Source of the DNA: Thermoflexales bacterium
GTDB taxonomy: Bacteria; Chloroflexota; Anaerolineae; Fen-1058
Reading direction: 5' to 3'
NCBI GenBank assembly: GCA_034434835.1
Contig: DAOTXX010000064.1
Location: 3,402-67,401, forward strand
Length of the DNA stretch: 64,000 nt
Shown piece by piece: positions 1 to 64,000 of this stretch (position 1 is its first letter; each line of letters opens with the position of its first letter). Below the pieces are notes generated by a model. That model saw nothing but the letters and a program-made list of their open reading frames with translations, was not told the DNA's origin and did no database searches. The position numbers and the translations under genes are program-made.

Positions 1-12
1 CGGCGCACACCC

Positions 13-1104
13 ATGTCCCTCCATCAAGCCCGGTGGATCGTCAAGACGACAGCGCTCCTGGCCGTTGTCGTTCTGGTGATGGCTTTTCAGATCAAGCCGG
101 CGGCCGCGCCTGCGCCTGAAGGGGTGACCTCGCTGGTGTCGTTTGCGCTTCTCCCTTTGCCCGTTGACCGGCCGGAAGCTGCCGAGGCGGCCTCCGCAGA
201 GCCAATCACAACTGACCCGGTACCCACGCCGATGCCCGCTGTGCCCACACCCACACCGACGGCTGTGCTTGCCACGCCTGCGCCGACCCCCACCGAGCCA
301 CCGGATGCGCTCGTCCCGCGCCGGGTGAGCGCAAGTCGAACGACGCCGGTCCCGAATCTCATGCAGCCAACGGCGGTGCCTTTTTTCCCGCCTGCGCCCG
401 ATGGCACGTTGCGCGTCGCCCGTGTGCCGATCTTGATGTATCACTATATCTCGGAACCGCCGCCCGGCTCGGATCAACTCCGCCACTCGCTTTCGGTCGC
501 GCCCGCCAATCTGGACGCGCAGATGCACTATTTGAAACAGGCAGGCTACCAAACGATCACGCTGTACGACCTGTACGATCATCTGGCCCAGGGCAAGCCA
601 TTGCCCGACAAACCGATCGTCCTCACCTTCGACGATGGTTATGAGGACGCCTTTACCAACGCGATGCCGATCCTCCTCAAGTACGGTTTTGTGGGGACGT
701 TCTTTGTCTTGACCGGGCCGGCCGATCGGGACGGGGCCGGGGCGTATCTCACCTGGAAGCAGATCGCGGCGATGAGCGCGGCCGGGATGGACATGGAACT
801 GCACGGCCGCGAGCACGTGGACCTGCGCAATCGCTCTTTCGAGTTCCTGGTTCATCAGACGGCGGGGGGCCGAGAGTCCATCGAAGCGCACACGGGCAAG
901 CCGGTGCGATGGTTTGCGTACCCTTCGGGACGCTACGATGCTGCTGTGGTGCGCGTGCTAAAATCGGCCGGGTTCTGGGGCGCGGTGACGACCCTGCCGG
1001 GTCAAACCCATACGATGGACGGGTTGTTTGACCTGGAGCGTGTGCGCATCAGCGGATCGAACAGCCTGGAGATGTTCAAAAAAGCCATCAAGGGCAATGA
1101 GTAA
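13..1104 (+). CDS. Polysaccharide deacetylase (NodB-type) with N-terminal TM helix and Pro/Thr-rich linker
   Basis: TM segment, PT-rich linker, then NodB motifs (TFDDGYED..., HGREH, YPSGRYD) typical of carbohydrate esterase family 4. Confidence 0.7.
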   Translation: MSLHQARWIVKTTALLAVVVLVMAFQIKPAAAPAPEGVTSLVSFALLPLPVDRPEAAEAASAEPITTDPVPTPMPAVPTPTPTAVLATPAPTPTEPPDALVPRRVSASRTTPVPNLMQPTAVPFFPPAPDGTLRVARVPILMYHYISEPPPGSDQLRHSLSVAPANLDAQMHYLKQAGYQTITLYDLYDHLAQGKPLPDKPIVLTFDDGYEDAFTNAMPILLKYGFVGTFFVLTGPADRDGAGAYLTWKQIAAMSAAGMDMELHGREHVDLRNRSFEFLVHQTAGGRESIEAHTGKPVRWFAYPSGRYDAAVVRVLKSAGFWGAVTTLPGQTHTMDGLFDLERVRISGSNSLEMFKKAIKGNE

Positions 1105-1135
1105 GAAACCCGTTTTCTCCGAGAAAACGGGTTTC
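1105..1135 (+). terminator. Stem-loop GAAACCCGTTTTCTCCGAGAAAACGGGTTTC 3' of deacetylase gene (putative terminator, weak U-tract)
   Basis: Perfect 13-bp stem seen directly; near-identical hairpin recurs at 22639-22683. Confidence 0.45.
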
Positions 1136-1245
1136 TCCCCCCAATTCATCCTCCGATTTGCGACATCACCCGTTTGGACGGGATGACATTCTCCGGCAGC
1201 CCATGTCCCCAGGGCTTGCGAAAGATCAGTTCTCTCATCCGCTGC

Positions 1246-1452
1246 TCAAGCTCCTCGCACAATATCAAGCAGCCCAGGGCGCACCGTCGGCTCACCGCCG
1301 GTCAATCGGATCTTGTCAAAGCCCAATTCGTGTGCGGCGCACACGATAGCGAGGATTTCATTGGCGGTGAGCGACTCTTGGTGTGGCGTAAAGCGCATCC
1401 CCTCCGGCATACAGTAAACGGGGTGGTGGTCGCGCCATCTGAACAGGCGCAC
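1246..1452 (-). pseudogene. moaA: Relic of moaA (molybdenum cofactor biosynthesis radical-SAM protein), about 60 codons only
   Basis: Translation VYCMPEGMRF...LTANEILAIV...FDKIRLTGGEPTVRPGLLDIV aligns with MoaA residues about 25-85; no room for the remaining ~250 residues; bounded by deacetylase gene and a MITE. Confidence 0.55.
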
Positions 1453-1483
1453 GGCTTTGGGCTGGCGCGAGGCCGGCCCTACT

Positions 1484-1668
1484 TTTTCAATTGGGTGTGG
1501 CTAAAATCGGTTGAGACGCGCCAGTGTCATTGCACAGTGTCATTCTGAGCGCCCGAAGGGCGCGAAGAATCTCGTTTGCGTGGGTCTGAGACCCCTCGCC
1601 TGCCTTCGGCAGGCTCAGGGTGACAAATTGGATCAACCAGATTTAGCCACACCCTTTTCAATTTGACA
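1484..1668. mobile_element. MITE-like non-autonomous element, copy 1 (TIR TTTTCAATTGGGTGTGGCTAAAATCGGTTGA / inverted at other end)
   Basis: About 30-bp terminal inverted repeats; internal conserved core TGTCATTCTGAGCGCCCGAA...GCGCGAAGAATCTCG with nested hairpins; second copy at 41412-41614. Confidence 0.6.
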
Positions 1669-1669
1669 T

Positions 1670-2500
1670 TTGATCTTTGACCGGGTACACTGCCTGACGA
1701 TGAACGGCCATATCTGGCTCGCGCTCGGGCTTGGGGGATTGGCCTACCTGGCCTATCGGGGCGCGCCCATTTGGATAGATAGCGGTCGGCGCGGCGCGCG
1801 ACCATCGCACCGATTGCGTTGGGCGCTCACCGGGATCGTTGCGCCGTCCCGCTACTGGTGGGGAGCGCGCATCGAAATGATGCCATCACAGGAACAGGCC
1901 GACCTGCTTGCACATGAAACTGCTATGCTGGGCCTGACTCGCGCCGATAGCCTGCACTGTCCTCTCTGCGGCGCAGAGGTAATGAACGCCTGGACGCTGG
2001 GCGCGGATGGTCGGCCGACCGTCGCGCCCGGCCCGCTCCAATGCCCGCAGTGCGATTTTCGACTCGACGCCTGCCGCCACTGTGTGCACTTTCTGCCCGG
2101 CTCGGCGACGACCAGCGGCTTGACGCTGCGAGGCGACGAAATGACTTTTGGCCGCTGTAGATTTTACAAGACGCCACAGCCGGTCGAGCGGATCACCACG
2201 CCTGAGATGGCCCGGCGTCTGAAGGCGAGCGGTTACGAGACGATCAACTCGCCGCTGCCGATCGTGGACAGTTACATGCCGCCAGACTTTTGCCGCGCCT
2301 TTCAGCCGGAACGAAAGCGGATCAAAGAGAGCCATGTCCGCTGGCCCGACGCTCGCCGCGCAGCGTTGCTGCGATTGCTTCGCGGGAGGGACGCCTCCCT
2401 TCTCCCACTAGGAGAAGGGCCGGGGATGAGGGAGAACGACACACCCTCAGAAAAAACATCGCCCGAGGAACCCTCGGGCGACGAGCAGTGGTTGATGTAA
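1670..2500 (+). CDS. Hypothetical membrane-anchored protein with Cys-rich (zinc-ribbon-like) cytoplasmic region
   Basis: N-terminal hydrophobic helix (alternative start at 1700), CPLCG...CPQCD...CRHC motifs; convergent with CHAT gene. Confidence 0.4.
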   Translation: MIFDRVHCLTMNGHIWLALGLGGLAYLAYRGAPIWIDSGRRGARPSHRLRWALTGIVAPSRYWWGARIEMMPSQEQADLLAHETAMLGLTRADSLHCPLCGAEVMNAWTLGADGRPTVAPGPLQCPQCDFRLDACRHCVHFLPGSATTSGLTLRGDEMTFGRCRFYKTPQPVERITTPEMARRLKASGYETINSPLPIVDSYMPPDFCRAFQPERKRIKESHVRWPDARRAALLRLLRGRDASLLPLGEGPGMRENDTPSEKTSPEEPSGDEQWLM

Positions 2501-5131
2501 TCACATCACTAGCTTCAAATCCGCGTAACAGTACGGCGTATAGACCAACCCCAGCACGTTGCGCTTGAGCAAAAGCTGCCAGCGCAGCTTTTGAATGGCT
2601 TTGCCAATTGGCTCGCCATTCAGAAACGCCTGGATCAACCCCTGCCCGAACTCGACGGCCAGCGGCTCAAAGACGGTGACCTCGGTGCCGATGATGCCTG
2701 ATGCCCCTGCCGCGCCAAACTCGGGCAGGAAATTCGAGAGCGCCTCCGGCGTGAACTCGACTGTGTGACAGCCATTGATGAACACAAGCGGGCGCACGTT
2801 GTTGAATCGCCAATGGTCTTCCAGCCCCAACCCGGAAAGATTCGACGGCACCAACTGATCGCCTTTGCCCACTGTCAGCCAGGGCTTTTTGCCGTCGGGC
2901 GTCGAGCCGCCGTGACAGTAAAAGTAACACAACTGCTGCGCTTGCTTCAGGCCCCCGTAAACTTTTTCCAGCTCGTCGGCCACGCTCGCCTCGCCATTCT
3001 TTTGCTTGATCTGCTTGACGATCCATTCTTGATGTGCCAGTCGGAGCTTGAAATCCTCGCCCACGTACACGTGGATCGTCACCTTAGGATGACCGCCGGC
3101 CTTGATTTCGCGCACGATCGAGGTCGGCTTGCCATCTTTTTTGATCACGCTCAACGGCTGCTCGACAATGTGCCGAAAGCCCCAAAAGCCTGCGAGGCAA
3201 ATCACGTTCGGGTCGTCGCCGTGCGAGCAGTGCACGCAGGAGGCCAGTCCCTCTTCTGGCGTCTTGAACTTGAGCGGCTCCAGACACACTTGATTCTTGT
3301 CACGATCGATCATCAAGCGCCGATCATAGATGCCATCCCATGGAAAGACAAAATCGCTCGAAAGCCGCGCGATTTGAATGACCGCCGAGGGCGTATCGGC
3401 GAGCGCCTGCCGCAGCTCGCGCGTCAAGTCAATCGTCTCTTCTCGATAGAACACGCTGCGGAACAGCGCGTTCCCCACATAAGCCAGCGTCTTGAGATCG
3501 TGGACGAATTGCTCCTGGCTGCCGGAATTGTCCGCGCCAAAGCGATAGCCTTCGTCGTCCCTGACGATGCCGAGCAGCCTGGCGCGGAACTCGGTGACGG
3601 CTTCTTTCATCTTGTCGCGGCCCACGTCGAGCGCGCCTTCGGTCTGCGTGCCGACCACGCCGATCATGTGCGTGCCATCCGGGTTGTCGTTGACCAAGAC
3701 GTTCACGCGGCGCTCTTGCAACTGCATGATGTCGGCCCAATCCTCGCTCAAGCTGTACTCGATCTCGGCCCAATTGCCGCGCTCGCCCCGGCCCAGCTTG
3801 CGCTCTTGCTCGTTTACCCGCGCGTGGAGCAGGATGGACTGGACGAGGTTGTTCTGGTAATAGAGGCCGATCCTCAAGCGAGCCTCCCGGGTCACCTCAC
3901 GGGGCGTGACCGCCAGGTGCAGTCGCCGGGTGGCTCCCGTTCTGAACAAACGCAATTCAGCCGTGTCTTGTTCAATGTCAAAATCGCGGCTGAACAGTTT
4001 GACCCGCAGGAGCAGACCTTGATCCGGGATAGGCGGCAGGTCAGGGTCAATCGGGCGCGGGGCGACGATGATGCTTTCGCGCAAGAGCGGCCCGATGTGC
4101 AGTTGCGCCCGGTAACGTTGCCCACGAGCCAGGGTGCGCTCGCGGATGAACGCTTCGCCGTCCTCCTGGTCGGTGAACCAGGTGTTGACGTAGCGTGCCC
4201 GCGCGTGGGTTTTCTCCAGCGTGGACGCCGAAACCTCTGGTGATTCATCGGCGGCCCGGGGGGAAGATGGAATTTCACGCGTGCGCGCCTGGTTCGCAAG
4301 CCTCTCATACGCTTGTCGAGTGCTGGTCAAGTCCATGCGCCAAGTCTCGTAGACTAGCGCAGGCAGGTTATCTTCTAGCGCCAACACAAGTTGCTGGATT
4401 TTGCCCGGGGCGCTCACGTCACTTGCAGGCATAGTGTTGATCGTGGGAATGGTGAGCGAATGTAGCGGCATTGCCAGCGGATCGGGCGCGCTCAGGCTCA
4501 CAACCTCCTGAGCCAACTGGCCCGCCTGGATCGCGCCATAGCGATCGGGATAGCGCACGATCACATACCAGTTTTCGTTGCCCTTGACCTCGCGCAGTGT
4601 GTCGAACACATCTCGGATAGTTCGGGTCGCAGACACGACGACGAAATCAGTGGTAGGGATCGCGGCAGTCGCCGCGGCGGCCGCCAGTTGCTCAAAAGCC
4701 GCTTTGGCATTTTGAAAATCCAAGATGGAAGGACGCAGTTGCTCAAATGCTATGGCGACTGGCCTGTCGCCTTCCAAGACTAGCGTGAGTGGGCGAATCT
4801 GATCCAGGCTGCCGGACGAACTCGGCACAGTGTTGATGGCAGGAATAGCCAACTCGCGCAGCGTCACGCCGAGCGCAGCCTGAATGCCCCGGCTGATGAC
4901 CATTTGCGCCAGCTTGCCCGCCGAGAGGCCGCCATAATGATCCGCGTACTGGACAATGACGCACCACCCGGAATTTGCCTGGGCGTCGGTCAGCCTGCGG
5001 AACACGTCGCCTACCGTCTCGGTTTCGGAAACGATGATGAAATCGCGCGAGAGCATTGCGTGCCACCCTAGCAGCTTGTCGGAGAGCAGGCTGGCCTCCC
5101 TATGCCAGCCCCTTGAAAACCGCCGACGCAT
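2501..5131 (-). CDS. Large CHAT-domain (caspase-like) protease with two N-terminal CBS-like repeats
   Basis: C-terminus has His (YFYCHGG) and Cys (LVFINGCHT) dyad, GASGIIGTEV...AFLNGEPIGKAIQKLR and terminal LGLVYTPYC, matching CHAT. Two ~110-aa N-terminal repeats (FIIVSETETVGDVF...VIVQYADHYGGLSAGKLAQ / FVVVSATRTIRDVF...VIVRYPDRYGAIQAGQLAQ) resemble CBS modules. Confidence 0.7.
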   Translation of the reverse strand: MRRRFSRGWHREASLLSDKLLGWHAMLSRDFIIVSETETVGDVFRRLTDAQANSGWCVIVQYADHYGGLSAGKLAQMVISRGIQAALGVTLRELAIPAINTVPSSSGSLDQIRPLTLVLEGDRPVAIAFEQLRPSILDFQNAKAAFEQLAAAAATAAIPTTDFVVVSATRTIRDVFDTLREVKGNENWYVIVRYPDRYGAIQAGQLAQEVVSLSAPDPLAMPLHSLTIPTINTMPASDVSAPGKIQQLVLALEDNLPALVYETWRMDLTSTRQAYERLANQARTREIPSSPRAADESPEVSASTLEKTHARARYVNTWFTDQEDGEAFIRERTLARGQRYRAQLHIGPLLRESIIVAPRPIDPDLPPIPDQGLLLRVKLFSRDFDIEQDTAELRLFRTGATRRLHLAVTPREVTREARLRIGLYYQNNLVQSILLHARVNEQERKLGRGERGNWAEIEYSLSEDWADIMQLQERRVNVLVNDNPDGTHMIGVVGTQTEGALDVGRDKMKEAVTEFRARLLGIVRDDEGYRFGADNSGSQEQFVHDLKTLAYVGNALFRSVFYREETIDLTRELRQALADTPSAVIQIARLSSDFVFPWDGIYDRRLMIDRDKNQVCLEPLKFKTPEEGLASCVHCSHGDDPNVICLAGFWGFRHIVEQPLSVIKKDGKPTSIVREIKAGGHPKVTIHVYVGEDFKLRLAHQEWIVKQIKQKNGEASVADELEKVYGGLKQAQQLCYFYCHGGSTPDGKKPWLTVGKGDQLVPSNLSGLGLEDHWRFNNVRPLVFINGCHTVEFTPEALSNFLPEFGAAGASGIIGTEVTVFEPLAVEFGQGLIQAFLNGEPIGKAIQKLRWQLLLKRNVLGLVYTPYCYADLKLVM

Positions 5132-5218
5132 CGGGATGCGTCGGCCACTCCGACAGGCTGCTAGTTTTCGGATAGGCTCTTGGCCTTATGAGCAATGGAC
5201 AAGCCGCCCAAGACACGA

Positions 5219-5638
5219 TCACTCTTCAGGGCTGCGGGGCCTCTTGTCACCAACCGCCGGGCGCGAGGCTGGCGATGAGCCGCCATCTTCTGGGCTGGTG
5301 CCAGTCCCCTCCATCGCGCCGCCGGTATCCAGACCCTGCGGATTGAACATGGCATTGAGCACCTTTTTCGGTGCTTTCCAGAGGAGCAGCACAAAAATGA
5401 TATAGTACAGGAAAAAGCCAATCGCCAGACCGATACCGTAATAACCAAACATGGTTTGTTTGGTCTCGACCACTGGCGCGGGGAACACGGCCAACACCGC
5501 CGGGCCGACGAGCGCCGAGATGATCACGGTGATGTCAGCCAGCGTGCGCTCTTTGGTGTTCTTGCGCATGGTATAATAGGTTACCCAGCCGATCACCATG
5601 CCAAAGCCGACTGAGCCGAGAGCAAGTGAAGTCTCCAT
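5219..5638 (-). CDS. Small polytopic membrane protein with Gly/Ser/Pro/Glu-rich C-terminal tail
   Basis: 3-4 predicted TM helices; paralogous to next gene. Confidence 0.5.
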   Translation of the reverse strand: METSLALGSVGFGMVIGWVTYYTMRKNTKERTLADITVIISALVGPAVLAVFPAPVVETKQTMFGYYGIGLAIGFFLYYIIFVLLLWKAPKKVLNAMFNPQGLDTGGAMEGTGTSPEDGGSSPASRPAVGDKRPRSPEE

Positions 5639-5641
5639 CGT

Positions 5642-5905
5642 TCATCTCCTGGGGGAAAAGTGATGGGCGCGACGCCACGGCGCCGAGATCAGCGTCAGAC
5701 CATACAGCGCTACGCCGACGATCAAACCGACGCCATAAAGCACCAGTCCCACCTGGCCCGTGAATACGGATTGGACTGCCGCGCCCAATAGCACGCCCAG
5801 CGCAGCCTTGAACTCGCGCCAGCCGGGCCGGCTGTGGTGAGTCAGGTAAGCTATGATCCAGCCCAAGACCGATCCAAAGCTCAACGCACCGCACAAAACG
5901 ATCAT
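5642..5905 (-). CDS. Small membrane protein, paralogue of 5219-5638 (start trimmed to MIVLCGALSF)
   Basis: LSFGSVLGWIIAYL / VLYGVGLIVGVALYGL align with LGSVGFGMVIGWVTYY / FGYYGIGLAIGFFLYY of neighbour. Confidence 0.45.
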   Translation of the reverse strand: MIVLCGALSFGSVLGWIIAYLTHHSRPGWREFKAALGVLLGAAVQSVFTGQVGLVLYGVGLIVGVALYGLTLISAPWRRAHHFSPRR

Positions 5906-5946
5906 ACGCAAAAGTATAGCCCGGACACGATTGAGACGCAAGTCAT

Positions 5947-6315
5947 ATGAACCGCCGCGAGTTTGAGCGCCTGGTCGCGCAAGCGTTGGACGACCTGCCC
6001 GACACTCTGAGGGATCGCCTCGACAATGTCGAGATCGTCGTGGAGCCATACGCCGACCCCGAGACCTTGCGCCAGGCCGGGGTCCGTCATCCGATGGAAC
6101 TGCTCGGGTTTTATCACGGTGTTCCGCTGACTGACCGCGGCCAGGGTTACACGCTCGTCTTGCCAGACAAGATCAGCATCTACCAGTTGCCCATCGAGCG
6201 CGCCTGCCGCACACCGGAGGCGATCCGCGCGCAGGTGCGCCGGACCGTGATGCACGAACTGGCCCACCACTTTGGCCTGGACGACGATCAATTGCATGAA
6301 CTCGATGCGTATTGA
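5947..6315 (+). CDS. Minimal zincin-like metallopeptidase family protein (HExxH)
   Basis: About 120 aa, HELAHHFG motif; resembles the Zincin_1 family of small putative metallopeptidases. Confidence 0.6.
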   Translation: MNRREFERLVAQALDDLPDTLRDRLDNVEIVVEPYADPETLRQAGVRHPMELLGFYHGVPLTDRGQGYTLVLPDKISIYQLPIERACRTPEAIRAQVRRTVMHELAHHFGLDDDQLHELDAY

Positions 6316-6713
6316 ATCACGGATTTCTCACGGCTTGCACAGATGGGCAAACATTCCGCCAAGGCAAGTTAGCGCAATAGGTCAAGTGGCGCCAAGAAAA
6401 CGCAACTGTTCAACCGTCATTGCGAGGAGGCCCGCGGAGCGGACCGACGGCGCTGGTTACAGCGCGCAATCTCCTATCCGCGTGGAGATTGCTTTGCGCC
6501 TCTGCAGGGCGCTCGCAGCCCTGACACCGCCCGCCAGAGCAATTGTGACAGCCCACGTGGTATACGGAGCGCACTTGGATTTTGTGAATTGGCCCGTAGT
6601 GACGACTTTAGTTGTCCAGGTTGGCAAGCGACTCAAGTCGCTACTACGAGCCGCTGAAATTCACAGATCTGAAAGGCGATCAGTATAGACCAAGCTGAAT
6701 AGAAAACAAGGAG

Positions 6714-8072
6714 ATGAGCATGGACAAGTTTGAAGCGTATGTGGAAGCGAATCGCGATCGGTTCATCGCCGAGCTGCAGGCTTTTTGCCGCCAGCCCAGC
6801 GTGGCCGCGCAGAATTGGGGCATGCGCGAGATGGCCGACTTGGTGCTGACGCGACTCGAGAAACTGGGCGCAGACGCGCGCATCATCCCGGTCGAGGGCG
6901 GCGCGCCGGTCGTCTATGGCGAGATCGGCAGCGGCCCGCGCACGCTGATGATTTACGATCACTATGACGTGCAGCCGCCGGAGCCGCTCGAGCTTTGGGA
7001 GACCGGTCCATGGGAAGCAGCCATTCGCGATGGGAAAATCTTTGCACGCGGCGTGGCCGACAACAAGGGCGATCTGTTGTGCCGCATCCAGGCGATCGAA
7101 ACGTACCTGGCGACGATCGGGCCGCTGCCGCTCAAGATCAAATTCGTCTACGAAGGCGAAGAAGAGATCGGCAGTATCCATCTGCCGCAGTTTGTCAAGG
7201 AGAACCACCAACTCTTGCAAGGGGTAGATGGCTGTCTGTGGGAATTTGGCGGCAAGGATATTAACGAGCGATTCCAACTCACCTGCGGACTCAAGGGCAT
7301 TGTCTATGTCGAATTGCATGCGCACGGGGCGAATCGCGATCTGCACTCGGCGTTGGCCGCGATCGTCGTGGACCCGGCGTGGCGGCTGACGTGGGCACTG
7401 GCGACGTTGAAGGACGAGAGCGACAACATCCTGATTGATAATTTCATGAGCCATGTCCGCCCGCCCACTGAGGCCGAGAGGGAGACACTCAAGCACATCC
7501 CATTTGACGAAGAGAAGGAAAAGGCCGATTTCGGCATCCCGGCCTTTATCCGTAACTTGACTGGCCTCGAATTGCTCGAAAAGTATCTCTACGAGCCGAC
7601 CTGCACGATCTGCGGCCTGTATTCGGGTTACATTGGTCAAGGCTCCAAGACTGTGTTGCCGAATCACGCCTTTGCCAAGATTGATTTCCGCCTGGTCCCT
7701 AACCTCACGCCCGACCTGGTCGTTGACCTGTTGAAGAAACATCTGGGGCGGCGCGGTTTTAGCGACATTGAGGTGAGCATGACCGAGACCGGCGAAGAGG
7801 TCGCGCGCTCGTCGCTCGACTCGCCCATCGTCCGCGCCGCGGTCGAAGCAGCCCAAGCCGTGTACCCCAGCGCGCCGGTGATCAACCCGACTTCAGCGGG
7901 GAGCGGGCCAATGTACCCGCTGTGCCAGGCGTTGGGGATCCCGGCGGTGAGCGCAGGCTGCGGCTGGCATGGCGCGCGCGGACATGCGCCCAATGAGAGC
8001 ATCCGCCTCGCAGATTACTTTCAGTGCATGTCCTTTATCCGCGAGCTGATCGATCACTTTGCGAGGATGTAG
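6714..8072 (+). CDS. M20 family metallopeptidase (ArgE/DapE/CPG2-like)
   Basis: HYDVQP, GVADNKGD, EGEEEIGS metal-binding motifs of M20 dipeptidases/deacylases. Confidence 0.8.
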   Translation: MSMDKFEAYVEANRDRFIAELQAFCRQPSVAAQNWGMREMADLVLTRLEKLGADARIIPVEGGAPVVYGEIGSGPRTLMIYDHYDVQPPEPLELWETGPWEAAIRDGKIFARGVADNKGDLLCRIQAIETYLATIGPLPLKIKFVYEGEEEIGSIHLPQFVKENHQLLQGVDGCLWEFGGKDINERFQLTCGLKGIVYVELHAHGANRDLHSALAAIVVDPAWRLTWALATLKDESDNILIDNFMSHVRPPTEAERETLKHIPFDEEKEKADFGIPAFIRNLTGLELLEKYLYEPTCTICGLYSGYIGQGSKTVLPNHAFAKIDFRLVPNLTPDLVVDLLKKHLGRRGFSDIEVSMTETGEEVARSSLDSPIVRAAVEAAQAVYPSAPVINPTSAGSGPMYPLCQALGIPAVSAGCGWHGARGHAPNESIRLADYFQCMSFIRELIDHFARM

Positions 8073-8120
8073 ATCAAAGCTTCCCACAGGCCCGGTGCCT
8101 ACGGGAAGCGCAATGAATCA

Positions 8121-9056
8121 TCAGACAATGACTCGAAGCTTGCGCGGCAAGATTTCCATCATGAGCGCTTTGGCGCAGGTGGCATAGATCTCGCCGTCGG
8201 CGTGAACGGCATAGCCCTCCTCGCAGCGCACGGTCACATGTTTGGCGCGCATCATGTGCACGTGAGGGTTGGTGGCTTGCGTGCCCTTCATAAAGAGCGG
8301 GATCAGCATGAACATTTCAACGCGGCGAACCTGATCGACCAGGCAGATGTCAAACAGACCATCATCCATTTCGGCTTGCGGCGTGACATAGAATCCGCCA
8401 CCGAGTCGCCGCCCATTGGAAACCGAGATCATCATCATCGGGCGCTCGATGCGCTGGTCGTCTAGTTCGACGATGGCGCGCGGCGCGCGATAATACCACA
8501 GCATCGTCTGCAGCACCGCCAACGTGTACATCAGGAACCCGCGCGCCCAACTGAGCTTGCGGCTCACAATGTTGACCGTGCCATCAAAACCGATGCCCAC
8601 ACCGTTGCCAAAGTAACGGCCGTGATCAGAATCGCCCCAGATTCGGCCCAGGTCAATCCAACGTGTCTTGCCCGTGTAAAAGTAGCGGAGGATGGCCTCG
8701 AGTGTTTTGCGATCGTGCGCGCGCGGCATGCCCAGCATCCACGCGAAATCATTCCCCGACCCGATCGGGATCAGGCCGAGCGCGGCACGGCTATTCTCGC
8801 CGTGTCCGCTCCTCATCAGGCCATTGACCACTTCTTGCGCCGTTCCATCGCCGCCCGCGGCGGCAATGATGTCATAACCTTCCTCACAGGCGCGCGTGGC
8901 CAGCTCAATAGCTTCGCCAGGCCGGGACGTCTCCACCCAACTGACCTCGCCGTTCTCGCTCAGCCATGATCGAATGTGCGGCCCCAACTCGCGGGCGTGT
9001 CCGTGATCGGCGGCCGGGTTGAAAATTACCTGGATTCGTGGCATCTTGCTCCCCAT
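8121..9056 (-). CDS. Diacylglycerol kinase catalytic-domain lipid kinase (YegS/DagK-like)
   Basis: RIQVIFNPAADHG..., IIAAAGGDGT, IPIGSGNDFA motifs. Confidence 0.8.
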   Translation of the reverse strand: MGSKMPRIQVIFNPAADHGHARELGPHIRSWLSENGEVSWVETSRPGEAIELATRACEEGYDIIAAAGGDGTAQEVVNGLMRSGHGENSRAALGLIPIGSGNDFAWMLGMPRAHDRKTLEAILRYFYTGKTRWIDLGRIWGDSDHGRYFGNGVGIGFDGTVNIVSRKLSWARGFLMYTLAVLQTMLWYYRAPRAIVELDDQRIERPMMMISVSNGRRLGGGFYVTPQAEMDDGLFDICLVDQVRRVEMFMLIPLFMKGTQATNPHVHMMRAKHVTVRCEEGYAVHADGEIYATCAKALMMEILPRKLRVIV

Positions 9057-9251
9057 CGCGGCGAGCCTTGCGAAGGCTGTATATGCGTGTAATTAAAACA
9101 CTGCAAACAGCACAAGGTAACGCTTGCCCCCCTACATAAAGCATGCTATACTCTCGCGCAATTACGTCAATCGGCGCAGTTCCTCGTTTTGACAACGTGA
9201 GCAATTTGACTACAATTATCGTCGCATCACAAGCGATTACATGGCAAAGTT

Positions 9252-9527
9252 GTGATCAGGTTAGAAGGCACTCGGCGCGAGCAATTGATTGAAGAATGGA
9301 CCACACGGCTGGAGCGATGGGGATGGATGCCTGTTGCTCCGGTCCTGTTCCAGGTGCTTCGGCCACTGGGATTTCTCGGCAGCCAGGCCGTGTTGTTCGG
9401 GCAGCCTCTCTTGACGCTGTTTGCAGACGGCCAAATGTGGTCAGAATTGTCATCGTTGCTGGATGATCAAGACGCGCTGGGTCAGATTGAGAACCGCTTG
9501 ATCGGCACAGATCACCCGGCCTCTTAG
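9252..9527 (+). CDS. Hypothetical small protein, first gene of conserved-looking operon
   Basis: ORF preceded by TTGACA-16-TACAAT promoter-like sequence (9195-9228); no recognisable motif. Confidence 0.35.
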   Translation: MIRLEGTRREQLIEEWTTRLERWGWMPVAPVLFQVLRPLGFLGSQAVLFGQPLLTLFADGQMWSELSSLLDDQDALGQIENRLIGTDHPAS

Positions 9528-9538
9528 GAGCAAGTTCA

Positions 9539-10285
9539 GTGCCAGAGCCTACACTCATTGCGGGTCTATTCATCGCTGCGGTGATAGGCGCGTTGGTCAT
9601 CGGGCGTGCCTGGGCTGCCCGTCATCCCACTGTGCGTCCGTTGCAGGGCTTTCGGGTACTGCCGGGCCAGCAGAGCCGCGCGATCGAAAGTGGGCAAAGC
9701 TTTCACATCGCGCTGGGCACTGGCAGCGTGAGCAGCAGTGACACGGCGACCACGTTGGCAGGGTTGGCCGTGTTGGAATCTCTGGCCGACGAAGCCGCCG
9801 CAACGGATACCCCTCCCACAGTGACCGTAGCAGATCCGACGACCCTCGCCCTGGCGCAAGATGTTCTCCGCCGCGCCTACATCCGTCACGGCAATCTGGC
9901 CGGTTTCGATCCGCGCTCGGTCCGCTACGTAGCGGCCTCGCCTCTGCCTTACGCAGCAGGGGTGATGGACATTCTCGCCAGCGAAGATACGTCGGCCAGC
10001 GTCATGGCCGGCGTGTTCGGCACGGAAGCCGCGTTCATTGCCGAAGAAGGCTCCAAGCAAGGATTCCTTCAGGTGGCCGGCGCGGCTGATCCCACGCCAT
10101 TGGGCGTCATGTACCCCTCGGTGAACCACCTGCTGATCGGCGAAGAGATGTTTGGCGCCGGCGCGTACATCAGCGAGCACCCCTCGCACGTGGCCAGCCT
10201 GTTGGCGCAAGATGTCGCTCGCTTGGTGCTGTTCCTGATCATTCTCGCCGCCTGGCTCGGTGGGCTGCTTGGAGGCGCCCGGTGA
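9539..10285 (+). CDS. Hypothetical protein with N-terminal TM anchor and C-terminal TM
   Basis: Hydrophobic N- and C-termini; 4-bp overlap with next gene. Confidence 0.4.
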   Translation: MPEPTLIAGLFIAAVIGALVIGRAWAARHPTVRPLQGFRVLPGQQSRAIESGQSFHIALGTGSVSSSDTATTLAGLAVLESLADEAAATDTPPTVTVADPTTLALAQDVLRRAYIRHGNLAGFDPRSVRYVAASPLPYAAGVMDILASEDTSASVMAGVFGTEAAFIAEEGSKQGFLQVAGAADPTPLGVMYPSVNHLLIGEEMFGAGAYISEHPSHVASLLAQDVARLVLFLIILAAWLGGLLGGAR

Positions 10286-10965
10286 AGCGCTACCTTCCCT
10301 CCGTCGTTGTCATGGCAGTCGGCTGGATCACATTGCTCACTTATTTCCTGCCTGGCCTGGTGTTCGTCCGGTTGCTCTTGGTCGAGGTGGCGATCATTGT
10401 GGTCGCATTGGGCATGATCCTGGGCGCCGGGAATGTGCTCTCAGTCCATCTGACCCAGGTCTCGCGCGGGCCATCCAGGTTCTTGAGTTTTGTGTTGGTG
10501 GCCAGCTTCCTGATTGTGTTCATGGTCTCTTTCATCTTTGAGGGAGGCGCGGACCTGGCAAGCAAGTTTGTGGCAGGGCGCATGGTACAAGATGCCCCCC
10601 ACATCGCGCAGCAAGGCGTCGCTGGCCCGGTGATGGTCGGCGTGTATCAATACGTCCTGATCCCGACCCAATCTGCGCTCGCGGCGCTCCTGCCGTTCCT
10701 CCTGGCTTTTGCTGCCTACCGAACGTTGCGGATACGCACTGCGGCGAGCCGCGCCGGAGCTGCCGTATTTTTGATCACAGCCATATTGGTGTTGTTGGGT
10801 CAGGTTCCACTCCTCAACTTGGGGTTTCTTGGTGATATACGCGAGTGGGTCGTGAGCGTATTGGCGATGGCCGGCATGCGTGGCATCCTGCTAGGCGTCG
10901 CTATTGGCATCACGGCGACCGCCTTGCGTGTGCTGATTGGGGCAGATCGCCCGACGAGTGACTGA
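10282..10965 (+). CDS. Polytopic integral membrane protein (about 6 TM)
   Basis: Hydropathy of translation; stop overlaps next start. Confidence 0.45.
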   Translation: MKRYLPSVVVMAVGWITLLTYFLPGLVFVRLLLVEVAIIVVALGMILGAGNVLSVHLTQVSRGPSRFLSFVLVASFLIVFMVSFIFEGGADLASKFVAGRMVQDAPHIAQQGVAGPVMVGVYQYVLIPTQSALAALLPFLLAFAAYRTLRIRTAASRAGAAVFLITAILVLLGQVPLLNLGFLGDIREWVVSVLAMAGMRGILLGVAIGITATALRVLIGADRPTSD

Positions 10966-13460
10966 TGATCACCTGTCCGAATTGCGGCGCATCGAATCCA
11001 GACCATAACCTGTTTTGTGACCGGTGTGACACCCGACTGCCTTCATCGGGTGCGTCGAGTAGCCGCCGTTGCCCGATGTGCGGCAAGGCTAACCCGCCAG
11101 GTAGCGACACGTGTGTCTCGTGCGGCGCGCGCCTGGTTCCAGTGACAGGCCCACTGGCCCAGCAACCTGCGCCGACTTTACGTCCTTCGGCAGCGGAAAC
11201 GATAGCTGCCAAGCCAACGCCACCTGCAGCCGCGCCCAAACCCGAGCCTCCGCTGGGGCCTTCCGACGACTGGCTCAGCAGCTTGCGCGGCGCGCTGCCC
11301 GAGCAGACCGCACCTGAAGAAGAGATTCCAGACTGGTTGCGCGGCGAGCCTTCCGCGCCGGTCGAAGTTGAACCGCCGGAACTCGATCTCGCGGCGCGAT
11401 TGGGTGGAGCGCAAGCCGCTCAGCCCGAAGCTCCCGACTGGCTCCAACAACTTGCGCCCAAGCCTTCCGCTCCAGCAGTTCCTGCGCCCGCGCCTGTGGA
11501 ACAAGTACCTGATTGGCTCCAGCAACTTGCGCCCACACCTCCCAAGGCGGCGCCTCCGTCTCCTGCTCCGGCGGCTCCGCCACCCGGCGACCAAGTGCCC
11601 GATTGGCTCAAGCCATTTGCTCCGGCGGCGGCGGTTGCCGCAAGTGCCCAGCCTGCGCCTGCCGCACCGCCCTCTGCAGAACCAGAGCCTCGCCGGATGT
11701 CACCCAAGCCGCCTGTGCCACCTGCTACAGCCGCGCCAACGCCAGGCGAGGCCGAGATTCCCGATTGGCTCAAGGAGCTTGCGCCGACACCGGCTCAAGC
11801 TCCATCCAAGCCTGCAGCGCCCACACCCGCGGAAGCCCAAGTTCCCGATTGGCTCAAGCCACCTGCGCCGACAGCTCCCCAACCTGCAGAAGCCGAGGTG
11901 CCCGATTGGCTCAAAGGGCTGGGGCCTACGCCGGCACCTGTCGAGGCCAAGGCTCCTCCACCTGCCTTCATCGAGCCTGCTGCTGCTCCGGTAGCCGCCG
12001 AAGCAGAGGTGCCGGATTGGCTGCGCGAACTGACCGCAACTCCTGCTGCGCCCCCACCGGCTGGCCCGGCCTTGGTCGCTGAGCAAGTGCCAACTGTCGA
12101 GACGCCGCTGTGGCTCGCCGAGATCAGCGCTCAACCAACCCCGGCAGAAGCTCAGATCGAGTCCCCGGAGTGGCTGAAGGAACTGCAGGTGCAGGCTCCA
12201 ACAGAACTACCTGTGGCCCCGGTTCAGGTTCCTGCACTTGCCGAAGAAGCGCCCGCCGAGGCTGCCGAGGAGTTGCCGGACTGGCTGAAGGAACTGGGGC
12301 CAGCAGGCGCGCCTGCCGCTCGGGCGCCGGTGTTCACTGGGCCGCCTGCTCCGACTCCGGCCCTGCAGCCTGAAGCCATTGGCCTGACGACTGCCCCACT
12401 TCCGGCGTGGCTGCAAAAGCTTGCGCCCCGCGAGGTGGCCCCAGAGGCAGAGAAAGAACCCGCTGAAACTGAGGGCCTATTGGCCGGGGTGCATGGCCCA
12501 TTGCCAGCAGCGCCCATCATCACGCAAAAGGCGACCGGCGAGCGCCGCCCGATGCGTCCTGAAATTCCCGCCGCCGATCTGTCGCGCGCGGGGACGCTGC
12601 AAGAACTGCTTGCGCGTGGCCCAGCCCGGGTTGTCCGTCGCGAGGTCCAAAGCCGCGCGCAAAGGCTGTGGTTCAACACGCAACGCTGGTTCATCTTTCT
12701 GGTCATCCTGGCAGTCGCCCTCATCCCACTCTTGCAACCAGATTGGGCAGTGATATTGGTGAGGGCACCGCTGTTCAAACCTGCCACCAACCATGTGTTC
12801 CAGAGCATCCAGGCCCTCAAGCCGGATGCGACGGTCTTGGTGTCGTTCGACTATGACGCGAGCCAGGCCCCCGAGATGGACACCCAAGCGCGCGTGCTGT
12901 TGCGCCACCTGGCAGCGCGCAAGGCGCGCGTCAATGTGGTCAGCTTGTATCCCACCGGCCCGGCTGTGGCAGAAGCGGTCATCCATCAGGTCAACCAGAC
13001 GCTCACGGTCACCGAGCGGGTCAATATAGCCAGCCTCAAGTACGTGCCTGGCCAGGATATGGCAGTGGCCTTTATATCGGGCGACGTGCTCACGTCGTCG
13101 TTGGTTATTGAACTGGCCGCCACCCCCGAAACCTTGCGCTGGTGGGTCGAGCAGACGTCGGCGCTCCGGGAACCGCCAGTTTCCCAGCAGCCCCCGCCGC
13201 TGTTGGCGGGCGTCAGCGCTGCAGCCGAGCCAATGTCTCAGCCGTACTATCAGAGCGAACAGATCAAAGGCATGTTGGCTGGCGTCCCCGATGCCACAGC
13301 CTACCGGCTCAAGCTTCGTGAGGTGGTCAAGGACGATCAGACGCCATTGCCCAGTGTGCTCGCGCCGCTGGCGTCCATCGGTCTTGCCAACGGGGCGCTC
13401 GTGTTGTTGATCCTGATCGGCGGCCTGGTCCAACTCGCTACAGGAGGCAGACGCAGATGA
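10965..13460 (+). CDS. Double zinc-ribbon protein with about 13 proline-rich PDWL(K/R/Q)xLAP repeats, TM helix, extracytoplasmic domain and C-terminal TM
   Basis: N-terminal CPNCG...CDRCD...CPMCG...CVSCG; repeated (E/Q)(V/I)PDWL motif; two hydrophobic segments bracket a ~250-aa domain. Confidence 0.6.
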   Translation: MITCPNCGASNPDHNLFCDRCDTRLPSSGASSSRRCPMCGKANPPGSDTCVSCGARLVPVTGPLAQQPAPTLRPSAAETIAAKPTPPAAAPKPEPPLGPSDDWLSSLRGALPEQTAPEEEIPDWLRGEPSAPVEVEPPELDLAARLGGAQAAQPEAPDWLQQLAPKPSAPAVPAPAPVEQVPDWLQQLAPTPPKAAPPSPAPAAPPPGDQVPDWLKPFAPAAAVAASAQPAPAAPPSAEPEPRRMSPKPPVPPATAAPTPGEAEIPDWLKELAPTPAQAPSKPAAPTPAEAQVPDWLKPPAPTAPQPAEAEVPDWLKGLGPTPAPVEAKAPPPAFIEPAAAPVAAEAEVPDWLRELTATPAAPPPAGPALVAEQVPTVETPLWLAEISAQPTPAEAQIESPEWLKELQVQAPTELPVAPVQVPALAEEAPAEAAEELPDWLKELGPAGAPAARAPVFTGPPAPTPALQPEAIGLTTAPLPAWLQKLAPREVAPEAEKEPAETEGLLAGVHGPLPAAPIITQKATGERRPMRPEIPAADLSRAGTLQELLARGPARVVRREVQSRAQRLWFNTQRWFIFLVILAVALIPLLQPDWAVILVRAPLFKPATNHVFQSIQALKPDATVLVSFDYDASQAPEMDTQARVLLRHLAARKARVNVVSLYPTGPAVAEAVIHQVNQTLTVTERVNIASLKYVPGQDMAVAFISGDVLTSSLVIELAATPETLRWWVEQTSALREPPVSQQPPPLLAGVSAAAEPMSQPYYQSEQIKGMLAGVPDATAYRLKLREVVKDDQTPLPSVLAPLASIGLANGALVLLILIGGLVQLATGGRRR
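11260..12420 (+). repeat. Degenerate tandem coding repeats (GTNCCNGATTGGCTNAAG... units) inside 10965-13460
   Basis: Recurrent CCCGATTGGCTCAAG/CCGGACTGGCTGAAG at irregular 60-120 bp spacing. Confidence 0.6.
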
Positions 13461-14200
13461 TCCCGCCCATTGACGTGATCACGACGACCGTCGCTGCGCT
13501 GCTGACGTTGTTTGTATTCGGCTATTTGTTGGGCGACTTGCCTGGTCTTGGCGCGCTGTTCAAGTTCTTGTATCGCCTGGCGATGCACGTCCTCATCGGC
13601 GCAGGTGTGGCGTACGCGTTTGCTGTTGCCATGTGGAGCATTATCTTTCAACGCGTTGCGGTGCGCCTGGTGCAATTCGCCGCCGAGTTCACACGAGTCG
13701 GCTTTCAGATTTCGCAAGTCAGCCCGGAAGGTTGGTTCAACTTGAGCGTCCCTGCTGTGGGCGTTGTGCTGGGCGGACTGTTGCTTTTCAAGCTCAGCCG
13801 CAGCACAGCCTGGTTGGGCAATCTTGCCACCAGCTATCTGGTCGGCGTGGGATTGGCAGTCGCCCTGGGCGGCGCGCTGATCGGAACCCTGTTCGCGCAG
13901 ATCAGGGCGACCAGTCAGGCCGGGATCACGTTCACTTTATTGGACCCCCTGATCGTGTTAGTGGGCACACTGACGGCGCTGGTCGCCTTTACTTTTACGG
14001 CCACCGCACGCCGGGGCGTGCTGGGAGTGGTGTCGCGTGGTGTGCAGGGTGTCGGGGTTCTGGGGCGGCTCTTTGTGTATCTTGCGCTCGGCGCGGCGTT
14101 TGCCGGAGCCTATGCAGCCAGTGTGGCCGTGCTCGTGGGGCGGCTGCAGTTCTTGATCGAGGCGCTCGAGACGATAGTGGGATACTTTTTAGGTGGCTAG
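13457..14200 (+). CDS. Polytopic integral membrane protein
   Basis: About 7 hydrophobic helices; overlaps previous stop. Confidence 0.45.
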   Translation: MIPPIDVITTTVAALLTLFVFGYLLGDLPGLGALFKFLYRLAMHVLIGAGVAYAFAVAMWSIIFQRVAVRLVQFAAEFTRVGFQISQVSPEGWFNLSVPAVGVVLGGLLLFKLSRSTAWLGNLATSYLVGVGLAVALGGALIGTLFAQIRATSQAGITFTLLDPLIVLVGTLTALVAFTFTATARRGVLGVVSRGVQGVGVLGRLFVYLALGAAFAGAYAASVAVLVGRLQFLIEALETIVGYFLGG

Positions 14201-14203
14201 CCA

Positions 14204-15976
14204 TTGGAAGAAACGCGCGTCGAATCCATCTTAGCCATTGATATTGGCTCGGTGCTGACCAAGACGACGCTCATTGCGCGCGTCGAAGGCACGTATCGCT
14301 TTGTCGGTCGCGCCGAAGCGCCCTCGACGGTTGAATCGCCGTGGTTGGACATGATCGCTGGAGTGGACCACGCGCTGACGCAGCTTTCGGCCATCACACG
14401 GCGAACCGTGCTCGACGATCACGGACGGCTGATCACGCCGGAGCGCGAAGATGGCAAAGGCGTAGATGTGTGCGTGATCACCGTCAGCGCCGCCGAGCCG
14501 CTCCGGCTGGTGCTGATCGGGCTTTCGGCAGATCTGTCGGTGGCGAGTCTTCAACGTGCGGCACATAGCACCTATACCCAGGTGATTGATGTGCTGACGC
14601 GTTCCGGCAGCCTGGATGGACGCGTCGCCAAGCGGCTGACTGAGGAAGATCGCGTCCGGCGCATCTACCGCGCGCGGCCTGACGCAGTGTGCGTCGTCGG
14701 CGGAACAGATGGCGGCGCCAAAGTGCCCGTGATCGAATTGGTGGAAAGTGCGGCGCTGGCGGCCTCGTTGTTAGGCGAGGCGCGCCGTCCGCGCATCCTG
14801 TTTGCAGGCAACGCCAGCCTGCGCTCCAAAGTCGCCGAAAGTGTTGGCGCCGAAGCCGAACTCCACGTGGTGGATAACGTTCGCCCAGGTGTAGACGTGG
14901 AAAACATTGGGCCGACGCTGATTGAACTGGAAGCGATGTACCAGGCCATCAAGGTCAGGCGACTGCCAGGCTTTGACTCGCTGCGCACGTGGTCATCGCT
15001 GCCGGTGTTGCCCACTTCACACGCCCTCGCCACCGTGATTCAATACCTCAGCCTGGAAGACACGCGCAAGGGCGCGCTCGGCGTAGATGTGGGCGCTTCT
15101 TCAACGACGATTGCAGCAGCGCGCGCCGGGCAGGTGCAGCTCCATGTCCGCACCGATCTGGGCACAGCGCTCGGCGCGCGGGGCGTGCTCAAAGCGCGCG
15201 GCGAAGAGACCCTCGCGCGCTGGCTGCCCTTTGAGGCCAAGCCCGGCGAGATCGAAGCGGTGGTGACACAAAAGGAAATGTACCCAGCTTCGGTGCCGCA
15301 AGGGCAGAACGAGTTGCTCATCGAGCAGGCTATCGCGCGCGAGGCGTTGCGCCTGGCGCTGGCTCAAGCGCGAAGCGCCTGGCCGTTTGAACTGAGCGGC
15401 CCGTACCCGACACTTTTGCCATACCTCGAACCGATCATCGGCGGTGGGAGCGTCATCGGACGCGCGCCGCGTCCCGGTCAGGCTGCGCTCATGCTGCTCG
15501 ACGCGCTGGAGCCGATCGGCGTGACGACGCTCGTGCTCGATATGGGCGGCTTGTTGCCAGCCCTGGGGGCGTGCGCACTGGCGCATCCACTTTCGACAGT
15601 GCAGGCGCTCGCGACAGGCGGGCTCACGACGTTGGGCACAGTCGTCGTACCGGTGAGCTCGGGCCGCCCCCGGGCTGGTGAAACGATCCTGGACGTTCGC
15701 ATGAAGTATCAGACGGGCGGCGACCTGGGAGTCCAGGTGGCCGCGGGTTCGCTCGAAGTGCTGCCCTTGCCAATCGGCCAAAAGGCTGTGCTGGAACTGC
15801 GGCCGCGCGGTGGCATTGACATTGGGCGTGGGCGTGGGCGAGGCGGCTCGATCGAAGTGCTGGGCGGACTGGTAGGATTGATCATTGACGCGCGAGGACG
15901 CCCGCTGCTCTTGCCAGCCGATCCGGGCAAGCGCCGCGAGCGCATTCAACAGTGGCTATGGGATGTGGGAGCGTAA
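14204..15976 (+). CDS. Actin-fold (ASKHA) ATPase resembling glutamate-mutase accessory protein GlmL/MutL and EutA
   Basis: Duplicated phosphate-1-like motifs LAIDIGSVLTKT and LGVDVGASSTT in N- and C-halves, VVGGTDGG adenosine-like motif; TTG start. Confidence 0.5.
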   Translation: MEETRVESILAIDIGSVLTKTTLIARVEGTYRFVGRAEAPSTVESPWLDMIAGVDHALTQLSAITRRTVLDDHGRLITPEREDGKGVDVCVITVSAAEPLRLVLIGLSADLSVASLQRAAHSTYTQVIDVLTRSGSLDGRVAKRLTEEDRVRRIYRARPDAVCVVGGTDGGAKVPVIELVESAALAASLLGEARRPRILFAGNASLRSKVAESVGAEAELHVVDNVRPGVDVENIGPTLIELEAMYQAIKVRRLPGFDSLRTWSSLPVLPTSHALATVIQYLSLEDTRKGALGVDVGASSTTIAAARAGQVQLHVRTDLGTALGARGVLKARGEETLARWLPFEAKPGEIEAVVTQKEMYPASVPQGQNELLIEQAIAREALRLALAQARSAWPFELSGPYPTLLPYLEPIIGGGSVIGRAPRPGQAALMLLDALEPIGVTTLVLDMGGLLPALGACALAHPLSTVQALATGGLTTLGTVVVPVSSGRPRAGETILDVRMKYQTGGDLGVQVAAGSLEVLPLPIGQKAVLELRPRGGIDIGRGRGRGGSIEVLGGLVGLIIDARGRPLLLPADPGKRRERIQQWLWDVGA

Positions 15977-16020
15977 TACGCTAGTAGATCATGTTGCGTC
16001 TTACGTCTGACGTTTGAAGC

Positions 16021-17103
16021 ATGGATGACGAATCAGTAGGATTCTATTCATACGAGGCGCACGTCATGCCGCTGACCATGATCCGGCGTGAGCGGCGTCT
16101 GCCGATGCCGGGCGAAGTGATGGTCCGCCCCGGCGAGCGCGTTGAGCCGACGCAAGTTGTGGCGCGCGTTCACCAGACACAAGACTTTCGCATTATGGAC
16201 GTTGCGCGTGCCTTGCGTGTGCCACGCTCGCAGGTCAAGCGGTTCATGCTCAAAGAGGTCGGCGCGACCGTCGAAGTCAACCAACCCCTGGCGGCGCGCG
16301 GCGGGCTGTTTCGCCGGATCGTCCGCGCGCCGGCCAAGGGCGCGATCGTCGCCGTCGGCAATGGGCGGGTGCTGCTCGAAGTCGAGCCAGAGTTGGTCGA
16401 AGTGCGCGCTAACCTCACGGGCACCGTCATCGCCGTGACGCCGGGGCTGAGCGTCACGATCGAGACGCCCGGCGCGATTGTGCAGGGGATGTGGGGCTGC
16501 GGCGGCGAGGCGTTCGGCGTTTTGCGCGTCGTGGCCGAAAGGCGCGACGAGTCGCTGCGCGCCAAACATGTTGACGTGGCGTGTCACGGCGCCATCGTCA
16601 TCGGCGGCGGGACGATTGAGGCTTCGGCGTTGGAGCAGGCGCAGCAGCTCCAGGTGCGGGGGCTTATCGCTGGGAGCATGGAGGGCGAGATGCGCGCTCA
16701 GGCAGAAGCGATGCCGTTCCCCATTATCCTGACGGAAGGCTGGGGCCGTGTGCCGATGGCGGAGCCGATCTTTAACCTTCTCCAAGCCCAGACGGGCCGT
16801 GAAGCGTCCATCAGCGCCGAGACGCGCGCGCGCTTTAGTTTCAAGCGTCCCGAGATCCTCATCCCCTTGCCTACTGAAACCCGGCCCGCGCTTCCACCTC
16901 CGCCGGGCGCGCCGCTCTTTGTAGGAGCCAAAGTGCGCGTCGTGCGCCCGCCATACCTGGGTATGGTCGGCGTGGTTGCGGCGATCTCGCCTCAGGCTCA
17001 GCGTATAGCCAGTGGCGCGCGCGTGCGCGGCGTTGAGGTAGACCTGGGTGGAGATGCCGGCACCGTATTTGTGCCCTATGTCAATTTGGAGCTTTTGAGG
17101 TAA
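16021..17103 (+). CDS. Hypothetical protein (Gly/Val-rich beta-like segments)
   Basis: No recognisable catalytic motif; same strand, follows ATPase. Confidence 0.4.
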   Translation: MDDESVGFYSYEAHVMPLTMIRRERRLPMPGEVMVRPGERVEPTQVVARVHQTQDFRIMDVARALRVPRSQVKRFMLKEVGATVEVNQPLAARGGLFRRIVRAPAKGAIVAVGNGRVLLEVEPELVEVRANLTGTVIAVTPGLSVTIETPGAIVQGMWGCGGEAFGVLRVVAERRDESLRAKHVDVACHGAIVIGGGTIEASALEQAQQLQVRGLIAGSMEGEMRAQAEAMPFPIILTEGWGRVPMAEPIFNLLQAQTGREASISAETRARFSFKRPEILIPLPTETRPALPPPPGAPLFVGAKVRVVRPPYLGMVGVVAAISPQAQRIASGARVRGVEVDLGGDAGTVFVPYVNLELLR

Positions 17104-17223
17104 AATTATAGATACAGGCCGCTAGCCAGAGAGTGCTCCTCTGGAGGGCGGCTAAAATCAAGACAAACTCTATAGAACCGGCGTCGTCTGTTGTCGCGCT
17201 TTGCCCCTCAGAGGAGGAATGCA

Positions 17224-17793
17224 ATGGCAATAGAAGAAGAAGAGCCGATGGTCGGTGTGCCTGAGGAGGAAGAAGGCGCAGAGTCTTCCAATCGAATGTT
17301 CATGTTGCTGGCGCTGGGCCTGGGCGCGCTGTTCGTCGTTGGGCTGATCTGCATCGGCGCGGTGTTCTTTATGCAGCAAGGCCAGTCGAATCAGCAAAGG
17401 GCAGCACTCGCCACACAGTCGGCCAGGCAAACGGCAGCGGCTATTGCAGCCTTGCCGACGGCGACGCCACCCGCACCGACGGACACGCCGGTGCCGCCCA
17501 CACCGACGTCCGTTCCACCGACCAACACGCCGGTTGTTCCCACCCCCACCCTGCCAGCCCCGACCGAAACGGTCATGCCGACTGCAGCCGGGGTAAGCAA
17601 AGCCACGGCAACCGCTGGGCCGGGGACCAAAGTGGCCGCCGCCACGTCCGCACCGGGCGCGGCTGCAACTGCCACCACGGAAGCGGGCAGCACTCCGCAG
17701 ACAGGCGTGGGCGGCGTTGAGATGGTCTTGGCGGCAGGGGCTTTGTTGGTAGTGTTGTTTGCCGCTCGGCGGCTGCGCCTGGCACAACACTAG
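17224..17793 (+). CDS. Secreted/anchored Pro-Thr-rich protein with C-terminal sorting-signal-like tail
   Basis: RBS GAGGAGG 7 nt before ATG; N-terminal TM/signal; PT-rich; C-terminal TPQTG + hydrophobic stretch + RRLRLAQH. Confidence 0.5.
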   Translation: MAIEEEEPMVGVPEEEEGAESSNRMFMLLALGLGALFVVGLICIGAVFFMQQGQSNQQRAALATQSARQTAAAIAALPTATPPAPTDTPVPPTPTSVPPTNTPVVPTPTLPAPTETVMPTAAGVSKATATAGPGTKVAAATSAPGAAATATTEAGSTPQTGVGGVEMVLAAGALLVVLFAARRLRLAQH

Positions 17794-18035
17794 GAGACCG
17801 CTGAAAAAGTCATCTTTCTACCGCAGAGGCCGCTGAGGACGCCGAGTTTTGTTAGGTTTTCTCTGCGCTCTCTGCGCGCTCAGCGGTGAAAGAAGGGGTT
17901 TTTCAGCACTCTCCTAGGAGACCACTGAAAAAGTCATCTTTCTACCGCCGAGGCCGCTGAGGACGCCGAATCTTATTAGGTTTTGTCCGCGCTCTCTGCG
18001 CGCTCTGCGGTGAAGAGGGGACAGCACTCTCCTAG
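17790..18035. repeat. Two tandem copies of a ~123-bp unit flanked by inverted ends CTAGGAGACCNCTGAAAAAG / CAGCACTCTCCTAG
   Basis: Direct comparison 17790-17913 vs 17914-18035, about 90% identical; internal GCCGCTGAGG ... CTCAGCGG pairing. Confidence 0.7.
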
Positions 18036-18130
18036 TCTCGATCTGAGCCGCCGAGGTGAGCCAACGCGGGTGCCGCGTTCTGCGTTGGCTCGTTTTTGTT
18101 CCATGCGCCATGTTCGTTTGAGGGTATAAC

Positions 18131-19510
18131 ATGATGCTTGATTCTGCCTTTGTCCCTCATCGAGCGGATCTGGCTCGCTTGATGTCATTGTTGTCGGACG
18201 GCGAGTGCTGTTCAGTCGTTGCGCTCAGTAACATGGGCAAGTCTACACTGCTGCGCTATGCATGCCTGCCAGAGGAACAGCAACGCTTCCTGGGTGTTCG
18301 CGCGTGCGACATCGCATTTGTCTACGTGGACTGCAACCTGATGCTGGAGCTTTCCGGGCAGGGCTTTTACGAGGTCGTTCTCCGCAGCGCGCTGTCTGAG
18401 GTCAAGCGATTGGGCGCAGCTCCAGAGCTGGTCGAACGCCTGCAAGGGCGGTACAACAAAATCGTCGAGCCGACTTCGCACTTTATGGATTCGTTGAGTT
18501 TCAACGAAGCCATAGTCGTGCTGAGCGAAGAGCTAGATCGCCGCGTCGTGTTTCTATTCGACGAGTTTGACGATCCCTTTGCCCGGCTCGACGGGCGCGT
18601 GTTCTTGAATCTGCGCGCACTGCGTGACAAGTATGGCCCCCGGTTGTGTTTTGTGACGGCCACGGGCATTGACCTGTGCACCCAGCGCCAGGATGCCGAA
18701 GCCGCCGAGTTTTGCGAGTTGTTCACCGAGCGCGTGATCCATGTGGCCGGGCTGGACCCGGACGAAGCTCGCCAGGTGGTGATCAACATCGCCCGGTTGG
18801 AGAGGACCAAGCTCGATCGCGACGAGATCGAGTTTGTGGTCAAGCAGGCCGGTGGGCACCTGGGCCTGTTGCAGGCGGTCACGAACGTGGTGCTGCGCGT
18901 GGCCGCGGGTGTACCGCCCGGCGTGCGCGCGCACAGCCTGATGATGGCCAGGCAGCAACTCGATAGCGAAGGCCCGGTGCGACTCGAATGTGCCAAATTG
19001 TGGGAGCAGTTGACACCCGACGATCGAGATGCGCTGCTGCGCTTCCTGGCGGGTGGCAGCCAGCCGCCACTCGATGAGGCAATGCAGGCGCTCGTCCGCA
19101 AGGGCATCCTGGTTGACGGAGAGTCACCCGCGGTGTTCAGCGAGTTGTTTGCGGGCTATGCTCGCCGCCAGCATCGCGTCCAGCAATCGGTGCGCCCCGG
19201 CATTTACGTGGACGTGGACAGCGGCGATGTGTGGGTAAACGGCGAACGCACACCCGTCCTGACCGATCACGAGTATCGTCTGCTGCTGCTCCTGTATGGC
19301 CGAATGAACAAGATCGTCACACGTGACGACGTAGCCGAAGCCGTCTGGGGCGCAGATTATATGGAAGAGATTGACGATGCTCGCTGCGACAAGCTCCTCA
19401 GCCGCCTGCGCGCCAAGATCGAGCCTGACCCGGCCAACCCCAAATACCTGCACACGGTGCGCGGACGCGGATACAAACTGGTCAACGACGCAAGTTCGGA
19501 GACGCCATAA
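18131..19510 (+). CDS. P-loop ATPase fused to C-terminal OmpR/PhoB-type winged-helix DNA-binding domain
   Basis: Walker A ALSNMGKST; C-terminal ...NGERTPVLTDHEYRLLLLLYGR...TVRGRGYKL typical of trans_reg_C. Confidence 0.6.
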   Translation: MMLDSAFVPHRADLARLMSLLSDGECCSVVALSNMGKSTLLRYACLPEEQQRFLGVRACDIAFVYVDCNLMLELSGQGFYEVVLRSALSEVKRLGAAPELVERLQGRYNKIVEPTSHFMDSLSFNEAIVVLSEELDRRVVFLFDEFDDPFARLDGRVFLNLRALRDKYGPRLCFVTATGIDLCTQRQDAEAAEFCELFTERVIHVAGLDPDEARQVVINIARLERTKLDRDEIEFVVKQAGGHLGLLQAVTNVVLRVAAGVPPGVRAHSLMMARQQLDSEGPVRLECAKLWEQLTPDDRDALLRFLAGGSQPPLDEAMQALVRKGILVDGESPAVFSELFAGYARRQHRVQQSVRPGIYVDVDSGDVWVNGERTPVLTDHEYRLLLLLYGRMNKIVTRDDVAEAVWGADYMEEIDDARCDKLLSRLRAKIEPDPANPKYLHTVRGRGYKLVNDASSETP

Positions 19511-20404
19511 ATGGAGTGGAAGAATCAGCCTCGCCTGGGCACCCAGGTCGGTATTGGCCTGATCGTATGGCTGGTGCTGTTGGACGTATTGTTGGTGTGG
19601 ATCGCCGCACAGCTTCCGGTCTCGATCGTCACGTTTGTGGTGGCGGTGATCGCGCTGGCGACGCTGCCAGTCATACTGCTGATCGTTTACTGGCTGGTTG
19701 GCCTGAACCGGACATCGTATTGGATGGATCGTAACATGCTGATTATCCGTTGGGGGCCAGTGCAGCAAATTATCCCCATGGCGTCTATCCAAAAGCTGTT
19801 GCACGGTTCCGAGATCGCCGGGCAGGTGCGCCGGTTTCGCGGCGGTCGCTGGCCGGGGCTGTGGGTGGGCCAGGCCGAGGCCCAAAGCATCGGGCCGGTT
19901 CTCTTTTACGCTTCGGGCGGGTTGGAGCAACAGGCCATCATCATCACGCCAGGGCTGGCGTATGCCATCTCGCCGCATGATCTGGCCGGGTTTGTCGAAG
20001 CGTTTGATCAGCGCCAAAAGATGGGACCGACGCAGGCCGTCGAGCAGGTGTCCATCCGGCCCGAGATTTTCGATTGGTCGCTGTGGACCGATCGGCTGGC
20101 GCTGGGGTTAGTTGGAGCCGCTGTGGCGAGTTGCCTGCTGCTGTTCGGCTATACCTGTCTGCGCTTTCCTGAACTGGCCCCGCGCGTCGCTTTGCACTTT
20201 GACGCGGCGGGCGTGCCAGATCGCTTTGGCCCGCGCGCCCAGGTGTTTCTCTTGCCGTTCATCGGATTGCTTTCGCTGGGCACAGATCTCGTCCTCAGCG
20301 TGCCGGTGTATCTGCGTGACCGCGTGGGAGCGTACCTGCTGTGGGGTGGAGCAATGATCGTCCAGGTCCTGGCCTGGATTGCAGCGGTGGGCATCGTATC
20401 ATAA
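19511..20404 (+). CDS. Membrane protein (3 N-terminal TM, central soluble domain, 3 C-terminal TM), possibly bacterial PH-like
   Basis: ATG immediately after TAA of 18131-19510; hydropathy. Confidence 0.4.
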   Translation: MEWKNQPRLGTQVGIGLIVWLVLLDVLLVWIAAQLPVSIVTFVVAVIALATLPVILLIVYWLVGLNRTSYWMDRNMLIIRWGPVQQIIPMASIQKLLHGSEIAGQVRRFRGGRWPGLWVGQAEAQSIGPVLFYASGGLEQQAIIITPGLAYAISPHDLAGFVEAFDQRQKMGPTQAVEQVSIRPEIFDWSLWTDRLALGLVGAAVASCLLLFGYTCLRFPELAPRVALHFDAAGVPDRFGPRAQVFLLPFIGLLSLGTDLVLSVPVYLRDRVGAYLLWGGAMIVQVLAWIAAVGIVS

Positions 20405-20414
20405 GTTATGTCAC

Positions 20415-20518
20415 TGGACATTTGGCACAAAATCCGCTATAATATTGCTCGGAAGAAGAACAAGGACTGAGAGTATTGACTCTCAGTTTTTGTGTCCAAG
20501 CGCCTCAGGCGTTTTTTT
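20415..20518 (+). promoter_or_regulatory. greA promoter (TGGACA-17-TATAAT) and leader with two consecutive intrinsic-terminator hairpins
   Basis: Hairpin GACTGAGAGTATTGACTCTCAGTTTTT (20465-20491) and GCGCCTCAGGCGTTTTTTT (20499-20518) upstream of greA RBS. Confidence 0.5.
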
Positions 20519-20562
20519 GTTCAGACCTCCCCGCGCCAAGATCATTGAAGGAAAGCAGAAGC

Positions 20563-21030
20563 ATGGCCGAGCAGCCGATTTACGTCACAAAAGAAGGCTA
20601 CAAGAAACTCGAAGAAGAGTTGGAATACCTGCGCACCGTCAAGCGGGCCGAAGTCGCTCAGCGGTTGCACGATGCGATGGGCGAAGGCGACATTGACGAA
20701 AACGCCGAATACGACGACGCGAAAAATGAGCAGTCGTTTGTCGAAGGCCGCATCCTCACCCTCGAGACGATGATCAAGAACGCGGTCATCATCCAGGAAG
20801 GCAAACGTCGCGATCAGGTGGTGTTGGGCAGCACCGTGACCGTGGTCGAGGATGGCGGCGAGCCAGAGACATATCACATCGTCGGCACAGCGGAAGCCGA
20901 CCCCCGCAAAGGGCGAATCTCGAACGAAAGCCCGCTGGGACGCGCTTTGCTAGGCAAGCGCGTCGGCGATGCGATCACGATCAACGCGCCGGCCGGGACG
21001 CTGACGTTCCAGATCATCGCGATCCAATAG
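20563..21030 (+). CDS. greA: Transcription elongation factor GreA
   Basis: MAEQPIYVTKEGYKKLEEELEYL... coiled-coil with acidic tip and C-terminal FKBP-like domain. Confidence 0.85.
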   Translation: MAEQPIYVTKEGYKKLEEELEYLRTVKRAEVAQRLHDAMGEGDIDENAEYDDAKNEQSFVEGRILTLETMIKNAVIIQEGKRRDQVVLGSTVTVVEDGGEPETYHIVGTAEADPRKGRISNESPLGRALLGKRVGDAITINAPAGTLTFQIIAIQ

Positions 21031-21050
21031 CGTGCTCACGGATCACAGTC

Positions 21051-21086
21051 AGTCCATGCGCGGCAAGATGGCGCATGGACTTTTTT
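21051..21086 (+). terminator. Intrinsic terminator after greA
   Basis: AGTCCATGCGCGGCAAGATGGCGCATGGACT + TTTTTT. Confidence 0.55.
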
Positions 21087-21099
21087 ATGGAGCAGAGCC

Positions 21100-22608
21100 A
21101 TGCAACCCAAGAACGACATCGAACGCGAGCGACAGGCTAAACTGCAGCGGCTGATCGAAGCCGGGATCGATCCGTATCCGGCGCGTGTCAAGCGCACGCA
21201 CACCACCTTCCAGGCGATCGCGGCCTTTGAGGCCGTCGAGCGAGACCCGCGCCAGGTCGAGGTGACCGTTGCCGGACGGTTGCGCAGCTTTCGCGCGATG
21301 GGCAAGTCGTCGTTCGGGCATATCGAAGACGGCGCGGGGCGCCTGCAGCTCTACTGGCGGGTCAATGACGTGGGCCAGGCGTCGTATCAAATGCTGTTGC
21401 GCGATATTGACCTGGGCGATTTCCTCGAAGCGCAAGGCAGCATGTTCCGCACCAAGACGGGTGAGGTCAGTTTACACGTCCGCGAGTGGCGTGTGATCAG
21501 CAAGTCTATCAAACCCTTGCCTCTGGCTAAAGAGCAAATCGTGGATGGCAAGCTGGTGCGCTACAGCGAGTTCACCGACGTCGAGCAGCGTTACCGTGAA
21601 CGCTATGCCGACCTGGCGGTTCATCCCGAAGTGCGCGAGTTGTTCATCACACGCGCTCAAGTCATCGCGGCGTTGCGGCGCTTTCTCGACAGCCACGGCT
21701 TTCTGGAAGTTGAGACACCCATCCTGCAGCCGATTTATGGCGGCGCGGCAGCGCGCCCGTTCATCACGCATCACAATCAGTTGCACCAAGACCTGTACCT
21801 GCGCATCAGCTTCGAGTTGTACCTCAAGCGTTTGCTCGTCGGCGGCTACGAGCGGGTGTACGAGATCGGCCGCGACTTTCGCAACGAGGGTGTGAGTTAC
21901 AAGCACAATCCCGAGTTCACTCAACTCGAATTCTACGCGGCGTACCTGGACTATCACGATGTGATGAATCTGACGGAAGAGATGGTCGCGTTTGTCGCGC
22001 AACAGGTCAAAGGCACAACCACAATCACCTATCAGGGCAACGAGATCGAGCTGGCTCCGCCCTGGCGGCGCATGACGTTACGCGAGGCCATCCGCCAATA
22101 CAGTGAAATTGACTATCTTGAGCATCCCGACGCCACGAGCCTCCGCCAGGCGATCCTGCGCATCGGCGGACATGCCCCGGAGGGCACGACCTGGGGCAAG
22201 CTGGTGGATGGCTTGTTGGGCGATTACGTCGAACCCAAGATCATCCAGCCGACGTTCGTCGCCGACTACCCGCGAGACATTTCGCCGCTGGCCAAGCGCA
22301 AGCCCGATGACCCGACGCACGTCGAGCGCTTTGAGTTTTTCATCGGCGGGTTGGAGATGGGCAATGCGTTCAGTGAGTTGAATGACCCGCTCGATCAGGA
22401 GGCGCGCTTTGCCGAGATGGCCCACCTGTACAAGGCCGATGACGAAGAGGCACACCCGATGGACGAGGATTACTTGAATGCGATGAGCTACGGGATGCCG
22501 CCGTGCGGGGGCTTTGGCACGGGCGTTGACCGTCTGACGATGCTGCTCACGGACCAAGACACCATCCGCGAAGTGGTGCTTTTTCCGCACCTGCGCAGCC
22601 GGGATTAG
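21100..22608 (+). CDS. lysS: Lysine--tRNA ligase (class II)
   Basis: Class II motifs incl. FRNEGVSYKHNPEFTQLEFY, GGLEMGNAFSELNDP, GMPPCGGFGTGVDRL. Confidence 0.9.
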   Translation: MQPKNDIERERQAKLQRLIEAGIDPYPARVKRTHTTFQAIAAFEAVERDPRQVEVTVAGRLRSFRAMGKSSFGHIEDGAGRLQLYWRVNDVGQASYQMLLRDIDLGDFLEAQGSMFRTKTGEVSLHVREWRVISKSIKPLPLAKEQIVDGKLVRYSEFTDVEQRYRERYADLAVHPEVRELFITRAQVIAALRRFLDSHGFLEVETPILQPIYGGAAARPFITHHNQLHQDLYLRISFELYLKRLLVGGYERVYEIGRDFRNEGVSYKHNPEFTQLEFYAAYLDYHDVMNLTEEMVAFVAQQVKGTTTITYQGNEIELAPPWRRMTLREAIRQYSEIDYLEHPDATSLRQAILRIGGHAPEGTTWGKLVDGLLGDYVEPKIIQPTFVADYPRDISPLAKRKPDDPTHVERFEFFIGGLEMGNAFSELNDPLDQEARFAEMAHLYKADDEEAHPMDEDYLNAMSYGMPPCGGFGTGVDRLTMLLTDQDTIREVVLFPHLRSRD

Positions 22609-22638
22609 CGCATCGGATCGGCCAAGACCCAAAACGAC

Positions 22639-22683
22639 CAGAACCCCGTTTTCTCGGAGAAAACGGGGTTCTGGTGTATAATC
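22639..22683 (+). terminator. Stem-loop CAGAACCCCGTTTTCTCGGAGAAAACGGGGTTCTG after lysS (same motif as 1105-1135)
   Basis: Long perfect hairpin; weak U-tract. Confidence 0.45.
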
Positions 22684-22747
22684 GCACCGCTCGCAGTGAC
22701 GACTGGGGTCATTACGTGTCACGAACGACTGAAGCGGTTACCACAGT

Positions 22748-23266
22748 ATGGATGGCCCGGGAGAGGAAATGGTCACGCCACAGTTGTTGATTGCAAGTTA
22801 CCTGGTCCACATTGCCGCTACTGTGGTTTGGATTGGCGGGATCGTGTTCATGGCGTGGGTGGTGACGCCAGCCGCTGAGAACGAGCCGGGCTACTTGCAC
22901 TTGCTCGCGGCTATCCAAAGGCGCTTTACGCCGCTCGCCAACCTCAGCCTGGTCGCCTTGATCGTGACCGGCCTGGTGCAGCTCACGTCAAGCCCAAACT
23001 ATGGCGGCTTTTTGAACTTGTCCAACACCTGGGCCAGGGCGATTTTGCTCAAGCACATTACAATCGGGGGCATGATCCTCACCGCGCTATACATGAACCT
23101 GGTGCTCCAACCGGACCTCAATCGGACGGCGCTGCTGTTGTCTTCGGGTAAAGCCAAGATGGAAGAGGCAGTGGCGCTCGCTCGTCGCCGATCGCGGTTG
23201 TCGCAGATCAACCTGGGGCTGTCCATCATCGTGCTGCTGTTCACGGCAGTGGCGCGGGTGCAATGA
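22748..23266 (+). CDS. Membrane protein (4 TM), possibly CopD-like
   Basis: Hydropathy only. Confidence 0.35.
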   Translation: MDGPGEEMVTPQLLIASYLVHIAATVVWIGGIVFMAWVVTPAAENEPGYLHLLAAIQRRFTPLANLSLVALIVTGLVQLTSSPNYGGFLNLSNTWARAILLKHITIGGMILTALYMNLVLQPDLNRTALLLSSGKAKMEEAVALARRRSRLSQINLGLSIIVLLFTAVARVQ

Positions 23267-24378
23267 TTTCCCACACCATGATCACGGTGGATGGCTCGTA
23301 TGGCGAAGGGGGTGGGCAAGTGCTCCGCACCTGCCTGGCGCTCTCGGCGATCACCGGGAAACCGGTGCACCTTGACAACATCCGTGCCGGGCGGCCCAAG
23401 CCGGGCTTGCAGGCGCAGCATCTGACTTCGGTGCGAGCAGCAGCGGCAATTTGTGGCGCGCAGTTGGAAGGCGATCAGCTCAACTCACAGTCGCTTGTGT
23501 TCCGACCGATGCATCCGCCGCAAGCGGGCGAGTACGTCTTTGACGTGACCAAGGCGCGCGAAAGCGGGAGTGCTGGTGCGACGACGCTGATCCTGCAGAC
23601 GGTGTTGTTGCCGTTGGCGCTTGCGCCCGATGGCGCCGAATCCCGCCTGACGCTGCGGGGCGGGACGCACGCGCCGTTCAGCCCGCCATTCCCGTACATC
23701 AAGCACGTCTTTTTGCCGACGGTGTGGAAGATGGGACTGCGCGCGGAAGTCGAGTTGAATCGCTATGGCTGGTATCCCGCAGGCGGCGGCGAGATCGTCG
23801 TCAAGATTCGTGCGGCCAGCCGGCTGGCGCGCATCACGCTGACCGAACGGGGTCAGTTGCGCCAGGCGTGGGGCATTGCGGCGGTATCGAATCTGCCGTC
23901 GCACATTGCTCAGCGTATGGCGAACCGCGCGATCAATGTGCTGAAGGGCAAAGGCATCCCAGCGCGCATCGAAGCGGCCCGCGTTGAAGCGACCGGGCCC
24001 GGCGCGGGCATCTTTTTATTCACCGAGTACGATCACAGCCTGGCCGGCTTTACCGCCTATGGACGCAAGGGCGTGCCGTCCGAACAGGTTGCGGGCATGG
24101 CCTGTGAAGACCTGGTGGCACACTATCACAGCGAGGCGGCCATTGACCCGCACCTGGCCGATCAACTGGTGTTACCGGCTGCACTCGCAGAAGGCGAGTC
24201 GCGCTGGACGACCTGTCGGATCACACAGCATTTGTTGACCAACGTCTGGGTGATCCAACACTTTCTGGATGTTCCGATTCGTGTGGCGGGCCGTGAAGGC
24301 GAACCTGGCGAAGTGGTGATCGGCGCCCAGTTTGAACATCCACCACTGATCAACCCATCACTGATCACTGAGCACTAA
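23263..24378 (+). CDS. rtcA: RNA 3'-terminal phosphate cyclase
   Basis: MITVDGSYGEGGGQVLRTCLALS..., HLTSVRAAAA... match RtcA throughout. Confidence 0.85.
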   Translation: MISHTMITVDGSYGEGGGQVLRTCLALSAITGKPVHLDNIRAGRPKPGLQAQHLTSVRAAAAICGAQLEGDQLNSQSLVFRPMHPPQAGEYVFDVTKARESGSAGATTLILQTVLLPLALAPDGAESRLTLRGGTHAPFSPPFPYIKHVFLPTVWKMGLRAEVELNRYGWYPAGGGEIVVKIRAASRLARITLTERGQLRQAWGIAAVSNLPSHIAQRMANRAINVLKGKGIPARIEAARVEATGPGAGIFLFTEYDHSLAGFTAYGRKGVPSEQVAGMACEDLVAHYHSEAAIDPHLADQLVLPAALAEGESRWTTCRITQHLLTNVWVIQHFLDVPIRVAGREGEPGEVVIGAQFEHPPLINPSLITEH

Positions 24379-24385
24379 TCACTAT

Positions 24386-25390
24386 ATGTTTGAGATCGTG
24401 TTTCTAGGCACCTCGGCTTCTGCGCCTTCGGTGCGACGGGGACTGTCCTCCCAAGTTGTCCTGTATCGCCAGTACCGCTTTATGATTGACTGCGGGGAAG
24501 GCACACAGCGCCAATTGCTCAGGAGTGGGCTGGGCTTTAAGCGGCTGGATAAAATCCTGCTCACGCACGGCCATCTCGATCACATCTTGGGGCTTGCAGG
24601 ATTGCTCAGCACGTTCATGCGCTGGGAGACCATCGAGAAGATGGAGATCTATGGTGGCCGGGCGACGCTGGAACGTGTGCAGGACCTGTTATTCAAGGTA
24701 GTGCTGCGCGGGGCCAAGCCGCCGATGGTCCTAAAGTTCAACGAGATCCACGTGGGCTGTGTGCTCCAGGATCGGCACTTTGAGCTGACCGCGTTTCCGG
24801 TCACACATCGCGGCGCAACGGGTTGTTTTGGTTTCGTGTTTCGGGAAAAATCACACCGTCCCTTTCTCGATGATCGCGCAGAAGCGTTAGGCGTGCCGCG
24901 CGGGCCGGAGCGCAGACAGTTGGTCGCCGGGCAAAGCATCACGCTGGCGGATGGACGGGTCATTCACCCCGACGATGTGCTCGGCCCGGTCGAACCAGGC
25001 GCGAGCCTGGCGGTCGTCGGCGACGCAGGCCGCGTTGACGATCTGGTGGAGGCCGTGCACGGGGTGGATGCGCTCGTGATTGAAGCGACCTATCTGCAAG
25101 AAGAAGCTGAAATGGCCGTGCACTATGGTCACCTCACCGCCACACAGGCCGCGACGCTGGCGCAGCAGGCGAACGTGAAGCAGTTGATCTTGACGCACGT
25201 CAGCCGCCGTTATCATGAAAAGGACATCCTGGCCGAAGCGCAAGCCATCTTTCCGGCGACGGTGGTCGCGCGCGATTTTGACCGCTATCGGGTGTTGCGA
25301 GACCGAGCGATGCTCGTTGAGCCTGACGAGACCGTCGCATCCATACCAGACGAGTCAGACTTGGAGGAGGAATCCGATGTCAATTCGTAA
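24386..25390 (+). CDS. rnz: Ribonuclease Z (metallo-beta-lactamase tRNA 3' endonuclease) with acidic C-terminal tail
   Basis: FLGTSASAPS, IDCGEGTQRQL, LTHGHLDHILGL motifs. Confidence 0.85.
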   Translation: MFEIVFLGTSASAPSVRRGLSSQVVLYRQYRFMIDCGEGTQRQLLRSGLGFKRLDKILLTHGHLDHILGLAGLLSTFMRWETIEKMEIYGGRATLERVQDLLFKVVLRGAKPPMVLKFNEIHVGCVLQDRHFELTAFPVTHRGATGCFGFVFREKSHRPFLDDRAEALGVPRGPERRQLVAGQSITLADGRVIHPDDVLGPVEPGASLAVVGDAGRVDDLVEAVHGVDALVIEATYLQEEAEMAVHYGHLTATQAATLAQQANVKQLILTHVSRRYHEKDILAEAQAIFPATVVARDFDRYRVLRDRAMLVEPDETVASIPDESDLEEESDVNS

Positions 25391-25670
25391 AGCGAGTGTT
25401 TTGGAGTTGGCGACTGCTGCGTATGAATTGGACGCAACCGTCCTACGCGGTCGGCTCACGAAAACGCCGGAGGGAAGCTGGACCATCGGCGGCGTGGAGG
25501 TGCTGGCCCGGCTGGCTCAGTTCGAGGGGCAAGAGCTGGTGGTCATCGTGGCTTCGCTGGACGACACCCGCGCCGTCGAGACACGCATTTGTCCGCGCTG
25601 CGGACGCGAGTACGCCGGGGCCTTTTGTCCCAACTGCCGCGAAGCGCGCCTGCGACTGCGCGGACGGTAA
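25377..25670 (+). CDS. Small hypothetical protein with C-terminal C4 zinc ribbon (CPRCG...CPNC)
   Basis: ATG overlapping rnz 3' end; ORF in track extended upstream. Confidence 0.4.
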   Translation: MSIRKASVLELATAAYELDATVLRGRLTKTPEGSWTIGGVEVLARLAQFEGQELVVIVASLDDTRAVETRICPRCGREYAGAFCPNCREARLRLRGR

Positions 25671-25690
25671 CACAACGGATCGGGAAGCAG

Positions 25691-25745
25691 ACGGGGGCCG
25701 CACGTCGCGTGCAGCCCCCGTCGCATTTTCGTTTGACGTTTCACG
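25691..25745 (+). terminator. Intrinsic terminator (GACGGGGGCCGCACGTCGCGTGCAGCCCCCGTC + U-rich)
   Basis: 13-bp GC stem followed by GCATTTTCGTTT. Confidence 0.5.
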
Positions 25746-25754
25746 TCCAACGTT

Positions 25755-26555
25755 TTAGGACGGACGCCTGGCCCCTTGGGCACTAAAGATAGCGAAGACG
25801 ACAATCAAGATCACCAGCACGAGAAGGACGATCAGAGTGGTTAGCGTGCCACTCAAGGCCGGCGTTGGCGTCGGCGTCGGCTCGATGAAAGTAGGCGCAG
25901 TGGTCTTTTGCATCGCCACGACAAACGCCGTCACGTCGTCAATCTGTTGATCGGTGAGCGGTCCGCCGTTGGCCTTGGCCCAGGCAGGCATCGTCGAGCC
26001 TCTCACGCCCTCGCTCACGGTTTGCTTGATGAGTGCCGCCGGAAAAGCACTGGCAAGCGGCCTGGCGAGATTCGCTCCCACGCGACCTTCGCCTCTAGCC
26101 CCATGGCACACCACGCAGTTTTGCTGAAACAATTGCGCGCCGCGCGTCGGATCGCCGGTGACGCCCGAGACAGTCGGCAGCGGAGTCACCGGACGAGGCG
26201 GCTCAGTTGGCGCGGGCGTGATGTCGCCGGTGGTCCATGTGGCGATGAACGCTGCGATGGCATCAATCTCGGCGTCGCTCAACGGCCCGCCGCGAGCACG
26301 GCTCCAGGCTGGCATCTTGCTGCCGGGCACCCCGTTAGCGACGGTCGCTTTGACAAACGCTTTGGGATTGATGCTCGGAAAATCCTGCAGCCGCGCGCCA
26401 ACGCGCCCCTCGCCCTGGGCACCGTGGCACACGGCGCAATTCTCGGCATACAGCTTGGCACCCTGTTGGATCGGATCGCCTTGCGCAACTGCGATGGCGA
26501 CGAGCGTCAGCGTCCCCACCACAGCTATCACACCCGCCCACCCTCTGAGTTTCAT
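25755..26555 (-). CDS. Membrane-anchored dihaem cytochrome c
   Basis: Two CxxCH (CAVCHG, CVVCHG), N-terminal signal, C-terminal TM; start trimmed to MKLRGWAG. Confidence 0.7.
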   Translation of the reverse strand: MKLRGWAGVIAVVGTLTLVAIAVAQGDPIQQGAKLYAENCAVCHGAQGEGRVGARLQDFPSINPKAFVKATVANGVPGSKMPAWSRARGGPLSDAEIDAIAAFIATWTTGDITPAPTEPPRPVTPLPTVSGVTGDPTRGAQLFQQNCVVCHGARGEGRVGANLARPLASAFPAALIKQTVSEGVRGSTMPAWAKANGGPLTDQQIDDVTAFVVAMQKTTAPTFIEPTPTPTPALSGTLTTLIVLLVLVILIVVFAIFSAQGARRPS

Positions 26556-26568
26556 AACTCCTCTCCCG

Positions 26569-27423
26569 TTACCTGAGCGTGAGCAGGTAGGCGATGAGAT
26601 CAGCAAGGCCCTGCGCGTCAAGCTTGGCCGTGCCATAATCCTTGGGCATCAAGCCGTCGGAGTAGGTCGGCACAATGTAAGCACTGGTTTGCACAATGGA
26701 TTCGCGGATGTACTGCTCGCCCGTCGTCGCCTTGCCCTTGTAGTCAGACGCCTTGATACGCTCACTTGAGCGGGTGGCAATCCCGGCTAACGAGGGGCCG
26801 ACGATCTTTTCATCGGGTTTGAGCGAGTGGCACGCCGCGCACCCCTGAGCCGTAAAGAGGCTCTTGCCGTTGTCTGCGTTGCCTGCGGGCAGCGATGTAT
26901 CCAGCGCCACACCCACCGGCTGAGCCACCGGCGCTCCGCCCACTACGCCGGCGCCGGTCCCGGCGGCCAGCGCCGTTTCTTTCCAGTTCATGACAAACAC
27001 AGTCAGGTTGTTGACCTGGTCCGCACGCAGCGGCCCACCATACGCCTGGCCCCAGGTGGGCATCGGGTTGGGATAGGACGGATTGCTCTTGACCGGACGC
27101 CCAGCGGCGATGGTGCTTCGGATGTAATCTTCCACTTTGCCTGCATAGCCATGCTGCTTGAGCCGCTCACCGTTGAACAGGTCGGCGGCGTTGAGTGCAG
27201 GCGCGACACCGGGAATACCCTGCCCCTGGACCCCGTGACACCCCACGCAGTTGTTCTGGTATAGTAACGCGCCTGCCTCGATCGAGCGAGCGCTCACCGC
27301 CGCGTCAAACTTTTGCATGCGCCCCGACTGACCGGGCAGCGGCCCTTCGTTGACGAGGGCATAGCCAAGGACGGCAACGATCAGCATGAACAGCAAGGCT
27401 CCGAGTGCGATCCTGAGTTCCAT
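26569..27423 (-). CDS. Dihaem cytochrome c
   Basis: CVGCHG and CAACHS haem-binding motifs, N-terminal signal/TM. Confidence 0.7.
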   Translation of the reverse strand: MELRIALGALLFMLIVAVLGYALVNEGPLPGQSGRMQKFDAAVSARSIEAGALLYQNNCVGCHGVQGQGIPGVAPALNAADLFNGERLKQHGYAGKVEDYIRSTIAAGRPVKSNPSYPNPMPTWGQAYGGPLRADQVNNLTVFVMNWKETALAAGTGAGVVGGAPVAQPVGVALDTSLPAGNADNGKSLFTAQGCAACHSLKPDEKIVGPSLAGIATRSSERIKASDYKGKATTGEQYIRESIVQTSAYIVPTYSDGLMPKDYGTAKLDAQGLADLIAYLLTLR

Positions 27424-27441
27424 GTCGGTGACCTCGCTTTC

Positions 27442-29070
27442 CTATTCGGTATAGTCCGAGTCGCGGTGGATATACACCGTGTTCTCATAAGGCTGCGGCA
27501 CGCCGTTGACGACGGGCATCGTGCTCCACAAGATGCGCAGCGTCACCTTCTTGAGGTTGACGCCGTTGGCATCGTTCTGCCAGTCTTCGATCACGAGCAC
27601 AGCGCGTCCACCGGGCAGGTCCTTGTGCCTGGATACTTCGCGGTTGATTTCCTTGAGGATCTTGCTCAACTCAGGACGGTTAGGCACATCGGTCACCTGG
27701 GAGGTATCGTACTCGCCTGCCACGAGCTGCTCGAAAGGCATCGAACGGATCGGGCCAGCTTGCTCGGGCGGGAGAAACTTGAAGCCTACTTCGTCAGGCG
27801 GCGGCGCTTTGACGCCATAAGACGGCGTGCCCATGTAGGTCAGAACCACCAACACAGCAGCGGCAACCAATCCCAATGCGAGCGCGATCCGGCGATCCTT
27901 GTACAGGCGGCTGCGATTAAAATCAACATACGGGATAATCGCCAGGAACAGGAAAATCACCGTGGGCAAGATGACGCCCATCAACGTGGGGTCGCCCAGC
28001 TTGAGCATGCCTTGAATCCATAAGAAATACCACGGCGCAGTCGTATGCAGCGGCGTGACAAGGGGGTCGGCGTGATGCTCAAGCGGCGCGTCGTAAAAGA
28101 AGATGACCGCCACAACGAGCGCTGCGATCGCCAACCCGGCCCAAAACAACTCATTAGTGAGAATATCCGGCAGGAACGGCACGCGCTTTTCGGGGGGAAC
28201 TTTGCGCGCATTGTCTTCGCCGGGTGCCTCCATGCCGGGCGGCAGGCTATGACCATGCCGGATAACTTTGTAGTAATGGACGGCGATGAACAAAACACAC
28301 AGGGCTGGCAAGAAAATGATGTGCAGCAGATAAAAGCGCAACAGGCCGTTCGGGCCGATAGTCGCTGCCCCACGCAGCAAGAGGTTGGCTTCGTTGCCGC
28401 CGACAGGCGCTTTTTCGGCCATACTCGTGCCGATCGTCACCGCCCAGAACGCAAGTTGATCCCATGGCAGCAGATAGCCGGTAAAGCTCAAGCCCAGCGT
28501 GATGATCAGCAAGACCACGCCGGTCAGCCACGTGAACTGCCTGGGCGCCTTGTAGCTGCCCGTGAGAAACGTGCGGAACATGTGCAGCGCCACAACGATC
28601 ACCATGCCCTCCGCCGCCAGCCGATGAATGTCACGCATGAGTTGGCCCAACGGCACCGCGCTGAGGATCTTGAGCATGCTCTGGTATGCGCTGTCCGGCG
28701 TCGGTGAGTAAAACACCATCAGGATGGTGCCAGTGATGGCCTCGATCAAAAAAAACAGCACACTCAAAAAGCCCAGCCGGAATGTAGGATAGAACCGGGT
28801 GACGGCCTGATGGTAAAACGTGGGCCGAATATGAAGGATAAAGCCTTCGGTGTGGGGCTTGACGCGCGGATTGGGCTTGCCGGGCGGATCGCCGCGCAAC
28901 ACACTGCGCACATCGTTGATCGTGAGCCCAGCGGTGATACGGACAATCGTGTCATCAATCGTCGCGAATATGAACTTTTTAATGCCTTGTTTGCGAACCT
29001 CTTCGATGCGAGTGCGGACGCGGTCAATCCTGGCGCGGAATGTTTGGGAAATACTTGAAAGAATACTCAT
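27442..29070 (-). CDS. petB: Cytochrome b (fused b6 + subunit IV-like, with C-terminal extension) of a bc-type complex
   Basis: Cyt b helices with conserved His pairs (...VALHMFRTF..., ...YLLPWDQLAFWAVTIGT...); 542 aa. Confidence 0.8.
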   Translation of the reverse strand: MSILSSISQTFRARIDRVRTRIEEVRKQGIKKFIFATIDDTIVRITAGLTINDVRSVLRGDPPGKPNPRVKPHTEGFILHIRPTFYHQAVTRFYPTFRLGFLSVLFFLIEAITGTILMVFYSPTPDSAYQSMLKILSAVPLGQLMRDIHRLAAEGMVIVVALHMFRTFLTGSYKAPRQFTWLTGVVLLIITLGLSFTGYLLPWDQLAFWAVTIGTSMAEKAPVGGNEANLLLRGAATIGPNGLLRFYLLHIIFLPALCVLFIAVHYYKVIRHGHSLPPGMEAPGEDNARKVPPEKRVPFLPDILTNELFWAGLAIAALVVAVIFFYDAPLEHHADPLVTPLHTTAPWYFLWIQGMLKLGDPTLMGVILPTVIFLFLAIIPYVDFNRSRLYKDRRIALALGLVAAAVLVVLTYMGTPSYGVKAPPPDEVGFKFLPPEQAGPIRSMPFEQLVAGEYDTSQVTDVPNRPELSKILKEINREVSRHKDLPGGRAVLVIEDWQNDANGVNLKKVTLRILWSTMPVVNGVPQPYENTVYIHRDSDYTE

Positions 29071-29140
29071 TCCTTGGCTCTCCTCAGATCAGTTGCACAT
29101 TAATCAGTCAATCGGCTTTCGGACAACCCGGCGCCGACCG

Positions 29141-29680
29141 CTAGGCGCGCCTCTTGCCATCAATCTTTTTACCCGTGTCAATAACCAGCGTGGAGCTGGG
29201 ATCGGTCACCTTGACTGGCCCACCATTGGCACCGGTCTGCGCGATGACCTGGCCGCTGGCATCTTGCACCTGGACGGCAAACCTATCCAGGCTGCGCGGC
29301 GCAGGGCCTTCGATGTACGTGCCGTCGAGCTGGAACTTGGAGCCGTGGCAGGGGCACTCGAAGCGGCCGTTGATCGTAGACCAGGCGTAGAGGCAACCCA
29401 GATGCGTGCAGACTTTATAGAGTGCGTACACTCCTTCTTTGGTATTGGACAACCAGAAACGGCCTTCGTTGTTGGCGACCGGTCCACTATCTGGTTGTGG
29501 CAACGAGGAAGCAGGAACACTGAACGTGCCGCCGAACTCGCCCGCCTTGAAGCGCGGCAAAGCAAAAAGAAAGATCGCCCCACCCAATTCGGCCATAAAA
29601 AGCGCCATCGCGGCGCCCCACACATAGTTGAGGAATTCTCGACGGGTCACTCCCTTGGCTGCAGCGACCGTCTCGGCCAT
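29141..29680 (-). CDS. petC: Rieske [2Fe-2S] iron-sulfur protein
   Basis: CTHLGC and CPCHGS boxes; N-terminal TM with twin-Arg (TRREFLNY). Confidence 0.8.
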   Translation of the reverse strand: MAETVAAAKGVTRREFLNYVWGAAMALFMAELGGAIFLFALPRFKAGEFGGTFSVPASSLPQPDSGPVANNEGRFWLSNTKEGVYALYKVCTHLGCLYAWSTINGRFECPCHGSKFQLDGTYIEGPAPRSLDRFAVQVQDASGQVIAQTGANGGPVKVTDPSSTLVIDTGKKIDGKRRA

Positions 29681-29985
29681 AAAGACACCTCCTTCAAAAT
29701 TGGCTGCGATAAAGAACGCGCGGGATTATAGCACTAAATTTTTCAGACCACAAGTGCAATAATTAACGCACTTGCGTCGCCAAGAACTTGTTTGAATCCA
29801 GAACCACTCGTCAAGCGAGCCATGAGCTGAAAGCCGATCAAGAATATTATTGGGAAAGCAGAAGAAAGGCCGCGACGATCAGGCCCGTGAGCATCAGACC
29901 CGAAGGTTACTTGGAATCCTTCGGGTCTGATGCCTGAATTCAGGACACCCCGCTTGTGCTCACAGGATGAGTTGAGTGTTTTGCA

Positions 29986-30828
29986 TTATTGGCTCTGGCG
30001 AAATTCGATGCCACCATTGCTAGAGTGCAGCTCAATCGAGATCGTCGGGTTGCCGCCGACCGTTCCCCGCATTTCCGAGTCACGTGACCCGCCGGTGCGA
30101 GTCACCGGGAACTCGCTGGTGATTCGGCCGTTGCTTGTTTCCGCGTCGAACGTGAAGCTGGCGCCAGACGGCAAGGTGAGCGTGATGCGTCCATTCGAGG
30201 TGCGGAATGAGTGGTCGCCTGCAGCCAGCGAGCCTCCGAACTCCAAAGCCCCATTGGAGGTACGAGCGTTGACGATCGCACTTGCAGCTTTGATCTCGAT
30301 GTTGCCATTGCTCGTATCCAGCTTGAGGTGGCCTGTGCTGCCGTCCACTTCAATCCTGCCATTTGACGTGTTCGCGGTCACATCGCTCGTCGGGCCGGTT
30401 ACCACAATCTTGCCGTTACTTGATCGCAATTCCAGGCTCGCCCCTTTGGGCACCTTGACGCTAGCAGAAGCGCCCGAGTTGCCGAACGTTGCTCTTTGGC
30501 TGGGCCGCCGCGCGGTGACGCGGATCGTGCTGCCCTCTTGTGTCATCGAGACCTGGATATCTCTCAGGTCTTCTTGAGCAGCCGCCTGGCTGTTGCCCGA
30601 GCCACGTTTGGTCACACTGGCCTGGACAGTGCTTCCCGAATCCGTTGTGATCTGAATCGTGCCATTGAACACTTCAACGACGACGCGTGGCGCTGTGGTG
30701 ACCTCAAACGACTGCGTGATCGTTTCCTCAGTCGTAAAGAGATTGACACCCGTGATAGTGTTACAACCCAACGAGGCTGCGATCAACGCGATCAAAACAA
30801 CGATAAAGGATTGGCGTGTGTTCAACAT
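29986..30828 (-). CDS. Lipoprotein with DUF4097-like putative adhesin beta-helix repeats
   Basis: Lipobox LIAASLGC; repeated (S/T)SNG(R/K/N/G)I(E/T/V) units; start trimmed to remove overlap with upstream gene. Confidence 0.5.
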   Translation of the reverse strand: MLNTRQSFIVVLIALIAASLGCNTITGVNLFTTEETITQSFEVTTAPRVVVEVFNGTIQITTDSGSTVQASVTKRGSGNSQAAAQEDLRDIQVSMTQEGSTIRVTARRPSQRATFGNSGASASVKVPKGASLELRSSNGKIVVTGPTSDVTANTSNGRIEVDGSTGHLKLDTSNGNIEIKAASAIVNARTSNGALEFGGSLAAGDHSFRTSNGRITLTLPSGASFTFDAETSNGRITSEFPVTRTGGSRDSEMRGTVGGNPTISIELHSSNGGIEFRQSQ

Positions 30829-30889
30829 CTGTATTCTCCAGGTCAAACCTCCCACAGGGCTTGCCCTGCAGGAGGTTTCCGACGAATTT

Positions 30890-32266
30890 CTACAGTTCGC
30901 CCACCGGCTTGTCGAGCGGCGAAGTTGTGGGAGGTGATTCGCCTGGCGGAGTCGAGTCAGCCACAGGTACAGCAGGCTCTGGCGCTGCAGGCTGTGGAGG
31001 CTCTGGCGCTGTTGGTGCCGGTGGTGCAGGCGGCACGCCTGGCGCGACGGGCGCAGCCGGAGCTGATCCCCCCGATGCGGGCGGCACGTGATTCGGTATG
31101 TACTCGCGCGTGCCAAAGCGCGTCAACACGACAGCCCCCAATCCAAGTGGCGCAAGCACAGCAAAGAGCACCCAGCCCAAGAGGCCGATGAGGCCGAGGC
31201 CGCAGAGCCACCAGAACTCACCCAATGAGCCTAGCGATGAAAGCCCTAGCCACAGCACAGTGATCATCGCCGTGCCCGCCGCCGCGCAAGTTGCTGGCGT
31301 GGCATAGCGCACACCCAAAGCGCCAAGCAGCCGTTCGCCAATGATCTGGCCGATTGCGATCCAGCCAACCAGCCAGGCAACCGCCAGCGCCAACCAGATA
31401 GCTCCCAGGAACAAGAGACCGATCAATCCCAGTCCGCAAGCAACAACCAGGATCGCCGATAGGATCGTCAAAGCGATGAATACCGGGATGGCAACGATAT
31501 AGACCAGGACCGTCAGGAGACCGACCACCCAACTGATGGCCGGGGCAATGGTAATAGTTTGCCGCACCCGTTCGATCGGATCGTGCCATAGTGCGGTGAC
31601 AAACACAGCCAAAGCCGCTAGCACAACAGCCGTGACCATCGCGCTCACAAGTTCGCCTGTAAAGCTCCAGAATCTATAGAGGCCTCTTTCGACCAGGGTC
31701 TGGGGTTGGCTGGGAACAGGTACAACAGGCGGAATGGGCACGACCGGCGCAACAGGTACACCGCTAGACTCGCCACCATGTATCTGCGCGCCCGGCTCAC
31801 GGGTGAGCGCGCCACCGACGCGAACCAGTTGCCCATCCACCACAGCGGACGAGCGCAATCGCACGTCGCCACCGATCAGCACCAGGTCACCCTGCACGCG
31901 GCCTGCGATGTCGGCACTGCCGCCGAACAGGACCACGTTGCCGTCCACGCGGGTATCGGTTTGCAACGTCGCCACACCTCCAAATACGACCAGGTCACCG
32001 CGCAGTCGTTCGCCGGGGCGCAGTGTGTAGCTTCCGCCAAAGATAACCTTGCCTTCTTCGTCGCCAATTTCAAAGCCCGGCTGGCTTTCGGTGGTCGGTG
32101 CAGGAGTCGGTTGCGTCACGGGAGCCGGTGTCGGCAGCGGCGATGTGACGGTTGCTTCTGGTGTGGCCTGAGGCTGCATGTTGCGCCCCGGCCCGGCCGC
32201 CATCACCGGTAGCGCCATCATCGCCGTCAAAACAAGAAGCATCAATATCAACCCTGTTTTCTTCAT
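30890..32266 (-). CDS. Membrane protein with periplasmic bactofilin-like repeat domain, multiple TM helices and Pro-rich C-terminus
   Basis: Signal peptide; VDGNVVLFGGSADIAGRVQGDLVLIGGDVRLRS... beta-helical repeat pattern; about 7 TM. Confidence 0.45.
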   Translation of the reverse strand: MKKTGLILMLLVLTAMMALPVMAAGPGRNMQPQATPEATVTSPLPTPAPVTQPTPAPTTESQPGFEIGDEEGKVIFGGSYTLRPGERLRGDLVVFGGVATLQTDTRVDGNVVLFGGSADIAGRVQGDLVLIGGDVRLRSSAVVDGQLVRVGGALTREPGAQIHGGESSGVPVAPVVPIPPVVPVPSQPQTLVERGLYRFWSFTGELVSAMVTAVVLAALAVFVTALWHDPIERVRQTITIAPAISWVVGLLTVLVYIVAIPVFIALTILSAILVVACGLGLIGLLFLGAIWLALAVAWLVGWIAIGQIIGERLLGALGVRYATPATCAAAGTAMITVLWLGLSSLGSLGEFWWLCGLGLIGLLGWVLFAVLAPLGLGAVVLTRFGTREYIPNHVPPASGGSAPAAPVAPGVPPAPPAPTAPEPPQPAAPEPAVPVADSTPPGESPPTTSPLDKPVGEL

Positions 32267-32327
32267 TGCAATTCCTCCATGTCCATCTCGTATCTATAGT
32301 GACAACGTGAGTCGTCGCTACGAATCG

Positions 32328-32912
32328 TCATTGGATCACGATGAACATCGGCAACATCTCTGCACTTCGTCGCCGTGTGACATTTCTCATCACAAAAGCC
32401 CAGGCCGCCGTGACAGAGATCAACATCACGGCATAACCCGCCAAGAGTGGCCCACTCGACCTCAGGAGAGAACGACCCGCCTCGAACAGCGCACCGAGTG
32501 TGACGAGCCAGCGTGCGATCTCTGTGACGATATTGACGAACAGAGACGGCGCGCTTTCCATCAGGCTGGCAAGGCCCAACCACGCGGCGATCAATGCCGG
32601 GATCGTCAAGAGCGCCAGAGCCGCCGTCCCCGCAACCAACACGCCGACCCAGGCGATAGCCCGTTCGCGCCGGGCGCGCCGAGTCTGAAGCGCTTGATGC
32701 TGCGCCCACCGTTCGGCAAAACGATTGACAAAGCCAGGCGCTGGCGCCAAGGTGGCGGCGCTGGATAGAACGCGATCCACTTGCTGAAACGCAACCCATC
32801 GAGTATGGCACTCGACGCAGACCGCCAGGTGTGCCTCCAGTTCTGTGCGTTCTTGCGCTGTCAGCCGCCCGTCTAGCATCAACGACATCCGCTCGCCATA
32901 GTCGTGTGTCAT
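32328..32912 (-). CDS. Zinc-finger (HxxxCxxC) anti-sigma factor with TM helix
   Basis: HLAVCVECH motif; immediately downstream of ECF sigma. Confidence 0.6.
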   Translation of the reverse strand: MTHDYGERMSLMLDGRLTAQERTELEAHLAVCVECHTRWVAFQQVDRVLSSAATLAPAPGFVNRFAERWAQHQALQTRRARRERAIAWVGVLVAGTAALALLTIPALIAAWLGLASLMESAPSLFVNIVTEIARWLVTLGALFEAGRSLLRSSGPLLAGYAVMLISVTAAWAFVMRNVTRRRSAEMLPMFIVIQ

Positions 32913-32916
32913 CGCT

Positions 32917-33492
32917 TCACCTCACCAAGTGGTTCGCCGCCATCTGAAATCGTACGGCCCGATCCGCCAACATCGTTCGCGCGCGAAACAGCCTGGACTT
33001 GACTGCGCTCACCGTGCTGTGCATCGCTTCCGCGATCTCTTCGTAGGACAAATCGTACCAGTAACGCAGCACAACCGGCAGCCGGTAATCCGGCGGGAGT
33101 GTCGCGAGCATCTTGCGCACGGTCGTTTCCTTTTCTTCCTGCAACATCGTGTCCTCCGGGCCAAATTCGAGAGTGACCAGCGACTCGGCGGGTGCTTCTT
33201 CGTCTTCAATCGAGAGCCACGTCAACCGCCTGCGCCGCAACAAGTCAATGCAATAGTGTGATGCGATGGAAAGCAGCCACGAACTGAACTTGCGTCCCGG
33301 CTGGTAGGTCGAAAATTGAGTGTACGCGCGCAAAAATGTCTCCTGGGCGGCTTCTTCGGCTTCGGCGCTATCCCCCAACATTCGATAGGCTAGGTTGTAG
33401 ACCGGTTTCTGATATGCTTCGACCAGGCGGGTAAACGCTGCCGTATTGCCACGCCGGGCTGCCGCCAGGTCAGCGGTTTCGTTGTCGTACAA
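32917..33492 (-). CDS. ECF-subfamily RNA polymerase sigma-70 factor
   Basis: Region 2 (YQKPVYNLAYRMLG...ETFLRAY) and region 4 (LPPDYRLPVVLRYWYDLSYEEIAEAMHSTVSAVKSRL). Confidence 0.8.
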   Translation of the reverse strand: MYDNETADLAAARRGNTAAFTRLVEAYQKPVYNLAYRMLGDSAEAEEAAQETFLRAYTQFSTYQPGRKFSSWLLSIASHYCIDLLRRRRLTWLSIEDEEAPAESLVTLEFGPEDTMLQEEKETTVRKMLATLPPDYRLPVVLRYWYDLSYEEIAEAMHSTVSAVKSRLFRARTMLADRAVRFQMAANHLVR

Positions 33493-33620
33493 AGGTGCGC
33501 TCCTGGGCCTTGCGGGCCGCTTTCACAGATTACTACGGATTATAGCGCAAAAAGTTGCGTCGCCACATCATCCAAGCCTCCCGCAGGTTCATGCAACCTG
33601 TGGAGGCTTGAGCTGGAGGC

Positions 33621-33650
33621 AAAAAAAGCCCGGCGCAAGGCCGGGCCTGG
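33621..33650 (-). terminator. Intrinsic terminator after lexA
   Basis: GCCCGGCCTTGCGCCGGGC + TTTTTTT on minus strand. Confidence 0.5.
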
Positions 33651-33666
33651 GAACGATGAGGCAATC

Positions 33667-34359
33667 TCACGTAAGCTGCCGCAACACTGCGACGACTTTG
33701 CCCTGGATCTCGACATTGGCCGGGTCAACATAGATGGGTTTCATCGTCGGATTGGCCGGTTGCAGTCGGACGCGCGGCTTGGCACCTCGAGGTCTTTCGT
33801 AATAAAAATGCTTGAGAGTCGTTTCCTCTCGGTCTTTGAGCCACACGGCCACCATCTCGCCGTTGTGAGCTTCCTTCTGATATTTCATCACCACAATGTC
33901 ACCATCATTGATGAGCGCATCTATCATCGAATTGCCGCGCACCTCCAGCGCATACAAGTCTTCTTGCTCGCGGACGATGTCGCGCGTCAACTCGATCGCG
34001 CGGTCGCCCATCGGTGAAAAGTTGCTGCCCGGGATCGGGATCGGTTGACCGGCCGCGATCACACCGAGCACTGGCACCTGGAATTGGCTTGCGGCTTCTT
34101 GAACCGGGCCGATCCTCTGCAAGGGCATCGTGAACGGGTTGCCGTTGACGTCTTTGAGCAAGCGGATGCCGCGCGAAATCTCTTTGTCGCGCGCAATGTA
34201 CCCCATGCGCTCCAACACGTTGAGGTTATAGGCGACGACCGAAGTGGACGAGATGCCGCCCCCCTCCAAAATCTCGCGGACGCTGGGGGGATACGAGTGC
34301 CGACGGATGAACCGGGTAATGTACTCGATGATTGCACGCTGCTTGGCAGATAGAGCCAT
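33667..34359 (-). CDS. lexA: LexA repressor
   Basis: N-terminal wHTH, Ala-Gly cleavage region, S24 peptidase motifs (GNSM, K-containing VVMK). Confidence 0.85.
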   Translation of the reverse strand: MALSAKQRAIIEYITRFIRRHSYPPSVREILEGGGISSTSVVAYNLNVLERMGYIARDKEISRGIRLLKDVNGNPFTMPLQRIGPVQEAASQFQVPVLGVIAAGQPIPIPGSNFSPMGDRAIELTRDIVREQEDLYALEVRGNSMIDALINDGDIVVMKYQKEAHNGEMVAVWLKDREETTLKHFYYERPRGAKPRVRLQPANPTMKPIYVDPANVEIQGKVVAVLRQLT

Positions 34360-34421
34360 GGTGACCTCCTGATTTCCCAAAGAAAATCCCAAACGGTTTC
34401 CCAAGTTGGTCTTATTGTATC

Positions 34422-34435
34422 AGAACATCAGTTCT
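34422..34435. promoter_or_regulatory. SOS box AGAACATCAGTTCT (GAAC-N4-GTTC) overlapping lexA promoter -10 (TACAAT)
   Basis: Perfect Gram-positive-type LexA palindrome about 60 bp upstream of lexA start. Confidence 0.6.
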
Positions 34436-34574
34436 GTGTCAAGGGGCAATCTGTGTAAATCCCTAGACATTCGGGCCTGGAAGGTTGTCGGGGCCAGGGG
34501 ATTACTTTCTATATTGACACAGCGCGGGGTTTCGGCTATACTTCAACGAGTATTTAAGTGAAATCAGGAGGCTT

Positions 34575-34955
34575 ATGCCCACGCGGAAACAGGCCGTGTT
34601 GAGCGGCGAGGTGTGCGAAATCTTTTGCTTCGACGAAAAGCTGGTGGCGCAAATCAAGGAGCAGGTCACCGCCGTCGAGGGGCTTTCGCGTGTGTTTCGA
34701 GTGCTCGGCGACGAGACGCGCGCCCGGATCGTTTACGCACTGGCGCAGGCTGAACGATTGTGCGTGTGCGACATTGCGCAGATCGTCGGCTTATCACTAC
34801 CAGCCGTCTCGCATCACCTGCGGGTGCTCCGCAAGCAAAATATGGCTCGCGCTTCCAAAGAGGGCAAGATGGTCTTTTACTCGCTGGCGGATGATCACGT
34901 TGCGGCGCTCATCAGGCAAGGCGCGGAACATGCCAGCGAGATCAAGCATAGATAA
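34575..34955 (+). CDS. ArsR/SmtB-family metalloregulator
   Basis: HTH ...CVCDIAQIVGLSLPAVSHHLRVLR... with metal-binding CVC. Confidence 0.75.
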   Translation: MPTRKQAVLSGEVCEIFCFDEKLVAQIKEQVTAVEGLSRVFRVLGDETRARIVYALAQAERLCVCDIAQIVGLSLPAVSHHLRVLRKQNMARASKEGKMVFYSLADDHVAALIRQGAEHASEIKHR

Positions 34956-35062
34956 GAGCCTGTCCGAAAACTAGCGGGTCAGGCTCCCATGCCCGACACC
35001 TGCCGCCGTCAGGGGGTTCGGCGGCGTGGGAGCCGCCTGTGCTGGGTTTTCGGATAGATTCC
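34954..35062. repeat. About 110-bp palindromic element bounded by inverted AAGAGCCTGTCCGAAAACTAG / GTTTTCGGATAGATTC
   Basis: Nested inverted repeats seen directly; same end-motif solo at 5161-5181 and 59886-59898. Confidence 0.5.
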
Positions 35063-35085
35063 AAGTCTATCGGTAAAGGCGAAAG

Positions 35086-37197
35086 ATGAGTATTGTCACG
35101 AAAACCATCGAGTTGGATGTCAAGGGAATGGATTGTGCCGAGTGCGTGATGCACGTGGAGCAAGCGGTCAGTGCATTGCCGGGTGTTTCTCGCGCTCAAG
35201 TCTATTTGATGGCGGAAAAGGGCGTGGTCGAGTTTGACCCATTGTGCATGGACGAACGCAAGATCATTCACGCGATCGAATCAGCAGGCTATCGCGCCAA
35301 TGTTGCAGGACAGGGTGCGACGCAGCGCAATAGCATCACACATTTAGCCGACACGATACGCCTGGCGTTCATCGGCGCGGTGGGCGTGCTGGCCGTGTTC
35401 GCGTTCGTCGCAGAGCGAACGGGTCTGGCCGAAACGGCGCTGAGTCACATTCCCCCTTGGCTGGCGTTTTTAGCGGTGTTGGCAGGTGGCATTCCGATTT
35501 TCGTCGCCGCGATCAAAGGGCTCTTGGCGCGCCAGATCAACGCCGATTTGCTGATGTCCATCGGCATCCTGGCTGCCACGGCGCTGGGCGAGTTTGTCGC
35601 CGCTGCGATGATCGTGTTCTTTATGACGGTCGCGCATTCCCTCGAATCGTTCACGACCAGCAAATCGCGCGAGGCGATCCGCGCGTTGATGCGCATTGCG
35701 CCTCAAACCGCCTGCGTGGTGCGCGATGGCGCAGAGGTCAACATCGGCATCGAGCAACTCCAGTTGGGCGATCAGGTGCTTGTTCGGCCTGGCGAGCGGA
35801 TTCCGGTGGACGGGCGTGTGCTCTCCGGTCATAGCGCGGTGGATCAATCACCCATCACCGGCGAGTCGTTGCCGGTCGAGAAAAACGTCGGCGCTCAGGT
35901 TTTTGCAGGCACACTGAATCAGCTCGGCGCGCTCACTATTGAAGCGACATGCATCGGGCGTGACACGACGCTCGGCAAGATCGTCCGACTGGTTGAAGAG
36001 GCTGAAGCATCCAAAGCGCCCGCGCAAAAGTTTGCCGATCGGTACAGCTCGTACTTTTTGCCGGTCGTGCTGGGCATTGGCCTGTTGACGATGCTGCTTT
36101 CCCGTGACGTGCGGCACGGCATCGCAGTGCTCGTGGTCGCATGCCCCTGCGCGGTCGCGCTGGCTACGCCGCTCTCGGTGGTCGCCAGTACCGGCGCAGC
36201 AGCCCGGCGCGGCATTCTGGTCAAAGGGGGATTGTTTCTCGAGGCGCTGGCGCGCGTGGATACCGTCGTCGTGGACAAAACCGGCACGCTCACGTTGGGC
36301 AAGCCCACTGTCACCCGAATTTCAAATATCAAATCTCAAATGTCAAAAGATGAGGTGTTGGCGCTAGCGGCCGAATTGGAGCAATACAGCGAGCATCCGC
36401 TGGCAGGAGCGGTGATGGAGGAAGCCCGACGGCGCGGATTGGAGTTGGACGGCGCGCGCGACTTTCGAGCAATCCCCGGTAAAGGCGTTACGGCCCGAGT
36501 GAACGGTGACTCAGTTTGCCTGGGCACACGGGCGTTTCTGGACGAGTGCGGCGTCACGATCAATGCCGATCAGATCCGGCGCGCCGAAGAACTGGAAGCG
36601 CTGGGGCAGACGGTGCTGTGGCTGGCGCGCAACTCGGAGGCGCTAGGGTTCATCGCCGTGGCCGATGTGATTCGTCCAGAAGTCCCAGCCGCGATTGCTG
36701 AATTGCGCCAGTTGGGTATCAAGCACATCCTCTTGCTCACAGGCGACAACGAGCGGACCGCGAATGCAGTGGCGGCGCAATTGGGCATCGCAGAAGTGCA
36801 CGCGAATCTCTTGCCACAGGACAAGATCGAAGCTGTGCGGGCGTTGCAAGCTGGCGGCCACAAGGTCGCCATGATCGGCGATGGCATCAACGACGCGCCC
36901 GCGCTGGCGCAGGCCGACGTAGGAATTGCGATGGGCGCCGCTGGCACGGACGTTGCGCTCGAAGCGGCGCACGTGGCATTGATGCGCGATGACTGGAGCC
37001 AGGTGCCGGAAGCGATCCGCGTGGGTCGTCGGACGTTCCGCACGATCCAGCAAAACATCACATTCGGCGTGCTGTACAACATCGTGGGTGTAACGCTTGC
37101 GGCGTTAGGCATCCTGCCGCCCGTACTGGCTGCGGCGGCGCAGTCACTACCTGATGTGGCCGTGTTTCTCAATTCGTCGCGGCTGCTCAAGACCTGA
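35086..37197 (+). CDS. Heavy-metal (Zn/Cd/Pb-type, CPC) translocating P1B-type ATPase
   Basis: N-terminal [28 protein letters not shown], about 8 TM. Confidence 0.85.
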
Positions 37198-37236
37198 TAC
37201 ACGGATTTCCCACAGATTGCACGGATTGGCGAGTAT

Positions 37237-37330
37237 CCACTGGTCATTCTGAGCCGCGTAGCGGCGAACCTGCCCGCCGCAGGCAGGGAATCTCTGTCGT
37301 GCAAGGCAGAGCGGCTTCGCGCCCCTTCAC
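37237..37330. repeat. Degenerate internal fragment of the MITE family (GTCATTCTGAGC...AATCTC core, no TIRs)
   Basis: Similarity to cores at 1523-1600 and 41457-41530. Confidence 0.35.
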
Positions 37331-37511
37331 CCCCAGCGCCCGACAAACTCGCTCCACGCCATCCTCCAGTGACCATCCGACTCTTGTCTCCATGCATGGA
37401 TTGGGTATATACTTGTCAAGGGGTGGCGAGCCACGTTACCTGACCTGGCTCAATGACCCCAGGCAAGCCGCGCAGCAGGGAAAGCACCCATTCGGGCAAA
37501 AGGAGATCAAG

Positions 37512-37727
37512 ATGTCTGAAAGTGTCTACAAAGTGATCGAGGTGATTGGCACCAGCACCGAGTCGTGGGAAAAGGCCGCTGCCGCTGCGGTCGAGACCGC
37601 CGCCAAGACCTTGCACGACCTTCGCATCGCCGAAGTGGTCGATCTGGATCTGCAGATCGAAGACGGCAAGGTTCGCGCCTACCGGGCCAAAGTCAAAGTC
37701 TCTTTCAAGTATCACACCGAAGACTGA
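37512..37727 (+). CDS. Dodecin family flavin-binding protein (71 aa)
   Basis: MSESVYKVIEVIGTSTESWEKAAAAAVETAAKTLHDLRIAEVVDLDLQIEDGKVRAYRAKVKVSFKY matches dodecin fold sequence; RBS AGGAG 8 nt upstream; track ORF 37299-37727 over-extended. Confidence 0.75.
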   Translation: MSESVYKVIEVIGTSTESWEKAAAAAVETAAKTLHDLRIAEVVDLDLQIEDGKVRAYRAKVKVSFKYHTED

Positions 37728-37902
37728 GACAAGCCCGGCCAAGAACCTGGCTTTCACTGAACTCGGCACAGCCGCCTGAACGCGATCGCCGGGGCGGTGG
37801 AGAAATCCACGGCAAAACTCGTGACGCCTCGCGGATACGCAATGTCCGCAAGGTCAGATTCAGTGCGCCCGCTTGAGATTTTAGGCCGAGGCCCTATCTG
37901 CA

Positions 37903-38934
37903 ATGACGATGGATTCTGTCGTTCCACTCCTTGCTGCTGCCCTCTCGGCCCGGGCCGATCTATTCGACGCCCGACACGAGACGGCCTTTCGCCTGTTCAA
38001 TGGCTTTTACGAGGGCTGCCCTGATCTCGTGGTGGACCTTTATGCGCGCACGATTGTGATCCACAACTATGCGGATGAGCCAGAACGCGCGCAGGCGGCG
38101 ATCCAGGAAGCGCAAGAATTTCTGCGCGTCGAGCTGCCCTGGCTCAACGCCATCGTCGTCAAGGCGCGCCACGCAGCCGATCTGGCTGCTCGACGTGGGA
38201 TGATCGTCTATGGTGAAAAGGTTGACCGGCGCGTCCGCGAGCATGGCGTGTGGTACGCGGTTGAGCTGCTCCTCAACCGCGACACGAGCTTTTACCTGGA
38301 CACGCGCAACCTGAGGCTGTGGGCGATCAACCACTTGAAAGGCAAGACGGTGCTGAACACGTTTGCCTACACGGGCAGCCTGGGAGTTGCTGCGCGAGCG
38401 GGTGGAGCCAGCCGCGTTGTGCATCTCGATCGCAACCGGGCTTTTCTCAACATCGCGAAAACGTCCTACACACTCAATGGTTTTCCGATCCGCAAGGTGG
38501 ATTTCCTGACGGGCGACTTTTTCACGCACATCAGCCGCTTGCGGCGAACGGGCATGCAGTTCGACTGTGTGTTCGTTGACCCGCCATTCTTTTCGACGAC
38601 AGGCAAAGGCACAGTCAACCTGGTCACGGCGAGCCACCGGGTCATCAACAAAGTGCGCCCACTTGTTGCCGATGGTGGGTATCTGGTGGCGATCAACAAC
38701 GCCTTGTTTGTGAGTGGCGCCGAGTACATCCAGACGCTCGAAAGCCTGTGCGCCGACGGTTATCTTTCGATTGAGGAATTGATCCCCGTCCCGCAGGATT
38801 TCATCGGCTTTCCGCAGACTGGGGTGCGCGAGCCGCCGACAGACCCGGCCCCGTTCAATCACTCGACCAAGATCGCCGTGCTTGGTGTGCGGGCGAGGCG
38901 AAAATCCTCGACCTCAAACATGTTAGTCCCATGA
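37903..38934 (+). CDS. Class I SAM-dependent RNA methyltransferase (RlmI/RlmK-like)
   Basis: LNTFAYTGSLGVAAR, VHLDRN, FDCVFVDPPFF motifs. Confidence 0.6.
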   Translation: MTMDSVVPLLAAALSARADLFDARHETAFRLFNGFYEGCPDLVVDLYARTIVIHNYADEPERAQAAIQEAQEFLRVELPWLNAIVVKARHAADLAARRGMIVYGEKVDRRVREHGVWYAVELLLNRDTSFYLDTRNLRLWAINHLKGKTVLNTFAYTGSLGVAARAGGASRVVHLDRNRAFLNIAKTSYTLNGFPIRKVDFLTGDFFTHISRLRRTGMQFDCVFVDPPFFSTTGKGTVNLVTASHRVINKVRPLVADGGYLVAINNALFVSGAEYIQTLESLCADGYLSIEELIPVPQDFIGFPQTGVREPPTDPAPFNHSTKIAVLGVRARRKSSTSNMLVP

Positions 38935-38950
38935 GGTCCGGGAGGCAAAC

Positions 38951-39502
38951 ATGCTCGATAGACTGGCGAATTGGAGAGCCGTTCTGGTCATTTTTCTCAT
39001 TGCTGTGGTGGTCTTTAACCTGGGGCTTTTTCCGTGGCGTTCAGCCAGGCTAAAGGACCTAGCCAGGCAAGACATCGGCATCGTTGATACGATGTTCGCC
39101 TACACGCCTGATCAAGTCTATCAAAAGATCCCCGCCTATGGTGTTCAGGGCCGCCAGTTGTATGCCCTGACCGAGCTGACGATTGACCTGGTGTATCCGG
39201 CTCTCTACAACTTGTTCCTCATCCTGACGATGACACTTGTCTTTCGACAGGCGTTTCCGGGCCAAAGCGCATGGCAGAAACTGCGATACTTGCCGTTCGC
39301 CGTTTGGGCGAGTGATTACGCAGAGAACATTTGCATCGCGATCTTGCTGTTGAGCTACTCACAACGGCTCAATGCCCTTGCCTGGGTCGCCAGCTTTTTC
39401 ACAACCACCAAATGGAGCGTGGGGATTGCTTCGCTCGGCTTGGTTGTCATGGGCCTGGTGGTTTGGTTGATCAAGAGAATCAGTGGCGGAGTGGCTCGAT
39501 GA
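38951..39502 (+). CDS. Hypothetical membrane protein (4 TM)
   Basis: Hydropathy. Confidence 0.4.
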   Translation: MLDRLANWRAVLVIFLIAVVVFNLGLFPWRSARLKDLARQDIGIVDTMFAYTPDQVYQKIPAYGVQGRQLYALTELTIDLVYPALYNLFLILTMTLVFRQAFPGQSAWQKLRYLPFAVWASDYAENICIAILLLSYSQRLNALAWVASFFTTTKWSVGIASLGLVVMGLVVWLIKRISGGVAR

Positions 39503-40311
39503 AACGCAATGTGCTGCTGGGTCTGGCGACATTCTTTCTGGCGATCTTTTTCTATCGCGGCGTGGTATATTCGCTCTTGGCGCCGTTGATCCAGTTGCCC
39601 GATGTGCCAGGCGGCGTGCGAACGTTGACGGTGTTTCTGATGCTCTTCAGTTTCTTTCACGCCTGGTACGCACTGGGCTGGCGACACACACTCGTATTCT
39701 TTGCGCTGAGCGCGGTGATCTCTTGGATCTTGGAGCAGGTCGGTGTCGAGACGGGATTGATCTATGGGCCATATCATTACACTGAGCGCCTGGGCATCAA
39801 GCTGGGACACGTCCCGCTCTTGATCCCGCTCGCGTGGTTCATGATGATCTATCCCAGCTACATCATCGCCAATCTGATCGCCGATGAGCACCCTATCGGC
39901 ACTCGTGGCAGCTCGGGGCGCATCGTATGGCTCTCTTTCCTGGGCGCGATGGTAATGACGGCCTGGGATGCTGTGATGGATCCGATCATGTCCGGCCCGG
40001 TGCATCGAGCGTGGATCTGGGAAAAGGGCGGCCCGTACTTGGGCGTGCCGGTTCAGAATTTCGTCGGCTGGGTGCTGACGACCTGGACGGTGTACCTGGC
40101 CTATCGCCTGTTCGAGCGCAGGGTCGCTTGGCGGCCGGTCGGCCCAATCACTGTTGCGATTGCTGCGATGCCGCTCATCGCCTACGGCACGATGATGCTT
40201 TCCAACATGCTCAACGCCAATCCCGAAGCCGTGCGAGTCGTCGCGCCGTTTGCGATGGGAATTCCGTTGGCCGCCGCCGCCGACAGGTTGCTCAAATCCG
40301 GTATGGGGTAA
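39500..40311 (+). CDS. Polytopic membrane protein, possibly carotenoid-biosynthesis-associated (Caroten_synth-like)
   Basis: GLIYGPYHYTERLG motif and about 7 TM; start set at MKRNVLLG. Confidence 0.35.
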
Positions 40312-40316
40312 CAGAA

Positions 40317-41405
40317 ATGCCAGAGACATGCAGCGGCGTTTTGAAACTGGCCCGACAGGGAACAGGCGTGTTGCGCGACCTGATGCGACCTGCTTCCGGC
40401 GAGGTCCTGGTTCCAACGCGCCTGATCCGCGAGTTCAAGCTGGTCGAGGGCGCGACCATCACCGGCTCCATGCGCAAGGGCAAACAGGGCGCCGAGCTGG
40501 CCTCGGTCGAGACGATCTGCGGACTGGCACCCGAAGGGTTTCACACGCGCACACCGCTGGCTCGCCTGGTCGCCATTGACCCATGCGAGCGGTTCCACCT
40601 GGCTGTCTCGGGGGAGACGAGCATGCGTATCGTTGACCTCATCGCGCCGATCGGCTTGGGCACGCGCGGTCTGATCGTCTCGCCGCCCAAGGCGGGCAAG
40701 ACGATGCTGCTGGAGCAGATCGCCCATGCCATTCGCGCGGACAAGCCTGATGCGCGCATCATCGTCTTGCTGATTGACGAGCGGCCCGAAGAAGTGACCT
40801 ACTTTCGACGCGCGGTCGCCGCCGAGGTGTTTGCCAGCTCCAGCGATCAGAGCGTCAAGGAGCACATTGAGCTATCCGAGTTGATGCTGGCGCACGTGCG
40901 CGTTGAGCTGGAATGTGGACGCCACGTGGTCGTATTGCTGGACAGCCTCACGCGTTTGGTGCGCGCCTTTAACCGTCAGGCGGCAGGCACCGGGCGCACG
41001 CTCTCAGGTGGCCTTGATGCCGGAGCCACCGACATCCCACGTCGGTTCTTTGGCCTGGCGCGCAACATCGAAAACGGCGGCTCGGTCACACTCATCGCCA
41101 CACTCCTCGTGGATACCGGCTCGCGCATGGACCAACTGATCTTGGAAGAGTTCAAAGGCACGGGCAACAGCGAGATCATCCTCGACCGTTCGCTGGCCGA
41201 AGCGCGCGTCTTTCCCGCGATCCATCTGGCTGCCAGTGGCACGCGCAAGGAAGAGCGTCTTTATAGTCCAGAGGACATTCGGCGAATCGCACGACTGAGG
41301 CGTGCACTGGCCGACCGCAGACCCAAAGAGGCGATGATGACGCTGCTCGATCTGATGAACAAGTATCCCACCAACGAAGAATTGTTGAAGAGCTTCCCGA
41401 GTTGA
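40317..41405 (+). CDS. rho: Transcription termination factor Rho (short form lacking N-terminal helical subdomain)
   Basis: OB-fold RNA-binding segment then Walker A PPKAGKTMLL, LIDERPEEVT, R-loop/Q-loop; begins at position equivalent to E. coli residue about 52. Confidence 0.85.
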   Translation: MPETCSGVLKLARQGTGVLRDLMRPASGEVLVPTRLIREFKLVEGATITGSMRKGKQGAELASVETICGLAPEGFHTRTPLARLVAIDPCERFHLAVSGETSMRIVDLIAPIGLGTRGLIVSPPKAGKTMLLEQIAHAIRADKPDARIIVLLIDERPEEVTYFRRAVAAEVFASSSDQSVKEHIELSELMLAHVRVELECGRHVVVLLDSLTRLVRAFNRQAAGTGRTLSGGLDAGATDIPRRFFGLARNIENGGSVTLIATLLVDTGSRMDQLILEEFKGTGNSEIILDRSLAEARVFPAIHLAASGTRKEERLYSPEDIRRIARLRRALADRRPKEAMMTLLDLMNKYPTNEELLKSFPS

Positions 41406-41411
41406 AACTCA

Positions 41412-41614
41412 ATGGGATGTGACCAAAATCAGTTGAGACGTTTTGTCTGCTGTGGCAGGCTGTCATTCTGAGCGCCCGAACCCCCTGGCGGGGGCAGGTG
41501 GCGCGAAGAATCTCGTTGGCACGAGATGGAGACCCTTCGCTTCGCTCAGAGCTTGCCCTGAACGAAGTGAAGGGGTGACAGACTGGGTCAACCAAATTTG
41601 GTCACACCCAACTC
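41412..41614. mobile_element. MITE-like element, copy 2
   Basis: TIR CTCAATGGGATGTGACCAAAATCAGTTGA / inverted end; shared core with copy 1. Confidence 0.6.
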
Positions 41615-41638
41615 AATGTGGCGGGTCTTAGGCGAGCC

Positions 41639-42634
41639 ATGCGTATCTTGATTCTGGGTGGAACCGTCTTTCTGGGCCGTGCGCTCGTCGAGGCCGCGCT
41701 CGAACGCGGGCACACCCTCACCCTGTTCAATCGCGGTCAATCGAATCCGAACCTGTTTCCCAACGTCGAAAGCTTGCGCGGCGACCGCGCTTCTGACCTT
41801 TCAGCGCTGCAAGGCCGCCGCTGGGACGCCGTCATTGACACCTGCGGCTTTGTGCCGCGCATCGTGTGCCAGTCCGCCGAGTTGCTGGCCCACGCCGTCG
41901 AGCACTATACTTTCATCTCAACACTTTCAGTCTATGCCGACCCGAGCAAGGTGGGGCTGGATGAAAGCGCGCCTGTGGGAAAACTGGCAGATGAAACAAC
42001 TGAGCAAGTCACGGGCGAGACTTATGGGCCGCTCAAGGCGCTGTGCGAACAAGTTATTGAGCAGACCCTGCCAGGGCGCGCGCTCATCATCCGTCCCGGC
42101 CTGATCGTCGGCCCGCACGATCCGACCGATCGCTTTACCTACTGGCCGCATCGAGTGGCTCGAGGCGGCGAGGTGCTTGCACCGGGAAGGCCCGACCGTC
42201 CTATCCAGTTCATTGATGTGCGCGACCTGGCCGGATGGACACTGCGCATGGTCGAGGCAGGCAAAACCGGAGTCTACAACGCAGATGGGAAGGCCGGAGC
42301 GGTGACCATGGAGCAACTGCTCGAAACCTGCAGATCAGTGAGCGGGAGCGATGCGACGTTCACGTGGGTCAGCGAAGAGTTCTTGGCCGCTCATCAGGTG
42401 GGCGAGTGGATGGAGATGCCCCTGTGGATCCCCGAATCCGACCCTGCCAATGCCGGTTTCTTTGCGTTTGATTGCCGCAAAGCCATCGCAGCCGGACTGG
42501 GCCTCCGGCCTCTGTCGGAGACCGTGCGTGCCGCGCTCGAGTGGGATGCCACGCGCCGCAGCGATCACGAGTGGCGAGCAGGCCTCACCCGGCAGCGCGA
42601 AGCCGAGCTGCTCCAAGCGTGGAAAGAGCGTTAG
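41639..42634 (+). CDS. NAD(P)-dependent epimerase/dehydratase family (SDR) protein
   Basis: MRILILGGTVFLGRALV Rossmann motif. Confidence 0.7.
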   Translation: MRILILGGTVFLGRALVEAALERGHTLTLFNRGQSNPNLFPNVESLRGDRASDLSALQGRRWDAVIDTCGFVPRIVCQSAELLAHAVEHYTFISTLSVYADPSKVGLDESAPVGKLADETTEQVTGETYGPLKALCEQVIEQTLPGRALIIRPGLIVGPHDPTDRFTYWPHRVARGGEVLAPGRPDRPIQFIDVRDLAGWTLRMVEAGKTGVYNADGKAGAVTMEQLLETCRSVSGSDATFTWVSEEFLAAHQVGEWMEMPLWIPESDPANAGFFAFDCRKAIAAGLGLRPLSETVRAALEWDATRRSDHEWRAGLTRQREAELLQAWKER

Positions 42635-42839
42635 ACACAGCCGTTATGGCAACGAGCTTCCGACTGGCGCGATCTTGGGATGTCGCCTATCCCGGCTCGA
42701 GGACGGATTCAAGCCGCGCTGGTCGCAGCCATCGCGGGTTTGGGAGCTTTTTCTTGTTGACTTGCACCGTCACTCGCAGTACAATCTAACCAACCAACTA
42801 ACCCACTGGCACACCCAGCCTGCCTTCAACGAGGATACC

Positions 42840-43745
42840 GTGTCCAAGGTCAAGACACTTTCCGAGGCCATCCGCGAATTCGTCCACGACGGCGATTGCG
42901 TCTATGCTGCCGGATTCACCCATCTCATTCCTTTTGCCGCCGCGCACGAGATCATCCGCCAGCGCAAGCGCGATCTGGTCCTGGCCCGCGCCACGCCGGA
43001 CCTGATCTATGACATGGTTGTGGCAGCGGGCTGCGCGCGCAAGCTGATCTTTTCCTGGGGCGGCAATCCGGGCGTCGGAATGTTACGCCCGGTGCGTGCT
43101 GCAATCGAGTCCGGTCAGTTGGAGATCGAAGAATACAGCCACTTTGCGATGATCACGCGCGTCACGGCGGGCGCGGCGGGGCTGCCGTTTTTGCCGATCA
43201 AACCTACGGCTACACGCGACTTGCCCGCGAACAATCCACAGTACAAGGCGGTGACCTGCCCTTACACCGGCGAGGTGTTGACGACCGTCCCGGCGCTCCA
43301 TCCCGACGTTGCCATCATCCACGCCCAGCGCGCCGACCGGAACGGCAACACACAAATCTGGGGGATCCTGGGCGAGCAAAAAGAAGTGGCGTTCGCATCC
43401 AGGCGCGTCATCGTCACGTGTGAAGAGATCGTGGACGAATCCGTCGTCCGCAGCGATCCGAACCGGACGATCATCCCCGATTTCACTGTCTCAGCCGTAT
43501 GCCAGGTGCCACACTGCTGCCATCCATCGTACGCGCAGGGCTATTACGATCGCGACAATCCGTTTTATCTGGAGTGGGACAAGATTACATCCGATCCAGC
43601 GGCGACCGCCCGCTGGCTGGACGAGTGGGTGTATGGCGTGAAGGATCGTGATGAATATTGGCAAAAGCTTGGTCAAGAGACTCACCAACGTCTGGCCGTC
43701 AAGCCCCGCTACAGCCAGCCGGTGAACTATGGCGAATTCGATTAG
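42840..43745 (+). CDS. CoA-transferase family subunit A-like (3-oxoacid/glutaconate CoA-transferase)
   Basis: GTG start; ...FVHDGDCVYAAGF..., ...SWGGNPGVGMLRP... typical of CoA-transferase family I alpha. Confidence 0.65.
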   Translation: MSKVKTLSEAIREFVHDGDCVYAAGFTHLIPFAAAHEIIRQRKRDLVLARATPDLIYDMVVAAGCARKLIFSWGGNPGVGMLRPVRAAIESGQLEIEEYSHFAMITRVTAGAAGLPFLPIKPTATRDLPANNPQYKAVTCPYTGEVLTTVPALHPDVAIIHAQRADRNGNTQIWGILGEQKEVAFASRRVIVTCEEIVDESVVRSDPNRTIIPDFTVSAVCQVPHCCHPSYAQGYYDRDNPFYLEWDKITSDPAATARWLDEWVYGVKDRDEYWQKLGQETHQRLAVKPRYSQPVNYGEFD

Positions 43746-43817
43746 CGCAAGTTATCCGTGATCGGACATGATCCATCAGCTATCATTCAACGATCATCCG
43801 CGAGAAGGGGGGAACAC

Positions 43818-44741
43818 ATGACCACAGACTCGACACCGGTCCGCGTGGGATTGCTTATGGGCGTCGGCGGGCTGGGCGACCAATCGTTCAATGACTCGGC
43901 CTACCTCGGCCTGCAATCTGCCCAGCGCGAATACGGCATCAAGTTCGAAACCGACACGTGGGGGATGTTGAACCAGAATCTCGCCACACTGCGTCGGTGG
44001 GCCGACGCAGGCTTTGAGTTGATCATCGGCCTCAGCTACGGCCATGTTCCCTCCATCACGCAGGTAGCGACTGAGCGTCCCGACAAAAAGTTTGCCATCG
44101 TGGATGCCGCGGTCGAGCTGCCCAACGTCTGGGCGGCCGAGTTTCGTGAGTACGAAGGCGACTTTGTGGTGGGGGCGCTGGCCGCGCTGGTGACGCGTAC
44201 CCAACGCGTAGGATTCGTCGGCGGCGGCGCGACGCCCACCGTGCGCCGCATCGAAGCCGGGTACGCGCAGGGGGTGGCGTACATCAACCCGAACATCAGC
44301 ATCCTCTCGGACTATGTCGGCGTGTTCGACGATCCGATCCGCGGGCGGCTGCTCGCCGAAACGCAGTACGCCTCCGGGGCGGATGTGATCTTTCAGGCCG
44401 CCGGGCGATGCGGACTGGGCGCGATTGAAGCCGCCAAGACGTTGGGACGGTACATCATCAGCACTGGCGCGGATCACAGCGAGCTGGCGCCTCGCTCCGT
44501 GTTGACCAGCCGGGTGAAGCGCGTGGACAATGCCGTCTTTGACGTGGTCGAGGCGGTGATCCAGGGACGCTTTGAAGGCGGTGTGGTCAAGAGTTATGGC
44601 TTTGCCGAATATGGCCTCTCGATGGCTCCCTTCCGCGAAGAAGTCGCCGAGGTCGTCACACCAGAGATTCAATCTTATCTCCAACGCATCCTTGAAGAAG
44701 TATCCTCAGGTAAGATCAAGGTCAACCTTGATATAGCCTAA
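43818..44741 (+). CDS. BMP-family ABC transporter substrate-binding lipoprotein-like (nucleoside-binding PnrA-like)
   Basis: RVGLLMGVGGLGDQSFNDSAYLG..., GFVGG motifs. Confidence 0.65.
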   Translation: MTTDSTPVRVGLLMGVGGLGDQSFNDSAYLGLQSAQREYGIKFETDTWGMLNQNLATLRRWADAGFELIIGLSYGHVPSITQVATERPDKKFAIVDAAVELPNVWAAEFREYEGDFVVGALAALVTRTQRVGFVGGGATPTVRRIEAGYAQGVAYINPNISILSDYVGVFDDPIRGRLLAETQYASGADVIFQAAGRCGLGAIEAAKTLGRYIISTGADHSELAPRSVLTSRVKRVDNAVFDVVEAVIQGRFEGGVVKSYGFAEYGLSMAPFREEVAEVVTPEIQSYLQRILEEVSSGKIKVNLDIA

Positions 44742-44756
44742 AAAGTCGGAGGGATT

Positions 44757-44797
44757 CACCCTTGCGAAGGCCCTGAACCTTCGCAAGGGTTCTTTTT
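44757..44797 (+). terminator. Intrinsic terminator (CACCCTTGCGAAGG...CCTTCGCAAGGGT + TCTTTTT)
   Basis: Seen directly. Confidence 0.5.
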
Positions 44798-44807
44798 GAG
44801 TGCGCCA

Positions 44808-46190
44808 ATGGCTAAATCCAAAACGCGAACGCAGTTTGTCTGCCAGCAGTGCGGCAGCTCTCAGCCCAAGTGGATGGGACGCTGCCCCGACTGCGGCGAG
44901 TGGAACAGCTTTGTCGAAGTCGTTGCGCAAAAGCCGCGCCCCTCTGAGCGCACCCTGACCGGTGGGCCACGCATCAGGCCGCAGCGACTCACCGAAATCG
45001 CTCCCGGCGACCTGGCACGCCTGACGGTCGAGATGGCCGAGTTTTCCCGCGTGATGGGCGGCGGCATCGTCCCAGGCAGCCTGACGCTCGTCGGCGGCGA
45101 CCCGGGCATTGGCAAGTCCACCTTGCTGATGCAGATCGCCGCGAGCATGGCGACTGCACAGTGTCCTGTGCTGTACGTCTCCGGTGAAGAGTCCGTCCAA
45201 CAGCTCAAGATGCGCGCCGACCGGCTGGGCATGTTCACCGAGCATCTCTTTCTCGCCACCGAAACCGACCTCGACGTGATCCTCGGTCACATCACCGAGA
45301 TCGCTCCCAAGCTGGTCGTCGTGGATTCGATCCAGACGATGTATCTGGATGAGCTCACGTCGGCGGCGGGGAGCATCAGCCAGGTGCGCGAGTGCGCCGC
45401 GCGGCTGCAAACGCTCTGCAAGTCGTCCGGCGTCGCCGCGATGCTCGTCGGCCATGTGACCAAATCGGGCGCGCTGGCCGGCCCGAAAGTGCTCGAGCAC
45501 ATTGTGGACACCGTGCTGTACCTCGAAGGCGACCGCTTTCACACGTATCGTTTGCTGCGCAGCGTCAAGAATCGCTTTGGCGCGACGAGCGAGGTCGGCG
45601 TGTTCGAGATGCGCGGCGACGGCATGGTCGAGGTTGCCAATCCGTCCGAAGCGTTCCTGGCCGAGCGGTTGGTCTCCGCGCCCGGCAGCGCGATCGCCGT
45701 GACGATGGAAGGCACACGGCCCTTGCTGGTCGAAGTGCAGGCGCTGGCTTCGACCACGTCGTTCGGCCTGCCGCGCCGCACGCCGAATGGTGTGGATATG
45801 AACCGACTGCTACTGCTTGTCGCGGTGCTGCAAAAGCGCATCGGGCTGAGGCTGGGCGATCAGGACGTGTTCGTCAACGTCATCGGGGGACTCCGCATCG
45901 GCGAGCCGGCCGCGGATCTGGCGATCTCGGTGGCGATTGCGTCTTCGGTGCGTGATGTGCCCGTCGCGCCTGACCTGGCGATCATCGGCGAGGTCGGCCT
46001 TTCGGGCGAGCTGCGCGCGGTGGGTCAACTGGCCGCGCGGCTCAACGAGGCGAGCAAGCTTGGCTTCCGGCGCTGTCTCGTCCCCAAGAGCATCCGCCGA
46101 CCTCGGGTCGAAAGCGCGCCGTCGGGCCTGGAGGTCATCGGCGCGCGGAGTTTGGGTGAGGCAATTGAGGCGGCGTTGGCGCCGAGGTAG
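44808..46190 (+). CDS. radA: DNA repair protein RadA/Sms
   Basis: N-terminal C4 zinc finger CQQCGSSQPKWMGRCPDCGEWNSF, Walker A GDPGIGKSTLLMQ, KNRFG motif, Lon-like C-terminus. Confidence 0.9.
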   Translation: MAKSKTRTQFVCQQCGSSQPKWMGRCPDCGEWNSFVEVVAQKPRPSERTLTGGPRIRPQRLTEIAPGDLARLTVEMAEFSRVMGGGIVPGSLTLVGGDPGIGKSTLLMQIAASMATAQCPVLYVSGEESVQQLKMRADRLGMFTEHLFLATETDLDVILGHITEIAPKLVVVDSIQTMYLDELTSAAGSISQVRECAARLQTLCKSSGVAAMLVGHVTKSGALAGPKVLEHIVDTVLYLEGDRFHTYRLLRSVKNRFGATSEVGVFEMRGDGMVEVANPSEAFLAERLVSAPGSAIAVTMEGTRPLLVEVQALASTTSFGLPRRTPNGVDMNRLLLLVAVLQKRIGLRLGDQDVFVNVIGGLRIGEPAADLAISVAIASSVRDVPVAPDLAIIGEVGLSGELRAVGQLAARLNEASKLGFRRCLVPKSIRRPRVESAPSGLEVIGARSLGEAIEAALAPR

Positions 46191-46199
46191 AGTCAGAGG

Positions 46200-46931
46200 A
46201 TGACCATGCCAGACACTTTTAGCATTCTCATTCTCATCGGTCGCCCCGCGTCCGGCAAAAGCGAGATCATTGACTTTTTGAAGCACGTGCCGTCGGATGC
46301 CCGGCGGAGCAAGTTTCACATCGCCGATCTGGATACCCTCGACGACTTTCCGATGCTGTGGACATGGTTCGAGGAAGACTATTTGCTTGCAGAAAAGCTG
46401 GGCCAGCCGCGCCTGCACACCGATGATCAGGGGTATTTCAAGTATCGCCATCTCTGGCACCTCTTGATCGAGCGATTCAATCTAGAGTATGCCAAGCGAC
46501 TGCGTGATGACCTGGCGTACCACGCTCACACCACGCTCATCATCGAGTTCTCGCGCGGCAGCGAGCACGGCGGATATACCGAAGCATTCCAACATCTTTC
46601 GGACGAGATTCTGCGTCAGGCTGCCGTCGTGTACGTGAACGTGCCCTTTGAAGAATCTCTGCGCAAAAATCGCCGCCGGTACAACCCGGACAAGCCCGAA
46701 AGCCTCCTCGAGCACGCGCTGCCCGACGAAAGGCTCGCGCGGCTTTACCGTGACGATGACTGGGCCGCGCTCACTTCGAGTCACTCCGAATTTCTCGCTG
46801 TGCGCTCCGTTCGTGTGCCGTATGTCGTCTTTGAAAACGCCGACGATGTGACAACCGGTAAGCCAGATCTGCTGACACCCCGGCTCGAGGCTGTCTTGAG
46901 CCGGTTATGGGCGCTGCGGCGCGAGCAGTAA
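46200..46931 (+). CDS. P-loop kinase-like hypothetical protein
   Basis: LILIGRPASGKSE Walker A; no further assignment. Confidence 0.45.
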   Translation: MTMPDTFSILILIGRPASGKSEIIDFLKHVPSDARRSKFHIADLDTLDDFPMLWTWFEEDYLLAEKLGQPRLHTDDQGYFKYRHLWHLLIERFNLEYAKRLRDDLAYHAHTTLIIEFSRGSEHGGYTEAFQHLSDEILRQAAVVYVNVPFEESLRKNRRRYNPDKPESLLEHALPDERLARLYRDDDWAALTSSHSEFLAVRSVRVPYVVFENADDVTTGKPDLLTPRLEAVLSRLWALRREQ

Positions 46932-46947
46932 AAAAACCCCGGCCAAC

Positions 46948-47556
46948 TCAGGCCAGCACAAAGATCGCCGTCGTCGCGCGCAGGTTGTGATTGCCGCGCG
47001 TCGCATTCAACTTGCGTTGGCCGGCCAGATAGATTTCATTCGTGATCCGGATGTGTTGTTCCCGGCAAAAGTCTTTGAAATCGTGCACGGTCAGCGGTCT
47101 GGCGCGTGGCGCAGCATGCCAGGGCTGGGGCAAATCGGCGGCCAGCGGCATGCGTCCATGAAAAAGCAAGCTCAGCCGGCAGCGCCAGTGTCCCCAGTTG
47201 GGAAAGCTCACGATCGCCCGGCGGCCCACGCGCAGCATCTCGCAGATGATAAAGTTGGGATGGCTCAGGTAAGGCAAGGTCTGGCTGAGGATGACGGTAT
47301 CGAACGAGCCATCCGGGTAATCGTTCAAGCCTTCTTCCAGGTTACCCTGGCGCACGCTCAGCCCTTTGCGCACGCAAGCCAACACGCCTTCCTCCGAAAG
47401 CTCAATCCCCCGGCCCGTGATCTGGCGCACATTGATCAGATAACGCAGCAGCGTGCCATCTCCGCAGCCCAGGTCAAGCACCTTTTCGCCGGGCTGCACC
47501 AGCTCCGCGATAGCCAGCAAGTCAGTCCGCAACGTAGAATTATCTGTGTCGTTCAT
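46948..47556 (-). CDS. metW: Methionine biosynthesis protein MetW
   Basis: KVLDLGCGDGTLL methyltransferase-fold motif and position after metX. Confidence 0.8.
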   Translation of the reverse strand: MNDTDNSTLRTDLLAIAELVQPGEKVLDLGCGDGTLLRYLINVRQITGRGIELSEEGVLACVRKGLSVRQGNLEEGLNDYPDGSFDTVILSQTLPYLSHPNFIICEMLRVGRRAIVSFPNWGHWRCRLSLLFHGRMPLAADLPQPWHAAPRARPLTVHDFKDFCREQHIRITNEIYLAGQRKLNATRGNHNLRATTAIFVLA

Positions 47557-47628
47557 GGATGTTTTTTCTACGAAGGACACGAAGGGACACGAGAATCTCG
47601 GTGAACCTTCGTGTCCTTTGTGGATCAA

Positions 47629-48777
47629 CTAGGGCACAGCAATGCCGTGATGCGCCACGACCCGATCGAGAAAGTCAGAGATGAGACGGGTCATCGTGTC
47701 CACCTCAAGCAGGAAAGCATCGTGTCCCCACGTGGACTGCAGATTGCAGTACGTCACGTCCGCGCCCGCGGCGGTCAGCGCCGCGACCATCTCTTTGGAA
47801 TGGTACGTCGGGTAGAGCCAGTCCGAGGTGAATGAGACGACCAGATACATGATATGCGCGCAGTGGGCAAACGCTGCCATCAAGCTGCCGTGACCGTTGC
47901 ACAGGTCAAAATAGTCCATCGCTTTAGTGATGTACAGGTAACTGTTGGCGTCAAACCGCTCGGTGAATCGGCTGCCTCTGTAGCGCAGATAGCTTTCGAC
48001 CTCAAAGTCGGTCTCAAAGTCGTAACCGAAACATTCGCGGTTTGCCAGTTTGCGCCCGAACTTGGCATGCATGGATTCTTCGCTCAGATACGTGATGTGA
48101 CCGATCATCCGCGCCAGCGCCAGCCCCGTGTTGGGACGCGGGCCGTCGTAATAATCGCCGTGGTTCCAGTTCGGGTCGGCATAGATTGCCTGACGCCCGA
48201 CTTCACTAAAAGCGATCAGCATCGGCGAGTGGCGCGCTGTCGTCGCCAGCGGCAGCGCGGCGCGGACCCGCTCCGGGTAGCTCACGGTCCACTGCAAGAC
48301 CTGCATGCCGCCCATGCTCCCCCCGACCACCGCCATCAGTTTTTCGATGCCCAGATGATCGATCAGGCGGCACTGAGCGCGCACCATGTCGCCGATCGTG
48401 ATGATGGGGAACTGCAATCCATAAGGCTTGCCCGTCTTGGGATTGATCGAGCTGGGGCCGGTCGAGCCTTGACACCCACCAATGATGTTTGAACAGATCA
48501 CACAGTACTTGGTCGTGTCAAAGGCTTTGCCGGGTCCGATGCAATCGTCCCACCAGCCGATTTTGCCAGCAGCGTCAGTGCCCGCGGCATGCGCGTCACC
48601 CGAAAGCGCGTGGACGATCAAGATCGCATTGCTGCGATCTGCATTGAACTGGCCATAGGTCTCGTAGGCCAATGTGATCGGGCCAAGCGTCTCGCCGCTA
48701 TCGAGCGGCATCGGCTCATCTTCAGCGAAGGTATAGTATTGCCGTTCGATTGGCCCAATAGAACAAGTCTTGTCCAT
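47629..48777 (-). CDS. metX: Homoserine O-acetyltransferase
   Basis: alpha/beta hydrolase GGSMGGMQ nucleophile elbow, [12 protein letters not shown]. Confidence 0.85.
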
Positions 48778-48793
48778 AGTGCATACTCCTACA

Positions 48794-50149
<1,356 letters not shown>

Positions 50150-50261
50150 TTAGCAGCAAGACTTGCCGCTAAAGGCTTGCGCATGGCCCATCGTGTCATC
50201 GGCTTGCCCCCTCTTAACGAACTTGCCTCTTCTGGGTAGAAGAGGCAAAAAAGAAAACAGG

Positions 50262-50380
<119 letters not shown>

Positions 50381-50435
50381 CAATGACTATTCAGTTATTA
50401 TTGGGGCGCAAAGATACCACACACACGATGAACTG

Positions 50436-51068
50436 TCAAGGCTTGCGACAGACGATCCATGATTGGTCATGTGCTAGTCCACCATCGTCGCCGGTCTCGA
50501 GGATGTCCCACCCGGCAAAAGCGCGAGCCAGCTCGCCGATCTCAAGCAGGTATTCCGGTGGGAAATCGGCATCCGGGGTCAGCTTGCGAAGGTTGAGGGT
50601 CTGATACAGTAACCACCCACCGCGATGCAAAGCAGCCTGTAACCGGGGCCACAGCCTGCGGTTGAGATAACGAAACCCGATGATCAGATCGTAGGCTTCT
50701 GAGGGAGGTGTCCATTCATCCAGATCGGCCTGGACGAAATTCACCACAACGCCGGCCAGAGCTGCAGCTTGCCGCCCATGATCGAGCGCCACCCGGCTGA
50801 TGTCCACCGCATCTACCGTGAATCCGCACTGCGCCAGCCAGATAGCATTTTGACCCACCCCACATGCCACGTCCAATGCACGTCCACCTTTTAGCCCCTG
50901 CTGTGAGACAAAGCGACCCAGGAGGGGATGTGGCTCCCGTACATGAGCGGTCTTGGGGTCTGCCCACCGCGCATCCCAGCGTTCTTGATCGGAATTCAAA
51001 ATGTGTTTTGCTCCTGGCAAGTAGATGTCAGAAGTCAGTTGTTGGAGTGCCACGATCAATTCTCCCAT
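50436..51068 (-). CDS. Class I SAM-dependent methyltransferase (TehB-like)
   Basis: ALDVACGVGQNAIWLAQCGFTVDAVD motif I. Confidence 0.6.
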   Translation of the reverse strand: MGELIVALQQLTSDIYLPGAKHILNSDQERWDARWADPKTAHVREPHPLLGRFVSQQGLKGGRALDVACGVGQNAIWLAQCGFTVDAVDISRVALDHGRQAAALAGVVVNFVQADLDEWTPPSEAYDLIIGFRYLNRRLWPRLQAALHRGGWLLYQTLNLRKLTPDADFPPEYLLEIGELARAFAGWDILETGDDGGLAHDQSWIVCRKP

Positions 51069-51115
51069 TTCCAACCGCCGACTTCCGCCCTCCAAATCAT
51101 TCGGGCGTGACCAAA

Positions 51116-51730
51116 TCATTCCATCGGCGTCTTGCTAATACGGAAGGTGCAGGTCGGGCCGCCCATCGCGCGACACACCGTCTCGGTGACCTCAAAGGCT
51201 TTGCCGGTCGCCCACTTGAGCGATTCGAGCAGCGCGCCCACGGTGGTAAAGCACACGGGCTTTTCAGACGTGCGCCCTTGACAGGCGCCGCAGGCTTCTT
51301 TGACGTAGATATAATAATCCGCTTGCTCTTCGACGTGAGCCGGTTCGTGCAGGTCTCGAGTCATCCCATTCGCCACGTTGTTCAGCACCGTCTTCATCTG
51401 CATGTTCAACGGCAAGACTTTGAGCGCCAGGCCGGCCAATCCTAACGTCGCCGGGTGTTCCTTCATCGCGTATTGGAACGTCGCCCGGCCCACGCGAATG
51501 AGCGAAGCCTTGGCCGCGCGCTGACCATAAAAGTCTTCGACCGCTTTGACGACGGCGGCATAGTCTTCAAAAGGGATACAGTCCTCCAGGTCGTTGGGAG
51601 GGTAATTCTTGACAAAGCGGCTCAGCCCGGCCGAGTTGAGCACAGCGCTCACGCCGTTCTGGCCCATCACTTCTTCCATTGAAAGAAACAGGACGCGCAA
51701 TGAGGCATTTGGCAACATGGGGTGGCCCAT
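51116..51730 (-). CDS. V4R (4-vinyl reductase-like) domain protein
   Basis: C-terminal ACGACQG...CF...ETVCRAMGGPTCTF Cys pattern characteristic of V4R domains. Confidence 0.5.
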   Translation of the reverse strand: MGHPMLPNASLRVLFLSMEEVMGQNGVSAVLNSAGLSRFVKNYPPNDLEDCIPFEDYAAVVKAVEDFYGQRAAKASLIRVGRATFQYAMKEHPATLGLAGLALKVLPLNMQMKTVLNNVANGMTRDLHEPAHVEEQADYYIYVKEACGACQGRTSEKPVCFTTVGALLESLKWATGKAFEVTETVCRAMGGPTCTFRISKTPME

Positions 51731-51844
51731 AGGTTTTCTCCTCCAGAGAGATGATATGGATACGTCATACGGCGAGATTTATCGCGGGTCGAACCAGCAC
51801 ACACGTACCGCGCAGTTGCTCAGTAAGCGTCGCCCGGTTCAGGG

Positions 51845-53206
51845 TCACAAATCCAGAACAAAATAGATCCCCCTATTCACAAACCCGAGGGACTGGTAAA
51901 ACCGATGAGCCACCTGACGCTGGTGCCCCGACTCGAGCGCAATGCGATGGCACCCGGCCCGGCGTGCTTGCACCATGACCTCGTTCATGATCGCTTGGCC
52001 GACGCCGTAACCGCGCGCCGATTCAGTCACAATGAGATCGGCGATCCACAACTCGCGCGTGGCCCAGTTGAGCCGCGCGCGGAACGTGCCGACGACTGAA
52101 CCCACAACCCGCCCACCCAACTCGGCCACAAGCATCAACTGATCTGGATGGGCAAGATGCTGACGGTAAACGTCGGTCATGCGCGCATCCGTCGGGTCGG
52201 CATGGGGACGGCCCAATTCTTCCAACAACTGCATGACGAGGGGAATGTCGGCATCGGTCGCGGGACGCACGCGCGGGCGCGTCTGCTCGACGACCCAACT
52301 GGCAATACACTCGGCGACGGCCGAGACGATTTCGTCGGGCACCCCCTCGGCCGCCTTGGACTTGAGGCGCAAGTCAATCGGGTCGTTCACGTAATCTACC
52401 GAAAGCAATCGCCCATCCGTCGCCCAGGCGATCTCGGTCGAGAACAACTGCAAGCCACACACGCGCGCAATGATCTGGGCCATCTCGCGTAAGCGGCCCA
52501 GGTTGTAAAGCGTTTCCTCCAATGGCGTGACCGGTGTGTAGATGTGAGTTTGATTGTCCCACCAGCAGGGAAAGATGTCACAGCATGAATAGATCACCCG
52601 GAACCATGCGCGGCGTCCAGCGATCGTGGCCGGTGTGATCCATTCCTGGAGCAGGTACTTGTCGGCGGGGTATTTTTGACGCGCGGCAGTGACCTGCGCC
52701 CAGGCCTGCGCCTCATTCACCACGCCGGCGCCGCCTCCACCGTGCGCTGGCTTGATGGAAAACCGTCCGCCCAGCGGCGTCAGATCAGGTGGGGGCAGGT
52801 GGGGCTGCTCATCATACGGTGGAAGGATGATCGTGTACGGCGTATAGAGCCCGGCAGTGATGAACTCGAGGTGCATCGTCGCCTTGTCCCACGCCCGGCG
52901 CGCGGCAGCGAACGGGTTGACCTGGCAGGGAACGTGCGCCGCAGCCCATTCGACCAGCGGCAGAAACGCCGGGTCGCCATCGGAGGCGCGATCAAAAAAG
53001 GCGCGCAAACTCAACTCGCCCAACACAATCTGTTCTAGCGTCTGGGCGAGCGTCGCGGAGGTGACCTGATACAGCGTCAGCCCGTGGCGCAGACACACGG
53101 CTTCCAGGAGCGCGACAAAGTCAGCATCGTATTCCCAGGTCCAGGCCAGGCCAAGATCGTAGGTCGGCATTTGGGTGTTGGCGTGATTTCGTGTAGAATC
53201 AACCAT
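51845..53206 (-). CDS. Fusion protein: N-terminal ATP-grasp-like domain + C-terminal GNAT acetyltransferase
   Basis: FSIKPAHGGGGAGVV and EWI.. (ATP-grasp-like); C-terminal GNAT motifs VGSVVG, ARGYGVGQAIM, FYQSLGF. Confidence 0.5.
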   Translation of the reverse strand: MVDSTRNHANTQMPTYDLGLAWTWEYDADFVALLEAVCLRHGLTLYQVTSATLAQTLEQIVLGELSLRAFFDRASDGDPAFLPLVEWAAAHVPCQVNPFAAARRAWDKATMHLEFITAGLYTPYTIILPPYDEQPHLPPPDLTPLGGRFSIKPAHGGGGAGVVNEAQAWAQVTAARQKYPADKYLLQEWITPATIAGRRAWFRVIYSCCDIFPCWWDNQTHIYTPVTPLEETLYNLGRLREMAQIIARVCGLQLFSTEIAWATDGRLLSVDYVNDPIDLRLKSKAAEGVPDEIVSAVAECIASWVVEQTRPRVRPATDADIPLVMQLLEELGRPHADPTDARMTDVYRQHLAHPDQLMLVAELGGRVVGSVVGTFRARLNWATRELWIADLIVTESARGYGVGQAIMNEVMVQARRAGCHRIALESGHQRQVAHRFYQSLGFVNRGIYFVLDL

Positions 53207-53272
53207 CTCTATGACGTATCACGTGTTTCGTTAGGTGGCAATACGCGGCACGCAATACACAACACGAGGGAC

Positions 53273-54358
53273 ATGATGAGATCCGTTCATCAACGTTTGC
53301 CTGCCGGCAAGCTGCTTCGCTGGGCGGCGCGCCATCTGCGCGATTTGCCCTGGCGCGTCGAGCCGCGCGATCCGTACCGCGTCTGGATCAGCGAGATCAT
53401 GCTTCAACAGACGCAAGTGGTCACAGTTATACCATACTTTCAGAGATTCATGGAACGCTTTCCCACTGTGCAGGCGCTGGCGGCAGCACCGCTCGACGAT
53501 GTACTCAAATTCTGGGAAGGCCTGGGGTACTATGCTCGCGCGCGCCACCTTCACCGTGCGGCGCGCAAGATCATGACGGAATTCGGCGGTCAACTGCCGG
53601 ATACTATAGAGGAGTTGCGCAAGCTGCCCGGCGTGGGGCGCTATACGGCTGGCGCGATTGCGAGCCTGGCCTTTGGGTGTGATGCGCCGGTCGTGGATGG
53701 CAACGTCAGGCGGGTGCTGTGTCGTCTTTACGCGGTTCGCGGTGATATTCGCCAACCCAGACTGGAGCGGAAGCTGTGGGCATTGGCCGAATGGAATCTG
53801 CCCAAGGGTAAAGCCGGTCGCTGGAATGAAGCGATGATGGAACTGGGCGCGACGGTTTGCGTACCGCGAGCGCCTCGTTGCGGCGAGTGCCCTTTGGCAA
53901 AAGTCTGCCGGGCGCGCGCGTCAGGCATCCAGGGGAAATTGCCCCAACGGGTCACCAGGAGACGACTTCCACACCACGATGTGACCGCGGCGATCATTTG
54001 GAAGCGCGGCCATGTGCTCATCGCTCAAAGACCGCTGGGCGGGATGCTGGGTGGCTTGTGGGAGTTTCCCGGTGGAAAGCGAGAACGCGGCGAGTCGCTG
54101 GAGGCTTGCCTGCAGCGCGAGATCCGAGAAGAGTTGGGAGTCGAGATCGAGGTCGGCCAGCGCGTGACACAGGTCGAGCACACCTACACTCACTTTCGCA
54201 TCACGCTGCACGCTTTCGAGTGTCGCCTGGTGCGAGGCCGTCCGCATGCACTTCAGGTGACCGCCTGGCGCTGGGCGCGTCTGGACGAGCTGGACCATTT
54301 CGCGTTCGCGGTGACCGATCGCAGAATCATCCGGGGATTGAAACAGAAGATGCCGTGA
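53273..54358 (+). CDS. mutY: A/G-specific adenine DNA glycosylase MutY with C-terminal NUDIX-like domain
   Basis: HhH-GPD LPGVGRYTAGAI, 4Fe-4S CxxxxxxCxxCxxxxxC (CVPRAPRCGECPLAKVC), NUDIX-like tail. Confidence 0.85.
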   Translation: MMRSVHQRLPAGKLLRWAARHLRDLPWRVEPRDPYRVWISEIMLQQTQVVTVIPYFQRFMERFPTVQALAAAPLDDVLKFWEGLGYYARARHLHRAARKIMTEFGGQLPDTIEELRKLPGVGRYTAGAIASLAFGCDAPVVDGNVRRVLCRLYAVRGDIRQPRLERKLWALAEWNLPKGKAGRWNEAMMELGATVCVPRAPRCGECPLAKVCRARASGIQGKLPQRVTRRRLPHHDVTAAIIWKRGHVLIAQRPLGGMLGGLWEFPGGKRERGESLEACLQREIREELGVEIEVGQRVTQVEHTYTHFRITLHAFECRLVRGRPHALQVTAWRWARLDELDHFAFAVTDRRIIRGLKQKMP

Positions 54359-55565
54359 CGTCCATTGGCAGCCACATCGCAAACATGCTGCCTCTGCCCG
54401 GCTCGCTGTTGAGCGTGATGCGTCCACCGTGTGCCAGGATGATCTTGGAAGCGATCGTCAGGCCCATCCCCAGCCCGCCGTATCGTCGCTGGTCACTCAT
54501 GTCCGCCTGGGTGAACACCTGAAAGATCGCGTGTTGTTTTTCGCTGGGAATGCCGGGGCCAGAATCTATGACGGCGATCACGGCGAAAGAAGCTGGTATC
54601 GGCTGGGTCCAGGGCGGCGCGGCCGGCCAATGTGCCGCCACGCGGACACGCCCACCCGGCGGCGTGAATTTGATCGCGTTGTCAAGCAGTTGGCCGAGCG
54701 CATGTTGCACGCGGGGCATATCAGCGGTGAGGACCAGGTCTTGTTGGGGCAGCGCAACTTCCAGGCGCAGCCTCTTTTTTTCGATTCGCAACCGCCACAG
54801 CTCGACCGTCGAGTTCACCAGCTCAAGCACGCTACACCTGCCCAATTCCAGCTTGAACTCGTTGCGGTCCAACTGGCTAAAGTCAAACAGATTGTCAATT
54901 TGCCGCCGGAGCCGCTGGCTCTGCGCCATCATATCCGCCAGATAGGCTTTGGCCCCCACAATCGAGCCTTGGTTGAGCTGTTCTTGCAACAAATCAGCCG
55001 TAAAGAACATCTGGGCCAGTGGCGTGCGCAATTCGTGCGAGGTGACCGAGACAAACTCGGCCTTCATCTGGTCCAGGCTCTTGAGCTGCTCGTAAGCCTC
55101 GCGCAGTTGCTCGGTCTGTTGTGCCACGCGCTGAGCCAGGCTGGCGTTGAGCGCGCGCAACTCTTCCATCAGTCGGCGGTTTTCCAGCGTCAGGCGTCGG
55201 TGCGAGAGCGCGTTTTGAACGACGTGATGCAGCTCATCGAGGTTTTCCACTGGTTTGAGCAAATAGTTGTAGGCGCCCTCGCGCAGCGCCCCAATCGCCG
55301 ATTCAACGGTGGGGTGCCCCGTGAGGATGATCACGGGGATGTCGCAATTGCACGCCTTGACTGCTTGCAGAACGCCCAGGCCATCCACATGGGGCATTTG
55401 CAGATCGGTAATGACCAGATCGAACGGCTGGGAATTGATCAACTCGATAGCCTTGCGGCCATCAGGGGCAGTTTGCACACGATAGCTGGCGCTCTTGAGA
55501 TAATCGGCCAGCATAGTGCGGATTTCCGCGCTATCGTCTGAGACGAGTATACTTTCGCCAGGCAT
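54327..55565 (-). CDS. Hybrid response regulator-histidine kinase (N-terminal REC, HisKA, HATPase_c)
   Basis: REC (LVITDLQMPHVDG), H-box VTSHELRTPL, N/G boxes. Confidence 0.8.
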   Translation of the reverse strand: MPGESILVSDDSAEIRTMLADYLKSASYRVQTAPDGRKAIELINSQPFDLVITDLQMPHVDGLGVLQAVKACNCDIPVIILTGHPTVESAIGALREGAYNYLLKPVENLDELHHVVQNALSHRRLTLENRRLMEELRALNASLAQRVAQQTEQLREAYEQLKSLDQMKAEFVSVTSHELRTPLAQMFFTADLLQEQLNQGSIVGAKAYLADMMAQSQRLRRQIDNLFDFSQLDRNEFKLELGRCSVLELVNSTVELWRLRIEKKRLRLEVALPQQDLVLTADMPRVQHALGQLLDNAIKFTPPGGRVRVAAHWPAAPPWTQPIPASFAVIAVIDSGPGIPSEKQHAIFQVFTQADMSDQRRYGGLGMGLTIASKIILAHGGRITLNSEPGRGSMFAMWLPMDVTASSVSIPG

Positions 55566-55657
55566 ATTGATCCTCGGCGGTGCAGCGAGCCTGAATTATA
55601 ACACAATTCAGGATATATCAGCCTGACGATCCCAGACAGTCGAGGGCGATGGCGTTC

Positions 55658-56026
55658 TTACCGCATAGACGAATCCAGTGCATCCTCGCCGATGACAGTG
55701 AATTGGCGAGGAGCCACCGCCGGGGGCATGGGGGCAAAAGACTGACTCGCTTGCGGCGGATTGACCATGGGCGGGGAAACAACAATGACTGGCGGGTACA
55801 TGGACTGCTGCGGCCCATGGCGCAGTGCACTCATCTCTTCCCGCTCGCGGCGGCGCAGGAGCGCCAGCCCAGCCACGAGGACCGCCGGCAACATCGCGCC
55901 GACGCCACACGCCGCACCTGTCAACACCGACATGGCCTCGTTCGACAGACGGGTGCCAATATACACGCCCAAAGTTACCGCAAATGCCGTCACGCCTAGT
56001 CCAATGATCGCAGTTACTCGATTCAT
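55658..56026 (-). CDS. Small membrane protein (2-3 TM) with Pro-rich C-terminal tail
   Basis: Hydropathy; 10 bp after FtsK-like gene, same strand. Confidence 0.4.
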   Translation of the reverse strand: MNRVTAIIGLGVTAFAVTLGVYIGTRLSNEAMSVLTGAACGVGAMLPAVLVAGLALLRRREREEMSALRHGPQQSMYPPVIVVSPPMVNPPQASQSFAPMPPAVAPRQFTVIGEDALDSSMR

Positions 56027-56036
56027 GCGACACCTC

Positions 56037-57248
56037 TCAACTTGCTCCAGCCAAAACCGACACCGCCTGATGTAACAGGCTGGGCCGCCCACGAAGGATA
56101 TCCCAGCGCTGAGGAACGCTGCCCATCTGCGCCACCACTTGCTCCATCTCCGCCACACTCACGAAAGCGGCCTGGAAGCGAATCACCTGTCCAGTCGCTA
56201 TAGCGAGAAAATCTCCGCGACCGGCAAGCTTTTCTGCTCCTGTCCCTCCGATACCTGCTGCAACACGCGCATCCTCGGGCGAGACGACTTTGCCCACCAA
56301 CCTCACCGGAAAATTGGCGCGGATGAGCGTCCCGATCACCTGGGACGATGGCTTTTGCGTGCAAGCGATGACATGAACCCCTGCCTCACGCCCGCGCTGA
56401 ACTAGCCGTGTCAGCGGATCGGCGATGGCCTTGCCTGCCACTTGCATCAAGTCTGCCAACTCATCCAGCACAACAACGATGCGCGGCTCGACGCTCCCAT
56501 GATCCACTCTCTTCTCTCTACCCTCTTCTCTCTTCTCTCGTCTCAACCCCCTGGCCTCCATCAGCCGCACCAACTCATCCAGTGCGCCAGCCGCTTCCAT
56601 CGCGTCACCTATGATTGGCCTCATCAGGTGCGGCAATGCTGCAAACGGCACAAAAGCTCTCCGCTTGGGATCAATCAGGACAAGCTGCAACTGACTGCGC
56701 CGGTGCGTCATTGCCAGACTCAAGATCATGGCCTGGCACAATACCGTCTTGCCCGAGCCGGTCGTGCCAGAGATCAGGACATGCGCCACATCGGGGGCAG
56801 GCAACCGAAGCAAGAGCGGAGCGCCATCGTCGCACATGCCCAGCACGGCTGTCCCCGATGACATCCTTGGCAGAGCTTCAAAACCGGACTTGGCTCGCGC
56901 ATCGGCCAACCGCGCCATAAGCGGCAGCAGTTTGATGGGTTGAGCATCCTCGCGCGGGATTTCCAGTTGCAGCGTACCGCACAGCCCTAGCGCATAGCCC
57001 GGGGCTATGCGATGCACTGCTGAGGCTGCGCGCGACACACGCACACTGGCAACGCCCAAAGCCAACGCCAGTTCATCTGCCAAGGCCTGCACTTGAGCGA
57101 TGCGTGTGCCGGCCGCCGGAGCAAGATGGAATTGTACCACGCGCGGCGTGACAATGCCTCCGGTGACGCGCCCCGGTGCTTTGTGACTCGCCAGCACCAT
57201 CTCGATCCGATCTGACTCTAGTTCCAGTTGTTTGCGTGTCGTGCTCAT
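56037..57248 (-). CDS. Soluble FtsK/SpoIIIE-family DNA translocase motor (alpha+beta domains only; no membrane or gamma domain)
   Basis: FtsK alpha-like N-terminus, Walker A GTTGSGKTV, Walker B VVVLDELADLM; 403 aa; low-complexity REKREEGREKR insert. Confidence 0.7.
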   Translation of the reverse strand: MSTTRKQLELESDRIEMVLASHKAPGRVTGGIVTPRVVQFHLAPAAGTRIAQVQALADELALALGVASVRVSRAASAVHRIAPGYALGLCGTLQLEIPREDAQPIKLLPLMARLADARAKSGFEALPRMSSGTAVLGMCDDGAPLLLRLPAPDVAHVLISGTTGSGKTVLCQAMILSLAMTHRRSQLQLVLIDPKRRAFVPFAALPHLMRPIIGDAMEAAGALDELVRLMEARGLRREKREEGREKRVDHGSVEPRIVVVLDELADLMQVAGKAIADPLTRLVQRGREAGVHVIACTQKPSSQVIGTLIRANFPVRLVGKVVSPEDARVAAGIGGTGAEKLAGRGDFLAIATGQVIRFQAAFVSVAEMEQVVAQMGSVPQRWDILRGRPSLLHQAVSVLAGAS

Positions 57249-57310
57249 GCGCCATCCCTCCCAGGCTTCAGCCTGTGCGCTCTGAAAGAAATTGCCCTAA
57301 GTACATTATA

Positions 57311-57324
57311 AGAACATTTGTTCT
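57311..57324. promoter_or_regulatory. SOS box AGAACATTTGTTCT embedded between -35 TTGACA and -10 TATAAT of the FtsK-like gene promoter
   Basis: Minus-strand read CTTGACAATTAGAACAAATGTTCTTATAATG about 60 bp upstream of start 57248. Confidence 0.55.
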
Positions 57325-57330
57325 AATTGT

Positions 57331-57372
57331 CAAGAAGATAAAGAGGCATCGTTTGAGGGAGACGATGCCTCC
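57331..57372 (-). terminator. Intrinsic terminator after rpsT
   Basis: GAGGCATCGTCTCCCTCAAACGATGCCTC + UUUAUCUUCUU on minus strand. Confidence 0.5.
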
Positions 57373-57390
57373 AAATCGAGTCAGGTGAAT

Positions 57391-57663
57391 CTACCTGGAC
57401 TGCGACAACTGATGAAGCTGCTTCATCAAACGCGCCTTGCGCCGGGCCGCATTGTTTTTATGAATGACGCCCTTGCCCGCCGCATGATCCAGCTCGCTGA
57501 TCGCTTGCTGGAGAGCTAGCCTGGCCTCATCAGGCTTGTTTTCGCTGAGCGCAAGGCGAGCTTTTTTGACGGCTGTGCGCGCACGACTGCGCACGACGCG
57601 GTTGCGTTCCCGCTTCCGTGCGGAACTGCGGATGCGCTTGATAGCGGACTTGATGTTAGCCAA
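57391..57663 (-). CDS. rpsT: 30S ribosomal protein S20
   Basis: [21 protein letters not shown]... full-length match. Confidence 0.9.
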
Positions 57664-57775
57664 CGGAACCTCCAGAATAGCTGTGAGCCTTATACTGCGG
57701 GCGCGGAGTATACCCGATGTCGCCGGATTTGTCCAGCCGTGATTCAGATGTTATAATCGTCAAAGGGGGCAGAGA

Positions 57776-58063
57776 ATGAAACTGTCATTGGCAGAAGTCG
57801 AGCACATTGCGGAACTCGCCAAGCTCTCGCTTTCCGACGAGGAGAAAGCGCGTTACCAGGAGCAGCTCTCTGCGATCCTGGAATACGCTGGACGGCTGCA
57901 GGTGGTGGACACCTCAGCGATCCCGCCGACGGCCACGGTGCTGCCTTTGCGCAACGTGATGCGCGCCGACGAGCCGCGCGATTCCATGAGTCGCGAGGAC
58001 GTGTTGGCCAACGCGCCACAGGCTGGGGCCGATTCCTTCCAAGTCCAGGCGGTGCTGGATTGA
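57776..58063 (+). CDS. gatC: Asp/Glu-tRNA amidotransferase subunit C
   Basis: [28 protein letters not shown]... Confidence 0.85.
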
Positions 58064-58085
58064 TCCTTGCCCAGGTGATCTCAAG

Positions 58086-59585
58086 TTGACGGCCCTCTGC
58101 GATCTGACTATCCACGAAGCGATGGATCGGCTGTGGCATGGCGAGCTAACCTCGGTCGAGCTGACGCAAGCTGTGTTGGACCGGATCGTCGCAGTCGAAA
58201 ACCAGATTCAGGCCTACCTGACGCTCGCGCCTGAGCTGGCATTGGAACAGGCTCGCGAAGCCGATGAGCGTCGCGCTCGCGGCGAGGATACGCCGCTGTT
58301 GGGCATTCCGCTAGCAATCAAGGATGTCGTGTGCGTCGAGGGCCTGCCTTGCACGTGCGGCAGCCGCATTTTGGAAGAGTTTGTGCCTCCGTACAATGCG
58401 ACTGTCGTCGAGCGATTGCGCGCGGCGGGCTGTGTGATCCTGGGCAAAACCAACATGGACGAGTTTGCAATGGGTTCGTCCACCGAAAACTCGGCGTTCT
58501 TTCCAACACGCAACCCGTGGGACTTGGATCGTGTACCCGGCGGGTCATCGGGGGGAAGCGCCGCGGCGGTCGCCTCCGGCATGGCGCTCGGCGCGCTCGG
58601 CACCGATACGGGAGGAAGCATCCGCCAACCTGCGTCGTTGTGCGGCGTAGTGGGCATCAAGCCCAGTTATGGCCGTGTGAGCCGCTATGGACTCGTCGCC
58701 TTTGCGTCATCGCTCGACCAGATCGGCCCGTTTGCGCGCGATGTGCGCGATGCAGCAATCCTGCTTAGCATCATCGCTGGACACGACCCACGCGATTCCA
58801 CTTCGATGCCATTGCCCGTGCCCGATTACGTCAGCGCGCTGAATGCGGACCACTTGCAGGGCATCCGCATCGGCGTGCCGCGTGAGTATTTCGTCGCCGG
58901 GGTGCAGCCGGAGGTGGCCAAAGCCGTCCAGGCGGCGATCGAGGTGATGCGCGGGCTGGGCGCGCAGGTGCGCGAGGTGAGTTTGCCGCATACTGACTAT
59001 GGCCTGCCCGTGTATTACATCATCGCGCCGGCCGAAGCCTCGGCTAACCTGGCACGTTATGACGGCATGCGCTATGGCCTGCGTGTCCAATCGCCCGAAG
59101 GGATGTGGGAGACCTATCGCCAAACGCGCGGCGCAGGCTTTGGCAGCGAGGTCAAGCGGCGGATTATGCTGGGGACGTATGCACTCAGCGCGGGTTACTA
59201 TGACGCCTACTATCTCAAGGCACAACAAGTTCGCACGCTCATCAAAGGCGATTTCGACGCCGTGTTCGATGCGGTGGATGTGATCGCCTGTCCGGTAGCG
59301 CCGACGACCGCATTCAAGATCGGCGAAAAGGTGGATGACCCACTGCAAATGTATCTTTCGGATGTGTTTACGCTGAACTGCAACCTGGCCGGCATTTGCG
59401 GCATCAGTCTGCCGTGCGGCTTTGACCAGGATCATTTGCCGATTGGCTTGCAGCTCTTGGGGCCGGCGTTCGGCGAAGAGATCGTGCTGCGCGTGGCGCA
59501 TGCTTACGAGCAAGCCACCGAATGGCATACATACAGGCCGCAGATCCCGGCAAGCCTTGAACAGGAACAAGCTCTCGACGATTGA
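58086..59585 (+). CDS. gatA: Asp/Glu-tRNA amidotransferase subunit A (amidase signature)
   Basis: [12 protein letters not shown] amidase signature; TTG start. Confidence 0.9.
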
Positions 59586-59919
59586 CACGGGGCAAGTTCA
59601 GAGTCCCATTGTCGCGCTATCATGTGTTTCCAACCCTGCAAGTCGGGTTGAACGTTCCTATCATGAGCGTAGACGTCATCTGCGGGGAGCCAATGTCTTG
59701 ATGATCGCCTGGCGTGAATTTACTGGCCGTGCAATTCGACTGACGGATGAGCCAGGAGAAGAAAGGAACACACAGTTTGACCATTCCACTCCAGACCCAG
59801 CAGCTTCGCGCCTTATCTCAAGAGGCATAGAAAGACAGGGACCACGGATGACACGCGCGGGCATGGGAGCCTGCTCTGCTTATTATTCGGATAGGCTCCA
59901 AGCCTGAAAGAGGTGAGCA

Positions 59920-60063
59920 ATGAAAGTTCGGCTTTTCTCACTGTCGCGCTATGTGGAGGCCGCTCTCCGGCAAGCTGAATATGAACGAGACGAAAACAAC
60001 ACAGTGATCGCCCAAGTTCCAGGCGCATCAGGGTTCTTTGCACAGGGAGATACCTTCCTATGA
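59920..60063 (+). CDS. Small ORF (47 aa) with HicB-like motif, translationally coupled (ATGA) to downstream gene
   Basis: RBS AGAGGTGA 6 nt upstream; ...NNTVIAQVPGASGFFAQGDTF resembles HicB/UPF0150 beta-strand; below ORF-track length cutoff. Confidence 0.3.
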   Translation: MKVRLFSLSRYVEAALRQAEYERDENNTVIAQVPGASGFFAQGDTFL

Positions 60064-61049
60064 AAGTCATCATTCCCCTGGCCGGATTCGGCACGCGCCT
60101 CCGGCCCCATACCTACACCAAGCCTAAGCCGCTCATCAATGTGGCTGGCAAAGCGGTGCTGGGGCATATCCTGGACAAGTTTGCCGGACTCGCCGTCGAA
60201 GAGTTTATCATCGTTCACGGCTATCTGGGCGAGCAAATCCAGAGTTATATGGCCACTCATTATCCTCAGTACCGCGCCCGCTTTGTCGAACAAACTGAAC
60301 TCATCGGCCAGGCCGACGCGATCTTGCGCTGCCGACCCTTTGTGTCCGGTCCGGTCCTCGTGGTCTTTGTGGACACCTTGTTCGAGGCGAACCTATCCGG
60401 CCTGGCGAACGAGCAGGCAGATGCTGTGGCATTCGTCAAAGAAGTGGACGATCCACGCCGCTTTGGTGTAGCCATCCTCGACCCGGAGGGTTGCGTAAAG
60501 CGGTTCGTCGAAAAACCGGAATCCATGGACAACCGACTGGCCGTCATCGGCATGTACTATATCAAGAACTCTATCGCGCTGATGCGGGCCTGTCAGGACC
60601 TGATGGATCGGAACATTCAGACAAAAGGTGAATACTTTTTGGCTGACGCGCTCAACCTGATGATCGAGGCTGGGGCCAAGATCCGCACAGAGACCGTTGA
60701 GGTCTGGGAAGACTGTGGCAAGCCCGAAACCGTGCTGCACACCAATCGCTATCTGCTGAAAAATGGGCACGACAACAGCGCCGAACACAAGAGCGATGGC
60801 TATCTGGTCATCCCGCCGGTCAACATCGCGCCGACGGCGATGATCGAAGCCTCCATCATTGGCCCGTACACCACGATCTCGGATGGCTGCCGCATCTCTG
60901 GCTCGATCATCCGGGACAGCATTGTTGACGAAGATGCCCACATTGAAGATTCGACGCTTGAACAATCGCTTATCGGCAAAGGTGCATTGGTCAAGAGCAA
61001 GTACCGCAAGCTCAATGTGGGCGATTCGTCGTCGGTAGACTTGAGTTGA
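60060..61049 (+). CDS. Sugar-phosphate nucleotidyltransferase with C-terminal left-handed beta-helix
   Basis: MKVIIPLAGFGTRLRP...KPL G-x-G-T-R motif. Confidence 0.7.
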   Translation: MKVIIPLAGFGTRLRPHTYTKPKPLINVAGKAVLGHILDKFAGLAVEEFIIVHGYLGEQIQSYMATHYPQYRARFVEQTELIGQADAILRCRPFVSGPVLVVFVDTLFEANLSGLANEQADAVAFVKEVDDPRRFGVAILDPEGCVKRFVEKPESMDNRLAVIGMYYIKNSIALMRACQDLMDRNIQTKGEYFLADALNLMIEAGAKIRTETVEVWEDCGKPETVLHTNRYLLKNGHDNSAEHKSDGYLVIPPVNIAPTAMIEASIIGPYTTISDGCRISGSIIRDSIVDEDAHIEDSTLEQSLIGKGALVKSKYRKLNVGDSSSVDLS

Positions 61050-61084
61050 TTCACCCACTCTGAAATCCAAGAGTCGAGGATAAT

Positions 61085-62053
61085 ATGGCTCAAATCACTA
61101 TCATCGGATTGGACACCATCGGCATTTCGTTGGGATTGGCGTTACGCAAGACCGCGCAACCGCCCACCCTCGTTGGCGTGGACCAGGACGCGGCCACTGC
61201 CCGCCGCGCGCTCCAACTTGGCGCGGTCGAGCGCACGGAAGGATGGATCAGCAGCGCGGTCAGGGAGGCGGCGCTCGTCATCCTGAACGAGCCATTTTCG
61301 CGCCTGCACGATATCCTCGAAGCGCTCGGCGACAGCCTGCCATCGGGCTGCATCGTGACCTGCACCGCTCCGATCATCGCGCCCGTGCTGGCCTGGGCCG
61401 ACCAGTATTTGCCTGCCGGCATTTCATTCGTCGCCGGGCATCCGATCATTAACCCACACAAGGCCCTGGCTGAACCCAGCGCCGAGCTTTTCCAGCAGGC
61501 GCAGTTTTGCATCATCCCATCGTTCAAGGCTGCGCCAGGGGCCATGGACTTGGTCACCAGCCTGGCAACTGCGATCGGGGCGCAGCCCTTCTTCCTCGAC
61601 GCCGCTGAACACGATGGACTGGTGACCGCCGTCGAAGGGCTGTCCGGTTTGCTGGGGACCCTCCTGATGAGCGCCGCCGCCAAGGCCTCATCATGGCGCG
61701 ACATGCGCCGTCTGGCCGGGGTCGAGTTCGCGCGAGCTACCGCGACCGCCGAAGCCGACCCGACGGCTACCGTCGCCGCACTGCGTGCGAATCGAGAGAA
61801 TCTGGCCCGCTGGCTCGAGATCTATAGCGGTATGCTGAGCGAAGCGCGTGCCGCGCTTCTGGCCGAAGACGAAGCTCCCTTGACCAAGCTGATCACCGAC
61901 GCGCATGAGGCACACGATCAATGGCGGCGAGATTCGCGCGGCGCCAATTGGGAAAGTGTCGCCGAGACGCCCCAGGTCAGTATGGGGCAAATGTTAAGCC
62001 ACTTGATCCTGCCCCAAAGACAGCCGCCGGATCGGGGCAAGAAGCGCAAATAG
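61085..62053 (+). CDS. Prephenate/arogenate dehydrogenase family protein
   Basis: IIGLDTIGISLGLAL Rossmann, FVAGHPI, HDGLVTAVEGLSGLL, ADPTATVAALRANRENL pattern as in TyrA. Confidence 0.55.
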   Translation: MAQITIIGLDTIGISLGLALRKTAQPPTLVGVDQDAATARRALQLGAVERTEGWISSAVREAALVILNEPFSRLHDILEALGDSLPSGCIVTCTAPIIAPVLAWADQYLPAGISFVAGHPIINPHKALAEPSAELFQQAQFCIIPSFKAAPGAMDLVTSLATAIGAQPFFLDAAEHDGLVTAVEGLSGLLGTLLMSAAAKASSWRDMRRLAGVEFARATATAEADPTATVAALRANRENLARWLEIYSGMLSEARAALLAEDEAPLTKLITDAHEAHDQWRRDSRGANWESVAETPQVSMGQMLSHLILPQRQPPDRGKKRK

Positions 62054-62069
62054 AAAGTTTCAAATCCCG

Positions 62070-62318
62070 GTGTGTTACTGTTATATCGTCGAATGTGCCG
62101 ATGGGACGCTTTATACCGGTTGGACGACGAACCTGGAGCGGCGGGTGGCAGAGCACAATGCCGGGCGCGGCGGCCGCTATACCCGCCTGCGCCGCCCGGT
62201 CAAACTGGTATACTCTGAACGCTTGCCGAATCGTTCCGCGGCCATGCGCCGTGAGGCCGCGATCAAACGGATGAACCGACGCGCCAAGCTTACGCAAATA
62301 TCAAATTTCAAATCCTGA
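62070..62318 (+). CDS. GIY-YIG nuclease superfamily protein (UPF0213-like)
   Basis: CYCYIVECADGTLYTGWTTNLERRVAEHN. Confidence 0.7.
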   Translation: MCYCYIVECADGTLYTGWTTNLERRVAEHNAGRGGRYTRLRRPVKLVYSERLPNRSAAMRREAAIKRMNRRAKLTQISNFKS

Positions 62319-62380
62319 ACGGCCGGGGATTCGCACCTTTGTTGAACCTGCCCTTTTGACATTCGACACTTGAGTTTGAC
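62294..62380. repeat. Inverted arrays of AT-rich heptamers (NNTCAAA) immediately upstream of glycosyltransferase gene
   Basis: TATCAAA TTTCAAA ... then on opposite strand CGTCAAA ... GTCAAAA; AT-rich island in GC-rich DNA. Confidence 0.4.
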
Positions 62381-62381
62381 G

Positions 62382-63635
62382 ATGCCTTATCGCGTTTTGA
62401 TGATCGCTCCCACCTCATTCTTCTCGGACTATGGTGGGCACATCCGCATCCTGGAAGAGGCGCGCGTCTTGCGCAAATCCGGTCAGCAGGTCAAGATCGT
62501 GACCTATTACAAAGGCCGCGATGTGGACGGACTGGATATTATTCGCACACGCCCCACGCCCTGGCGCGCCGAGTACGAGGTCGGTTCTTCGCGCCACAAG
62601 TTTGCGTTCGATGCGCTGCTGCTGTGGACGTCGCTTGTCGCCGCGCTGCGCTTTCGGCCCGATGTGATCCACGCGCACATGCACGAAGGTGCGCTCATCG
62701 GCAGCGCGATCTCGCAACTGCTCGACATTCCCATGGTGTTTGATTTTCAGGGCAGCCTCACCAGCGAGATGATCGATCACCGCTTTCTGCGGCGTGGGGG
62801 CTTGCGACACCGCTGCTTGCGTTGGCTGGAAGATCGGATCAATCATGCGGCGCCAGTCATCCTGGCAAGCTCCCGCAACGCCGCTGAGCTTCTGGTGAGC
62901 GAGTTTGGCATCCATCCAGCGCGCGTCCAGGCGGTGCCGGACTGCGTCAACACAGATGTGTTCCGTCCGCGCACGCCAGCCGACGAATCGGATGTGGCGG
63001 CGCTCAAAGCCCAGTGGGACATTCCAGCCGATCGAACGATCGTGGCCTACCTGGGCCTGCTCGCCCCGTATCAGGGCACGGATCTTTTGTTGGAAGCCGC
63101 CAGCATCGTCAAGCGCGTCCGGGCAGACGTTCACTTTTTGATCATGGGCTTTCCCAGCGTCGAGGGCTACCGCGCCAGAGCAATCGAGCTAGGTCTTGCG
63201 GATCATGTCACGTTCACCGGCAAAGTGAACTATGAGGATGCGCCGCGCCACCTGCACCTGGGCGATATGGCCGTCGCGCCCAAGGTTTCGGAAACGGAAG
63301 GCTGCGGCAAGCTGCTGAATTACATGGCGTGTGCGCTGCCGACCGTGGCGTTCGATACACCAGTCAGTCGCGAATATCTGGGCGAGCACGGCATCTATGC
63401 CGCTACTGGAAACGCCCAGGCCCTCGCAGCGGCGATCCTTCAATTGGTGGTCGCCCCGGAACATGGACGGGCGCTGGGGCACTGGTTGAGGGCGCGCGTG
63501 ATCGAACGGTTCTCGTGGGATGATTCCGGTGCGCGCCTGCTCAACGCCTACGATGCTGTCACGGCGAAACTCGCTTTGCCCGTACAAAAGACTTGGTCCG
63601 CAAAAATCAAATCTCAAACGTCAAATTCCAAGTGA
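62382..63635 (+). CDS. Glycosyltransferase family 4 (GT-B fold)
   Basis: Glycos_transf_1-like C-terminal half with E-x7-E-like region; start set at MPYRVLMIAP. Confidence 0.75.
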   Translation: MPYRVLMIAPTSFFSDYGGHIRILEEARVLRKSGQQVKIVTYYKGRDVDGLDIIRTRPTPWRAEYEVGSSRHKFAFDALLLWTSLVAALRFRPDVIHAHMHEGALIGSAISQLLDIPMVFDFQGSLTSEMIDHRFLRRGGLRHRCLRWLEDRINHAAPVILASSRNAAELLVSEFGIHPARVQAVPDCVNTDVFRPRTPADESDVAALKAQWDIPADRTIVAYLGLLAPYQGTDLLLEAASIVKRVRADVHFLIMGFPSVEGYRARAIELGLADHVTFTGKVNYEDAPRHLHLGDMAVAPKVSETEGCGKLLNYMACALPTVAFDTPVSREYLGEHGIYAATGNAQALAAAILQLVVAPEHGRALGHWLRARVIERFSWDDSGARLLNAYDAVTAKLALPVQKTWSAKIKSQTSNSK

Positions 63636-63692
63636 TCTGGCATGGTATCCTTATTGACGTTTGATATTTGGTACTTGGTATTTGAAAGTTGA
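63602..63692. repeat. Inverted arrays of NNTCAAA heptamers (about 4 on top, about 6 on bottom strand) around an 18-bp spacer, abutting wzm start
   Basis: AATCAAA TCTCAAA CGTCAAA TTCCAAG | spacer | (rc) ATATCAA CTTTCAAA TACCAAG TACCAAA TATCAAA CGTCAAT. Confidence 0.45.
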
Positions 63693-63693
63693 T

Positions 63694-64000
63694 ATGCTCT
63701 CTCAATTAGCTGAACTGTGGCGTTACCGTGAGCTGGTGCGTAACCTCGTCGCGCGCGACCTGAAGGTGCGCTACAAAAACTCGGTGTTGGGTGTGGCCTG
63801 GTCGTGGTTGAACCCGCTGCTCATGATGATGGTATTTACCGTCGTGTTCACGGTCTTTAACAGCGCGCCCCCCAACATCTCGCACTATCCGGTGTATATT
63901 CTGGCTGGCATTTTGCCCTGGAACATGTTCTCCGCGTCGGTCGTCGGCGCCACCGCCAGCATTGTGAGTAGTAGCTACCTCATCAAGAAGGTCTATTTTC
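63694..64000 (+). CDS. ABC-2 type polysaccharide-export permease (Wzm/TagG-like), 5' partial in window
   Basis: LVRNLVARDLKVRYKNSVLGVAWSWLNPLL signature of ABC-2 permeases; runs off window end. Confidence 0.65.
   Translation, partial: MLSQLAELWRYRELVRNLVARDLKVRYKNSVLGVAWSWLNPLLMMMVFTVVFTVFNSAPPNISHYPVYILAGILPWNMFSASVVGATASIVSSSYLIKKVYF

Follow-up and report, generated by a model that had tools for sequence, protein, structure and literature searches.

A short FtsK-like motor and a small membrane protein behind a LexA-type operator in a Thermoflexales bacterium

What is the function of a 403-aa FtsK-like ATPase that shares an operon with a small membrane protein, behind a promoter carrying a LexA-type box? 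The question is raised by one locus in a 64,000-nt stretch of DNA from a Thermoflexales bacterium (contig DAOTXX010000064.1), referred to here as the window. A sequence-only reading had described the two genes as a unit behind a LexA-type operator and proposed a chromosome-clearing or division-checkpoint role, which is plausible. Our analysis favours a LexA-repressed bicistronic operon for a two-part, membrane-tethered dsDNA translocase, a reading to which we assign a probability of roughly 0.55. The features of the locus, and those of lexA in the same window, are listed in Table 1.

Table 1. Features of the motor-partner operon and of lexA in the window
Feature	Position	Strand	Basis and remarks
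Terminator-like hairpin after rpsT	57334-57371	-	stem GAGGCATCG / CGATGCCTC, 11-nt loop, then TTTATCTTC
Motor promoter	57333-57305	-	TTGACA, 17-nt spacer, TATAAT
-35 hexamer TTGACA	57333-57328	-	promoter scan
Putative LexA operator AGAACAAATGTTCT	57311-57324	-	core GAAC-N4-GTTC at 57312-57323; 3' 14 nt of the spacer
-10 hexamer TATAAT	57310-57305	-	promoter scan
RBS GGGAGGG	57256-57262	-	7 nt upstream of the motor-gene ATG; sequence
ftsK-like motor gene, 403 aa, FtsK alpha and beta only	56037-57248	-	Pfam, PDB, Foldseek; stop TGA 56039-56037
RBS GAGG in the intergenic 10-nt gap	56033-56036	-	sequence
Partner gene, 122 aa	55658-56026	-	2-TM hairpin and disordered Pro-rich tail; alignments, hydropathy, AF2; ATG at 56026
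lexA promoter and operator	34414-34442	-	TTGACA 34442-34437, C, AGAACTGATGTTCT 34435-34422, GA, TACAAT 34419-34414
lexA, presumed repressor	33667-34359	-	ORF 33667-34404; probable start ATG 34359 (MALSAKQ...)

The motor promoter has a consensus score of 12/12, and its 17-nt spacer, ATTAGAACAAATGTTCT, contains a 14-nt palindrome that matches the extended motif T-A-GAAC-R-N-N-T-GTTC-T found at 132 sites in related loci. Coordinates and score thus agree with the earlier description of a perfect GAAC-N4-GTTC box in the 17-bp spacer of a consensus promoter, and the anatomy of operator and promoter fits the proposed two-gene unit. The upstream edge of the operon is the terminator-like hairpin that follows rpsT; it was read from the sequence, its 11-nt loop exceeding the 3–8-nt loop range of the terminator scan, and clear GC hairpins with T-runs were found at the matching position in two related loci (L085 and L090). 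A search of Rfam over positions 54000–59000 gave no RNA element in the leader at E <= 0.1.

Only two perfect GAAC-N4-GTTC boxes are present in the 64-kb window, the second lying in the 17-nt spacer of the promoter of lexA itself. The two boxes are of the same motif type, as had been claimed; their positions relative to the hexamers are shifted by 2 nt between the two promoters. The deduced LexA has a DNA-binding N-terminus, an AAG cleavage region and the GNSM (Ser) and TLKHF (Lys) motifs, cleavage and catalytic motifs being read from the sequence, and its translation shares 32–60% identity with those of the lexA genes of related loci. The number of boxes is not significant by itself: 0.91 perfect boxes are expected by chance in 64 kb, at least two occurred in 22 of 100 shuffles, and one-mismatch boxes (16 found, 24 expected) are at or below chance. 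The significance of the boxes comes instead from their location in promoter spacers, one of them at lexA, and from their conservation in relatives.

That conservation was assessed in 672 kb of related loci, where 135 perfect boxes were found against 8.8 expected (a 15-fold excess); 132 of them precede the motor gene and 3 follow it. A perfect box lies within 300 bp upstream of the motor gene in 37 of 78 loci, and within about 2.5 kb in 68 of the 77 with adequate upstream sequence; the remaining 9 have no perfect box in the fetched region, although 6 of these carry one or two one-mismatch boxes. No box was found in L083 and L092. Tandem boxes, 28–35 bp apart, are frequent. The motor gene of 31 loci is directly preceded, on the same strand, by one or two lexA genes, and in L027 lexA2 ends 35 nt before it. 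The same promoter and box are retained in L085, L090 and L091, and in L088 the arrangement recurs with one mismatch; in relatives with 73–75% protein identity, TTGACA-NNN-AGAACAAATGTTC-TATAAT is preserved while the rest of the spacer DNA has diverged around it. GAAC-N4-GTTC has been reported as the Chloroflexi LexA motif (Fernandez de Henestrosa 2002, as cited in PMC4951493). Conservation of the box upstream of orthologues, which the sequence-only reading had named as a check, is therefore borne out by these counts, and together with the frequent position downstream of lexA it gives comparative support to the predicted LexA control. Overall, the sequence data strongly support a wiring of the motor-partner operon into the SOS response.

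The motor is a member of the FtsK/SpoIIIE superfamily, as judged from its domains and sequence matches. Pfam assigned FtsK_alpha (PF17854) to residues 3–73 (44.5 bits, cutoff 22.9) and FtsK_SpoIIIE (PF01580) to residues 153–301 (122 bits, cutoff 24), and residues 31–374 were aligned by phmmer to the Pseudomonas aeruginosa FtsK motor 2IUU (E 7e-46). The Walker A motif is GTTGSGKT (G161–T168, with K167), Walker B is D262–E263, and R287 is equivalent to the arginine finger (R620) of P. aeruginosa FtsK; the family alignments show little or no variation at these catalytic residues. In the AF2 model (pLDDT 70.9) confidence is low at residues 314–346, including loop I, and past residue 376 there are only a low-confidence linker and one helix. 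The best Foldseek matches were 2IUT and 6T8B, over about 408 columns with 32–33% identity and TM-scores of 0.6–0.68. Mapping of functional residues of P. aeruginosa FtsK (PMC7321959) through the 2IUU alignment gave R632=K299, K643=R310, R661=R328 and K377=R49 in addition to the arginine finger, whereas K657 of loop I corresponds to Pro324, a proline nearly invariant across the family. Because of this replacement, the motor may grip DNA differently from FtsK.

Despite these similarities, the motor falls outside canonical FtsK. It has no TM segment (no 19-aa window reached 1.6 on the Kyte-Doolittle scale), its alpha domain begins at the N-terminus, leaving no multi-TM septum-targeting domain in the polypeptide, and no match to the gamma domain (Ftsk_gamma, PF09397) was obtained with the window motor or with those of L020, L027 and L079; nor did Pfam or the AF2 model reveal a winged-helix DNA-recognition domain. 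Pfam and hydropathy therefore agree with the earlier description of a 403-aa protein with alpha and beta domains but neither membrane anchor nor gamma. The score against the NCBIfam FtsK equivalog PRK10263 is 130 bits, below the cutoff of 1566; those against the type VII EccC/EssC models are 55–85 bits, far below cutoffs of 346–778, and the NCBIfam TraB model (NF041214) gives a weak match of 47 bits (E 1e-12; cutoff 800). The word "truncated", applied to the protein in the sequence-only reading, does not hold, since a form of about 360–430 aa is the conserved state of the family, with 60–100% identity in the best 120 matches. A truncated pseudogene is likewise ruled out by conservation of the short form, with intact motifs, in thousands of homologues. 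A defence system suggested by PADLOC was also rejected: the SspH and mad8 matches reflect only the shared FtsK-like ATPase region (for SspH, profile positions 1517–1764 of 1766, its FtsK-like C-terminal part), the partner has no match, and neither Ssp nor Dnd genes were seen in the list of ORFs surrounding the module.

The partner gene begins after a gap of 10 nt, in agreement with the small membrane protein gene previously placed 10 bp downstream, and the RBS within this gap is consistent with co-transcription and coupled translation of the two genes. The protein was expected to have two or three TM segments and a Pro-rich tail; the tail is present (66 aa, 11 Pro), and the TM segments number two. 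The helices span residues 3–26 and 29–69, with G37, G41 and P47 invariant in the alignments, and there is an RRRERE stop-transfer stretch. By the positive-inside rule, the tail is probably cytoplasmic. In the AF2 model the hairpin is predicted with a pLDDT of about 90, while the tail, below 50, appears disordered; it nevertheless contains two conserved short motifs, Y77-P-P-V-I-V-V and R107-x-F-x-V-I-G113-E/D. No LysM domain and no Pfam or NCBIfam family was found in the partner at threshold, and all 106 homologues are unnamed, hypothetical or evidently mislabelled with unrelated names.

A partner gene lies downstream of the motor gene, always on the same strand, in all 81 loci with enough downstream sequence, and 73 of the 81 chromosomal partners carry the C-terminal R-x-F-x-V-I-G motif. 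Among the matches listed, chromosomal copies occur in Anaerolineae, Caldilineae, Thermoflexales, Ardenticatenia and Chloroflexia, and many of them share an operon with lexA. Judged from these loci, short motors of this type form a conserved family in the Chloroflexota and always come with a membrane protein. The order rpsT, motor, partner in the window is a conserved chromosomal arrangement, and no integrase, partition or replication genes are near the pair. In 4 loci the motor and partner genes are separated by a gene for SRAP (SOS response-associated peptidase), and in L081 the module is followed by DinB-family genes. The accessory genes of relatives (DUF6504, a 90-aa "WFDND" protein, an 80-aa soluble protein and SRAP) are absent from the window; a tblastn match at 16258–16416 was discarded as weak and antisense inside a real gene. 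In the literature on Chloroflexi LexA/SOS regulons, FtsK-like proteins and DUF6504, no description of the module was found, and that on Chloroflexota yielded no SOS division inhibitor or damage-specific translocase.

The favoured explanation, a membrane-tethered translocase in two parts, would work as follows. In undamaged cells, a LexA dimer bound to the palindrome between the -35 and -10 hexamers would block RNA polymerase, as the motif and its conservation imply. Upon DNA damage, RecA would stimulate self-cleavage of LexA, a step proposed because the LexA of the window retains the cleavage and catalytic motifs, and the strong promoter would fire. The single mRNA would yield a soluble FtsK alpha-beta ATPase and a 2-TM hairpin protein. 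Sequence and model show that the motor retains the fold, both Walker motifs, the arginine finger and the majority of the pore-loop basic residues; it would be expected to assemble into a hexameric ring that pumps dsDNA. The two conserved motifs in the tail of the partner are proposed to recruit the motor to the membrane, so that the partner would take the place of the anchor and linker that canonical FtsK has at its N-terminus, as obligate pairing and motif conservation suggest. Since the gamma domain is missing, the motor should lack the sequence-guided direction and XerD activation of FtsK. By parallel with the SOS induction of ftsK in Escherichia coli, its most likely job would be to move or clear chromosomal DNA at the membrane or septum during repair and segregation of damaged chromosomes.

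The same pair is also encoded on IMG/VR contigs whose other genes include those for integrase, ParA, ParM-like actin, DNA methylase, HNH and VRR-NUC-like proteins. These copies have neither LexA boxes nor lexA, and their setting opens a rival reading in terms of DNA transfer. In the related loci surveyed, then, LexA wiring is a property of the chromosomal Chloroflexota copies and not of their mobile-element relatives. In the NJ tree the mobile-element copies form the deepest branches, while some nest within a chromosomal subclade; most of their partners have the C-terminal R-x-F-x-V-I-G motif, exact or as a close variant, and in L102 and L104 the gene order is partner then motor. Curated plasmid and phage collections contained only generic FtsK relatives with at most 35% identity. 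Since the mobile-element relatives are box-free and deepest in the tree, the ancestral role may have been DNA transfer rather than chromosome clearing.

The likeliest alternative, though itself improbable, is accordingly a conjugation-type module similar to Streptomyces TraB or clostridial TcpA, in which a membrane-held FtsK-like ring exports dsDNA or passes it from cell to cell. On this view a mobile-element gene pair would have been domesticated by, or would reside in, the chromosome, and its LexA control would reflect either the SOS induction common among mobile elements or damage-triggered DNA exchange within filaments. Besides the contigs and tree just described, this would fit TcpA being the next-best structural match after FtsK, the weak TraB match, and the lack of a gamma domain, through which canonical FtsK is tied to chromosome-specific functions. 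Against it, the pair of the window is in a conserved chromosomal setting away from mobility genes, chromosomal copies throughout the Chloroflexota classes, often in a lexA operon, look like a host function, the TraB score is far from its cutoff, the winged-helix domain is missing, and the mobile-element copies have no LexA boxes. A narrower version, in which a domesticated mobile-element pump under LexA would serve post-damage dsDNA exchange across membranes, for example to obtain a repair template, is less probable still; if true, it would represent SOS-induced conjugation-like DNA exchange by a two-part, gamma-less FtsK motor.

Ranking between these two versions, and thus also unlikely, is a division checkpoint in which the partner would be the SOS division inhibitor of the Chloroflexota, in the role of YneA, ChiZ, DivS, SosA or SidA, and the motor would regulate or assist it, for instance by sensing septum-trapped DNA. 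The partner is indeed a small membrane protein under predicted LexA-type control and is often encoded beside lexA, as are YneA, ChiZ and DivS; no such inhibitor was found for the phylum in the literature, and the pairing in 81 of 81 loci would also be expected. The known inhibitors, however, work alone without an ATPase, the partner lacks LysM or any other Pfam domain, and its presumably cytoplasmic tail differs from the extracytoplasmic domains of YneA and ChiZ. Moreover, persistence of the tail motifs in mobile-element copies fits contact with the motor better than contact with a host divisome.

Very unlikely, in our view, is a ring acting on proteins or protein-DNA complexes instead of moving chromosomes, for example by stripping proteins or DNA-protein crosslinks off damaged DNA or in a protein export similar to that of the type VII ATPases EccC/EssC. 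SRAP, which is reported to form DNA-protein crosslinks at abasic sites, is the gene inserted between motor and partner in the 4 loci mentioned, EccC/EssC are detectable relatives, and the loop I lysine is replaced by proline. The Foldseek matches to EccC/EssC are nevertheless partial, with 16–25% identity, as compared with the full-length match to FtsK; the motor has a single ATPase domain instead of the tandem FtsK-like domains of the multi-domain type VII proteins, most DNA-contacting basic residues are retained, and inspection of the ORFs surrounding the module brought no WXG100-type or other type VII genes to notice. Finally, a fortuitous box in front of a constitutive operon, although two perfect 12-mers in 64 kb are within chance, is highly improbable given the 15-fold excess of boxes in related loci, nearly all upstream of the motor gene, the adjacent lexA genes in 31 loci, and the spacer box preserved while its flanks diverge.

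Provided that LexA control is real, few gene pairs in this large and poorly studied phylum would be linked to LexA as consistently as this DNA pump, which in many lineages shares an operon with lexA. The pair would offer a concrete handle on the coupling of DNA damage to chromosome handling or division in the Chloroflexota, many of which are filamentous. With its motor bare and its anchor and linker on another protein, such a divided FtsK would be a natural minimal system for asking what anchor, linker and gamma domain, the last of them missing here, each contribute. The box-free mobile-element copies raise the further question of direction, from chromosome to element or from element to chromosome.

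Several known systems resemble the pair in part. Mycobacteriophages encode short proteins, such as gp193 of Optimus, that are annotated as FtsK-like DNA translocases; these cover 92% of the motor (residues 27–398) but with only 32% identity, and PHROGs contains no 2-TM partner family. YneA, ChiZ, DivS, SosA and SidA are likewise small membrane proteins behind a LexA box, commonly beside lexA; the partner has no sequence or domain similarity to them and differs in being a 2-TM hairpin with a probably cytoplasmic tail, always accompanied by an ATPase. Streptomyces TraB and TcpA of pCW3 share the FtsK-type ring ATPase fold, and relatives of the pair occur on mobile-element-like contigs; identity to TcpA, the second-best structural match, is however only 16–19%, the motor has no DNA-recognition winged helix, its TM segments are on a separate protein, and the copy in the window is chromosomal with apparent LexA-type control.

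In Streptomyces, the small membrane protein SmeA is described as targeting the FtsK-like SffA to sporulation septa and as needed for placement of the ATPase (PMC4255298; Ausmees 2007). Compared by description, both pairs place a gene for a small membrane protein next to one for an FtsK-like ATPase; the smeA-sffA order resembles that in L102 and L104 and is reversed in the window. In contrast to the proposed SOS control, smeA-sffA is developmentally regulated, is down-regulated rather than induced by mitomycin C in S. venezuelae (PMC9380542), and is restricted to streptomycetes and a few relatives.

The closest resemblance is to FtsK of E. coli and P. aeruginosa, whose alpha and beta domains match the motor end to end at the identity and TM-scores given above and share with it Walker A and B, the arginine finger and most pore-loop basic residues. 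E. coli ftsK is, in addition, SOS-induced from the dinH promoter (PMC4080785), and the motor operon would, by its box, be under similar control. The motor departs from FtsK in the loop I proline and the sub-cutoff equivalog score, and its polypeptide has no N-terminal TM domain, linker or gamma domain; an anchor and Pro-rich linker would be supplied, if at all, by the separate gene downstream.

The promoter of the gene for the motor, a 403-aa FtsK-like protein, is of the sigma-70 type with a 12/12 match to the consensus. Its spacer reads ATT-AGAACAAATGTTCT and is thus filled, up to the -10 hexamer, by a perfect 14-nt palindrome whose core is GAAC-N4-GTTC. The motor ORF starts about 50 nt downstream, behind a GGGAGGG ribosome-binding site, and is followed by the gene for a 122-aa membrane protein, the partner. 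The sequence-only reading had placed a perfect LexA-type (SOS) box in the 17-nt spacer of a consensus promoter, the partner gene 10 nt after the motor gene, and a box of matching type ahead of lexA itself; all three were confirmed. Since the next gene, a response-regulator/histidine-kinase hybrid, has its own TATAAT and varies among relatives, the operon was limited to two genes. An inverted repeat enclosing a TATAAT just 5' of the hybrid gene may be the operator of that gene. A small hairpin occurs in the motor-gene leader, and a similar GGGCTGAAGGCTT is present at its position in the related locus L085. An Rfam scan of 54000-59000 gave no match.

Features of the motor-partner operon and of lexA in the window
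Feature	Position	Strand	Remarks
rpsT	57391-57663	minus	
Terminator-like hairpin, then T-rich run	57343-57371	minus	3' end of rpsT
-35 hexamer TTGACA	57333-57328	minus	directly after the rpsT terminator-like hairpin
-10 hexamer TATAAT	57310-57305	minus	17-nt spacer from TTGACA
Small hairpin CAGGC-TGAA-GCCTG	57264-57277	minus	5' leader, just ahead of motor-gene ribosome-binding site
Motor ORF, 403 aa	57248 (start) to 56037 (stop)	minus	
Partner ORF, 122 aa	56026 to 55658	minus	10 nt after motor ORF, GAGG in gap
8-bp inverted repeat CCTGAATT-N7-AATTCAGG	55590-55612	minus	encloses TATAAT 55600-55595
Response-regulator/histidine-kinase hybrid gene	54327-55565	minus	next gene after partner; own TATAAT
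Second box AGAACTGATGTTCT	34435-34422	minus	17-nt spacer of TTGACA/TACAAT ahead of lexA
lexA ORF	33667-34404	minus	likely start 34359

Only two perfect GAAC-N4-GTTC sites were found in the 64-kb window, a count that is not significant in itself (0.91 expected), and one-mismatch boxes were at or below chance; the weight of the two boxes comes from their placement and from comparison with relatives. This type of motif has been reported for Chloroflexi LexA (Fernandez de Henestrosa 2002, as cited in PMC4951493). A scan of species-representative genomes gave at least 80 loci carrying the motor gene (44–54% identity among the matches listed), all Chloroflexota going by their record titles except L072 (labelled only "bacterium") and including Anaerolineae, Caldilineae, Thermoflexales, Ardenticatenia and Chloroflexia. 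Conservation of the box upstream of orthologues, which had been proposed as a check, was borne out: 37 of 78 loci have a perfect box no more than 300 bp ahead of the motor gene, and all loci together contain 135 perfect boxes in 672 kb vs 8.8 expected from composition, 132 of them on the upstream side of that gene and 3 on the downstream side. The boxes yield the extended motif T-A-GAAC-(A/G)-N-N-T-GTTC-T and are often in tandem, 28–35 bp apart. The more distant upstream boxes are due to lexA genes standing upstream of the motor gene; lexA is directly upstream on the same strand in 31 loci, 12 of which have two lexA genes. For example, the order is lexA, EAD7-like gene, lexA2, motor, partner in L020, and lexA1, lexA2, 35-nt gap, motor, 80-aa protein, partner, DUF6504, WFDND in L027. 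Of the 77 genome loci whose upstream sequence is long enough, 9 lack a perfect box, and 6 of these 9 carry one or two one-mismatch boxes. The upstream boxes of L079 and L080 are such variants (e.g. with GCAC or GTAC half-sites).

Tandem lexA paralogues on the same strand, just ahead of the motor gene, occur in L003, L004, L013, L017, L020, L023, L027, L036, L038, L049, L060 and L064 (L027, 2572-3216 and 3349-3963). The second paralogue is 32–56% identical to the window LexA, and in L027 it has retained both the LexA DNA-binding domain and the S24 peptidase domain.

Of the window's close relatives (70–75% protein identity), L085 and L090 keep the rpsT-motor-partner synteny and, amid diverged intergenic DNA, TTGACA-NNN-AGAACAAATGTTC-G-TATAAT. 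The arrangement is retained with one mismatch in L088, the box lies just downstream of the -10 hexamer in L093 and 387 nt upstream, ahead of an extra ORF, in L081, and no box was found in L092 and L083. In L092 (336-2493), a second, different FtsK_SpoIIIE protein (445 aa, AAA_19 match) and two small ORFs lie directly upstream of the module, a DNA methylase fragment comes before them, and there is no LexA box in the sequence examined; the promoter may have been displaced by an insertion here.

A profile built from the partner alignment detected the partner gene downstream of the motor gene, and in the same orientation, at 81 of 87 loci; in the other 6 the sequence ends too early. The two genes are separated in 9 loci by one for a soluble protein some 80 aa or more in length (L004, L013, L017, L019, L027, L033, L043, L049 and L058; e.g. 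L027 5135-5377), which starts M-x-L-D-(I/V)-W-(F/Y)-x-x-D-I-x-x-A-L, ends near A-L-A-F-G-L and has no family match. In 4 loci they are separated by an SOS response-associated peptidase, SRAP (L021, L022, L028 and L030; e.g. L021 5064-5744, Pfam E 3e-70), and there a LexA box stands some 33 nt before the motor gene. After the partner gene, genes for two more proteins commonly extend the LexA-linked cluster in other lineages: one is a DUF6504 protein (at least 16 loci), the other has about 90 aa, bears a W-F-D-N-D motif and is assigned to no family (WFDND, at least 27 loci) (L027 5802-6062 and 6078-6350; L020 5804-6124; L081 5684-6318; L093 4146-4651). None of these four kinds of gene was found in the window. 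Two module copies are present on separate contigs in JAXLWI01 (L008, L023), DSDT01 (L006, L007), JBHHXL01 (L032, L038) and JACKAT01 (L051, L064); three or more of these assemblies combine a copy located behind lexA with a stand-alone copy that has a box of its own.

The motor contains FtsK_alpha (residues 3-73) and FtsK_SpoIIIE (residues 153-301) domains, with no gamma domain in a Pfam search and no TM segment. Its NCBIfam matches (FtsK, EccC, EssC and TraB) are all sub-threshold. Residues 31-374 align to the P. aeruginosa FtsK motor (phmmer against PDB, E 7e-46), and the AF2 model (pLDDT 70.9) matches 2IUT and 6T8B, both structures of the FtsK motor, across some 408 columns (32–33% identity, TM-scores 0.6–0.68), TcpA and EccC being far poorer matches. 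Residue roles from the FtsK-DNA cryo-EM study (PMC7321959) were transferred through the phmmer alignment: the arginine finger R620 corresponds to R287, R632 and K643 of loop II to K299 and R310, R661 and K657 of loop I to R328 and P324 (Pro nearly invariant in the family), and K377 and R380 of the alpha ring to R49 and Q52 (Lys in most homologues). Both Walker motifs, A (K167) and B (D262, E263), are conserved. On these domain, structure, residue and TM results the protein is a complete, intact-looking alpha-beta FtsK motor with nothing added. The earlier description of a motor with alpha and beta domains, lacking anchor and gamma, thus stands; "truncated" does not, as the best 120 of thousands of homologues (60–100% identity) are nearly all 330–470 aa, barring a few partial gene calls, and gamma is likewise absent in members from other classes. 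Conserved blocks in the homologues are separated by variable loops. Two Chloroflexia-labelled contigs, L079 (motor 3998-5719, partner 5755-6540) and L080, encode a motor extended at the C-terminus by a highly charged segment of some 190 aa, as well as a partner of double length with a Tyr/Pro/Glu-rich tail.

The partner has no family in Pfam, NCBIfam, PADLOC or PHROG, and its 106 homologues are unnamed, called hypothetical or bear labels that are evidently unrelated. In the alignments, two hydrophobic helices, with G37, G41 and P47 invariant, are followed by an Arg-rich stretch and a Pro/Gln-rich tail with two conserved motifs, Y-P-P-V-I-V-V and, near the C-terminus, R-x-F-x-V-I-G-(E/D). AF2 models a helical hairpin with high confidence (residues 3-26 and 29-69, pLDDT ~90) and leaves the tail disordered, so of the "2-3 TM" and Pro-rich tail first proposed, the tail holds and the TM count is two. 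By the positive-inside rule both termini are probably cytoplasmic. Sequence and comparison show it to be an obligate 2-TM companion of the motor.

The pair was also found on 11 IMG/VR contigs (L094-L102, L104 and L105; 34–54% identity), none with a box or lexA, among genes for integrases, ParA, ParM-like actins, DNA methylase, HNH, VRR-NUC-like and SNF2 proteins; the gene order is reversed in L102 and L104, with the partner first. Nothing above 35% identity was found in curated plasmid and phage collections. In an NJ tree built from 101 sequences and 355 columns, IMG/VR copies form the deepest branches, and L094-L098 are nested in one chromosomal subclade; as the tree is midpoint-rooted without support values, its direction is only suggestive. 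These mobile-element relatives suggest, as a rival reading, a TraB-like role in DNA transfer, but the motor lacks the defining features of TraB, as it does those of EccC/EssC. Since most IMG/VR partners keep the C-terminal motif, exactly or as a close variant, its contact is probably with the motor inherited alongside it, not with a division protein particular to the host. A division checkpoint is also conceivable, although no known SOS division inhibitor proved similar to the partner. That the substrate is a protein or a DNA-protein complex seems less likely than that it is DNA.

The LexA-type operator in the promoter spacer, conserved in relatives and often lexA-linked, suggests that LexA represses the operon and that damage would derepress it. 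The partner tail would bring motor hexamers to the membrane, the pair acting as an FtsK split in two, with anchor and linker supplied as a separate protein, and the pump, because gamma is missing, would move dsDNA without sequence guidance. The most likely role of the pair is to clear or segregate DNA at the membrane or septum during damage recovery. If LexA control holds, lexA would be accompanied almost constantly by a DNA pump across a whole phylum, and each step of this proposal is open to test. No paper or curated family describing a LexA-linked pair of this kind was found. The motor belongs to the FtsK/SpoIIIE superfamily but departs from canonical FtsK in anchor, gamma domain and equivalog score. 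Parallels for the proposed role are the SOS induction of E. coli ftsK (PMC4080785) and the SmeA-SffA pair, in which SmeA targets SffA to septa.
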